Assembly (NCBI GenBank): GCA_002633005.1
Contig: NMRA01000739.1
Coordinates: 107,925-171,924 of the forward strand
Reading direction: 5' to 3'
Source of the DNA: Phoronis australis
Taxonomy: Eukaryota; Animalia; Phoronida
Length of the DNA stretch: 64,000 nt
The notes under the pieces were generated by a model. The model was not told the DNA's origin. It saw only the letters and a program-made list of their open reading frames with translations, and searched no databases. Shown here piece after piece: positions 1-64,000 of the stretch. The position numbers and the translations under genes were made by a program. Position 1 is the stretch's first letter, and every line of letters starts with the position of its first letter.

Positions 1-1546
1 GCTAGAAGCAATTCAAACAACACTGCACAGAATTACATCTACATGTACCAGCCTGACAAAATTTTCATCAAGTTATTCTCTGGTAGATTCAGTTTCATTT
101 TTTCACAAAAGTACCGATGAAAAATCAGGAACCAAGACGAAAAAGAAATTGCAATATAGTCAACAATTCAAAAATTCAGTGTTAATTTCGCCGGGGCCAT
201 TTTTCTGTAAGTATTTTTTCCTTTTTAGATAGCATGGGTTTACATGTGGGCAAACATAATTCGATTTTGATATTTGATCCTGTACGCGTTTTTTACGTAG
301 GCCTACAATATGGACAAGAAAAGTGCAGACGGTAGTGGCTTAATCGAAGTCTCGTCATTCCTTAAGAGCCTGCGAGACAACGACTACATACATGTAACGT
401 GACTAATTTCAAACATTGCCTGTTACGAAAGTAAATAGGATATTGTTTTCCATATTCCAATTAGCTTTTTGGAAATAATGGGATCGTTAGTAAGTCTGGT
501 TTTACGGCATCTACAGTACTTAAATCATGCTTTTGAAATTGGCAAAGATGTCTTTAGTCTTCACATTTTGGAGATATTTAGCAAAATAGTTCTGTGCCAA
601 ATAAGTGAGGATTTATGGTACGCAAATTCTATGATCAACATGTATTGTATTTACAAAGGATTCAAATTACAGAGCCATCTTGACGTTTTTTTTGTCAGTC
701 AGACCAGCAATTATGAATAATAGATGATTAGAAGCGCTCTTCGTCGAAAACATAATTGACCTGTTCAAGTTATTAAACATGTTGCCTGTCATGCGTGAAC
801 TCTCTGAGCGCAATAACGAGAACCCTAATTGTCAGATTGTGTTCTGGGTCAGCAAAGACACCGTGTAAGTGGAAGAAAATCAATTTGATATGACTTTCAA
901 ACAGTTTGCTTTTATCGGAAATTCACTCCGATTGACACCGATGCGCACTGACTTACTGACATCTTTCGGCTGAATCACAAACCTTTAGACAATGGCGCGC
1001 TATATACATGGGTGGCGCACCATAGGGGGCTTGCGGGAAGGGCTATAGTCCCCACTTATTTCATGTGCTGGACCGCGCATGATATAGTATCATAGACTAT
1101 AGTCTATAATCTATGTTAGCATCATACCATCCGCACAATCAACGAGACATCCTCGCCGCAAACCATTGAACCTGAATCCTGCATACTTGTCACAGGATCA
1201 TTTGCACATACATATATCAGATTGTTCAAGGCTAATTCGTGGGATTGGTAGATGTCATCTGATCATATAAGGGTTGCGGTACAACACTGAAAGTCGTACA
1301 CTAAGAGGTGTAATTTAATTGACAACGCCTCCGTAAAAATGGCCTATTTAGGGCACGTATTGTTATAAATGAGGCCAAAGGGCATTTGCCGTTATAGTAT
1401 ACAGGACCTCACCTTGTTTCTTTACTCAGATTTGAGATGAGTCTGAGCTCGTACGTAAATAACTGACAGACTTGTAATGGAAATTTATGCTACAATAAGT
1501 ATTATAACCGTAATTTCTATTTTGATAGTTTATGTTATTACTAATA

Positions 1547-1615
1547 CCATTATTATTATTGTTATTATTGTGATCATCATCGTCGTCATCATCATCATCA
1601 TCATCATCATCATCA
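1547..1615. repeat. (ATT)n/(ATC)n microsatellite
   Basis: attattattatt...catcatcatcat run; explains the spurious poly-Ile ORF 1477..1749. Confidence 0.9.
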
Positions 1616-1817
1616 ACACTTTTTTCAGTGCTTTGCCGCCCATGGTCTATGAACGGTGCACCTCAGGGGTACTGGGGGCGTTAGCCCCCCCACTTTTTCA
1701 GTGCTGCGCCGCCCCTGCGAGTTCCCGTGGGTCGACAAGTGCGAACTGAATTGTTTGTCAATCTTTCAATAGATGTCTCTGGGCATACTATTTCTATTTC
1801 ACCCAACAGATGCCGCT

Positions 1818-2060
1818 CATATAAAAAGTAATGGCGGACTCAGGCGAAACTTTCAAGACTTTGTGTTGAACGGTTTGTGTTGAGTTTTGTGTGGCATGAA
1901 CTGTGACCGAATCTCGAAATTAAAAACACGAGTTGCTTCCAGAGCAGACATTGATATTGAACTGTAGACGAGTTCGGTGTCGTGAGAGTGTGTTAACAGC
2001 TTAAAAAATCTGTGTAGTGCAAGTCAAGTGACTGTTTGTTTTGTTGACGTCTTGCGTACA
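1818..2060 (+). promoter_or_regulatory. Putative promoter and non-coding first exon of the Rab11-FIP-like gene
   Basis: TATAAAAAG at ~1820, YY1-like AATGGCGG at ~1830 and a strong donor CA|GTAAGT at 2061. The next exon has a pyrimidine-rich acceptor at ~5893. The link between them is inferred. Confidence 0.4.
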
Positions 2061-5000
2061 GTAAGTTGGATAGGTGGTTCCCTCTAACTCCAAATCTACT
2101 CATCAGATATAACCAAAAGATACCTCATTTGATTCGTTTATCATTAATCTCCACCCATGCGAAGACAAATTTCAGGTGCAATGTCGTCTCCTCTTGATAT
2201 TTAGACTCAAATACAAGATCCTAAAATGGACTGACAGCCATTATTTACTAGCCCATTAATTTCATCAACATTTTATCCCTATTAGTCTCTTGTGTTTTTC
2301 AAATCCATATCCTCTCATTATCACCACATTTCATTGGAATAATTGAACGTGAAGACTGTGGCCTATAGTAGACAGTTATGTCCATCTCTAAGCTGACTCC
2401 AGGGGGAGCTTCATATGCTGGAAGCTTTTCTGTGAATTATGCTCATGCACTGATTAGAACATCAAATTATAGTGCTGTGAATTGAACCCGTAACTTGCTT
2501 TGTGCTTCATGTTGTGATAAATGAATGCAATTGTGCTTTGCTAACACTGTGAATTGTACCCAGTGACAATACTTTGTGAAGTTCGTGTGCCCTTGGACCA
2601 CCTAATATTGTTGTCCAGGATATCAAAATTACAGTGCAGCTGTGGATTGAAACAGTACTTTGCTTTGTTCTTCATATCATAAATACAATTGTGCTCACGC
2701 TGTGTATTATTACCAGTTACCCAGGTCCCAGACCTTAATCTTTAAGTTCTTGTGCTCTGCTATCTTTTGCATCTTTCATGCATTAATTGTCCCTGGACAT
2801 AACTGCTAAATATTGATGCTTTTTGCCTACATTTGTGATCGTTCCCTATCATTACTGGAGATTTGATCGTGTACTTACATGGACTTCTACCCATCCTGGC
2901 TGAATATTTAGACGTTCCAAGAATCCTTGCCAACATCACCAAATAAGATTACTAGTACTCTCAATCAAATGAATGGCATTAATGAGCACCTGATATTGTC
3001 ATATCCGACCAATCCAAAGTATACTAGCCTGCATTCCCTCATGAAGAGTTTTATATGGTACTGTCTGAGAGAGGTACCTGACTCTAATTCTCTAAAAGGC
3101 ATGCTACCTATAGTACTCCAATAATGAAAGGCTATATCATTTAAAATGAGCTGGATAAGAGCGACCCTCTTTCAATCATAGTGTCTACTTCTTTAAATAA
3201 AATTTTTCATGATTTCACAAAAATAGGAAAAGAGAGTCATCTGATTCCATCATTGGGGCGCCATCTGTGAGGGGTCATGCAAGAAAAATGTTGCATCAGG
3301 GAGCTCCTTCCAAATATTAGGATTTATATCAAATGATATCCAGTTTGCCCAAAGCAGGAAATGAAAGATACCATCACCCCTCACCTTAGCGAGTTCCCTG
3401 GAGAAATGGGACTTTGTATTTCCTTAAAAACTGTCTTCTGGAATTCAGAAATCTGAATCAATATGCCCTGGAATGTCTGTGCATAACAACTTGTGTCATG
3501 TTTTGTATGAACAAGAGCACATTTAAGGTGAGGTAGATGATCTATGCTGCAAGTTTTGTTTGTTTAGTGAGACACCCTAACTGAAAGTTCATGACTAGGC
3601 ACCCCCTATCAGTAAATCCAGCATATATGCAAGTAATTCTTAAACCAGTGTAGAAATGTATATCGCAAACATTTTTAAGTCTGGTCTGCATGCCACCTGT
3701 TAGCCTCAACAAGTGACCTAATGAATAAAAGTGAGAAGATTTCTTCCGCAACCGGGACTCAACACGGGACTCGGAGACGGTCTAGTCCACTGAGCCATTG
3801 GGACCACTGGTCGAATGCAGAAATCCAATCACACTTAGTAGTGGGCATCTTGCCCTTGAATTCCTGATTGTATATAATTAGGTAATTCTTAAACCAGTGT
3901 GGCAGTGTATATCGTAAACATAAAAATGTTGGCAATAAATCCAGCACACCTTCCTGTGCTCATCGCTCGAATGTTTCATCTTCATGCCTGCAAATGATTG
4001 AGGAAAACACTCACTCCTGATCATCTCCCTATATTTCCTACATGTTTGCACAATGAGAGACTGTCCCCAACCGCATGAATGGGGGCCCTAAACTTCCACT
4101 CAGGCCTTTAAGCAGGGTATGTCCTAGCACTAATCTGGACGCTCTGACAAGAACGTCCATTGTATCATGTGTATGGCCCACAGTCAATCGGAACCTTTCA
4201 AGTTTGGACACACACACATTGTAATGATTAATAGGAAACCTAGGCGCATAGCTGTAGGGAGAAGTGAGCTCACAGTGGTGGCTCTTTTTTAAAGCAGGAA
4301 GAAATATTCAGTTGTATGCAAAGTACATATACAATGTTGCTGTGTTCAAACTAGGTTGAAAGCATTGAGTATCCAACACCTTTCAAGTATTAGCACATGT
4401 TTGTTTGTCAAAGGTTCTTCCACTGCTGGCTATGCTCCCAGTGGTCTTAGCTCCACATGACAGTACTATATGTATATAGGGTTCATACTTTAGTGTAACT
4501 CCAAACTGGTGTTTCAGAGATGTAATTTCTCAATTTTCATCTTTTGAAAAACACCAAAAGCGAAATAAATGTCATTATTTTAATACAATATTGTGCCACA
4601 AAAATATGCCCAGTTAAATTTTTTGAGTTTGCGCCGGTTTCATGATTTTCAATGTATGTTTTAAGGTTTTAATATTGAACAAAAGTGCCACCTGTTGCCA
4701 AAATATAAATCACACATCATACATGTGCATTTTTCTTGTTTTCTAACTGCAGCTCTGATGACTCATTTTACAGAATATTAAAACTAATAAAAATGATATG
4801 ACAAACTTTATAACATTGACTCCAGATCACTAAAAACATAGTGCACTCATTGTTTAACCAATATCTTTTTGTTTGGTAAGCTACTTGGCTGTTTGTGTAA
4901 ATTTAGGTGTAAAAGTTTTGGTCAACAGAGTTTTTTAGTAAAAAAAGCTCACTACACTGTTTTGTAAACTTAGATGTAAAAAGTTTGATCTATGCATTTT

Positions 5001-5931
5001 TTTTGTAAAAAACCCTTAGTCTGTGTGTGGGGGGGACTGCTGGTGAGCAGTCGTGGGGGTGGGGAGGTTACACGTTATTGAAATCATGGACGCCCTGGAA
5101 TATTGGGAACCCCATTTTGGACACCCTATTTTCGAAATTCTGGATAAAGGCCTGCCTCCACCCCTCAAGTTTTCAAGTATTCAGGTTAGATAACCTGAAT
5201 TCTCCATTGGTCAGTGACTCCATTTAGGTCAGGTATTAACCTTAATCCTTCAGTACCTGTGTACCTTGACCCTATACCAGATTCAGGTGTTGGAGTTAAT
5301 ACCTGTTGCTTTGTTTGTTTTTGTATTATCTTGTTGGCCCATATCACTTGGTATAAATCACATTGGTGAGTTTTCTTGTTGTGTTAAAATTCTGGCACTT
5401 TTTGAATACCATTTATTTGACTCCAACAGCACAGTTTTCATGTACCTTACTGGTCTATGTTTGGCTTATTTCCCACCCTTTGAAATTTCCATATTTTTAC
5501 ATTCAAATGCCCAATTTCTACAATTGAAAATGTCTGTGTCTCATTTTGAGCCAATTTTAGTTCCCAAATGTACAAACCTTTCTTACTTTTGAGTCACGGT
5601 CAGCATCAACACCTTTTTGACGTACAGTAAGTAAGTACAGGGTCAGTCTCTACTTTTATTTGACTCTTGCATTTTTGCATGCGGTTCTCAAGAATGTAGT
5701 TCTGTGGCATTTATCCGAATTGGCCGTTGGAGTTAATGCGGGTCCCCAACTTCTCAAAAATTGAATTGCCTATTCACGACGCCCACCTATCTGATTTTTA
5801 GTTTGGAAATTTAGCACTTAGCGTCCTGGGTATTTACTTAGTATTGGATGAGTATTATAAAAGTTTGAAACGAAGCTCATTTTGTTGTTTTCAGTTTACT
5901 TTCTCTGACAGGGCTTCAATGACGTACCATC

Positions 5932-5959
5932 ATGGAACCTGAGGAGATAACAGTTATTG
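5932..5959 (+). CDS. Rab11-FIP-like protein, coding exon 1 (MEPEEITVI, first C2 strand)
   Basis: ATG in a good context (ATCATGG); donor G|GTAAGA at 5960; phase 1 joins in frame to the exon at 10381. Confidence 0.75.
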
Positions 5960-6152
5960 GTAAGAATGGGTGAATTTACTGATACTACATGTACATGTTG
6001 GTGTTGTCGAACCTCTCTGTTAAAGGTGCAGTAAGTCTGACTGAGGCCAGTTGCTTGTAGGTTTATAAGTCGAACACACTATGTACTCAGATTAAGAATG
6101 GTTTCCAGATTCATAAAACCACTCGGCTGTTCAATTTATTCAGCCAGATATG

Positions 6153-8845
6153 CAGCACATATCACAAATTTTTGTTCGACCATTAGCCAATCGCAATGCC
6201 AATTCATAAGACAACCCCCCAGCCGATTCTTGATTGTCAACCAGCCGTCGACCGACTCCATTTTAAGGTGGTCAGCTGCTTCTGTTAGGCTAGAGTTTCA
6301 GTTGCGTAATAGGTTATCAGGCTATTGTCGCATTGCAAGCTGATCTGCATATTGCTCTCTGCACAGGGTGAAATAAATTAACCTAGTTTTAAAGTGTGTC
6401 TCACTGGTACACAAGTTCACTCGGTAATTCGAAGGCTCAAAACAACCCATAACTGAACATTTTGGGATTATGGATTATGGACAATGCAACCAGTTTTGAA
6501 TAACAAGATGTGAAAGTTTTGAATCGTGACAGCAATGATTTCAGTTATAAATATTGATCGCGTCTCAATCAATTCAGCACTGTTTTCACTTTGAAAACAC
6601 AGCTGTTTTTGCATTTGTAACTATACGACCATGACGACCATGACGTTAGCTTTTTTGCATGTTCACAAAAGTGCAATAGAAAGCGCACGTGTGTAAAGAA
6701 ATAAAATGTGGTCAGGGCCCTACGTAAATCAACTGTGAGGAACTACAAAACATACCTTCAAATTTAGATTATACAGTTTACAGCATACCACTTATAATGT
6801 AAGTTCTTAATGCACACAACTATTGTAATATCCCTTAAATTAAATGTAACCAACTGTGTATAGTACAAGAACGTTTGTGTACAGTAGAGTCATATGTTTT
6901 AATCTGGTTAACAATTCTTCACCCTGTATTGAAAGCAACAATTTCGGTGCTTAGTATTTCAAGCATTTATTTTCAAGAAACTTTTTGGAAAGAAGGCAAA
7001 CTAAAATACTACAGAACACTTAGTAATAACCGCCTAGATTTGAAAAGTGTTCTCATTCAGAAATAATCACTCAACATATGCTTGTAATGACATGATAACT
7101 TTTATTCACACTGAATATGTACATTTATGTACCTGAAATTTACAATACGTAGACACTGAACTGAACAACGGGCATTGTGGGCAGGTGATCTCCGAGTATT
7201 CCGTTATAACGCGCTTACATTTTGAGAACCAGTTGGATGCCCGATATTCAGAGGATAAAATTGGTTCTCAAAATGGTGGGCACAATATATCTGACTTTAG
7301 ACCAACCACTTTTATTGTTTTTTAATGTTTTAGTGTTTGTAAATGCTTAGTGTAGATGGCTCAGTGCAGTAATACGTAGGGTTTATTGTGCTCTTTACCA
7401 ACATTACAACCCCGTGCCTGTAATAAAGTAATTGTCATGAACATCAAGCAGTTGTATATGTTTAATTCTAATCGTCAAGTGTGTTTCGACTGTTCTGTTT
7501 GTAATTACACGTTTGCAGCTGTTAAAAAACTGACGAATTTCATCATGCTTTGACTTACGCCTCCCGATTCACGTATTTTTGCAATTGGGCATTTGAATAT
7601 TTTCGCATGCATATAACTTACCTCTTCAAAACATTAATTAAAAAACAAAACCTAAACTAGAGTTTCAACCCCGGTACAAGAAATTTGCACCGCTGCTATA
7701 AGACATTGAAGAGAGCGATACTTTTTGTAAATTTTCGGGCTCTCTTGGGATAGTGAGTAACTGAACACTGTCTACCAATCACCCCATGACTCCCTAAATT
7801 TGCTTTGTAATTTTTGTTATAGATATGAATGATGTATGCGTTTATGTTTAGCATGGTATTCTTTTCTGAATCACTGCTTTATTTTTAACACCATCGTTGA
7901 AAACGCAATTATTAACACCTGGATTTTTTATAACACCGAAGGCCCGTTACTCCAAAGATTGTATTTTCAGAGTATTAAATCCTTGTAGTAACGACATACG
8001 CAACACACGCAGTATTGTGTTTATACCCTTAGGCTCGGAAGGCTGCAGTGGAAATAATATGGTTACGATTTTTACGAACTCGGAAAGTGACTTCAAACAC
8101 AAAGTGAGGGTTCATGGTTGACGCTACAACCAATCCTAACTTTGCGCTCGCCGTTTCAATGTATCAGTGGCGTTAAAATCTGCGCTAGTGATCGCCCAGT
8201 TGTTGACGATTGGTGATGAAGTGTTAATCAAATTACTACCCTATGGGTACAATTGCGAGCTACTCATTGAATATTTCCCGGCTTGAAAACACCTGCGGTT
8301 GTAACATGTACAGTGTTGTTTTTGAATTGTCATTCAATTTCATTGTACAGTAACAGTTAAACGTTTCGTGATTGTTATGCGTAAAAAATGCCTCATAGCT
8401 AGAGTTCGAACTTATGTTTTCCCGAGACCATTTAGTGTTTTAATTTTCCACGCCGTCGATAATTCCACAAGAACATTTGCTTTGTTCTAATTTCATGCAA
8501 TTTGTTCAGTTTTACTAATGTCAAATAGTCTAGAAACAGTTGATAAACTGCGGGTTTAAGACTAGAGTGGCCACTAGAGAACGAACAACAAACAGTCCGA
8601 TGCCTGCTTGGCCAAAGTTCACTCGCTGATGCCAAGTCATAAAATGGTAATTGCTGACTGAGGATACGCATAATCCGAAATGGTCATCTAAGCTAGGCGA
8701 CCAATTTTCCAACCCAATTGCCGACCGGAGAGGCGATTCAGATAAAGGCTCTTAGCCGACCTCTGTTGGTCGACTACCGATCGGCTAGACGACTGGTCGT
8801 TGACCGATTTCCTACGGGTCAGACAAAAATTTGTGATATGTGCTA
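6153..8845. mobile_element. ~2.7 kb non-autonomous DNA transposon with terminal inverted repeats
   Basis: agcacatatcacaaatttttgttcgacc at 6154 is the near-perfect reverse complement of ggtcagacaaaaatttgtgatatgtgct ending at 8844. No transposase ORF was recognised inside. Confidence 0.7.
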
Positions 8846-10380
8846 TAATGCATTCTAGCACTATCTTGGCTTAACTCCAATTCTAGTACATTACATTTTT
8901 GTGATAATCATTTCAAATAATAGTTGGGTTCCTCAAATGGTGTTTTGTTTTGTAATCGCACTACTTCTGCCCAGAATTGGCGATGTTTCTGAATGGTGAC
9001 GTGTTACAAAATATCAAAGGCAAATGTACTCTTGCGTCGTAATACACTAACTCCAGAGTTTTGGACGTTGTTTATTTTGTTGTCTTTCTGATGAGTCTTG
9101 AATGTGTTAGTCAGTGTTGACTGTTTGAAAAAATTTAGTACAAGTTCCGTCAATGATTCAGTCAGTCCATCAACTCACAGTTCAATCAAAAGATTGCGTT
9201 TCCGTCAAACATTGCTTCAGATCTGACTGGGCTTGTTGTCATGGCATCTTAGTTTCTGCTGCCAAGGCAAAGCCCAGCATCAGGTGAACAAAGCCAAACA
9301 CAGCAATGACAGTTTGGAGGAGGCCAAATGCCTGACTTGACGAATGTCATTTTTTGTCAACAGAACAAAATTTATAGCTGTTTTTATGAGTATCCCCACT
9401 AATATACTTTAAATTACTAGTTAAATTAGATAGCAACTTGTGCTGCGTTATCAACAAAGCTGAAATTATTGCAAATGACAGCTTTACTGCGTAAGTGTCA
9501 AGGTGCTGTGTCAAAAACACGAATAAAAATGGCAATGCGTTTCTTTTGTCTCGTCACTAGAAACAAAATTTACAGGCAACATTACTTTCAAATAGAAAAC
9601 TGGGCTTGTTTTTCATAATTGACAGTTCTCAAAGTTTCACTCACATGTCACAAGGAAATATGAATTTGCCATGTTAATGCTGATTTGGTTAAAGGACTTT
9701 AAAGCTTAGGTTAGGTGTTATGTAAGATGAAATCATCCTTCAAGAAACCACTTTTCTCTTGATCTCAACACCTGGACTGGATTTAGCTCAGGCGTGAGGC
9801 ACTCACTCCGTTATACTACCAAAATATGGCTTTGTATGTTGAAATATCAACAATTTCAGATGAAATAATTGTCAAAATTGGTCATTATCCATCGCTGCTA
9901 ACATGAACACTTGCAATTTCTCAAAATATTGGCCAGTGGTATGGGGGTTTTCCGTAGATGAGCCCATGGGCGTGTATTACCTTGCATTTCAGTAACATCG
10001 GCGTTTATTTGACGTAATTTTCTGAATAAAAACGGGTAGGCTTATCTACGGCAAATCTCGGTAGATGTGGAATGTAATGAAGACTGATCAAATAGTATTT
10101 CATGCTGCTTATTTTATATGAAAAACCTGCAAAATAAAATCCCCTTTTCTACCATGTTGTGTCCTAAATTGGTGAGGTTTCACTGTGCACTCTTTTTTTT
10201 CCTTATCTGAAAATTGCGTCTGGTTTCCGGATCATTTGTGAACAACAACTGAATGAGGATGTATCACAGCCAGGCATTTTTTTCGCGAGCCATTTTCTTG
10301 TCTTGCAATTACCAGTTTGGATCAAATAATTAAATACGTTTGTCATTAGTCATTATTATTTGTAATTATCTTTATTTTAG

Positions 10381-10522
10381 TTTATCATGGTTTGGATCTC
10401 CCTTGTAAGAAGAAAGGTCGGTCAAAGTTCTCCGTTATATTCGGCGTGGGGAGCAAAAAGTTTCGCACGGCAATGGTTGCAGACTTAGCGGGTCACCCCG
10501 TATGGAACGAGGAGTCTGCTAT
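10381..10522 (+). CDS. Rab11-FIP-like protein, coding exon 2 (C2 domain)
   Basis: tttattttag acceptor and GTAAGG donor. Translates VYHGLDLPCKKKGRSKFSVIFGVGSKKFRTAMVADLAGHPVWNEESA, which matches the class I FIP C2 pattern (G.EKY.TSV....G.PVW.EE). Confidence 0.85.
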
Positions 10523-10745
10523 GTAAGGGCGATGAACAGTTGGGCGAACGTTGCCAATGCTAAAATCTGCGAATTGGTTATAGAAGAGGATAGTCTGATG
10601 TTCCCTTTAAGTCTGTGTATTACCTTATTGACAGGTTTGCTTATTTAGCCAAATATTTAGCCAAGTATCCACATGACTACAAATTGTAACTCAGTAAAGT
10701 AAAAAGCCTTGAGAATTTGACTTTTACCCAGTCTGTTATTAATTG

Positions 10746-11513
10746 GGTCACATGATCATGTCGTTTGAATTTGTAAAATTTACTAAACAGAAAGGTACAT
10801 TGATAGCAAAACAACGACCTTGATAACAATGTTCAAGCTGAGATCTCAAACACGCTGCCATGGTTTTCTAAAGTATCATTTTGTTTTCATTTTACGCTAC
10901 TAAAGGCATTTCATGAAAATTTTAAGTTCTATTTTTGACAGCTCCTCATGGAAAAATGAAACAAATTAAAAATAATTCCTATTGTTTTGGAGAACATTAC
11001 TAAAGTATAGTACCTTAAAGTTTCACATGATTCCGATTGTCTGCTTCTGAGAAGCCATGTTCCAAAGATAACCAACTTTAGACACTTTTCTATGGTCTTA
11101 CATAACAAAAGCGCAAATTTATGGCAACGAGAACATGTCTGTCACATGTGGTTGTTCAATGAGGTTATGCCACATTGGTTTTCAAAAATGAAATTGACAA
11201 ATTTTTGTTGAAGTTCATCTGGTTCCATTGAACTTAAGAAAAAAGGAAGGAAACAAGAAAAAATGAAAGTTTTGGCAAAAAAACTACATACATGAATCTT
11301 GGGTTTGGTTACTTTCACCAAATGCTTTTGAAGTCAGAAGTAAAACCAAAAGTTGCATTAGACAAAAACAAAATGTTATTTCGGAAATAAACCTGCATCA
11401 GCACTTTTGAATTCTCATTTTTACCAAATAAAATCTGGCCATGATTCTGATACCATTGTTTTGATTGACTGTACGATTCTTTTTTGCTAAAATTTAGTCA
11501 TGGTCATGTGACC
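10746..11513. mobile_element. ~770 bp MITE/non-autonomous TIR element in intron 2
   Basis: Inverted ends GGTCACATGATCATG ... CATGGTCATGTGACC with an AT-rich non-coding interior. Confidence 0.55.
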
Positions 11514-12869
11514 TATGTAATGACATTGGTATACGCTAGTTAAAAATGAAAGTACAGGCTTTCTACTTTTGGAAAATGTATATTTTGCTAATTTTGCTAT
11601 AGTTCTGTAGATATTTGGCTTAACGCTCAGACTATCTTCAACCATCTAAATTGTTTGAGTTTATTAAAATGTTCTATTAAAATTGTGTAATTATTATAAC
11701 AGACGTTTGTCTCAGAATAGATGTCAGTAATTTGAATGAAACAGCCCTCACTTCTTGTTCTTCTTCTCCTCCTTCTTCGTCTTCTTCTTCTTTTTGTCAT
11801 CTTTTGATTGGTGAAACTTCAACTAGTTGAAAACAGAGACCAAAAAATGTTGGTCACTTTCAAAAGACTTTTCTTGACACTGACAAATGTAAGAAGTTGT
11901 AAGAGGTGGGGCCCAACCACAGTTTTAGAAGGAAAATTGCCATGCTAGTGGCGATAGGGGGAACGGCTGACTCCTTCCCCAAATCTGCCTATAATTGCTA
12001 GCCATGTGAGCAGCCTCTGACACAGATAATATAATTTATATTTATTGTGCTATGACTTTACACTGTTCTGAAGTTAACGGCTAAACACGCCACTAGATTG
12101 TGTTTTTCGCCATGGAGACTAAAGTTGCATAATTTGTCATCTTGGAAAGGTCTTAGGTGAACGTTGACCTGTCATGCAATAAGGCTCAGCGCAAACTGTA
12201 AGAATTTAACGAACCAACCTGTCTGTTTCTCGTAGAGTGCGCGCCAAAAGTAGTCAGACCATTACACTTGTCATTTTATCTTCAGTGAAGGGAAATTCTA
12301 CCTGCACTCAGATGTCACTATGCAAAATTCCAAGTTATTTTGTGTGATTACTTTTGCTATGTACTATAGTTTATCATAATGGCTTTTAGGTTCTGCGGAT
12401 GTTGTTGTTTTCGTGTTTCATCGTTGTTCATCTGCTATACAGATTGACATGTTTAGTCTCTAGGTGATAGAATCCTTGTCACTTGTAGCCTGTTTTCCAC
12501 GAAGAAAGCCTCTGGTCTTTGTTTTTCTGGAAAAGGTTGCCAAAAGGTCATTCTAATTCAGTCTGTAACATTTTAATTGACATATTTACCTTTCAAATAG
12601 TTGGCTTGTGAAAAGTGTCATAACAACAGAGGAAGTGAAAATGTTGCTTTAACCGTATCAAGACCAGGAATTCTGAGGCTAGGTTTTTATGTCCCATATT
12701 AGCAGCGAAAATATTAATTGTGAAAGTGAGGCTTAAACAGTGAAGCAATTTGCCATACTGGCAAGTTATTTTATCATGTCATTGTTTCACAACAACTTTG
12801 TCGCACCCCTCTTCAGTTGTGCTGCCTCCTTTTGGACTCCACATTCAAAAGTGTCTGTTTGTTTTTCAG

Positions 12870-13029
12870 TCATATTGACAGCCCTGGCCATGACCTCAAT
12901 TTCGTTGTTACTGATAAAGAGACCGTCTTGGGGCAGGTGTCGCTACCGGTCTCTAGCCTCCCTGGGGCGTTAGGGCGTAAGAAATCTCAAGCAAAGCTGA
13001 TGCCGCACAAGAAATGTGCAGAGCCTCAG
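12870..13029 (+). CDS. Rab11-FIP-like protein, coding exon 3 (C2 domain)
   Basis: ttttcag acceptor and CAG|GT donor, phase-consistent. Translates HIDSPGHDLNFVVTDKETVLGQVSLPVSSLPGALGRKKSQAKLMPHKKCAEPQ (C2 'LGQV.LP' strand). Confidence 0.85.
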
Positions 13030-13400
13030 GTATACATTCAGGGAGAATGAATTGTCAATCTTTTCATGAAACTGAAGTTAACAGCTTCTAGTTTTCATGA
13101 CATTCATTGCTGAGTACTGTAAACCTTCTAATGGAAGCCAAAGTTTCAAATAGAAGCTGGGGTTCAGGTCTACTGAAATTGATAAACGCGCGTCTCCTAT
13201 ACCAGCCGGTTCGGCCATATCTTGTGTTACATGATACTAGCTTGGAGCGTACGATTCGGTCTAGCAAGATTTTGTGTTTAGATTTTGGTTTCCCTAATAA
13301 GCTGATGTCTTGCTTGTATGGTTTATTAACTGTGTCCTTGACTATTTTTGCATATGTGTCTGTTTATTAAGTATGGCCTCAGCTTTCTTCTTATGCATAG

Positions 13401-14024
13401 GGTGAAATTATCTTTGATGCCTGGATCACTCGAAACAAGGCCTCCACCATCACGCCACGCCTTTCAATGACATCACTTCAACAACACAAGTCAAGTCCGT
13501 TTCAGAAATTACGTAACATTCTGCCTCGATCACGCTCTCGTACCCAGACTGCTTCTCAGCCTGGCTGTCTGGAGAAGCACCACCAAAAACGGGAATTCAT
13601 GTCCGTCAGCGACCTCCCTGGCGAGGTCACCAGGTCGCAGTCAGTGACCTCACTTCCTGTCATACTCCAGCTCAAGGCAAGCAGCTGCAGTCACATCGAT
13701 AATGTGACCTTGGTGCCAGAGGTCACGGGAATCTCACCCAAAGAGGGTCCAGTAGGGGGCGGCACCAGGCTGGTCATTAGGGGTCAGAATCTGGGACTGT
13801 CCAAGGAGGATGTAGTAGGACTCAACATATGTGGTGCTAACTGTCTGGCAAGTCTAGAGTACGAATCATCGCAGCGGCTCATCTGCACAACCAAACCATG
13901 GAATGCTACTACAGGACACGTGTTAGTTACTACTCAGTCGGGAGGACGAGGCCTGTCGGCTGTACAGTTCACGTTCACTGAGGAGAACAAACCAGCAATG
14001 AAACTGACGGAAAAAGATCGAAGG
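13401..14024 (+). CDS. Rab11-FIP-like protein, coding exon 4 (end of C2, Ser-rich linker, Sec5/EXOC2-like IPT/TIG domain)
   Basis: catag acceptor. GEIIFDAW ends the C2 domain; PEVTGISPKEGP...LVIRGQNLG...VGLNICGANCL...LVTTQSGGRGLSAVQF is an IPT domain. Donor AGG|GTACGT at 14025. Confidence 0.9.
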
Positions 14025-15022
14025 GTACGTAGAAAGGGTCTCCTGAAGGGACAAGAAACTGTTCCCAAAGGGATTTGGTGTGATTTCTCAAAATCAATGC
14101 TCAACAGTTTAGAAGATTGTGTATAGTTGATCTAAAAAAATGACGCAACCAAATTCATAGTTTCCAATTGCACTCCAGCGACAATTTGACATTGGCCAAG
14201 ATTTGACATCTGGTCAGCAAATTTTCACTTGGATGTGCCCTTCATGAGGAATCTTGCTCTCTGTTGTTTGGAATCATTATCTTTAAGGTTATGTAGGACC
14301 CTAGAAAAATGTCTAAATTTGGGTAAATTCGAAAATAATATCTCATAAATGGGTGATCAGACTCGTGGTAAAATTTATCATGACGTGGGAATAGTGTTAA
14401 TGTACAGACCTTGCAACACTAAGACTAGGCTAGACAAGGTGCATTACCCCGTGCGGTCTCTTGAGTTACCAAATGAATTTGCCGACAGCAAGATATGCTT
14501 CAGCCGAGCAGTAAGTCAAGCCTATTCGAAAACACATGCCCCAGAATGTAAATCTAGGTTAGAAAGTACTGCGCCTCCAATTATTTCCACCAGATTAGGT
14601 TCACTGTGTTGGAAACACAATGGTTATGCTAATGCATTGTCTGCAGGTGATTGGAATGAGTGGGTTGTAATTTGTAGAGGCAACTTGGAAGTCATGGTGC
14701 ACTATTCTCCAAAAGACTAGCAGGATTTGTTTTTGAAATGTTCCACATTTGCAAGACAGGTTATCAAAAATAGGGTTTGAACATGTTTTGTGGAAAAAAT
14801 GAAACGTTCCATAAAAGAAAAATGAGATATCAATTTAGAAAACTATTACAGCATAAGATATCAATAACATTGTTTTAGATGGGCAAAACGTCTGTGAAGT
14901 TAGTTCATATTGTAGCACTAATACATTGTTTATAACTTCTTAAGAGGTGCACCTCTAGAAATTGATTATTTATTGTGGTTAAGTGTTTGAAAGCATTACC
15001 CGATGCTGATGTTTGATTTCAG

Positions 15023-15125
15023 AGTCTGTTCGGCATGATCACTGGGAACGACAACAAACACGCGAAAGACAAAGCCAAGCAAGACCTGACTGAAGAGTTG
15101 TATAAACTTCGCCGGGAAAATCAGT
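15023..15125 (+). CDS. Rab11-FIP-like protein, coding exon 5 (coiled coil)
   Basis: atttcag acceptor and GTAAGT donor. Translates SLFGMITGNDNKHAKDKAKQDLTEELYKLRRENQ. Confidence 0.85.
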
Positions 15126-15490
15126 GTAAGTCTCGCATCTGAGCTAATTCTGTACCGTTATTCGCACAAAAATATTTGCTAAGAATCGTCATATTTGTAT
15201 GTTTCAAAGGCTGACTTCATTCCTTGCTTGTAACAATAAATTGACTAACAGTTGTTTTATGATGAGAGGACATAGGGTACTTGGACTGGCCGACATTTTC
15301 AGAACTTCCTCATGCATCAGATTTCGTCTTGTTATCTTTATGCATTTAATTTTTATAAAAATCGATTAATTTTAAAAATTTCAAATTAGGAGTTATAATA
15401 CTAAATAAAACGTGTCAATTGGAATCGGCATTCGTGAAAGTGACATGCCTGATTAAAGGGCCAGCAGACTGACTAGTTACATTCACAGAA

Positions 15491-15800
15491 CTACTGTAAC
15501 CCATGCATAGCTATATTGCTACTGTAACCCATGCATAGCTATATTGCTACTGTAACCCATGCATAGCTATATTGCTACTGCAACCCATGCATAGCTATAT
15601 TGCTACTGCAACCCATGCATAGCTATATTGCTACTGCAACCCATGCATAGCTATATTGCTACTGCAACCCATGCATAGCTATATTGCTACTGCAACCCAT
15701 GCATAGCTATATTGCTACTGTAACCCATTTATAGCTATATTGCTACTGTAGCCCATGCATAGCTATATTGCTACTGTAACCATGTCTATCTAATATTGCT
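15491..15800. repeat. 28-bp minisatellite, ~11 copies
   Basis: Unit CTACTG(T/C)AACCCATGCATAGCTATATTG in head-to-tail tandem with no spacers. Confidence 0.95.
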
Positions 15801-16394
15801 TTAGACACAAGAAGACTCACCCGTCATTTCCAACTTCACCAGTTCACCTTCATCATTAGTGATTTTTTAGTTCTTCCTGGACTGAGGTACAAGTTAAGTT
15901 GTCCAATTCAATTTTTTGACAATAAAAGTCTCTGAAGGTGACAGCACAGCAGTTTCCACTAAAGGTGCAATTTACCTCTTTCCTCCCAGAACAATGACTT
16001 TGTGTACGATTGAACTACAAACGTGATTATTTTGTGAGCTGAAAATAAACAATTTGCATGATTCAGTTGAGATGTTTTGCTAGTGCCTGTAGAGGTTACT
16101 AGGGTGTTAGCTTCTTAGTCGCATGTATAGTTTTCAAACTAAATTGAAGAGTGTCGAAACTCTCAGAAGACTTGATGCTCAAAGCTCTGACTAAATATCC
16201 ATTTCTGTGAGACTATTTTGAGGGTGCTACTGATGGTGCCTAGCCTCAAAGCCAAAACATTTTGGTGATGATTGCATGCTAGTCATAGCAAATGAACAAC
16301 ATGGCCACGTGGTGGCATTGATCAGGTTGTTCTATTTTGTAGACAATGTACACCCACCTTTGCTTAGTGATGAATTTTAGGAATCTTTTTCTAG

Positions 16395-16492
16395 CTTTAC
16401 GAGAAGAAAACCGTAATATGCGACTGTATGTTGACAAGTTGGTTGTCAAGGTGATGGACTCGTGCCCCCAGGTGTTGCAGTACCCCATTTGA
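16395..16492 (+). CDS. Rab11-FIP-like protein, last coding exon (FIP Rab11-binding domain)
   Basis: tttttctag acceptor. SLREENRNMRLYVDKLVVKVMDSCPQVLQYPI* matches the FIP-RBD consensus L..YID.LL.RVME..P.IL. Confidence 0.88.
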
Positions 16493-19400
16493 TAGTGGGA
16501 TTTTCGCTAAGGTGTAGTGGTATTGTTTGGAGTGAGTTTTTACTGTGCGACTGGTACTGTGCCCTTGTTTGAAGATTTGTGCCTGGAAAATCTCTATATG
16601 TTCTGAATCACGAATATTTTGTCAAATGTGCAGAAGCGAGAATGTGCCTAGACATCTGGAGGGTGATGAGGGAAGACCATCCGCATTGCAAAGTCTATCG
16701 TAGTTGATCCAACAAACTCACAAAATTTTGTTTCAAATTCTGAATTCTAATTCAATGCCAACTGTTAAGTGTGGTTACAAATTTGTCAACAGGTCATCCG
16801 TGGGCTGCATTCTCTTTAATTGAAATTTGCACCTGTTCATTTTTTGAATTGCCCTGTACATCTGCTGTTTTTATCCATCCCTTATTGTCTTGCAGAGGTC
16901 TGATTGTCACACATTAGACAAAATATTCATAAACTGTACTCTGGTACATAAGTAAGAACCTACTTTTTGATTGATATCGATTTTACTCAATTTTATATCA
17001 TCTAGTTAAGGGTTTTAGCTTCAGTCCTTGTTGGTAGTCTGTCCAAAATAAACATTAAAAAGTCTATTTGTAAAGTACTCTGTTTTAACGTATTGTTAAT
17101 ATTGTACCCCAGTTTAAGTGCCTGCAATCAAATATTTCCTGGGACATTAAGACATTTTAACAAAAAACCTTTATTTCTAATTCCATACTTGGTGATGATT
17201 ATGACTACACTTGAAAAGAACTGGCAATGTAGACTCTTAAATAGTTCTATGGACATAGCATTTCATTACTACCTGCACTCGGTGAATTTTAGCATTTCAT
17301 GTTATATAGTATTATAAGATTAGGTGATGCTTTCTTAAAAGTTTTTATCCATATTGTATGTGAGACATGGCTTTTATTTGTTATCTAGGCCAACATTAGC
17401 ACCTTTTGTCTGACTTATGTCACGCGCAGTTTGATTGTTAGAGCGTGCAGCCAATCATTTGTCTTGGGAGCCCGTCACGTGTATTGTTGCAATCATTGTT
17501 TGTTTTAGCACGTAGGAGGAGACACTTGTAGCTAGAAGAGGTCATCACGTGTTAATGAGTAACCCAGGCTGACTAATCAATGACTTCACTAACCTTAGAA
17601 AGTTCAGTAGCGAAATATTATATTTTTCTGATGAATTCAGTCAGTACTATTTAACGGCACTCTTTCAGTTTGTTTTTCAGTTGAAAACATCATGTGAAAG
17701 GAATTTGACTGCAAATGAATCTAGTTTAAAGTTATTCCCTAATGAGGCTCTTCATTGATGTAATCAAATGTTTTCAAAATAACCAGAATTGAATATGGAA
17801 TTTTCAAAATAGTTTTTTGTGGTGCACCTACAAAGTGGCCGCCACAGTTGAATGCCATTGAGCATCACTTTTCGTGAAATGTCTGTAAAGAAACCAAATA
17901 CATGCATGTTCTTAGTAATGTCTATCAATTTATGAAGCTTTTCATAAGTTTTTTAATTCATGAAAATGAAGGAAAGAGTGTGCACTTTAAGAGTCGAGCA
18001 TTCTGCCTCTGTGTTGCAACACGTGTCTCGCTAGATCTGGGTGAATTATTCATTTTTATATGTTTCTTGGTTAATGTGATGGGGTATGCGCAAATGACTA
18101 CACGCAAAGTGTTCTCTTGTGGCAATATATAATTGTCCTGATGTTTATCTGATATCAAGTCATTTAGAAATGGTATCCAATAGCAGGTTCTTGAAGGTCA
18201 CTGATGGAAAGAGATTGCAAAATATAATGGGTAGGCATGTTGTAGCCATTAAGGGAAACCCATGACAATGGGTAATTAAAGGTCATTGAGATATACTGTG
18301 ATCAGGTAATAGGGATGAAATCTCAGGTCAAAACTGAATGTCGAATCTCCAACAATGGTCAGACTGGATTTTCAGTGTGATATGCTAAAGAGGGCCGGTA
18401 AAGTAGCACCATTTTCTGATGCCCGGCAATTTTGGGACAAGAAAAAATGTTTCCAAAATTAGTTTTCCATGGTCCACAAAATGCGTAGAAGGTCCAAAAC
18501 TGTTTTTCAATGGTCCAGGAATCTCACGCATTGTCATAAATATTGGAATTCTGTCCCGCGAATTTTGGACAAGGAGAAATGTGTTAGAAACACTAAATTC
18601 GGATCAACGCAACTCTCATGCCGCCACAGTTTTCAATGGAAGATTACTGCTCTATAGGGCTTGAACCTGATTAGAATCGTTATCGCTGGCTATTTTTACC
18701 ATGACATGACGGTTACTCAATTGTTTCTCGAGTCTATCTTGTTTTTGTCTTTTGTTTTATGCTTTATCTAAGAAAAGAATCACAGAGTTCCCTAACACAA
18801 GAATGGCCGCATCAGAATTTTTGTCATTATGCTTTTGCAGGGATGGCCTAGATTTAATAATACATGTACGGTAAAATCTCAGCAATTTTGGACAAAATAA
18901 TTTTCATAAAGATCATTGTTTTGTTTTGTTTTTCAAAGCCCTCTAACATTGCTGCCAATGGCCACAGTTTCTCAAAACATTGTCTTATGGTAGATTTAGT
19001 ATAGAACTTTAAACTGTTAAAACATTTGGTTGGTGCTACCCTACTTCTTTTCGTGAAAAAGTAAACTAGAAAGTTTCAGTTGTCAGCTGTGTTGTGTACG
19101 AAATTTTGTAATCTTGGTGAATTCAGTTTAGGATCCAGTAAGTGAAGGGGTAATGGTCCGTATAAAGTGCTTGTCTTTTGAGAGCTAGTGTGATGCCTGT
19201 TATTCAGTGGAGAAATCTGGTTCTCAAAGTGCTGCACTTTATATCAGATCATTACCAGAGAAGGAATAGCAAAACTGCAGACAACAAAGCATAACTGTGG
19301 AACTAATGGAGAAATTACCCTGGGTACCATAGGGACCTAGATGTACCTCTTGGAAACTGAGGCTAAGTTGTAGCTGGGAATCAATTCCTAGGTTCAGTGT

Positions 19401-20487
19401 ACCTGTTAAAATCTCTGCTATTGTATTTGCATGTATAAAGGAGTATTTCCTATGATGTGAAAAGGTTTCTCATGATTCTCTGTGCATATAATGTCTGTGT
19501 TAGTGTTCAAATGTTTAATGAATGTAGTTTTTGAATCAGCAACAATGGAAAGTTTTGTTTTTGTTTTTTAAAGGGTACTAAACAATGTTTTGATGATTTA
19601 AACCTATCCTTGCTCTGCCACCTGCTAATCCATCATTGGTGTCAAGCTTGATTCATAAAAGGATTCAACTAAAATTCATTCACCCTGTATGTTAAGGTTC
19701 TTGGTGGCGTTTTTTCCATTTGCTGTGTACTTCGCTAAAAGTGTTGGTCTCGCTTACCTGTTAAGCAGACTTTGGAAAGAGTTTTCAAGATGTCCTCCAA
19801 ACTTTTGAAGGTTGCGGGTGAGTTAAAGAGCATTATTTTGTTTCTGAGAATTGGATATAGAAGATGTTCTTAATTTTTATTGATACGTCAAAACAGGGTT
19901 TGGTATCTTTTTAAGATTGTGTTGTATTATTTTCTTATTTGTTTTTCTAGTTTTTGGTGAAAGTTGCATTTAGCCCGAAAACAATAAACTCCCGTGTGCA
20001 GGACTACATGTAGTTCTAACTAAATAAGAAGTAGGTCTGATTTGGTGAATACTCTCAGTATTAGATAATCGTTTTAAAAATGTCTCATTTCAGAAAAAGT
20101 GATCCTGTCATTTTGTTTTGCATGAAGTTAGAAATATGTAAATCGTTCAGTGGAACGTATGTTTTGGTTAGTTGTCACAGGGCTTTACATGTATCAGGAG
20201 ATTTGATGTGCTAATGTCAAAGTGAGCCTCTGTGGTTATTTAATATTTTTCAGGATTTTAGTTGGAAACAAATTAAACTACATCCTATGAGGTTTGATTA
20301 ATGAGCTCGCTCATTCGTTGGAATTTTATTTCATTCTGTTGTTAATTTTATTCACACCAGTTAAGATTGCTGTTTGTGAAACCTTGAAGTGGTTTTAATT
20401 GTCCTTTGTTTTCCGTTTTTGTTATGTAATATATTATGCTTTTTCGCGTGGCGGCTTTGCTGTGTTTGAGCTTTTCGTTGATTTAGA

Positions 20488-20493
20488 AATAAA
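20488..20493 (+). terminator. Candidate distal polyadenylation signal of the FIP-like gene (a proximal AATAAA lies at ~17047)
   Basis: AATAAA at the end of a long T-rich, TE-poor stretch following the stop at 16492. Confidence 0.35.
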
Positions 20494-22416
20494 ATTTAAA
20501 TAAGACGGCCGTTTTTTTTTTCGTCTATAAAATGCACGATGGCCTCGCTTGATTGCCCTCGTGGGTTCGGACGCCTGCCTTGGTTAGATGCTAAGCCATC
20601 TGATTGGTTCTTGATGTCGATTTTCGGCTTATTACAGACCAATCATATTTCTTAGTCGGTTGACCCGGTGAAAGTTTCGAAGTCAATCCAGTGCTGCTGG
20701 TGTATGAGTGTATACATCATTTGCAGACGCCTAACTACGTGTTCAAATCTCCTTTAAAGGTCACTGTGAATCTGTTCTACATGTATTTAGTCGAATTTCG
20801 GATCGCTGAGAAGTGATCCTTGGGCGTAATTTAGAAGAAGTGGTAGTACGCTATTGTTTGTTTACCAAACTTGGCACACAACATCCCCTGATGACGCTTC
20901 AGCTTACGGAGCCCGTCTGGGGGCTGTTTCTGGGAGATCTGACTAGGCTAAAATCAAGGTAGAGTTCAGTTGCGCTCTCACGGTGAGAAAAATCTAGCCA
21001 GAATATCACGTGCTCTCATTTAAAGTACAATATCATCTCGCGAAATCTTGCACGTCAACGTCTTTTATTTTGAAACAGAAGTCGTCAAGTTTTCATGGAA
21101 TAATATTTTAAAAAATGGTCTGTTTTACTCATATATATGGACGCATGCTATTGATTCTGGTTACGTACAACGACTTTGCTTGTAGGCGCTCCTATACACC
21201 GACTGTGGAGTTGTCTGATTAGCGGTCTATTTTAGCGCGTAGGCCTGCGTTTACATCAGCTACCACCGTACCCCTTATAGGCAAATACTATTTTTAGGTC
21301 ATCTAACTTACTTACCTGGTGCTCCCTGAAGTGAAATTCGGATATTGTTTTTAAAAATTTTGCACGACTAGCAGTGCAGTTTTGTTTTATTCGAAAGGTA
21401 CATGTAATGCGGCTGAGAACCTGCCATCCGTCTAAAGAGACAGTTTTGCATTTAGACCACCTACCGCTGGAGAATAAATTTGGACTTATTCCTTACTTAG
21501 ATGCTTAATATTTTCTGGGTTTGCAAGAGCTAAAGGTCGTTAGTCGTTGAACAACTTATAACTCGCTGCCTGAGTTTATTCGAAACCCTTGCATCACAAT
21601 TGGAATAGCGTGATCTAACTCAAACTTGTTTCTTCTGTTGGAAAACGGGTTTATTGCCGCTTTAAACATTTCGCGAATCAACTTGGGTTTTATACATAAG
21701 GCTTAAAAGTGTATCAAATCCGGAGTTGACCTATTAACAGATATTAAAAACGGCTTTCCCATTCAATTCTCTGAAACAAAATATCCCTCGACGTGAACCC
21801 TGAAAATTTGTAAGAAAATTTGGCAACTCCTTTTAAAGTCTGCTAAATGGGCAAACGTGGCCTACGCTTTTAGAGAATTACACGCAACTGTGGGGAGACC
21901 AACCGGCAAAAACAATAATGTCCAATCTGTGTCACTGAGAACATAAGTTCATAGTTGATTTCTGCTTTTATCCTGTTTAAACATTGACGCCAATGGTGGA
22001 TTAGCAGCTAGATGGCGCAACGAAGATTGGTTGCAATCATCAAAAGAGGACTTAGTATCCTTTTAAGAAAGGACAAGCTGCTAGTCGTGGCAGCCTACTG
22101 ACTGCTTGTAATCGAATACATATTTTTCTTAATTAATATGGTTCCAGTGGTTTCCCTACACTTGGACTCGTTGGCGGCTCAATGAGCTCGTCTTCCCGGC
22201 GTCACTAGCCCACAAACCGTAATGGCATTTTGGCGTCAGATGGTCCATGATCAAAGCGGTCGAGTTCTGCCTCCTTTTCAGTAACGCTAAAAAGCAAGAC
22301 TTTGCGAGATTACGTGAGATATTGCCGTGTTATGAAAATGAGAGCACGTGGCTAGATTTAGGTCCTAGCGTTAATGAACGCACGCCTGGTCTTGGGGAAG
22401 AACTGACCGTTCATTA

Positions 22417-23129
22417 CAGTGGCGGATCTAGGATATCACAAGGGGGGGCCCAACATTTTGTCCGGCTGGAAGCATTTGCGCAAACCGAACCACGATTGTA
22501 GATGCGCATAGCTCCCAATGGGGGGAGGTCGGGANNNNNNNNNNNNNNNNNNNNNNNNNNNNNNNNNNNNNNNNNNNNNNNNNNNNNNNNNNNNNNNNNN
22601 NNNNNNNNNNNNNNNNNNNNNNNNNNNNNNNNNNNNNNNNNNNNNNNAACCTACTTCTTTTTGTAATGCTTATTACACGTTTTATATTTTGTGCCATCAA
22701 TTCTTAACAAATTTGTCGTATTTGAAATAGTCTTCAAATGCCCAAAAGACCAAATCCATTTTTCGTGTTGGCAATAATGACGGGATTGCTTTGGAAACCG
22801 TCTTAAGATAAGGTTTGACAAAGAGAGTATTGCGAGTTTCTGAGTGATTCACTAAGGCTTCCATTAAAATTCACATCTTACCAGCAGCTTCTGTTTTTTC
22901 ATCGTCACTCAGGTTCCATTTTCTTGAAAAAATGAAGTAAATTTTCTCCATTGCACAGTGGAGCAGACGACGGAAACGGAGTCGTAGTGCACAGCGCCGC
23001 TCCGGTCGCCTAGGATATCGCGGGAGATTCTATACTTAGCCATAGTTCCGTTACGAACGCGCCGTGTTCCGAATTTGACCCTTGAAATTGGATTTGAAAT
23101 TGGAGCCCCCCCCCCTAAATCCGCCTATG
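22417..23129 (+). mobile_element. hAT-like MITE family A, copy 1 (contains an assembly gap)
   Basis: Ends CAGTGGCGGATCTAG ... AAATCCGCCTATG; 5-bp TSD CATTA; interior similar to the copies at 30729 and 42648. Confidence 0.85.
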
Positions 23130-24630
23130 CATTATAGCTTGAGGTCAGGCTCTGAAAGTTTGCTTTGTCACGACTTGTCATTTTGTTCGCCGAACTTGTT
23201 CTCGGGGAATAATGAATTGCAAATATTTGCAGACTCTCACTGATCTAAGGAAAAGATTGAAATTAGCGCGCCGTGATTGTGTTCTGAACCAAAATTTAGT
23301 TTCCTCGACGGACTCGAGGAAGAAAAAAAACAGTCACCGTTCTGTTTTGGGTATACAAATCTGATTTTGTGTTCTGGCAGCATTTGACCTGTTTAGCTTT
23401 ATTCTCAGTCAGTGTTTCTTGTCCGGAGATTTTCTCGGAAATGCGGTGTGCCATTGTTATACTTACACATCCGGGTAATGTTTGGCAGTGTCAGATACAC
23501 ACAGCTAGCCCTTAATGGAAAATTCCAAGGACACCGCCTCACTGAAATGAAATACGCCTAGACGTATCATTGTCCCTATCTCCGAGTTTGTGGTTGAAAA
23601 TTTTCAGTTACTGTTTCGGTTTTCATTTTGTGCCGCAGAATTGAAACTTAATTGGGAAAAAATAGGTACGTCTTAGGATTCAGACACGAATTTCCCACAA
23701 ATATGCGCCCTAGATGTATTAAGCTTGGAAATCGTTCATTGAATACGTCGTCTGGTCTCATTCTCAGCAAGGCTATTTTGTGGAAAACTTCGGTAAGTCT
23801 TCCTACCATAAATCCCTAGCAAAATGCTCACCGTGTATTTGAAACCTTGTAGTTCGTCAAAAGATTCAGGTACAAGACCCTTTGTCGTCAAGGCTAGAGT
23901 GGCCTGTTTTATTCGAAGGTCCTAATGTGTGCAGGTGATGCAATTACCATATTAGTATTGTTTCAGGACTGGCTAAAATTATTGTTATATCGCGTGGACG
24001 AAACCTGATGATTTTTCGAACTGCTTCCCTTAGGTTAATGAATTCGACCAGAAGTAATTAGAATTGGACTGCAAGTGATGACTGACGCCACCGGGCACAG
24101 AAGACGGCAGGACTAAATTTTGAATCATCGAAACGGATGATGTCACCAATATTGTGGACGTTTTCAAATTTTGAAGCATGAAGCCTTACAACCGTAACAA
24201 CTTGCTAATCTTTCTCTCCGCAAGAGGGCGTTCTCATTAACAGCATACCGAAAGGCTTGGGACCTTCAGTTCCTTTCTCGACAACAAGAGTTCTGTTCTT
24301 ACTCACCCAGATCTAACCACTTTGAACTGATACCAATGAGCTGTTCATAAACAGAGCTCTTTTCTCAACTGCCGCAACACGACAGTATCTGACTGCATAT
24401 ACACACGTCAAAACGCTTTTACTCTCACTTCATGAAATCAAAGGCATTGTGCAGCACACAAATACTCTCGCGGATGTTTCGCCATTTAATAAGAAAGGTT
24501 CGTTTACATCAAATGGTTACATTTGAGATAGCGGGGTTCGTTTCAAGCTCGGGATTACCCGGTTAATACCAGAGCCCCCCTCCTATTATTCTGTGGTATC
24601 GCATGGCGACTCGGAAAACCAATTGATTAC

Positions 24631-25080
24631 CATGACAGCGTTTTCCCGTTCAGTGACTTTACCAGATGTAGGGGGTTCTGAGCGTGTGATAACATCTAGC
24701 TTCTTTATTATCTGCAAAGCACACAGTCAAACTCAGATTGAATTGGTGTGTTCGGAAAGAATAGATTGTCGTAACTTTGCCAGTTGGGCGATTTTGCCGG
24801 GCGATTCCGAAAAACTGAACATGATCACCATTTGACAAAGATTTCAGAAATGCTATTATATTTACGTTCAAATATGTTATAACTTAACTTTTATTTTTAA
24901 CAGCACAGCTCAGTCAGGGTAGATACGATCTTATTGGAGATTAGAGCAATTATCGAACAAAAGATAGCTGGCCCTCCCACCATAAATGCCAGAATGGAGT
25001 TAATCAGTCGTGTAAGATATTGGCTACAGGGATAAACTTGAATCGAACAAGTTGGGAGCAACGGGAAAACGCCGTAATGC
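24631..25080 (+). mobile_element. MITE family C, copy 1
   Basis: TIRs CATGACAGCGTTTTCCCGTT / AACGGGAAAACGCCGTAATG; second copy inverted at 50290-50834. Confidence 0.85.
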
Positions 25081-27454
25081 TACCTCGGGTTCTCGCTTTG
25101 GGTAAAATCTCACAAAGATTCATTGTAGTATTTTCAAGAACAATCGGTCAATTCTGTTATGGTCTCGGCTTTGTTCATGGCGTACGTCAAACCGAAATCA
25201 CATAGAAGTCCCAGGAAATGACGGATAGGCTACCATTTGTTCGGGGAAAAATGAGGCGGTTCATTAGAAACGAAATGTGATTCATGCGGCGAAAAGAACT
25301 CAGTTGGTGAGAACTGGGTTTGGGTTGATGAGAAAACAAAACTACAGCTCGCAAGAAAACGTTCGTTATGAGTAAATGACAGTGGTAATGAATCTCGAAT
25401 GTCCGTGTACAAGTCCGTGAGGGTGAACTTGTAGACTTTGCACACGCCTTGAATGATATCGGTGGAGGTGAAAATCATTGTAGCTGCTCACCGGTGTAGC
25501 AGTATTGCCTAAGACGGGTACCTTCTTTAACAAGCTTCAGTGCACAGGGTCTAATATGTGTACCAGAAATCAAACTCAAGATAATTTTTGACGTTTTCCG
25601 TTCTACGTTAATATGAACTTAAAAACAAAGGCGGGAACGTGATTGTGCGAGATCAGCCACGCCGGATAATTGAGCTGCATGTACACTCTAGAGGTCGCAG
25701 TCTAACGGTCTGCTGGCGGAGCTAGAACACTTGTCGCAAAATGACGTGGTATTTTAAGCCCATTAATTATGTGAAGCTACCGGCACTGGTTTTCACAAAT
25801 TTCAGCGAAATATTTTGCAACAAAAATGAGTGCGCCACTACTGTGCGCTGCAAAATTTAAACGTAAAACATTTTACCTGCATGTACCGACCAACCCGTCT
25901 CAGAGGAGGGAGGATGCGGCAAAGGGGATTTTAAAGAGCGCGTTCGTATGAACTTGTTTTTTGTAACCCACCGAGGTGAAACCCGGCGATGTTATTTATA
26001 GCAGTCAACTGTCACGTATTCGGGTCATCGTCTGTACATCGCAGATACGTCTGTACTTTGGATATTTTTTTCATTTGGAGATCATCCTGGTTTACGTGCG
26101 TCGGCGTATCTAGGATTGCACTAGTATTGGCGGACCCAAGTTTATTTTTACTAAAATATGTGCAAGGAGTTTATTTGAACATGTAGGTCTACAACCCGTC
26201 TTTCTGAGCTCAATGGGGCTTCCATGCACATAATCTAAAGAATTAGGAGCCGCCTGTGTGCTGTTTTCAAAGGTTACGCCAACACTTCCATGCTAACTCC
26301 TCATGCGACATCCTTCAGTAGATCCGCCAGTATAGTGGCCGTATGAGGTCCAAACATGGGAACTCTGTCCTTCTATATTTGCCTCCTGTAGATGACATAA
26401 AACGGTACGGCATATATTTCCAAGTCGATGTTTTGAGGTAGCGTGTTCTTGACAGTTTTAAAACCGTGTTTCAGAACCAACACGCGTTTTTCTATTATTC
26501 TTCGTCAAATTCAGATTCACACCGTTTGGAAATGTAACAACTGTCCTGGCAAGTCACCAGAAAAATTTCAATGAACTTAGACGTTTTTCTTTTCTCCTAT
26601 TTCAAACACTGATATTTTACCCAATTACCTATTCACGCAATAACGCATTCTTCTAAGCCATCTATACCCACCTAGTGGCAGCATTTGCATACTGTAGGCG
26701 CATGTCTTAATCGGCTAAGCCGTTGTGTATTTTTTAGTCACACGTTTGATATTTAATAGATAATCTACCTCTTCCATTATGTAGCGGTAATTAAAGTTTC
26801 ACGCATATAGAAATTTGCCCCTCGGTTATTCTCACGGCACAATTACACATACGCGCATGCGCCAAATTCCGGATCATTCATACAGTACATGTATTTCGGT
26901 AGGAACTGTACATATTAATAGCCTATCTACACCGAGAGATGACCTTATCAAATCTAAAGGGCACGTGCACTGCATGACCTTGACTGAACCTTAAGTTTAA
27001 TAAGAAAGTGCCTTCACCATAAACAAGCCTTGAGGTCATTTCTTAATGTTTTGGCTTGACTGCTTAAATAATGCAGTTAGCGTCGAAGCGAATGGTATTG
27101 ATTGATAATGATTTTTTGTAGCACAGTGTGCCACGCTTGCTCGAAAGTTTTCAACTGCCACCGAATGAAAGCTAAAAACACTTTCAGATTTTATTCGAAA
27201 AAATCTTGACCAGGAGTTCAAATAGGCCTGCATCTCGACAGTCATCACGTGATCGCGAAAGAAACTACATTTTCTTTTTATTGAAACTTATTTATGTTTG
27301 TTTCAGTATGTTTAGATGAATTTTTGGTCATACAGTGTATATTTTATTTTATTCTCACGACTTCAACTTGGATTGCAATGGAACGTAGCGTCCAACGTAC
27401 CTGTCCAAGCCATGTCATTTGCATAGAATCGTTTTCATTACGATTACCATTACA

Positions 27455-27585
27455 ATATATGATAACGATGATGGTAATAACTATAATAAATATTATTATT
27501 GCACTATAAAAATAACAATAATGATGATAATAGTAACAGCAATAATAATAACAATAATAATAATAATAACACCAATAATAATAAA
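27455..27585. repeat. (AAT)n-rich microsatellite
   Basis: aataataataacaataat run; may be the tail of the adjacent minus-strand LINE relic. Confidence 0.85.
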
Positions 27586-27749
27586 ACCAGCAATATATTA
27601 ATTTGATTCCTTGTAGTACAAAGGCCTGCGGCCTATACACATAGTTTAACAATACAAAGTTACGTATTTACATCGTCTCTTTTACCAGCACCCAACAAAT
27701 ACTGAGGTAAATCTAAAATATTACATTTCAACATGATGTTTTTACAGTT

Positions 27750-28100
27750 AGTTCACTGTTCAAATTATTAAATATCTCGAAAATTATTCTTAGGTCGTCA
27801 GAAAGTGGATACTCGATCAAAAACTGATATTCGTCTTCTACGACATGTAAATCACAAACATTGCATAACCTATTCTCTCTCCCCTTTCTACTTCTAGCTC
27901 GTGGTTAGATCGTCTAAATTTTGCCAAAACCTTCAAATACTTTCTGCTTTTTACACTTAGGACATAGGTTTCCATAATTAAGTGTTGTTTACATAATCTG
28001 TAAGTATCTAATTTACTTATAAAATAGCAATGCCAAATCAAGATCTGAACAATAATTGTTTAACACAAAACGCCCAACAGTTGACATTTCATTCAGTTAA
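27750..28100 (-). mobile_element. Degenerate 3' end of a CR1/L2-type LINE
   Basis: The minus strand gives KYLKVLAKFRRSNHELEVERG, the K.R.S.H.LE.E.G motif of CR1/L2 ORF2 C-termini; the frame is broken. Confidence 0.6.
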
Positions 28101-28654
28101 ATCATATTGATAGTTGTAACAATTTTATATACTAGTTTTCACCAGCTTTAAGCAATTTAATCAATATTTAATTATTGTTATTATAGAAAATCGTAATGAT
28201 AACAGGGTGTTTCTTACCAGTTCTCCGATGACCGCTAGGTTGGGACATCTTGCCCAAGACCCAATAAAAATTTACAAAACTTATAATTTTGTAAGATTTC
28301 TACATCCGCTGCGGAATGAAAACCCCATATCACCACACCATACTGTAGTATTAGTTTGATTTTACAATAAAAATATGAAGCCAGGTGAAAACCGATACCT
28401 CTTCAAACTGAGAGATATGTTTTTTTTTTAATGTATAACCGATCTTTGCAAGTTCACTGTTGTGCTTGCAAATATTATTTAGTCGTCGTCAAACAGTAGA
28501 CAGTACATGTTTAAAATGCCAATGTACACACCTGCTGTGGAGTTATCTGCCTGTAACTTGTGTTCAAGATCGGCTATAAACAATGAAAAAATAAACAGAG
28601 ATAGCTGTCACCCCGGCAAACTCCTAACAAACAATCAAAATAATCAATAACAAT

Positions 28655-28685
<31 letters not shown>

Positions 28686-29856
28686 GCAATAGTAATAACT
28701 TATCTATTTTTGGTCTCGACTTGTAATTGCACAATAAACCATCACCAACAACAACAAAATCCAATTTCATGACAATCAATTAGGTTTAGTAACTTATTAA
28801 ATTGGTTTCAAGCTTAAATACACTCTTTTCCATTCATTTTGGTTTAATTTCTATTTTAGCTGCCCCTGTGAGTAACAGTAGAGTCGTGCATTATGGTTAT
28901 ATTATGTAATGAATTTCCGCGGAAATCCCGCCTACTTAAAAAAATAAAAAATAGTAAAATAACTCAAACACAGATAGGCTGATAGTTACGAACGAAGTGT
29001 TTTACTTGATATATTTAAACTGACGAAACTCATCCATCTCACCTTTTTGTGGGACGACTTTGATTCTTAAAGAGCCTGTATTCGACACTCTTCTCCGTAT
29101 CCGATGCGGCAGTTTTCAACAAACACACGATCAAAAATCTTTTTTCATCGTTAAAATGCTGAGCAAAATTTCCTGCAATTCGACTACATTTTTGATTTCC
29201 TTCACGAGTTTCGCCATGACTTAGATGAAATTCAATGTACGGTCCAATTTTAAGAAATTACACTATGGGTTGAAAGAGCAGAGTCTTCGTTTCGTTCCGT
29301 CGATATTTCAATGACTTCGACTGAAAACGTCTTTCAACAGTATTCTAAATAATTATCTGCTAATCCGTAACTTGTCTTGCCGCACGACTGAGCCAACGTG
29401 ATTAGCCAGCAGTATCGGCTGGTATCAATTATGACAACAATTACTTTCACGATGAATTGTTGAAAATTAGTGTCGATCCTTGATGTTACTAGAAATAATG
29501 AACCTTTAAAAAGGGAAGACGTACCGTTCTTGTTTAGTGGCTCTAGATATCTGTATGAATGAAAGTAATGTTTAGGCTGCGCGATGTCCTTGGGACTAGA
29601 GTAGCGCCGGGTCACGACTATTTGGAAACGTTAATTTATATATTTTGCAAATTTATCACGAGATCGACATAACTAACGAGTTTTCGCCTACACACACAAA
29701 GCCCAATGTTTAGATCGCTGTTCAGTGGCGCGTTGAGAAGAAGCGGATATATTCTAGCTAGCGCGCGAAAAACAGGCTTAGTAAAGAAAGGTGTTGAACG
29801 GAGTCAGGCGATTCTGAAAACCTGTCAACAGCTACTACCGGTTGAACGCGAATCTG

Positions 29857-29976
29857 ATATAAAAAGCCACGGGATTGTTATCGAGCATCGTTCCTCACTA
29901 TCATCAAATCAATGACGGGTGAGAGGCGGATACTGTTCTGAAATTGGCAAAGGTCAATTTTTGCGGTTTTAATCAG
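29857..29976 (+). promoter_or_regulatory. Putative TATA promoter and 5'UTR exon of the trunk-like gene
   Basis: TATAAAAA at ~29858 and donor CAG|GTAAAT at 29977; acceptor ttttttgcaatttcag ends at 31995, just upstream of the ATG at 32105. Confidence 0.45.
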
Positions 29977-30728
29977 GTAAATAACAGTACACAGCCAGTT
30001 GGCACGAAGGTAGGTAAATTGTTTACAAGATTCCAAATTGGAATTTAGTTAGTCTTTTCATTACTTGTTGCTTGGACAAATGCATTAAAGCCACATTCGA
30101 ATCATCGCATCAAGGACCAGAAAACTATCCATGCATGCATACATGAAAGCCATATTGAAATAGTTGAAATTTATATGTATGATTTACTAATTGCAAATAA
30201 CAATTTTACTGACATCACTCGCGTAAGGCTAGTACGACTTTCCTTATCGAATGAGTTTTTGACAAAGAAATGCAGACTTACGTAACGACGCCGGGCGTTT
30301 ATCCGATTAGAAGGATGTTTTTAGTGTTGGCTTTGTCATTGTATGTACATGTTACATGCTCTCTACCGACACCATCCATTATTTGCCTAAATCCATATGC
30401 ATAACACTTTGTAATGAGAACACAAGCAAAATCGTCATGCTACAGCTGGGCGTAATAGTGCAGTAGTTCTACAGTACGTACACTATGTATGATGTGTGAC
30501 GTGTGCCCTTGACGTCATCCAGTGAGAACTGGCGGGTAAATCCATTGCCTTGCGACAGTTAAGTACGTCGCTGTTAGAACGCAGCGTTTGTTATTTGGAA
30601 CCGCCCCATCTCATTGCTTTTAGGTCATTACTTATTTTTGAAGATGATTAATTCAGTGACAGGTCTTCAAAAATGCTCCTATTGCCTTGCAGCATGATAC
30701 ATGTACGTAGATTTTTTTCTACAAATTC

Positions 30729-31620
30729 TGCGGCGGATCTAGGATATCACAAGGGGGGGGCCCAACATTTTGTCTGTAAACATTTGCTCAAGCACGATTG
30801 TATATGCGCACAGCACCGAATGGGGGGAGGTCGGGAGGGGGGTTTGCCTCCCTCCCGCTCACGAATTGTTTCTGTTTTTTCCTCTAAACATCAAGCATTT
30901 TCCTTGATTCCCGAAGTGTTATCCAAGAAAAAAGGCTCAAAAATAAACGAAGAAAGTGTCAACCAGAAAATACAGCAAGTACCACGGTCTCGAACTCACG
31001 ACCTAGCGGATAGAGTGCGCGCGCTTTACAAATACGCCACTACGATTTAACTCTTAATTTGATACTAAGAGAACAACTTACTTATGGTCCACTCCTTCTT
31101 TTTGTAATGCTTATTACATGTTTTTATATTTTGTGCAATCAGTTCGTAACAAATTTGTTGTAATTAAAATAGTCTTCAATTGCCCCGAAGACCAAATCCG
31201 TTTTTTGTGTTGGCAACAATGACGCGATTGCTTTGGAAATCGTCTTAATTTAAGGTTTGACAAAGAGAGAATTATGAGTGTCTGAGTGATTCACTAAAGC
31301 TTCGATTAAAATTGACATCTCACCAGCAGCTTCTGTTTTTTACCATCCCTAAGATTTCAGTTTCTTTAAAAAATGAAGTAATTTTCTTCATTGCACAGTG
31401 GAGCAGACGACGGAAACGGAGTCGTAGTGCCCAGCGCCACTGCCGGTCGCCTAAGATATATCGGGAGAGCCTATACTTAGCCATAGTTCCGTTACGATTG
31501 AGCCGTGTTCCGAATTTGACACTTGAAATTGGACCCCCTCCCCCCAAACATTAAAACTGCACACATTTAAATCTTGTTTCAGCCGTATAATTTTAATTAC
31601 CGGGGTTAATTAATCAACTC
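30729..31620 (+). mobile_element. hAT-like MITE family A, copy 2 (3' end truncated)
   Basis: GGCGGATCTAGGATATCACAAGGGGGGGCCC start; interior matches the reverse complement of 42648-43667. Confidence 0.85.
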
Positions 31621-32104
31621 AACATTTCCCTACGCTCTTGTTGTTTTATTTTTGCGCCTATGAAATTACAAAATTAATCAGCTTATGTTGCAAAACGGCT
31701 TTCCACATCAAGATAAACATCGTTTGCAACAACAAAATAGGTAATTCAGTAGGCCAGCTTGTAAAAATACCGTCAAAGAGCCGCCATCTCTGGAAAGGCT
31801 GGCCTATACTTCCAGGAAAGGGTTCCTTCGTGTCAGTCGTGGGAGATATCTCAATTGCTTATAGAAGAAACCAATTACTACATCATTTCAAGGAGAGCTG
31901 TGAATTCAGTTTCTTAGCCTAAACGTATTTCAGTACGATGTCATGTTTGGTAGTAAAAATGTCCCTTTCACTGATTGCTTTTTTTGCAATTTCAGGTCTC
32001 TCCAACCCGTTTCAGGAATGCCTGGGCATTTAGAAGCATGATCTCGTTTTCCTCTTGAAATACTACAAGACGTACAAAGGAAATATTTATTCCTGCATGC
32101 TATT

Positions 32105-33049
32105 ATGAAACCGTTCATCACACAACTAACGTTGTTGCTCTTCATTGCCAAGATACTAAAGCCAAAAGGATTTCTCATATCCCACGAGCCGCCACTCTCG
32201 ACAACAATGAAACTATACGAAAAAGCTGCCGAAGTTACAACAGGTGCGTTTACATTAGAGGCACACATAAGAGAAATCCGCGGGAACAACAGTGAAAACG
32301 CGACGTTCCAATACCTCTTCAAAATGGCCGACTACAGATTACGTAAACAAAAAAATCTAGATCATCCACGGTTCTCGCGCAGTGCTAGTAAAGGTCGAAG
32401 GCGGAAAACACACAAGCACAAAACCCCACAACTTATTATGAGAATGAGGTGTTCCGATAAAGAAACCAGAACTGACCACTACAAACATCTGATTGGGCCA
32501 GTGTTTGACATAAGATACTTGTCATTTGAAAAACCAAAAGAGCTCGTAGACACCGAACAAAATGGGTCAAAAGTAGATAAGAATATATCTATGGTAAGAT
32601 CTGACAACATTAGTGATATTAATTCAAATTTTGACAAAGGCCGAGAAGCAGCCTCTGACCCAAGTCAAGAGAGTGCAACTGGTAGACTTCTACGTCATCT
32701 TCGCTCAGTGAATGAGAGGAAGACTTTAGCAAAACCGTGGGATTGCGAATCTCGCGTGATTTGGCGGGACTTGGGTGACAACTATCTCCCACGCTTTCTT
32801 CGCAGTGTACAGTGCAGTTCGGATAGGTGTTGGAACAGATTATTTTATTGCGTTCCTCGAGTATTTACCGTTCCAGTATTCAAACGGAAGTCATTATCTT
32901 GCGAAGAGCAGAAAGTCAGGAACGCTAAGAGAAAACGAGCGGGCAAAAAGTGGAAGCATAGATTGGAGGAACAGTGGGAATTGTCAAAGACAAATGTGAC
33001 ATTTTGCTGTGAATGTTCACAGCGCCCAGGACAACATTTCCTAACTTAG
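32105..33049 (+). CDS. trk: Trunk/PTTH/Noggin-like secreted cystine-knot prepro-protein (314 aa)
   Basis: Hydrophobic N-terminal signal-like stretch and basic cleavage-like sites (RHLR|S). The C-terminal PWDCESRVIWRDLGDNYLPRFLRSVQC...CW...C.PRVF...W......VTFCCEC is the trunk-type cystine-knot signature. AATAAA at 33096. Confidence 0.85.
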   Translation: MKPFITQLTLLLFIAKILKPKGFLISHEPPLSTTMKLYEKAAEVTTGAFTLEAHIREIRGNNSENATFQYLFKMADYRLRKQKNLDHPRFSRSASKGRRRKTHKHKTPQLIMRMRCSDKETRTDHYKHLIGPVFDIRYLSFEKPKELVDTEQNGSKVDKNISMVRSDNISDINSNFDKGREAASDPSQESATGRLLRHLRSVNERKTLAKPWDCESRVIWRDLGDNYLPRFLRSVQCSSDRCWNRLFYCVPRVFTVPVFKRKSLSCEEQKVRNAKRKRAGKKWKHRLEEQWELSKTNVTFCCECSQRPGQHFLT

Positions 33050-34639
33050 GTGGTTTAAGTTTATGTATTTAATCTATTTTTATGACCGACGTAACAATAA
33101 AATCTCAAGTATTTTATATCTTAACATGAAGTGCCGTCTCTTTATCATAGTATATGAACTTAATTATAATCTTGGTTAACATGTTATTTTCTGCCCAGTG
33201 TGCGTGCCTCCACATAAAGTGTAAATATTTTTTTTTATAATTTTCAGTGTTGTTCACATTTTTGGAAATATCCTCGACAACGTCGTTCACAAATTTTGAT
33301 TAAGGGCGCCTACATGTACGTATGTATAATCAATTCTAGTACGGCATTCACAAGTCGCCCGATTTAAATGTAGATCGGAAGTCTGATCGGACCCTTGAAA
33401 ATTCAAGTGTGAACGCTCATCAGACACGTGATCTGGCTTCTTAGTGTCAGTCAGACCATCCCCCGTGAGGAGGCTATGTTTGAAAGAAGCAATTTGCATA
33501 GCAGTCATTCTGTGTTCGCCCACAATTCCATAATCATAATAACATTTTTCACATAAAAGAGACTTGTGCCGATTCATTTTAGTTAAAAACTTCATAAAAC
33601 GGATTTTAACGCGAATAAGTTTAATGGAAACCTAAACCTAAATGATGGTCATTTAACACAACTCCACATATTTTCAAACTTAACTGAATTTAATATGAAT
33701 TTTAGTTTAATTATTTTAGGTGGTGCAGTACAACAAAAAATGGCCGCCGTAGTGAATGACAAATGCTTCATGCATAATAGGTGCTCACTCAACTGTCGCC
33801 ATATATAAGGTTTCCGCGCACATCCCCCCCCCCACTCCTTAAAAATAAAAAAACAATAGTAAAATAAGACAAAAACAAAACGAGTCAAAAGTTACGAAAT
33901 ACTGAAGTTACGAGTGACGAAGCTCGTCCTGCGTTCTAAATTGCTGAATAAATAGTTTTTTTTAATGTTATGCTACCACTCGTGGCTGATAGCACGCGCA
34001 TGTGAACTCTTTCTTACGAGTGACACGTTCTCGTACATTTCTTCTGCGCAATGACAGGACTTCAAAAGCTCAATATCTTAGTTATTGAAGGGAGTGTTTG
34101 AGCGCACTTGGCATTTCCTTTTCATGTCAAAAGGATTCGATGGCGGCCCTTCCCCCTTCATTGTCTTGGAATCTTCAAGAAAATTTAACGCACGCCAATT
34201 CCAAATAAAGGTATTTCAACAATACAACATTTTTAATGACAAGAGACTTGTTATGTTTATATATATTGAATTTCTGGTGACCACCAACATTTCATACCCT
34301 AATACCGATCAACTGCGCAAACAAACTTGATATAAAGTACTGAAAATACACTAAATTTACACAGCTAAAAATTCCGAAATAGTTGTAACGGACTCTGGAT
34401 TATTTTCTCGGTTGCGGAATTCCATCTTTACTCTAAACACGTAAAAGAAGAGACATACGAAGTATAGTATATCGATATTCAAGAAAATACTCATGGTTTC
34501 TACAACCCTCGCAGGGTGTTCGAGTATTGTTTTCAAAAACACTCCAGTGCTCTACATTCTAGCTAATGATTCGAAGATTTCACGTTATCAGATTATCCTG
34601 AAGTTTATCATGTAAATAGGTATTGTAGAGGCAACATGG

Positions 34640-35115
34640 GCCACCTTATCAAACATTTAGTACAGGGATATGGTTTTGGCTTTGTTTGGGCACAACAAAA
34701 CGTTGGAGATATTGGTGTATTTTTGAAAATATTTACTCAGAGGGTTAAAGACTGCGCCTTCCAAGAATGGGATTGTAGAGTTAGAAATAGTAGTAAACTC
34801 GTTGCATAAAAACATAACTGCTGTACCAAATCTGAGTGAATGTTATAAAATATGGTGATATAAAATTACTTCTCATACTCTTGAAATCGAGGTAGCGGGA
34901 GGAAGAGTAGATAGAGAATTAAGGCTGTGAAAATATTGCAAGAAATTTGATTTATATGAATATGACAAGATGCTTTTTGTATGATTACTTGAGTGTCCAG
35001 TTTATTCCACAACTGTCTCAATGCGATAAGTTACACGAATAACGTTTCAAGTAACTTCTTGGTTAATTTGTCAAAATTCATCAAGAAAGCTTTTCTCATA
35101 AGAGCTAGTGTCTAA
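34640..35115 (+). mobile_element. Degenerate 3' end of a CR1/L2-type LINE
   Basis: Broken frames give FTQRVKDCAFQEW...NSSKL, SHTLEIEV, DRELRL*KYC and LLECPVY. Confidence 0.6.
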
Positions 35116-37189
35116 ATGCTTCAGCGTTTCAATTGTTATTTTGTACATCAGTGTGTTTGTATATATACTTGGCAGGCGGACCTTTTATGTACAAAAATTA
35201 AGAATAAACGCGTGTAAACGTCGAAGCAACGAGTGACAGAATAAAATCAAAGCGTTTATAAAACTGCCCTCCATCACAAAAACCTTTCTATTCACACCCA
35301 TTTACCGATACCAAATTTCTCTCAAATGTGTCTTTAGTTAAAATGAAGATGATTTCAGAACTTCGAACAAGCTGGCAGATCGTCATAGCTTGAGATCAGG
35401 CACTACAAGTTGTCTTGCACCACGAGCTTGCGCACACCATGTCATCTCATGGTATGCGCCGAGCACGGTCTCAACGAATTATGACGAACTATAAGATATT
35501 TGCAAACTCAGAAATCTGTTCTCATCTAAGTAATAAACACGTTAAGACCAATTTTATAGGGACACAAGGTCTAAAGTCAAGTTCACTTCTTGGGCCGCAT
35601 GCAGCGTTTGCGATCAAGTTTTAGAGTGGACTGGAACCCTTTTTTGCTTTATAAATACAACCCTGTTTGAAGTTTCTGTTGTCTGCCTGAACTACATGTA
35701 ATTGGCGCGGCGTAAGTTATTTTTTTCCATTATTTAAAGCAAACTATTCTTTGATCATTCGTATCTGTAGGCTGTTATGCATCTGGAAGTATAAGGACTC
35801 TTGTCATTGCATTCCTTGGTATGCACGTGTCGGCAGGTGGTCAATGAGAAAGACTAAAAGTAAACATTTACCTACAACGTGCCTTGAGTTCAGATTCCAT
35901 GGTCTCAAGGTATCTTACAGTGTATGCAATATTTATCGCATATTATGTGTGTAAATATTTTGTTCATCGTCCTTAATCTCATGGACCATTCCAGGTCGCT
36001 CGATTAGGATTGTTTTCGCTACTGGACATGGCGCAAATGGCCACGTAGGTCTACAGAGCTAATACGCGTTCTGTTTTGAGACATGCCGCTGTTGGCGAAG
36101 ATCCAACACGAAACTTGTTGGTGTCAGAATGTATACGTACTGCTGTGAGAGTTTGCACATGACGTAAATATGATAGTTCCGACTTCAAAACGGTTGAAAC
36201 TTATCGAGTGGGGTTCATTTTTTTTTTGCCAGCTATAGTTGAGTCCCCTCAGTTTCAATGATTCCGGCAATATTTTGTGGACCTGCTCAGGTGTGTGAGT
36301 GGACAGTTCGTGGCAAGTTTTTTTCAGGTCGCTATAAACGAAACCTAAGGGCACAGTGGGGACCTGCAGGTTGTCAAATCGAGCCCTGATTGGAGTCATT
36401 AACCTCAGTATTTTGCTGGTGAAGGAGATCAGGAAAGACTGGTTTCACGTTAGTGAAAAGCTCTTTCTAACCGGAGTAAATATTTCATCATCGGCAAGTC
36501 CAACGTAGCACCAAACCCCTTGGGTCAACTTACTACGGCGCCCCAGTACACTGGAAATGCTAACTTACAATGATCATATGTGCAAATCTACGAAAAGTTA
36601 GAGCCGCCTTTACCTGTGGCCATCCTTGCTGGGCGTGAATTCTGAGGGGCATGAGCGTACTCAGTGAGGCCAGTCTTTTGCGAGTTAGTCAAGCGATATA
36701 TTGTCAAGCACGACAGTCAAACATGTGACCTCCCTAGCTTTCAATAACTTAATCACGGGACTCATTCAGACGTTAGAAGTAGATCGGTGAAGCTCTACAT
36801 TTAGTCACAGCGCCACCTATATATGGGACCTTTTAGCAACTGGGAAAGAATGACAGTGAAGCCCTTGGTGCAGGATAATTTCTCGTTACGCTAACGACGG
36901 TTTTCACTAGCTGACATTTGACAGTCACGTAATTAGCACTGCACTTGCTAACGTGCACGTGCTCATCGCTTGTGGCGTCCTTGTTCGGCTATTTACTTGC
37001 CTGCGCATGCGCTTTTGCGAGTAACTTACTTTTATGGAACAAAGTAGTGAATAAAAACTCGATAAGTGTGGTAAACAAAAAGACGACCATGTTCTGCTTT
37101 TACACAACAAGCCTGCAGACTAGCGAATAGTATTTATTGAATCTCATAAGCTAAGTTTGTTCTCACTTGTTTTGTTCTTTCCAAATGCT

Positions 37190-37505
37190 TCATGCGGTTT
37201 CCTGACAAGCCTCGTTTTCAGCTCCTCTAATCGATTTATCTTCCACAAGTTCGCGCGCGATGCGTGTCAACCGTGAAATAACGTACCACAGAGTTACCCT
37301 TGCTTGAGGTTCAGAAGCCAGACAAGCCACTCCCAGTTCGTCTAATTGTTCGAAGTACGTCGTCTTTGGTCCGTCCACCGTACCAAATTCCGTTATGTCG
37401 CGTATAACTCGCCCGAAGCTGTAGATATCCGACGATCGCGTCGTTCTCGCTCCCGTGAACAATTCGGGTGCAATATGAGTAAATTTATCGGGCGATACCT
37501 GGCCA
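37190..37505 (-). CDS. Divergent protein kinase, coding exon 3 (subdomains VIII-XI)
   Basis: aaacag acceptor; YGQVSPDKFTHIAPELFTG...SDIYSFG...CLASEPQAR; stop at 37190. Total ~427 aa. Confidence 0.88.
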
Positions 37506-37545
37506 CTGTTTTGTAGTAAAAGAAATTGTTACAACGCGCACACAA

Positions 37546-37698
37546 CAGTGGCGGATTTAAGGGGGCCATGAACCCCCCCTTACAATTTTTCCCAATTCAA
37601 TTTAGCAGTTCGGGGGTGCGAATGTCTGACGAGCAAAATCCTAGTGGCTAATACTCTGCCCTGCTACCCCCGGACTCAAAATCCTGGATCCGCCCATG
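37546..37698 (+). mobile_element. Short hAT-like MITE family B, copy 1
   Basis: CAGTGGCGGATTT ... GGATCCGCCCATG; 5-bp TSD CACAA. Confidence 0.85.
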
Positions 37699-38367
37699 CA
37701 CAAAGACCGGTTAAATGTATGAATTTACACAAGGAATGAGAATTATGAAAACATGTCAGATGCCGCTCTCGATCAACCAGAACACATCAAAATTTCCTTC
37801 GGAGGTGCACGTTACATGCTCACGTGCGGACTTCGGTCATGAAGCAAGCCATGTGACCTTCAAACGGGAGAATAGTTAGCCGTATGACCGAGGTTTGCAC
37901 ATGCCCAAAACGTTGCGTTATCTAAAATAAAGGCATAATCTTGCAGGAAAGACAAGTGAGAAATCACTGATTTTAATCAATGAAAAGTTGTACTTGTGTA
38001 TTTATGTTATTTGTTATACAACGTACAGCTTTGTATCTGTGGCATATTGAAGTACTTGAACGAATGTGAAGACTCAGCCATTACCATAATTTGGGGTCTG
38101 AAAACCAACATATTGACCGCGGTGGAAGTCAATAATTGTTGTTTTGGAAAGGACATTTATGGTTTTGAGTGGATTTGACATTTCAGACTCGAAATAATTA
38201 AATGTCTAAAAATCTTTTGAGGATTTGAGGTGAATTTTATCACCCATTCCTAGAATATACAAGACAAAATTGATGACGACATCTGGGGGTATTCTACGGC
38301 ATATTAAGCGTTATCACTACCTGACACAATAATTCTCTAAAGACGCCGTATGTTACGACCAACTTAC

Positions 38368-38862
38368 TATGTTCTGCCGTGCTCGTCGGTAGCATGGGAT
38401 AAATCTATTATCACAACTTCTATGGTAGAAGGAGGCTTTTCCGTTATAATCAGGTTGTCCGTTTTAACATCGTTGATCAGAACTCCGTAGTCGTGCACAA
38501 CTTGAAGAGCATTTGCGGCCTTCAACACAACGCGAGCCCATGTGAGTTCAGATAAAGAGACGCCTTGCGTAAGCGCCGACTCAATCGTCCGACCCGGGTA
38601 GACGTAGTCCATAACGATGCCGTCGACGATGTTACCGACATCTTTGTGGGTGCGAAATAGACCGTAAGTCCACGGCACGCATCCCGTGTTTCGTAGCTTC
38701 AGAAGTAGTTGATACTCGTGTAGTAGATCGTCGTTATTGATGATGTTTTTAATGCACACGGTTTTATCTCCATTTTGCAGACTAAGAGACCCGACGTAAA
38801 CGCGACCGCACGATCCCTTACCTACCAGAACAGGAGCTTGCTTGGTGGAGTCAATTTCATAT
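38368..38862 (-). CDS. Divergent protein kinase, coding exon 2 (subdomains I-VII)
   Basis: VGKGSCGRVY, VCIK, HE, IVMDYV, INDVKTDN, IIDLS; acceptor gcttgtag and donor GTAAGT. Confidence 0.88.
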
Positions 38863-39399
38863 CTACAAGCAAACAATCATTGCAGAATTCTTAGGTGCTC
38901 GTGGACTAAACAACGTGTTTTGACCATCCAATTATGTGTGGAAAGCTAGAAAAAATACCCGTTTCCTGGTTGCCATAAGGAGACTGGACGGACCACAACA
39001 ATTACGTCCGCATGGGGGGACACAAGTGCGCTGTTTTCGACCTTAGCGACTTTTAATAATTGGACTGCTCGACTGCCACAAAAACACACCCAATGATCCG
39101 GAAATTACCAGGAAAAATATACATATCGTTACCAAGCCTGTTGGATTGATGGAACAGGTAAAAAATTCGAACTTGCTTGGATTCGACGTTCTTTTGATTG
39201 CAGCCGCCGCAAACCACAAATTTAATGCATTTTTAATAGATGGAGAAGAACGTCCATGTATCACAGTCAATTAATCCGTATGTGCAAATAAACTTTCCAA
39301 GCTAATCGGAAAGTCTGAATTTAAATTTGTTCTGATAACTACCGCGAAGTCTTTCACAACGATACCTCTCATAGTACAAGGAAATAGTGTGGAACCTCG

Positions 39400-40330
39400 G
39401 TGGCAATTTTATAGCAAGAAGTCAGGGCGGAATAACTTTGACTGCATAGATGAGACAACAAGGAGCCCTGGACAAGATGGGACAATGTGATGAGATGGTC
39501 TATCACTTGGAAAGAGCTAAAGAAAATGTCACCTTCGCTGGTTAAGTTTTTGGTCAGCGCAGTTTACGATGTGCTACCAACGCCAACCAACCTGGTGGTT
39601 TGGAGAAGGGACGTCGTCACAAAATGTAATATGCGTGGAAGATGGTGCAACTTGGAACACATGTTGTTTTCGTGTAGAATAACTCTGCAGAGCGTTACAT
39701 TTGGCGTCACAACCAGGCTTTAAAGGTAATTGCTAGAATCGTCCACAAAGAATCGACAGTCAAGACAAACGCCAGGAAATTACGGTGCGGTGACCCTAGT
39801 TTCGGTCGATACGTGGAATAATGTCTCGTGGGATATATTACAGTACTTCGTCTATGCCACTCTTCGTACGTTTTGTGTATGTATCACTTTCACTCAGAAA
39901 AGTCACGACATGCAGGTAGTGATCACCGAGTTGACCATCCCATGGGAGAGTAGAGTTGATGAGTCTCATGAGCGAAAACGCCTGACGTATGAAGAGCTCC
40001 GATGAGACTGCGCTGCCTATGATTGGATTGCCTGGTTTTTCCCAATTGAAGCAGGCTGCAGGTGCGTACCTTCGAAGTCCCTTATTTACATGTAAAAGTC
40101 AAGGTATCATGATCTCGAGTCCAGCAAAGAGGTCGCTGCTAAGCAAAGTAGCTGCTGCTACGAGACAAACTTCCCGTTCCATTTGGTGGAAACATCGTCA
40201 TGTGCAACAACAACAATCATCGTCTGGTGGAAGCTGATTACTCCCGCCGGCCTTCCGCTAGAGAGACTCTCGAATTAAAGCCGAACGTTTCTAGGAAAGT
40301 GCGCATTCGATTGACGAAGACGATTAAAGT
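39400..40330 (+). mobile_element. 5'-truncated, degenerate RLE-type non-LTR retrotransposon (HERO/NeSL-like) in kinase intron 1
   Basis: KFLVSAVYDVLPTPTNL..W, a CCHC-like C...LEH.L..C and the restriction-like endonuclease motif ELTIPWE....E.HERK...Y; frameshifted. Confidence 0.8.
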
Positions 40331-41028
40331 ATGACCCTATTTATCCCTTGGACCCTAAAGAAGTCTAAGCCGGGTGTATGATAACTTTTCTTCTTGTCTG
40401 ACGTTTCTTTAAAATCACTGCTTTTTTCACACGGAGCAGATTATTATCTGACAGAAACTTTTATCAAGCAAAAATAATGACTCAGTTAATCGGAAGAGAG
40501 GGTAAAATTTTTAATTCACCCTCACTTCAATTGTCACAAAACTAGGATTCTAAACTACATTTACGAGAACTGGGCACGTCGAGCGATTACATGATCATAG
40601 AGGGGTATCAAATTCCTTGAATAATCTGTCAATAACTCAGTCAGGAGGGTACATCTTCTCTGCAATTGGCCATTAAATTCAAAATCAGCCAGTCTGAATC
40701 ATCGTAATCCTACAAACTTCCACAGGTAGTTTATACATGTTACATCTACCGCCGGTACCAGAATACCAACCACAAACATATAATTTAGGATGTGCACAAA
40801 AACACCTCGTCTGCGTAAGAGATAATGCCACGGGGAAGTTCCCTGACATTCGTTGAGTTGTGCAACAGAAGCATGGATCCCATACCAAAAATGCAAAAAG
40901 TCACGACAGTCACGAGTGAGGTTTGTCACGAACACCCCACGCTTGAGAACAGCTTCCGGTTCTTAATCGAGTATTCAAGAAAAAGAGAACCTGTCTTATT
41001 GCACTACCTAGTGAACGCCGATTGTTAC

Positions 41029-41501
41029 CTGAAGCCATTCAGGAAGCCCCCTGTTGTCATGAATTCGTTTGACGACGTGGCTTTGAATTCCATGCTTGAG
41101 TTGCGGAATAGGCGCGGACTTGGTGAACTGAACACCCTTCTCACCGCCTTATGAGATGTGGACGGCTGAACAATACTAGGAGTGGAGGCAGTGTCTTCTC
41201 TCTTGTTCATTTGCTGCATGTCTGCATGCGATTTGACTTTTGGAAGACGGGGTTTTATTCTTACTGCCTTGCTTAAAATACGTGGTCTTCTCGACACCTG
41301 CTTTGCTTCATTTCTGTTTTCCACACCGATGGTTATTTCATCTCCGTTAATTGGGAAAACAGTCTTAGATTTCTGGTCGCCTTGGACGGTTCTTGAACAT
41401 TTTGCAGACGCCTTCTTACTCTTGTTTGATGATGTCTTTTTGCGAGAATATCCTTTAACTTCACTACTTGAACGCCTTAGCCATTTTGCAAAGTTGCCCA
41501 T
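41029..41501 (-). CDS. Divergent protein kinase, coding exon 1 (MGNFAKWLRR..., basic Ser-rich N-terminus)
   Basis: ATG at 41501; donor AG|GTAAC; phase 2 joins exon 2 to give ...GFRYEIDST. Confidence 0.65.
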
Positions 41502-42647
41502 GTCAGCGTTAAATAAATAAAAGTTTCGGTGTTTCACACACAACAGAGGTCATCATTCAGTTAAATTTGTACCTGTGAATTTTGTATTGTTCGTACAAGG
41601 TAGTTTTGACCGATGAGTGTAACGGATGCGAGGAGTCTATGGAAGCCCAAGGAGTTGTGTGCTTGTTTTGTTTCGTCACTTCCTGTGACGTTTGCATTCT
41701 CCTGTTAAGTCGACATCGAGAAAACGACCTGATAATAACAGATTGTAGAAATGAGAGTCAAACGCTAGTTCTTGGGGTGACCAACAACTTTCACTAGTGG
41801 ACCTTAACTCTACACTTCAGCAGGGAAAACAGAAACAACTAATGGCATTAGCCTAAATACCGAGTCGACTAATGAAGCCTCACTTACAGAAATTCAGTAA
41901 TTAACAGACAAAGTTCTGTCAAGCATGGTGGCCCATTTGAGTCAATTAACATTTTTTTATCGATCTTGCATAATTAACTGTTGTAGGTCGAAATTTTAGC
42001 GGTATTAGTCAAGTTTTGAACACTGCACGGCATCTGTTCGGCATCGAACGACGGTCGAACCAGTTCGAACTAGTTCAGGAAAGGACTTTATTTTGCTCAC
42101 AAAATTTTATTTTCTAGTTTTTCGTGCGGGCGTACCTCTTAAATGGGTACTTTCAGCGAGAAAAAAATATTCTAAAGAAATTAGCAGTAGCGCAGAATTG
42201 ATTCCACTGGCTGTGCCGTACTAAGCGAACACTCTGCCGCTCACGATCATGCGATACAATAGTCAATATTCGGCATTTTCCGTACGTAATATGGAAGTAA
42301 AGCTTAAGAAAAATTTTTCGCGCCAAATGGGACCTTCCTCATTTTCAACAGAGTTTTAATGAACTGCGACTGTTTGTCAATAGCCTAACACCACACGGGC
42401 GTCTGTGAAGATTATTTTCATCCATCATGACCTTTTACCACTTCATTGCATGTCGTATTCTGACGATCAATCAGTGAACTTTGAAAGTTTTAAGACATAT
42501 CAAACCTCCTCGCCACTTCTTTAGAACTTGGAGGAAACTCGTTTCCAGGCAACACACTATTTTAACTAATCGTATCAATCTGGCCTTTAAACCCAGAACG
42601 ATCGGACAATTCCACCGCATTCTGCTCTCACTGCACCATACATAATA

Positions 42648-43667
42648 CATAGGCGGATTTAGGGGGGCCCAATGGGCCCACCCCCCCCTCCCTTGGCTAC
42701 CGCAAAAAAAACAACAAAAGCGTAGGGAAATTTCGAGTTTTTTTATTAACCCCGGTAATTAAAATTATACGGATGAAACAAGATTTAAATGTGTGCAGTT
42801 TTCGTGTTTGGGGGAGGCTCAGATCCAATTTCAAGTGTCAAATTCGGAACACGGCGCATCCGTAACGGAAGTATGGCTAAGTATAGGCTCTCCCGCGATA
42901 TCCCAAGCGACCGGCAGTGGCGCTGCGCACTACGACTCCGTTTCCGTCGTCTGCTCCACTGTGCAATGAAGAAAATCTACTTCATTTTTTAAAGAAAATG
43001 AAACCTGAGTGACGATGAAAAAACAGAAGCTGCTGGTAAGATGTGAATTTTAATCGAAGCCTAAGTGAATCACTCAGAAACTCATAATTCTCTCTTTGTC
43101 AAACCTTAACTTAAGGCGATTTCCAAAGCAATCCCGTCATTATTGCCAACACGAAAAACGAATTTGGTCTTTTGGGCATTTGAAGACTATTTTAAATACA
43201 GCAAATTTGTTAAGAACCGATTGCAAAAAATATAAAACGTGTAATAAGCATAACAAAAAGAAGTAGGTTTCGCGCGCAAACGATGTGGACCGTAAACAAG
43301 TAGGTCTCTTTGTACAAGATTTCCGGTAGTAGTTTTAACTAAAATCGTGGTGGTGTAGTGGTAAAGCACGCGCGCTTTATCCGCCAGGTCGTGAGTTCGA
43401 GTCTGTGGTAATTGCAGTTTTTCCTGTCTAACACGTTCTTCGAGTTTTTTTGTTTTTTTTTTATTTTTTTTTCTTGGATAATACTTCATGAATCAATTAA
43501 AATGCTTGATTTTTAGAGGAAAAAACAGGAAAATTTCCTAGGTGGGAGGGGGGCAAACCCCGACCTCCCCCCATTCAGTGCTATACGCATCTACAATCGT
43601 GGTTGGCGCAAATGCTTACAGCCGGACAAAATGTTGCCCCACTTGTGATATCCTAGATCCGCCACTG
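42648..43667 (-). mobile_element. hAT-like MITE family A, copy 3 (apparently full length, ~1 kb)
   Basis: CATAGGCGGATTT ... TAGATCCGCCACTG; 5-bp TSD TAATA on both sides. Confidence 0.9.
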
Positions 43668-44699
43668 TAATACACAACACGTGCTATAGTCTATGACTGC
43701 ACTAAAACCAAGGAGCGTACTACACTGTACACTCCTTGCTGACACCCACTAAAACCTAGTCGTCAAAGCGAAATGCTGCACGTTATAGTCAATCACGCGC
43801 TGAAGCCTTGGTGGGATGTAATCTATGTTCTTTGTAAATACATGTACATGTATATGCCGCAAACTGTCATCACGGTTTGGTTAATATGTCGTGCGTGAAG
43901 TTATATTACCCAAAGGCATGAAATTTCAAGCTCGTTCAAGATGCCTCAAAAATAGGCAACTAGATTTGTCGTGTTTTGGGGAATTATTGATAAAAAATGG
44001 TTGTCTGTTGAAAAAATAGATTTTATTCAACCTTGTCCACATCTGAAAGCTTGCAAAGCTTTTTTTTACTTAAATTCGAGATGGACTGAGTTCTTCCGAT
44101 AGTAGAACTGTTAGTATCGTGAGTACTTTTAGCAATGCTACTTCCAACCGACCACACAACAGCCGACCATAATTAGCAGACGACGTACTTGCCGGAAATA
44201 ACGCCAGATAATTTGGCCAAGTGTCACTAGTGAATAATGACGTATCGGCCTACGCGTAAGACCACAGATTTTGTCACATTCTTAGTTCGAAGTTTGGAAA
44301 CTCGACGATTTACACTCGAGAAATCAATGTTCGTCCGCCTAAGCATAAAACCGGCTTGTTTTCGTACTCACCGAATAATTGTACTTAATATTCTCTGAAT
44401 AGGATTGGATTTCACTCTCACAAATACCGAGTTGTTTCAACTGCTCATTGCTTTAACTATTTTATATTGACTTATATGGTCGTTATGTGCTGCCGCCTTT
44501 TGTAAAAACAAAAACAAAACACGCAAAAAAGGCCAGGAAAAGTGGACAGCTCTGATGGTGACCACCTCCACCCAAACAACAAAGAACAAACAGTAATACC
44601 AAAAAGGCAAAAAAGCAAAAGACTGCAAGAACCTGGGTCACACAGGACATCACAGCCCATGACAAATTTCTGTGGCGTCAACAACCAACAGCAAACTTT

Positions 44700-46407
44700 G
44701 ACAACCTGCCGCAGACTCCAGCAGGATTGTTCGAGTTGTTTTTTTCTGATGATGTAATTGATATGATTGTGTCAGAGACGGTGCGCTATGCTGGAACTAA
44801 AGGTGCTCATGATTTCACTGTTACCCAAGATGAGATGAAATCATTCATTGGCATACGCCTGGTATCCGGATACTCATCGACACCTAGGCGCAGAATGTAT
44901 TGGTCTCTTGACGATGATTTGCACAACACAGCAGTAGCCAACACTATGTCTCGCAACAGGTTCGAGACATTAATGCGTTACTTGCATTTACAATGTAGTA
45001 GACAATAATCGCCTGGATGGCGCTGACAAAATGGGAAAGGTGAGACCTCTGATGGCGGCTATCAATGAGAAATGTCTCATCTATTTCAGCCGAGAGCAAA
45101 ACTTGTCAATTGACGAGTCATTGATCCCCTACTACGGGCGACACGGGGCCAAACAGTTTATTCGCGGCAAACCCATCAGATTCGGATTCAAAATCTGGGC
45201 GTTGACCACTGCTTTAGGATACGTGGTTCAGTTTGAACCATATCAAGGAAAACGAGGTCAGCAGACGGGTGACACCGCAGGGTTTGGTATGGGGGGTGGA
45301 GTCGTGCTTGATCTGTTGGCTGAGCTACCAAAGGACAGACCATACCACCTGACCTTTGACAACTTGTTCACCTCACTGGACTTGGTTGACGAGCTCTCGA
45401 GACAAGGCATTGCCTGCACTGGCACAATCCGTGCAAATCGTCTGGGAGACTGTCCCCTGACAGCAGTGAAGGAGTTCCAGAAGACACCTCGTGGTACATA
45501 TGACTACTCATACGATGCAGCAAATAATCTTTGTGTTGTCAGGTGGAATGACAACAGCATTGTCAATATAGTGTCCAATCTTCACGGAGTTGCCCCCTTA
45601 CAAAGGGCAAAAAGATGGTCTCGCGCAGAGAGCCAGCGCATACGGATTGACCAACCCTTTGTGATAAGTCACTACAACCAAACCATGGGTGGCGTCGACA
45701 GAATGGATCAAAACATAGATAAGTACAGGGTCTCGATACGATCAAAGAAATGGTGGTGGCCGATTTTCGCCTATTGTCTAGATCTTTGTGTACAGCAAGC
45801 ATGGCACCTCTACAGAGCAACCGAAAGTGGAAAGGAGCAGCACAAAGATCTCCTGGAGGTTCGGCGCGAAATTGCTAACGTGTTGCTTATGAAGGGGAAA
45901 CGAGTCACTCAGTATGTTCCTAAATCCGTGCCTTGCTCAAAGAAAGTATTGCCTGATGTCAGATTTGACAGAGTGGACCACTTCATTAGCACAAGAGACA
46001 CCCAGAGGCGATGTGCAGTTTGTAAAATGAAGACAAAGCGTTTTTGTGTGAAATGCGATGTTAGCCTTCACGACAAATGCTTTATGGCATTTCATGTTGC
46101 ACAATAAAGATACTTGATACAATATTCTCATGAATTTTTGTCTTTTATTTTACTTTCTACAATATCTTAGCATCTAAAAACAATCAATATCATACTACAT
46201 CTTTCATTTTTACTGGTTTTAGTAGGCATTTCTGTTGGTGGTTTATAGACCCCACATGTGCCCAGCGTCCCTTTTGTGGGACGAAAATAAAAACGTCAAA
46301 AAAACGTAAAATAAAAACTTCTTTCCATTTTTCCTTATTCATTATGTTCATTGTATGTCTAAAGGCACATAATATCTGAATATGCAGTGAAAACGCGTAG
46401 TTGGGCA
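44700..46407 (+). mobile_element. piggyBac transposon, PGBD3-like, frameshifted and 5'-truncated
   Basis: ORFs 44727-45008 and 45031-46107 carry SIDES, FDNLFTS and MGGVDRMD (DDD triad) and a C-terminal Cys-rich domain RRCAVC...C..CDVSLH..CF..FH. A subterminal inverted motif (TGCCCA at ~46259 versus TGGGCA at ~46402) ends at an N. Confidence 0.9.
45031..46107 (+). pseudogene. piggyBac transposase catalytic core and CRD (358-aa open frame)
   Basis: Uninterrupted DDD core, but out of frame with the upstream N-terminal portion at YLHL/DN (~44990-45001). Confidence 0.8.
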
Positions 46408-47243
46408 NAGAACCCAGTTTACAAGTGTAGGCCAACTGCCCTTCAAGACAGGCTTTAAGTGATCATAAATAGCGTTTTGGCATATGACAATCAGCAACGC
46501 GGACATATGATATCGCAGAATAAAAAAGGGTTGTCCTTCCCATCACAAACAATGCTTGCAATTTCTCGCCCGTCATTCCTATTTTTGGGGCACGTCCTGC
46601 CAGTCAGTCCTTCATAAATTCTCATCAGAACGTTCACTCGTCCTGCTTATGAGTTTCATTTACTTGGTTCGTCCTTCCCATGAGCATTCCGAGTTTATTT
46701 CGGACGATAAAGCCTGCGAGAGGTTTTGTTATTCTGTTTCATAGCCAGTCAAGGCGACCAAAGTACACTTCGGCATCAACCTCCGCACCCCTTGAGCATA
46801 TCAATCCGCGCTTCCGACTAGGTAAAGTTTGAAGACTGAACCAGTGACCAGTTGGTTCTTGTTATTCAGTGGATAAATTGGTACCCCTGTGAGTGTTACC
46901 GCTTTGTCTCAGTACAAGCGAATGAGCCTAAATTCGTTCACACTTACAGTAGAAAATAATTACCAGCGTGTGGCTGTGATTTAACACCGTTTTAAAGTCT
47001 GCCCAGAGCTAACAAAAGTTTCATCTCATTGTCGTTGATACTTTTCCCGATAGGTTTATCAAAGCCTGGCAGTGTCTAAAATGATTTATAACGTACACAT
47101 GTATAACATTACAAAAACGTCCGATATGTTTACACGCACGCCCGCACACACGCATACACACCACACAAACACACACACATACACATGCGCCCGGTGGGGT
47201 GGGGGAATATTTACTACTCAAACAAAATAGACGTACCATATAG

Positions 47244-47400
47244 CAGTGGCGGATTTAGAGGGGGGTTTAGGAGGCCATGCTCCCCCCTAAAACTCTCCCA
47301 GATTCCATTTGGCAATTCGGGGGTGCGCCGTCTGACGAGCAAAATCCTGGATAGTACTCTGCCTTGCCCCCCCCAAATAAAACTCCTGGGTCCGCCCCTG
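47244..47400 (+). mobile_element. Short hAT-like MITE family B, copy 2
   Basis: CAGTGGCGGATTT ... GGTCCGCCCCTG; 8-bp TSD CCATATAG. Confidence 0.88.
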
Positions 47401-47879
47401 CCATATAGGGGCTTATGTGTTATTGAATGCTCAAATTTCAAATTTTTGGCAAATAAGCCTTTCTCGAGTTTGGCGACGCTTCAGTTTATGAAGGCCGTGT
47501 CGAATTCTCGTGGTATATAATTTAAAATTGTCTAAATTTAAAGTTCTAATGATGCTTTCCGTCTGGTACGATTCATTGGTCGGCTGAAACCTAAAAGAAC
47601 CTAGTTAAATCCCAATTCTAATACAGATGGGTGATATGTATATCTTTTTTCACAAAATGTACGCAATCCGGTATTTATAACTCAGATATCTTAACGTGTA
47701 TAAAATGAGTCAAATGATGATATCTACAAACTCAGTTTGTAGATACATGTAGCCTATCATCAATTGCATGATCTGAAACCATTTCAATCTAGCACCCCAC
47801 AGTTATAGGGTCAGTACCAAGGCCACTAATTGAAAATCGCATTAGATGTAAACCCACAAGCTTCCTGGTACGCTGTGCC

Positions 47880-48497
47880 AACAACTATACATGTAATGTC
47901 AAAACCACTGAGAAAACTCGCTGAAGAAAGTAGGTCGACTAGTCATCTGGACGAGCTAGAGCTCATTAGTCCCGACTTCGCAGGTGGGTCGTTAAGTTTT
48001 ACAGGCTATCAATTCGAACAGGAATACAATGATGAAGAAATACTAGAGAGGCGCCGTGAACAAGCTCAGACACTGAACGGAACGTATGGAGTTATTTGGT
48101 AAGCCGGCATTCGTCAGGCCACTGTCGACGTCTGCAGGCCACAGAAACGGAGATGTTTCACGGCCTCATACTTGCTATTTACAGCGTACATTTCATTTTT
48201 CACTACCATGAGCCACTTCCTAAGCATTGCGGACTCTCGAGGAAGTAAAAAAACGATATACCCGCTTTCCTCGCAGCTGCTTAGTTCGGACAAGCGGGAA
48301 CGATGCACCGCAACATAGCGGCATTCACTCTGCATATGAACCACTGACGTCGCTAGCGTCGTTTCTCACCTTCTTCACAGGTTAACGCGACACCTCTTGG
48401 CAAGGTAAGGTCGACCGTGTGCGAGGCGACTGATGTGGATATAGAACGATTAAGACGGCAAAAAAGACTAATTAAATCGGGTGGCATTTTCCTTTAA
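47880..48497. mobile_element. Internally deleted DNA transposon relic, Kolobok-like (THAP-like remnant on -, YQFE-type ORF start on +)
   Basis: Minus strand gives a THAP-like C...S....G...F.LP......KW...VK; plus strand gives GYQFEQEYNDEEILERR; right end ...CCTTTAA. Confidence 0.4.
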
Positions 48498-49482
48498 GTA
48501 AGCACGGCTTTCAAAGAGATAATTTCAGGTGCAGCATTTTTGACAGACGAGGTGGAATCAAGAATTCGGTTTTTGAATGTCGGCTACCACCCGACTTTTT
48601 AAAATGCACGCCGGGTGAGATTAGTGCAGAAACTGATGGGGAGTATTGTAGACCCTGTATAGCCACCCGAGGGGCTACATGTATACATGTCATGATGTCA
48701 ACTGGACAAGAATGCGGTGAGCACTGTATGAGTAGGCCTATACTAAGACTGCGCTCATTGAGGCCGGGACCGCATCGTAACTGCATTGCAAGTTGACTCT
48801 AGTACTAAGGAATTAAGCGACCCGTGTCCTTGTTGGGAGGCCTAGCATTCGCTGCTAAGTTAGTACTCCGCCTTATATGAGCCATGACAGGTTGGGCCGT
48901 GTTGTCCGCTAGATTTCAGTCAAAGGTCCGTGCCGCTACCGCCTCTCGGCGTGCGGTGGCAGCTGAGGCGGGTGCGCCCGGTGCGCTGTGGTTTGTACCT
49001 CAGTGCCTCCGTAGCCTGGCAGGCTGCTAGACTATCGCCATCGCAGACCCTAGTCCCATTCAACATCCTGACGTCAGAGTGTGGTCCTGCATGGGTACCA
49101 CTCCGCTATATGCGAGTCGTTCATGAATGAATGTCTGCCACCATTTGTTCATGCCTGTGCCTTTGAAATTATGTAGGCCTGCATGCAACCTGACCTTGGC
49201 TAGCGTCTGAATACTGTCAAGAGATCAGTAGCTATTTCGCGACTAGAAAAATCTAGCCTGACTGAAAACCACTTGTTGTCATTTGAAATATACAGCAATA
49301 TCTCACATAAACTCCAGCACTTGCTTTTTAGCGAGTTCTAGCCTATGTCCTAACGTTGGCAGTGTTGTCTATTTTGAACCATTTCGCTGTCCATACATAA
49401 CTCTACCCTCCTTGACATATATTAACTGGTTTGACCTACTTTTTCACAAAACATTGTTTGGCTTCGCTGCAGAAAATCACCT

Positions 49483-49628
49483 ATGGCTCACAACGAAGAG
49501 GAATATCAGAAGACTTTTCCGCAACCGGAACTCGATGCTGCGTTCACAAAAGGGCGATTTGTGAACAAGGTCGTTATTGTAACGGGTGGAACAAGTGGTA
49601 TTGGTCGTGCAACTGCTGAAAGGTTTGG
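49483..49628 (+). CDS. Short-chain dehydrogenase/reductase, exon 1
   Basis: MAHNEEEY...RFVNKVVIVTGGTSGIGRATAERFG (TGxxxGIG); donor GTAAGG at 49629. Confidence 0.88.
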
Positions 49629-50289
49629 GTAAGGGTCGCATGTATATACTGCATGACTATAGATTTACTGAAATGGCACGGCCTCTAGCCTACTACCTAC
49701 ATGTAGCTCGGGCGCGCGAATGGTCGAGGCTTGTGAGCGAGGCCGGGGCTTTTGGGTTGCCCACTGGCAGGATCCCTAGGCCAGCGGGTTTCATTCACTA
49801 TGTGCACAGTTAAAGTGGCTGAGTCCAAAACAACTTAATCAGTCTAACTGCCCTTCACTGGGGTCAATTTATCAGGGATTTATAGTATCCGGAGCCCCCT
49901 TGGCGGGGGAACTCTCGCGATGACTCTGAGAAATATGGGTCATAATAATATAAGGCTAATGGTTTTCACCAAAGTACATCACGTGTACACTGAGTTGCCT
50001 GAAGGTCGACACGGGAAGTCTAGGTTCACTGGCCAGGCGTGTTTTTGCGAAAATAAAAGCAAAAGAAAAACTGGCATTCAATCATGATTTGGCCAAAAAA
50101 TCCCCCTCCCCCCGGCAACAGTTGAAGTGTTGTCGGGAATAAATACGGTGCAGATTCTTGCAAAAGTGTTATCTCACTGTAACGGTTGCCTTTGATGCCG
50201 TTCAGTTTTGTTGAATTGATTTCGACCTCTGGCGAACACTTTACACTCCCCAAACCACCACTGAGAGTAGGCCCGTGAGGCAAATTCTT

Positions 50290-50834
50290 GCATTACGGCG
50301 TTTTCCCGTTTGTCCCAACTTGTTCGATTCGATCTATAGCCCCACAACAAGTTAGGAAGTTTACCCCTCTAGCCAATATCTTACACGACTGATTAACTCC
50401 ATTCTGGCATTTATGGTTGGTGGGCCAGCTCTCTTTTATTCAATAATTGCTCTAATCTCCAATAAGATCTTATCTGGTACCCCGACTGGGCTGTGCTGTT
50501 AAAATAAAAGTCAAGTTATAACATATTTGAACATAAACCAATAGCATTTCTGAAATCTTCGTCAAATGGTGATCATGTTTAGTTTTTGAATCGCCAAAAT
50601 TGCCCAACTCCAACCGAAGTTACGACAATCTATTCTTTCCGAATTCACCCAATTCACTCTGAGTTTGATTGTGTTCACTCATGGTCTGTAATAAGCCTGG
50701 TAGATAATTGGCCTGCTTGTTGTCATAACAGACAAAAGAGTGTGCTTGGCAGTTAACAAAGTAGCTAGATGTTATCACACGCTCAGAACCCCCTATGTCT
50801 GGTAATGTCACTGAACGGGAAAACGCTGTCATGC
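50290..50834 (-). mobile_element. MITE family C, copy 2 (in SDR intron 1)
   Basis: GCATTACGGCGTTTTCCCGTT ... AACGGGAAAACGCTGTCATGC; reverse-complement similarity to 24631-25080. Confidence 0.85.
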
Positions 50835-50962
50835 TAACGCCTGCGCAAGCCGTTCCCAAGTAGGCTTCCCAAATTTCCGTTTGACTGCACTGAATTTTAG
50901 GTATGAAAGCATTCAGAAAATCCGATAATTTTGTGTTTCAATGAAAAAGTATTTTTCTTCAG

Positions 50963-51210
50963 CAATGATGGCGCCACAGTTGCCATTCTCGCTCGCAACG
51001 CCGACAGAGGAGATGTTGTGGCAGCCGAGCTCCGCCGTGGCGGGAAGAACATTCGCTTCTACCAGTGTGACGTCACCCAGAAGGACCAATGCAAGCAAGC
51101 CGTCCAGCAGGTTGCTAAGGACAACGGTGGAAAGATTCATTTTCTTGTGAACAACCACGCTGTCTTCAATAGCAGCAGCAGCGACGTTGGTGTTGGAATA
51201 AGGAGCTCGG
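50963..51210 (+). CDS. SDR exon 2
   Basis: NDGATVAILARN...FYQCDVT...GKIHFLVNNHA; donor GTGAGT. Confidence 0.88.
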
Positions 51211-52181
51211 GTGAGTTACATGTCTTTGTCAGAAAGGAACACGCCATCTCTGCATTAATTGGCCCCGAAAATGGTTCCTACAACATTGCGCTGTGCAAAT
51301 TAACTGATACCGATCTCGAAGGAGTGGTTAAAAACAAAAGAAGCCCACTGGATTCATTGGGGAGAAAACTCATTTTGGGGGATTGTTGTTGATTGGGATA
51401 AACTTCTTAAGTTGTCATCTTTGATCATAGACAGTGACCACTGTCTCTAGCTGGCCCCCAGAGAGACGGGGATGCTCGCTTTTTCACGAATTATGCCTCA
51501 CATTGATTAAAACATCAAAGGCACGTTCTTGCTTTTGCGTGCCATGCCGCTGGTCAATTTTCGAGTCGATTTTTGTGTAAAGAGATTAGATACCTGTGCC
51601 CGGTTATAACTTCCCTAAATCTACTGTGTATTTGAGGGTTTGTGAAACCACTGATTATCCTTTCTTGTGCTGTTTGAGTCTCATCACTCACTGGGTCAAT
51701 TTTTGGCTTTGATACAAGTCGAGAGTGAACTCTACGTCGAATTCTCAGCATTATTGAAAATAAGTAGGGATCGTTTCATGCAACGCCCCTAATTTAAGAA
51801 CTACGCCCCTAATTGTCTTGACTGACATAAGGGCTCAGTTTTTGTCTATCTTATTAGAAAATGTCACTTTGACCTCGTAACAAAGGTATACTGATAGAAA
51901 AACATATAAGTGAGTTATGAACGAAAGATATATGCAAAACAATTACGGAACTCAGTTGAGTCCCTACCCTAATAGGGACTGTTTCATGCAACCGGCCATC
52001 GGTACCTGGCCCAAGTTGCACACATAACATACAAGATTCTCAAATTTACGGTATCGTTGCCGTGTTCGAATTACCTAGCATATATCTTGTCATTGGGGTA
52101 TGTGGTAATTTCGTTTCGCGTCTCGTTTGAAATACACAAGCCACTGCACGTGTTTAACACTGATCTCTCCTTCTTTTCTAG

Positions 52182-52286
52182 AGAACATTGTCGACGTTCC
52201 TATGGAAAAGTTGCAAAACATCTTATGTGGTAACATCGTTGGCACCGCCAATATGGTGCAAGCCTGTTACCCTTTTATGAAGAACG
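52182..52286 (+). CDS. SDR exon 3
   Basis: ENIVDVPMEKLQNILCGNIVGTANMVQACYPFMKN; ttttctag acceptor and GTGAGT donor. Confidence 0.88.
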
Positions 52287-52526
52287 GTGAGTGTTTCGTT
52301 ATTCTGTATCCTGTCGCCGTTTAGGACGTCACCATGTGTCAAAAAGATTATTTTGCAGTATAAACATAGCTGTGAACAGTTTGTGGGTGTCTCATTCATT
52401 CAGTTGTGCCTGCACGAAGCGTGGTGAGCTTTCGACGTAGGCAGCAATACATGTAGATCATTTGAAAATTTAATTGTTGTCAGACGTCATAGCGTTGATT
52501 TTGAGGTGACTCTTTTGTTGTTACAG

Positions 52527-52711
52527 ATGGCAACAATTGCGCCATAGTCAATATACTGTCAATACGTGCCCATAACGCTTGCCTGGAGAGCTCCCCTTAC
52601 AGTACAGCCAAGGCGGGGCTGGCCATGTTCACCAAATGTGCGGCACTTGACCTCGCTTCAACTGGTATCCGTGTCAACTCTGTTAGTCCTGGCTATATAT
52701 GGACGCCCCGT
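52527..52711 (+). CDS. SDR exon 4 (catalytic S and YxxxK)
   Basis: AIVNILS...PYSTAKAG...DLASTGIRVNSVSPGYIWTPR; ttacag acceptor and GTAAGT donor. Confidence 0.9.
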
Positions 52712-53206
52712 GTAAGTTAGACTGTAGCGAGCGTGTTCTCCAATGCAGTTTTTCCATAGATGTGACTTTTCACTACATAAGACTTCGAATCGCGGAGGTG
52801 ACCAACAGTAGCACTGACCCTGGCTGTATAGTTTATCTTTATTATAGAACCCTCTATGAAAAATGACGTTTTCTTATAATATACATCTGAATTCGAGCCT
52901 TTATTTCAATGGAAATTGATAGAGACTTTGTCCTTAACTAGGGCCGTTGCATAAAAAGATCCTTTATCGGATTTTCAATAATATTAAGAATTGAAGGTAG
53001 TTTACTTTCGATGTGTATCAAAACTAAAAAGGACTCTGTAACGAAGATGAACCAGCATTAAAAAAATTGTGTTAAAACGTTGTTGAGTCCCTATACATAC
53101 TGGTTAGTTTCTTGCAACCGAACACGCACGGGTCCCTTTGATCCCCACTGGATCTGCGTCTGTCTTCATGGAAATACATTTTGTGATCTGGTCTTTTTTA
53201 TTGCAG

Positions 53207-53410
53207 CTTCAGACCGTGATGGGTAATCGTGAGACAGCGGAGAAAATCGTTTTGCGGTTGCACATGTCACGACGTGTCATCGAGGCGGCTGGCGTGGCGT
53301 CGGCTGTTGCCTTTCTGTGCAGCCAAGATGCCATGTACATAGATGGCGCTGACATACCCGTGGACTGCGGGAATTCCGCTATGGGTCCCGAGGGACTAGG
53401 CGACCACTGA
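53207..53410 (+). CDS. SDR exon 5 (last)
   Basis: VASAVAFLCSQDAMYIDGADIPVDCGNSAMGPEGLGDH*. Total ~295 aa with all phases consistent. Confidence 0.9.
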   Translation, partial: LQTVMGNRETAEKIVLRLHMSRRVIEAAGVASAVAFLCSQDAMYIDGADIPVDCGNSAMGPEGLGDH

Positions 53411-54379
53411 AGGCAAACCCACTCTAATAACGCCCTATTCGATGGACCGTATTTTTTCTCACCAAAGACGGAATATTTGGACATTTGCAGAGTTTTGTTA
53501 ATAAGCAATTCGAGCATTTTTTGGCTCCCTTAAGTCACAGTACATGCGCATGAGCTGGATTTGTGAATAATTAAACGCAGTTGTGATCTCAAGTTGTGTT
53601 CTCGTCTCAGAAATCTTGGAAATTATGCGACCTAAGCGCCATGTGCTTCTTTCGATGGTGGTTATTTTAGAGGACTCATCAGCAGTTTTAGAACCCAAGA
53701 AAATGTCTGTGTTTGTTTAACTTCGTAACGTGAAACCTCAGACGTGGCTGATAGATTCACAGGAAACTTTGAGATACTGTTACATATTCACAGTTTGTCC
53801 TGCTAAAGATGTTAGGAATTTCTTTGGAATCGTTCCACTTTTCCACAAGCGGCTGTCGAAAATAGGACTTTATGAAAAAATTAAAGTTGTATGAAGCGAA
53901 AACGACACGGGTAATTTGCTGTAGCAGTGTTTCTAAGATTTTATCTCGAACATTTATATCAAATGAAATTTGGCCATGTTATTCTTGCCGTTGTTTTGTG
54001 ACATGTATGATCAATGTATCCTTTTTCATTTTACAGGAAATACGTGGTCACGTTATCCAATTAGTGAAAGATTGGTAAAAAGCCTTCAATCAAATTTTAC
54101 TGGCTTTGTACTTCAGAAAATTTAATACATTCACTGAGTTGAAATCTATAGTTTTGTTGATAAAAAATATTCAAACGTGCGTAAGGTTCTACATAACATT
54201 AAGCCAGGACCAAAACGCGTTTTGAAAGTAGGATTTACTTCCGGTAAATATTAGTTTTCACGTAGACCTAAGACATTGGCGAGAAAAAACTTGTATGATC
54301 ACGTGCTTCTTTTGTAATTCACGTCGATTTCTCGCCTTGGCGTTGAGATTTCATAAAGTTCTTAATATACCTAGGATAT

Positions 54380-54488
54380 GCTCCCTAAAATTCTCCCAGA
54401 TTCCATTTGGCAGTCCGAAGGTGCGAATGTCTGACGGGCAAAATCCTGGCTAATANCCCCCCAACTCAAAATCCTGGATCCGCCCCTG
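54380..54488 (+). mobile_element. MITE family B, partial copy 3 (3' part)
   Basis: ctcccagattccatttggc...aaaatcctggatccgcccctg matches the copies at 37546 and 47244. Confidence 0.75.
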
Positions 54489-54699
54489 CAATGCAGCCTA
54501 GCTGCTTTGAGAGCTAACTGTGCTTGATCGGCTGAAACGTTGTTTAATGATAAGTTTTCGCTTCATGTGGTGACATCGTTGCATAAGTTAAGTGGCAAAT
54601 TGTTATGTCGAGGCTGACAATGGAAATTGATGGATTTTTCAGCCATTGCGGATAGTTATCAGAATGGGAAAGCTAGAAAACACAAGATAATTGGGACCG

Positions 54700-57140
54700 G
54701 TTGACGACGGAACCTGACCCGCTGTACATCACTGCAGCCTCCAACTTCCTTCACTCCCACGGTACCACAACCAACATGATGTTCTCTCAGCTGTCTCACT
54801 CAGTCTTCTAATTGCAACTTCCTTGCCTCTCACCCGCACAGAAAACACCACACAGATTTTGCTGGAAACCCTCTACATCCCACCCCTACAGGAAACAACT
54901 AAGTCCGCCAACCTCTAGCTCTGCATGTCTTCGCCAGCTCGCTGTACCTTGATAACTTCATCTCATGAGCCTCTTTGCATCCTTCCTCCCATGGAACTTT
55001 AAGCTCTATAGTGAAAATACGCTGATGATCCGACCACAGAATTGTGTCAGGCCCCCGCGTTACTTCCACAATACCAGAGAACACCAGCTTCCTTCCCATA
55101 TTTAATCTCGTCTCCCAACTTACTCCATCCAGGATGCAGGATGCAGGGCTGCTCAAATGATCTGACGAAATGGATGTGTTGACTACTTGCCTGAGGCTGA
55201 GTCGCTCCTGTCTTGCGCTTTCCATCTACGATGTCTGCAGTGGTCTTCAGTACTTTGTCGTGACGCCATCTGTATCGATCCTGCTGAAGTGCTACTGTAT
55301 CTTACACCCTCACAGGATGTGGGCCAATGTACCCTTCCTCGATCCACACAACTGACAGTTTGGGTCGTCCACTAAGCCCCAGCGTAGAAAGTAAGTTGGG
55401 GATGCTAACACCTCGTAGACAGAGCGAAGCAGAAACTGAATGCTCATCAACTTCATGGGCTTCTCATTATCTTCTCCTGGTCCATGCTCCATGCTGGCTC
55501 AGTTGGACTGCCTTAGCTTTCCGGGCTTCCTCCTCTGGTGATCTCATCTCAGCTTCCACCATCTCCCTCCGCAGTCTCTCATTCACCTTCTGCCACTGTT
55601 GGAATGGACATGTCCCCCAACCATTATTGTCTTACACAGGTGTCACGGTTACCAATGACATCTTTGATCTGTAGCAAACTCTCTGCCTGGCTCACAGATG
55701 TGTCCGCTGACCACCGTCTCCCTCATCTTGTCATGACGTCTTGGCACTCGATGGAGTTGTTTATTGATGGAATGTCTTCGCCTCCACACCCTAAAGAACT
55801 GCATCCGAAATTTACTTGGAATTCCAATCCGATAAAGGGAACTGAGTTTCCGGGTCAAAGGTCATTAAGTGCAAAAGTTATTTTTTAACTACACCTTTCA
55901 TAATCACGCATATGTTTACCGTTCATGAAGAAAGTTCAGTCACAAAGTTCAGAGTCACTAGGTGCAACTTAGGGGTCATTAAGTGCAATTTTCTGTTTAA
56001 TTTAAGACTTTCAATCAGCTTGTAATTAAATGATCCATTAGGTAGAGTGTTCAAATTCATGGTGGTTCAATGAATTGCCGATCAAATTCTATTGATCTCG
56101 CGGATTTGACTCAAAATATACCGAAACGGGTCAAGGAGTGCATAACATCAAATTGCTTAGTCTGGGACAGGTTTTTAGACACTCTTCGAATTTTGGTAAC
56201 AGGCAGGTGAAACTGTGAGGGTCATTAAGCGCAGTTTTCTATTTCACTCTTGCTCTTTCATAGTTACCAGGGCATCTCTCTCTTTCACACAAAAGATCCA
56301 ACTTCTATGCAATGGGTCTCGCGCTCCACTGGTTTACACTCAGTAGTTTGAAAAGGCTTAGCCCGGTCACACAGTTTGTGTCATAAAAGAGCTCATGATA
56401 ACTCCAGCTGACCCTGCAAGTAGAACTACTCTCATTGGTGTAGACTGACAGTTGAAGTGTGGTTTTCTGTTGAGCCCAGACCGTCCGGAGTTCCACCATA
56501 TACCAACTCCAGACAGTCTCTCTTGACAGTTTAGCGTTATGAGTGGTCAAGGTGAATCCGGCTGTTAACCACTGTCTCTCCTCTCATTATCAGGAGTCTA
56601 CTTCCTGGGTTTGAAATTCATGGGAGCCCATGTTGCAACATCATCTAGGGCTGTCAACACCATGCGTCACGGTACGTCGTTATGGTCAAATCGTCCATCT
56701 ACGGCTCTAATTCAGGTACCACCTTACCGGACTGTAGCCTCGGGTCTCTGCATTCTCTTTTCCCGGCCTTTATCAGAAATTTCATCCCCGTGACGAACAA
56801 AGTAGGGGAGATGATACATCCAGTTACAATGTCTGTAGCGATGGCACCTGTACTAAACTTCAACCATACACATGTCGGGTCTTTCTTTTTCGATTTGGTC
56901 TCCCTGAACAGCTGGTTCAAGACACTCGTGTGTTTAACACAATCAGAGAAATCAGGGATTCTTCCTTTTAGGAAGGATGTGTACATGTACTTGTCTAAGA
57001 GATGGGATGTCATCTTGCATTCTACACTCATCATTGATATTGTTCTGAACTGGCTCATCAAAGCCGAATCCTATACAGACTTGAGAACAGAACACCCCTC
57101 CGCAACCTTCCAGCCAGCCAGTAACGTTTTATGGCGGCGT
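54700..57140 (-). mobile_element. Degenerate RLE-type non-LTR retrotransposon (HERO-like), interrupted at ~55790-56270
   Basis: RT remnants (KGRIPDFSDCVKHT, CVWL, IVTGCIISPTLF), FLLRSVYEVLASP, CQLCG...TLAHIL zinc knuckle and PDTILWS...IELKVPWEE endonuclease. Confidence 0.85.
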
Positions 57141-57892
57141 ACAATCCGGCCGATGTTAATGTTTGTATGAGTAGCTGCACATACTGCCAGTGTTTCTTTT
57201 CTCAAAACAAAACACAAGCAATTCATTGTCAAACCATAAGACACTCAGCCGAAATGGAAGAGACGAGGCTGAACAAAACAACAGCCGGCCAGTCAGGACC
57301 AGTAGATGCACGTTCGCGGATGTACAGGAGCGATTCATGCATGAAGACTGAATGGTTAGTGTAAGGTACAATAGAGATGGCGTGCGAGTCTTCAGTGTCA
57401 TCTTGTATGTTGACGCCCTATTTATGAATCCATCTGAAGTCCGATATCAATCACAGTGAATGCATATTATGTATAGGAGACCAGGGTGAGATCCACTTTT
57501 TCGTTCATGTCCTATATTTCCATGAGTTGTGAGCCAGTGAATTGCTCTTATAAAGATATTACAGCGCTTTGACTACGTTAAACGCTTTCAAACACGAACG
57601 TGTGTGTCACCAAAGGCCACAGGTTCGCGCTGACGTATGCGTAAAGACCTTCGGCTACGTTCAACGCGAACGCGAATGGGTGAGTCACTATGAGGTCAAA
57701 GCGACACTGCTGGAGAACTGGGAAATAGGGACGACGTACCGGACTGGGTGAAAACTGAGTATTCCTAGCTGTCATCAGTTGATTTCCTGTGACACCAATA
57801 GTGATTTTGAGCAACCTAATGCAGAAAAAAAAATTTTTGTGTTCATTTTATATAAGATATGGTTCCACCGACACCTAGACTTTAATTCGCAC

Positions 57893-58300
57893 AGCACAGC
57901 AGTATCAAGACATTCGACCTAAACAACCAAAAATGTGATAAATGAACAGTAGGATTAACTGCCATCGAAAAGGTGGAGTTTTGAAGAACGTGAATTACAC
58001 AAAATGGCTGTTTCTGATGGCTGTTCATTAAATAATGTTATTTTTCCCCACAGTATCACAAGAATAGCACTTCTTTTGAAGAGCGTTACTTAGGAGTTGT
58101 TTGTTAGGAATTGGCACATGTCGAAAAGACTCGGGGCTACGATTTGTGATGACCGTGTACATGTCGAAATGGGGGGTACTCAAAGTACTCGCAATCGCAA
58201 ACAAATATTTCAGCGTTTTTTTTTTCTTTGAAGTCCAAGTTTAACTCGTGAACCGTTATAGGTACTTCTGAAATGACAAAAAAATACATATTAATACGAA
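57893..58300 (+). repeat. Dispersed repeat, direct copy 1 (copy 2 at 60033-60410)
   Basis: cagca.agcagtatc...acattcga....aaacaaccaaaaatgtga...gaacgtgaa...atgtcgaaaagact...gaccgtgtacatgtcgaa...gtactcaaa is shared by both copies. Confidence 0.8.
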
Positions 58301-58397
58301 TGGCCTCCGGAAAATTCGAGAAAATTTGTAAAACGAAGCTTTTGCGGAGCATATTAAATCACTGGATTTTCAAATTCAATAACGAAGTTGAGTAAAT

Positions 58398-59568
58398 AGG
58401 CCTTTTGCGAGTTTATAACAATAACGCGAGATTATGTGAGACTAAACTGTGACGTCACGGGAAGTGGGGCAAAAGCTTGTCGTTTGGTCATTTGCCCAAT
58501 ACGGTAGCAGAGTGTATTCTGTTATTGTCTTCGAGTTTTTAGCCGTTTAGTTCGAAAAATGCCCAAAAGCATTGCTGTTATGGCAAATGAACTTCAGATT
58601 CGCACTACAATACGTTCTATCGCGTTCTGTACTAATTTCGTCCCGTGTACTTAAACGGGCGGTAGGCGAAATCCGCTCACTGGTAAAGTTTTCACCTCGT
58701 CGAAAATACATTCTACACCTAAAGGCTCTTACTTTCTTCAATGACTCTTTCTGCTTCTAAACATATCTTCGATGAAGCATACAATATACGGGAATTCAGG
58801 TCGGGTGACTTAGGCGAAGAATTCCAACTCCACTTTGTGGTTACTGTTAACTTTGTCCGCGCGCGCGATTACCACCGTACAATCAAGTATTTCAACTGAG
58901 TCAGGTGAGCATGAGGCAAAGGCTAGTGCGAGACTGAGCGAAGCGCGAGATCTGGCGCGTGACCTGGCGCGTGACACTTGCAAAATAGCATGAGAAAATA
59001 TCAAGTGAAATTTGTAAGATTTGTGTCCCTTGGACTTTTTGTTCGTCAACAGGCGTGATTTCACGTAACTTCATCAAAATGGCGGCTCTTTAGTGAGAGA
59101 AACTCGAGAGAACCGCGAGGTTTTCATGAATATGCTCAAGTTATTTGTAGACTAAATTGTGTCCAGAGTCAGGGTATGTGTTAATTATAACTTCATGTGC
59201 ACATATGCATGTTTCATTTGGTTTTATTTGCTGTATTTTGAAGTGAATATCTTTTTATGGGGATACACTATCGCCCCTGTATGCCTGCGCCATTCAGGCC
59301 TAGAGCGGGTTAAGTTCCAATTTCAGTCCGTTCACAGCTTCGCACAACATAACAAGGTCACATTTTCTTCGTCTATTCACAGTTATTCCACGACCCATCT
59401 ACCATATCTTAAGTTGTTTTAACGTTTTAAGCGTAAAATTCACCATAAGAACTCCAGTAAGTTTTAGCGTGTGTAGCAAAGACTCGGGGCAAAACAAGAG
59501 CAATATGGCGGGTTTTGCCCCCTTTCCGGTGACGTCACAGTGACTAGCGAGAAACTCGCAAGTGAGCT
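58398..59568. mobile_element. Non-autonomous TIR element, ISL2EU/Harbinger-like, with a THAP remnant
   Basis: Inverted ends (TTGCGAGTTT/AAACTCGCAA; CTGTGACGTCAC/GTGACGTCACAG) flanked by AT on both sides; frameshifted MPK.HCCYGK..SDS.Y at 58559. Confidence 0.6.
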
Positions 59569-60032
59569 ATTGATGGCCTGGCAGATAACATCAATTGCTG
59601 CGCATTTCCTGGCTTTTGAAAATATAGATCTTTTCATCATTAGGCGTCCGGCTCTTGAAGAGGGCCATTGATGACATTCAAGTGGCCACCCTTTTCGTGT
59701 TTTCATTGGCAAATTCTTAAGGGGCCGCTCAGGAATAGAGGGTCCAATATTAGAATCGATTATCTCCATTTTCTTGTTTTTTGTGAAATTGTACATCCGG
59801 CTTTCTTGCTGAGGAAGTCACTTCTTGCAAGGTCACCCGAAAATGGAATGAACTGTCACTTTTTTGCAAGCTTAATGATGTGTAGTGATGTACAGTAGGT
59901 GACCCATTTCAGACGGGACACCCTCTCGGTGAGGCAGATCGAGTGTCCCCCTATACATGTAAATTCGACACTGCCTAGTCGTCACGAGGGGAAGTTGAGA
60001 TTCCAAGTTCATCAAAAACACAAAATAACCGT

Positions 60033-60410
60033 GTACAGCATAGCAGTATCTTAACATTCGATCCAAACAACCAAAAATGTGAAAAATACAATAGGATTGA
60101 CCACCATCTAAAAGTTGGAAATTTAAAGAACGTGAAGATCACTATTTGTGAGTTACACAAAAAGGCTACTTCCGATGGTTAGTAATAAACAATGTTATAT
60201 TTTTCCAAATGCAATAGTATCGCAAGAATAGTGTTTCTTTTGAAGGTCGTTACTATTAACTATTTGTCATGAATTCACAAATGTCGAAAAGACTGGGAGC
60301 TAGACCGTGTACATGTCGAACTGAGGTACTCAAAACACTCGCAAAATATTTCAGCATTTTTTGGAGTTCAAGTAAAAGTCGTGAAATGAGCAAAAATACA
60401 CCTTAATATG
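60033..60410 (+). repeat. Dispersed repeat, direct copy 2
   Basis: Colinear diverged match to 57893-58300. Confidence 0.8.
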
Positions 60411-61807
60411 AATCCCCAAACTCCCTTGTTCCCCGGATTACCCGTCAAAATCTGTGATCTGCGAAATTGCTTATAACATTCCGTTTTCATAAACAAATTC
60501 GTTGGTTTCTGATTTACATGTTTACCGACATGTTAATAGAAGATCTTTGGCAATGAGAAGCTAATATATTTACTAAATGATGATGTTTCCGTGAATTTAG
60601 TTGAAGCCTGAATATGGAAAAATCTATAATCAGATCCCCAAATAGTAAAGTGCACTTGGACGCTTCTTGCCTATCTAAAATAACTATCAAAGACATTGAT
60701 GACATTTAGACAATTCCCAAAAAATTATCCACAGTTCAAATTACAATACACGTACATGTACGTAAATGTCGCTGAAACTCACTAACAGGGCATGCGCGCA
60801 CCCAGCCTTCAAAATGGGGGGGGCTCGAATTTCTGACGTTATGGACCTTGCTAACGAAAGAGCGGGCGGTCTGAAAAAAAAAAANNNNNNNNNNNNNNNN
60901 NNNNNNNNNNNNNNNNNNNNNNNNNNNNNNNNNNNNNNNNNNNNNNNNNNNNNNNNNNNNNNNNNNNNNNNNNNNNNNNNNNNNNNNNNNNNNNNNNNNN
61001 NNNNNNNNNNNNNNNNNNNNNNNNNNNNNNNNNNNNNNNNNNNNNNNNNNNNNNNNNNNNNNNNNNNNNNNNNNNNNNNNNNNNNNNNNNNNNNNNNNNN
61101 NNNNNNNNNNNNNNNNNNNNNNNNNNNNNNNNNNNNNNNNNNNNNNNNNNNNNNNNNNNNNNNNNNNNNNNNNNNNNNNNNNNNNNNNNNNNNNNNNNNN
61201 NNNNNNNNNNNNNNNNNNNNNNNNNNNNNNNNNNNNNNNNNNNNNNNNNNNNNNNNNNNNNNNNNNNNNNNNNNNNNNNNNNNNNNNNNNNNNNNNNNNN
61301 NNNNNNNNNNNNNNNNNNNNNNNNNNNNNNNNNNNNNNNNNNNNNNNNNNNNNNNNNNNNNNNNNNNNNNNNNNNNNNNNNNNNNNNNNNNNNNNNNNNN
61401 NNNNNNNNNNNNNNNNNNNNNNNNNNNNNNNNNNNNNNNNNNNNNNNNNNNNNAAAATGTTAAGAACCCAGCGTATCGCATTTGTCTGCGGATTTTTCCT
61501 TTGGCCTTCTAGATCCTACTAGTGCCTGGGACAAACAGATACATTGCATAAACAAACCCTGGATCATGTTTTGTGTCCCGTCGGAAGAAAATTTAAATTC
61601 GAAAACATCTTCTGAAAACGCACAAAAAAGTGTATTAGTAAAATCTACTGATTTTTAAGTGGTTTTAAAAAACAATCGGTAAACTCACCGATTTTTGTCT
61701 CATTACTTTGATACGTGTCTCTTCCGATAAGTTAGTACCTAACGTGCAGACGAGCACTCCAAATTGGAACGCTAAGTCCCGCGTGGTTGCGCTGCACGCG
61801 AAACAAG

Positions 61808-61841
61808 ATGGCGGACGACCTTTGGAGCCTGACGACAATAG
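61808..61841 (+). CDS. Possible first coding exon of a downstream gene (MADDLWSLTTI)
   Basis: CAAGATGGCG start context in a CpG-rich patch, followed by donor G|GTAACC. Product not identifiable. Confidence 0.4.
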
Positions 61842-64000
61842 GTAACCGGACTATATTAGCCAGGATTTTGCCATGAGAAATTTCGCACCCCCGAACCGCC
61901 TAGCGTGAGAGTTTCAAAGTGAAAAAAACAACAAAAAACATGTCAGACAAAAGACTGTGCTTGGTAGTTAACAAAAGAGCCAAATGTTATCACAAGCTCA
62001 CAACCCTCTATATGTCGGGCTCCCATGTATTGATGCTCCTCTGTTTGTAAAGCGCCCCTTTCGGGAATCTTCATGCTCTTCGGTGTTAGAAATAAGAATC
62101 AATAATATCCCGCATGGATTGAGTCACGTTAATTTTGTGCTTGTCAGCGGTTTCGTCAGGAATAATTAAAGACCCCGTGTTTCAGCAGTGTTTCAAAACA
62201 ACGCTATTCGTGATAGAGCAACGATGGGGAACCCATGTTTCAACCTTTAGACCACGAGACAGTGTATTTTATTTTTGCCTGTAACTAGTAACGAGCCAAT
62301 GATTGAATGAATCAAACTCAAAAGTAAGATCATCGATATCGTAATGTCTAACACAGCTCTGTCAGCAACTACTTACCGGTTGTGCAGTAGGGCCTACCAA
62401 TAATCAGTACCGCCGTTTAAACTGGTGGTAGAGATGGTGACCATCCCATTGGTCCTCCATGCGCCAGAGGCTTTTAGGAGAATTACTCTTCACAATGATG
62501 GTCTAAGTCCTGTGCTGCATTGCCTTAGGGCATGGTAGCCTTGGTACAAAGCTGTATACTAAAAATTTTGACCAGTGCTGTTTACTGCTGTAATGGTAAA
62601 ATTAGAGGTAAGTAGGTGCCCAAAGCCCACCATATCACCTAGAGCACTGAACGTAACTTACGGTGCGAAGGCACTACGTTTAAATGCCAAAAGGTGGTTG
62701 GCTGCGCCTACGTACGCCTATGCCCCACTACAGCACTAATATTGACAATAGTCTTAATACAGCTAGCTGGCTGGCTAGGGTCAAGGGAACGTTAGCCTAG
62801 GACAGGAAGCCTTTGATGTCGTTAATTCTTTCCAACTCAAACAAATACTCCCGTAATCAAACTTTTGTTTTGAATAATCTTGTTCAGTTGCCCAAATCTG
62901 CTCGTGCCAGGGGTATGACATCCACCTACTGGATGCACAAGATCTGGTTGGAGTGATTCTCAAATAGAGCACTGTCGCATGCAATTGTTACCAATTTTGC
63001 ACACCCTTATGGGTATGAAAAATGACGGTATGTCATTTAGAGTTATCGCAACTGTTGGTACATAAAAAAATGCTTTTAATATCATTGTAGGTTGGGACAA
63101 AATGTACAGTCCTTTAGCATGGCATTGTGGTCCCCCGCTGTAAACCTGATTCTTATAATTTTACCATTCCAGGATTATCTTGGCAGCACAGGTGAACGAT
63201 GTCTGAATTTGAAAATTTAATTTTTTTAAATCAGATGCTCAAACCATAGTCAATCGATTTACACTTAAGGTAATCGACGTTTGACGAAAGGGACAGTGGC
63301 TTCCATCGTCCTCAAATTTCGACGGCGACGATGGCCACTTAGGCACTTTAATTTAATTATCATTGCACCTACCTAAGTAATTTATGTTTACAAAAAATTG
63401 AGACTACGGCAGGGGATGACGGCCACTTGGGCATGTTTTTTGCAACCATCTACTCCATTTAACCTTCTTAAAAAAATTTGACTTAAAGTGCTTTAAAATC
63501 ACACCCACAGTATATAACACCATAGGATTATCCCTTAGCGCAAGCAGAGTAGATGTGGCAACTGAATGGAGCGTTCGAAAAACAGGATTGCAGGACTATT
63601 TGTTTAAACTGGGAACAAATGAAAACATTAACGACCTCCTCAGAGGCATCTATCTACGCGGTATTTCTAAACTTATAGGAACATTATTTGCCGAAAAGTA
63701 TCCGGCATATGGAGTACCTATGGTATGATCATTGACTCTACTTGGTCAGCAGTATTGTCTGCGGCCTAGGCAGCCAAGGGGATGAATAAGTTAAAAAAAC
63801 AACTGGTGATAATACTGAAACACACATGGAAAACACCAATATGTATTTTTAAAAACACGTACCTGTTTTTGAAAGATATACTTCTTTCTCTTTCTTGAAA
63901 TGTGGCCCATAATGTACTTTTCCAGCTAACAAATGATGCACTCATGTTTCAGAATGTTCCTATCTTGTTCAGGTTAATTGGGTGTTTCAGATTTTGGAAG

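Follow-up and report, generated by a model that had tools for sequence, protein, structure and literature searches.

Ral and Rab11 both direct recycling vesicles to the exocyst, and in Drosophila, Rip11 is a class I and Nuf a class II Rab11-FIP. Class I Rab11-FIPs are described as C2 plus RBD in the available parts of two sources (PMC3279423; bioRxiv 10.1101/2021.01.25.428185), which matches the IPT-free layout that a sequence-only reading of the present locus had given for them, while the phoronid protein described here has an added IPT domain. Going by the title of a work cited in PMC4828438, FIP3 and FIP4 connect Rab11 with Arf6, another GTPase, and with the exocyst. RalA occurs with Rab11 on recycling endosomes according to the available part of a Ral review, in which FIPs have 0 occurrences (PMC9139244).

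We analysed a window of 64,000 nucleotides from Phoronis australis (contig NMRA01000739.1; positions are those of the window), which carries a gene on the + strand encoding C2, IPT and Rab-binding domains. Its six GT-AG exons (28+142+160+624+103+98 = 1155 nt) join with intron phases 1, 2, 0, 0 and 1 to give 384 aa plus a stop, and the sequence and five RNA-seq junctions bear out this join as the sequence-only reading had proposed it. Coding exon 1 (5932-5959) provides the ATG and the first C2 strand, exons 2 (10381-10522, with basic loop 1) and 3 (12870-13029) continue the C2 domain, and exon 4 (13401-14024; phase 0 at both ends) holds the last C2 strand, a linker and the IPT domain. The putative C-terminal coiled-coil helix begins in exon 5 (15023-15125), and exon 6 (16395-16492) encodes the FIP Rab-binding domain with Y364-V365-D366, M373, P377 and L380, followed by the stop. 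An in-frame TGA lies upstream of the ATG (5920-5922), homologues share an M-E/D-P-x-E start with exon 1, and a non-coding exon probably exists further upstream. Public RNA-seq reads under the same species label cover all five junctions (16, 15, 19, 37 and 18 reads summed over runs X1-X3, the first junction also by one contig), with 5/5 junctions in X1 and X3 and 4/5 in X2; the first mate is on the - strand in every junction read, which fits + strand RNA in a usual stranded library. The 3' UTR extends from 16493 to at least 18827 on the + strand, judged by RNA depth confined to one strand (3-16 across three runs vs 0-0.2 on the opposite strand). The gene is thus expressed, and the C2, IPT and RBD exons are spliced into one transcript unit instead of belonging to separate genes; a chance join of exons was rejected. 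The reads are 151 nt long and none covers the whole transcript, the full isoform being assembled from chained junctions and full-length homologues, and skipping of exon 4 was not seen among the 15 RNA joints listed of 28, at a depth of about 10.

The protein resembles class I Rab11-FIPs (RCP/FIP1, FIP2, Rip11/FIP5) in its N-terminal C2 domain, its C-terminal RBD with a YID-type motif, its long flexible linker and, though this may be convergent, a short motif similar to the site that MARK2 phosphorylates in FIP2. Unlike them, members of this family have one to three Sec5-type IPTs between C2 and RBD, and the phoronid protein has no NPF motif (present in 6 of 40 family clusters). As in class II Rab11-FIPs (FIP3, FIP4), the C-terminal RBD follows a presumed coiled coil, but here a C2 domain stands at the N terminus and the predicted second GTPase is Ral, which would be bound via a folded Sec5-type domain; EF hands, a mark of class II, were found on none of the exons or homologues scanned. 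In the Pfam scan TIG and RBD-FIP matched as anticipated, whereas the C2 piece in exon 2 stayed below the cut-off (E 0.002-0.007) since four exons share the coding of this domain; on the joined protein, a C2 profile built from the family matches residues 1-123 with 149 bits. The two closest full-length homologues match C2 with E 9e-12 and 2e-11, and structure comparison gave a C2 fold match of Z 17. Loop 1 of the C2 domain is basic and without the usual Ca2+-binding aspartates. The linker is of low confidence (pLDDT <50 in a homologue model) and contains S-V-S-D-L (Ser178; 13602-13616, + strand), resembling the MARK2 phosphopeptide of Rab11-FIP2, pS227-M-S-D-L (PMC3374749). Motifs of this type occur in 27/40 clusters against a shuffled mean of 1.2, the pattern having been picked after the alignment was seen; the likeness to the FIP2 site comprises five residues only and could be convergence.

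The phoronid gene is a member of an old and widespread family and no local oddity. A search for the same architecture elsewhere covered 202 proteins, of which 60 have the order C2-IPT-RBD (40 clusters when grouped at 80% identity), with the order of domains identical in 60/60, and the hosts include a nucleariid-group protist, an ichthyosporean, a filasterean, sponges, cnidarians, annelids, molluscs, a nematode and hemichordates. Class I FIP sequences were obtained neither via word-based searches nor among the best 150 of 1203 profile matches, and one class I candidate, P0201, was rejected as an MCTP-like multi-C2 protein. The single-sequence fold of the Lithocolla member was uninformative (pLDDT 38.7). 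In keeping with the earlier statement that this architecture was not familiar from characterised proteins, a listing-level check of the literature, with most subscription journals and supplements outside its scope, found no paper describing C2-IPT-RBD, nor did the literature searched contain experiments on any member; the family is apparently unstudied.

Sequence, structure and key residues uphold the proposal that the internal domain (residues 216-304; 13716-13982, + strand) is a Sec5-type IPT/TIG, and the trees lean the same way. Exon 4 matches Pfam TIG (E 2.7e-14), among PDB entries the IPT matches Sec5 best (73.6 bits, vs 31 bits for the best single plexin IPT), and Sec5 IPTs are about 50% identical to it. 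The model of the Glandiceps homologue superposes on 1UAD chain C with rmsd 1.5 and TM 0.89, and scores Z 16.7 there against Z 13.7 for plexin A1. A plexin-type identity was rejected: the phoronid domain shares the IPT fold and a two-residue loop insertion with plexin/MET IPTs, but those are parts of extracellular receptors, and no T11/R27 occurs among the plexin stretches listed. Like Sec5/EXOC2 (PDB 1UAD, 1HK6), the protein has the IPT fold, Ral-contact residues and the same predicted Ral interface; unlike Sec5, its IPT is internal and carries the two-residue insertion, and it has no helical domain PF15469. A Sec5 fragment was likewise rejected; the protein has 384 aa and no PF15469 was found on exons or homologues, compared with about 900 aa in Sec5 and a PF15469 match of 544 bits in the true Sec5 P0019. 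In the IPT trees (4-5 Sec5 rows, all insects plus one annelid) the phoronid domain is placed apart from the Sec5 clade (100/100), within a set of family members from bilaterians (93/93). The branch uniting family and Sec5 IPTs received 91/86 in a tree where a single long family row fell outside it, and 78/81 after 23 long-branch or redundant rows were dropped, which is below the mark for strong support; Sec5 nested in the family or sister to it were not separated (AU p 0.254).

We therefore read the protein as a variant Rab11-FIP that is likely a dual Rab11/Ral effector, the dual binding being a prediction, and we lean, with a little more than even confidence, towards an adaptor of recycling vesicles that would bind both Rab11-GTP and Ral-GTP. 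Going by what is known of the families, the C2 domain would bind acidic lipids without Ca2+, and the tail would dimerise as a coiled coil and dock on Rab11 vesicles through a C-terminal helix predicted to bind Rab11-GTP. The Sec5-type IPT is predicted to bind Ral-GTP, its first strand pairing with Ral switch I as in Sec5, and the flexible linkers would allow the protein to act as a coincidence detector or a loose tether at sites that combine Rab11, Ral-GTP and acidic lipid.

The Ral-binding part can be judged from the residues T11 and R27, which contact Ral in Sec5 according to the available parts of PMC12407918 and PMC3382198. By alignment with 1uad_C they correspond to Thr219 (codon 13725, + strand) and Arg237 (codon 13779, + strand), and the equivalents of all five Sec5 positions checked (T11, G12, S14, E17 and R27) are kept in the phoronid IPT. 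The T/S11+R27 pair is found in 11/11 Sec5, 38/94 family domains, 27/34 family fragments and 5/355 other IPTs; it occurs in 13/14 named non-mollusc members, including three protists other than Lithocolla, which itself has S and R at positions 11 and 27. The pair is retained in only 17/40 clusters and R27 is absent from 13/13 named mollusc sequences, with Glu there in nine, so that Ral binding is not shared by all members. These losses speak for a class I-like Rab11 effector in which the IPT is dispensable or repurposed (for another Ras-family GTPase, another partner or a structural role) and Ral binding is absent or unimportant, and so do an oyster entry with C2 and RBD but no IPT (P0042, 266 aa) and the C2-plus-RBD layout of characterised class I FIPs in the sources above. 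We nevertheless consider this reading unlikely, since the phoronid IPT has retained the residues at all five of these positions, the pair, which few other IPTs have, persists in protists as well as hemichordates, and the IPT is present two or three times in 5/60 members.

Modelling of a complex with Ral, which the sequence-only reading had suggested, passed its controls (score 0.84 vs 0.06 for the best control), the runs agreeing in at least 94% of contacts with a partner pLDDT of at least 90. The Ral used is a metagenome sequence from another organism; the score mark was reached by 51/78 solved and 2/108 mismatched pairs in a microbial calibration, and by 71/105 solved and 2/126 unrelated pairs on eukaryotes. 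In the model T219 and R237 contact Ral switch I/beta-2 and the Tyr36 equivalent, and the Glu38 equivalent is missing from the named contacts. A like complex is already solved, and the pass possibly reflects memory of that RalA-Sec5 structure (PDB 1UAD). Because the predicted Ral site is the Sec5 site, the same Ral molecule could not hold the protein and Sec5 together, and Ral would be held before or instead of the exocyst, never jointly with Sec5. Of the earlier suggestion that the protein might link, or compete between, recycling endosomes and the exocyst, hand-over, tethering and competition thus stand and a joint hold of one Ral with Sec5 falls. The modelled mutual exclusion and the conserved phosphosite-like motif in the linker would also suit a protein acting mainly as a brake, which on Rab11 vesicles would keep Ral-GTP away from Sec5 and so hold up assembly of the exocyst until release, for example by phosphorylation of that motif. 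We think this improbable: rivalry for a single site would also fit hand-over or tethering, and overlapping switch regions are already common to Ral effectors (PMC9139244, available part).

For the tail, exon 6 matches Pfam RBD-FIP (PF09457) with 29.5 bits (cut-off 23.3), confirming the assignment of the last exon, and its PDB matches, each weak (E 0.04-0.2), are in 8/8 cases FIP1/2/3 chains. The YID/YMD motif, mutations of which abolish Rab11a binding (PMC3279423, available part), here reads Y364-V365-D366 with a conservative I-to-V change. Among 60 family sequences the tail keeps Y in 58, I/V/M in 56, D in 51, and P and L in all 60, and the Glandiceps monomer model shows a 43-residue helix (386-428). 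The RBD-FIP cut-off is reached by only 9 of 59 scanned proteins, and a further 17 give matches below it; among the 59 are truncated gene calls, a Sec5 and an unrelated C2 protein. Many members below the cut-off also match generic coiled-coil families, and FIP RBDs also bind Rab14, Rab25, Rab20 or Rab42 (bioRxiv 10.1101/2021.01.25.428185, available part); a Ral effector with a C-terminal helix that either serves as a dimerisation coil or recognises another Rab (Rab14, Rab25, Rab42-like) might therefore be considered. However, the phoronid exon 6 is above the cut-off with the motif kept, and UniRef automatically names the Plectus member 'FIP-RBD domain-containing protein', so that we give this reading a low probability, marginally below that of a brake. 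That the exons belong to separate genes, or that a Sec5 exon was recently inserted into a FIP gene, is next to impossible, for in spite of the lack of a single read over the whole transcript, five junctions were read, the domain order is the same throughout the family, and the phoronid IPT groups with bilaterian members outside the Sec5 clade.

The adaptor for Rab11 and Ral, with both modules in one protein, would physically join the two pathways directly, and, if true, would show the Sec5-type Ral-binding domain put to use a second time and add a candidate to the known Ral effectors. That C2-IPT-RBD might even be the form from which opisthokont Rab11-FIPs of the C2 type derive, and an effector dedicated to Rab11 plus Ral that predates animals, we regard as possible though rather doubtful. 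Since the family has members in tractable models such as Nematostella and in unicellular relatives of animals, it makes the origins of Rab11-FIPs and of secretion under Ral control open to testing. In the databases members are labelled as uncharacterised, by one-domain names, or as EXOC2, and the label 'exocyst complex component 2' is wrong on the members from Owenia, Elysia, Acropora and Paralvinella, so that the analysis corrects these entries.

The six coding exons of the gene (5932-5959, 10381-10522, 12870-13029, 13401-14024, 15023-15125 and 16395-16492, + strand) have canonical splice sites and join to encode 384 aa, as the sequence-only reading had proposed, and all five junctions occur in transcripts (16, 15, 19, 37 and 18 RNA reads for junctions 1-5, summed over three raw runs labelled as the same species, of which 18-19% each was read; the second junction is absent from run X2). 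The first mate lay on the - strand in every junction read. Because the reads are 151 nt long and come from individuals other than the assembled one, we infer the complete six-exon isoform from them. RNA depth on one strand extends beyond the stop codon to at least 18827, and an RNA contig whose alignment at 5894-5958 starts only with its 36th letter points to a non-coding exon upstream of coding exon 1. Intron 5 holds a 28-bp minisatellite (15491-15800; 11 copies, 95% matches). Pfam placed TIG on exon 4 (E 2.7e-14) and RBD-FIP on exon 6 (29.5 bits, cut-off 23.3), as that reading had it; its C2 was matched on exon 2, only partially in this single-exon scan. The IPT exon (13401-14024) is in phase 0 at either end, and the oyster protein P0042 (266 aa) carries C2 and RBD but no IPT, so splicing may produce forms that lack the domain. 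In the window, loss of this exon would also take away the last C2 strand, and no exon-4 skip was among the 15 RNA joints listed.

The architecture recurs in a family. Matches numbered 20 among 294 candidates with the IPT as query, 23 among 7996 with the Glandiceps homologue, 5 among 7992 with an alignment, and 1203 at E 0.001 in a profile search, of which the best 150 were considered. Using profiles from the family alignment, C2, IPT and RBD were all present in 60 of 202 proteins, including the window's, and in identical order in all 60 (40 clusters at 80% identity); 21 of the 60 were used to build the profiles and match by construction. Members with the full set of three include the protists Lithocolla (Rotosphaerida), Amoebidium (Ichthyosporea) and Pigoraptor (Filasterea), the sponges Sycon, Oscarella and Ephydatia, Nematostella, Porites, Montipora and Acropora, Owenia, Tubulanus, a chiton, gastropods and bivalves, and Gordionus, Plectus, Anneissia, Glandiceps and Ptychodera; the placement of the three protists and Gordionus follows taxonomy records. 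No vertebrate or arthropod was found among 18 organism-named records (30 looked up); this argues only weakly for absence, as the look-ups left out 121 of the 150 listed profile matches. Database labels read 'uncharacterized', name one domain or wrongly say 'exocyst complex component 2'. One IPT is present in 55 of the 60, two in four and three in one; records with two or three (P0043, P0044, P0022, P0045, P0048 and P0068, among them Paralvinella, Pigoraptor and Amoebidium) could bind several Ral molecules. The Paralvinella gene model has three IPTs and RBD without C2, and Ramazzottius showed IPT alone at the threshold used. Among gene calls that are truncated and carry C2 and IPT, 27 of 38 start their C2 match at profile positions 58-65, which suggests that many members share the site of the window's intron 2 (residue 57).

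On balance, the protein is probably a flexible coincidence detector or tether acting upstream of the exocyst, in which the dimeric tail would dock on Rab11 vesicles, the IPT would engage Ral-GTP and the C2 would touch acidic membrane. RalA is reported together with Rab11 on recycling endosomes (PMC9139244).

Among solved structures, the window IPT matches the Sec5 Ral-binding domain best, at 73.6 bits; the top plexin domain reaches 31. The Glandiceps homologue, modelled by AlphaFold2 with a mean pLDDT of 72.7 (>90 in both beta domains, <50 in linkers), had 1uad_C as its top Foldseek match; Z was 16.7 for this pair and 13.7 with plexin A1. T11 and R27 of 1uad_C correspond in the alignment to window residues T219 and R237; T11A strongly lowers RalA affinity, T11 being said to bond RalA Tyr36 (PMC12407918), and Sec5 R27E restores binding to RalA E38R (PMC3382198). 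T/S11 with R27 occurs in 11/11 Sec5, 38/94 family domains, 27/34 fragments and 5/355 other IPTs (redundant counts), in 17 of 40 family clusters, and in 13 of 14 tabulated named non-mollusc members (exception Anneissia). The R27 equivalent is missing from all 13 named mollusc sequences (P0024-P0052), nine having Glu, the same charge reversal as made experimentally in Sec5; a mollusc-wide loss or swap of GTPase partner is possible. Mollusc IPTs form one clade (99/97 and 100/96 in two trees). Family and Sec5 grouped with 91/86 (one long row outside) and 78/81 (second tree; 23 rows dropped, three added), which would place them with moderate support on one side of the tree; the window IPT falls outside the Sec5 clade, and an AU test did not separate Sec5 nested in the family from Sec5 sister to it (p 0.254). 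That the protein is a FIP whose IPT is dispensable seems unlikely.

In complex models that included GTP, Mg and a metagenome Ral (L031), the window IPT scored 0.85, 0.84 and 0.84 (best control 0.06), the runs having at least 94% of contacts in common and a partner pLDDT of at least 90. The score mark was reached by 51/78 solved and 2/108 mismatched pairs in a microbial calibration, and by 71/105 solved and 2/126 unrelated eukaryotic pairs. Since RalA-Sec5 is already solved, the pass denotes likeness to that complex, not proof that the window copy binds. The interface comprises exon-4 residues 109-115, 127-128, 158 and 187-189 (protein 219-225, 237-238, 268 and 297-299) and Ral ORF residues 36-37, 47-54, 64 and 68; ORF numbering is one above human, judged from E38/A48/D49 in PMC9139244, so the Ral surface predicted to bind covers Tyr36 and switch I/beta-2. 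No Glu38 equivalent is among the named contacts. A protein that binds Ral as a decoy is a rather improbable reading.

All eight PDB matches of exon 6 were FIP1, FIP2 or FIP3 chains, each weak. At the YID/YMD motif the window protein reads Y-V-D; mutation of this motif blocks Rab11a binding (PMC3279423), FIP2 I481E being an example (PMC6438586). Tail Y, D, P and L are present in 58, 51, 60 and 60 of the 60 members, and 9 of 59 proteins scanned reached the RBD-FIP cut-off (17 further matches below it), indicating tail divergence in the family relative to the Pfam model. A Ral effector using another Rab, or none, is quite improbable. Loop 1 of the C2 is net positive in 52/52 complete domains and Asp-free in 37, and from general C2 knowledge we would expect a Ca2+-independent binder of acidic lipid. 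The linker motif S-[hydrophobic]-x-D/N-[hydrophobic], picked after the alignment had been viewed, occurs in 27/40 clusters against 1.2 in shuffles; it resembles the end, pS-M-S-D-L, of the FIP2 MARK2 phosphopeptide (PMC3374749), modestly backing kinship with class I FIPs.

The Rab11- and Ral-binding tether that we favour would work like a class I FIP with a Sec5-type Ral module added; the protein falls among FIPs in the domain tests, whereas it does not match the two-domain layout of class I, and it is not Sec5. Its family may form a third class of FIPs or may be ancestral to class I. That the architecture is an artefact is hardly credible. It is not hidden, because automatic annotation of the Ptychodera protein shows all three Pfam domains. 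Going by the class descriptions, human and fly FIPs are not known to have an IPT. The architecture had been called unfamiliar from characterised proteins, and we found no paper describing it in literature listings that cover subscription journals sparsely. The class I layout is described in 10.1101/2021.01.25.428185 and PMC3279423; the literature used also includes PMC6438586, PMC4828438 and PMC5391185.

Elsewhere in the window, an assembly gap lies at ~60880-61460 (N total 684), a short-chain dehydrogenase/reductase fragment at 50907-51389 (+) and a piggyBac-type transposase (PF13843; two overlapping frames, apparently frameshifted) at 44562-46104 (+). Protein kinase matches in two open frames at 37193-38876 (-; Pkinase E 7e-10) are possibly exons or pieces of a single divergent kinase, and a 335-codon open frame at 32042-33046 (+) that matches Noggin weakly (E 1e-4, slightly under cut-off) is possibly an intronless noggin-like gene.
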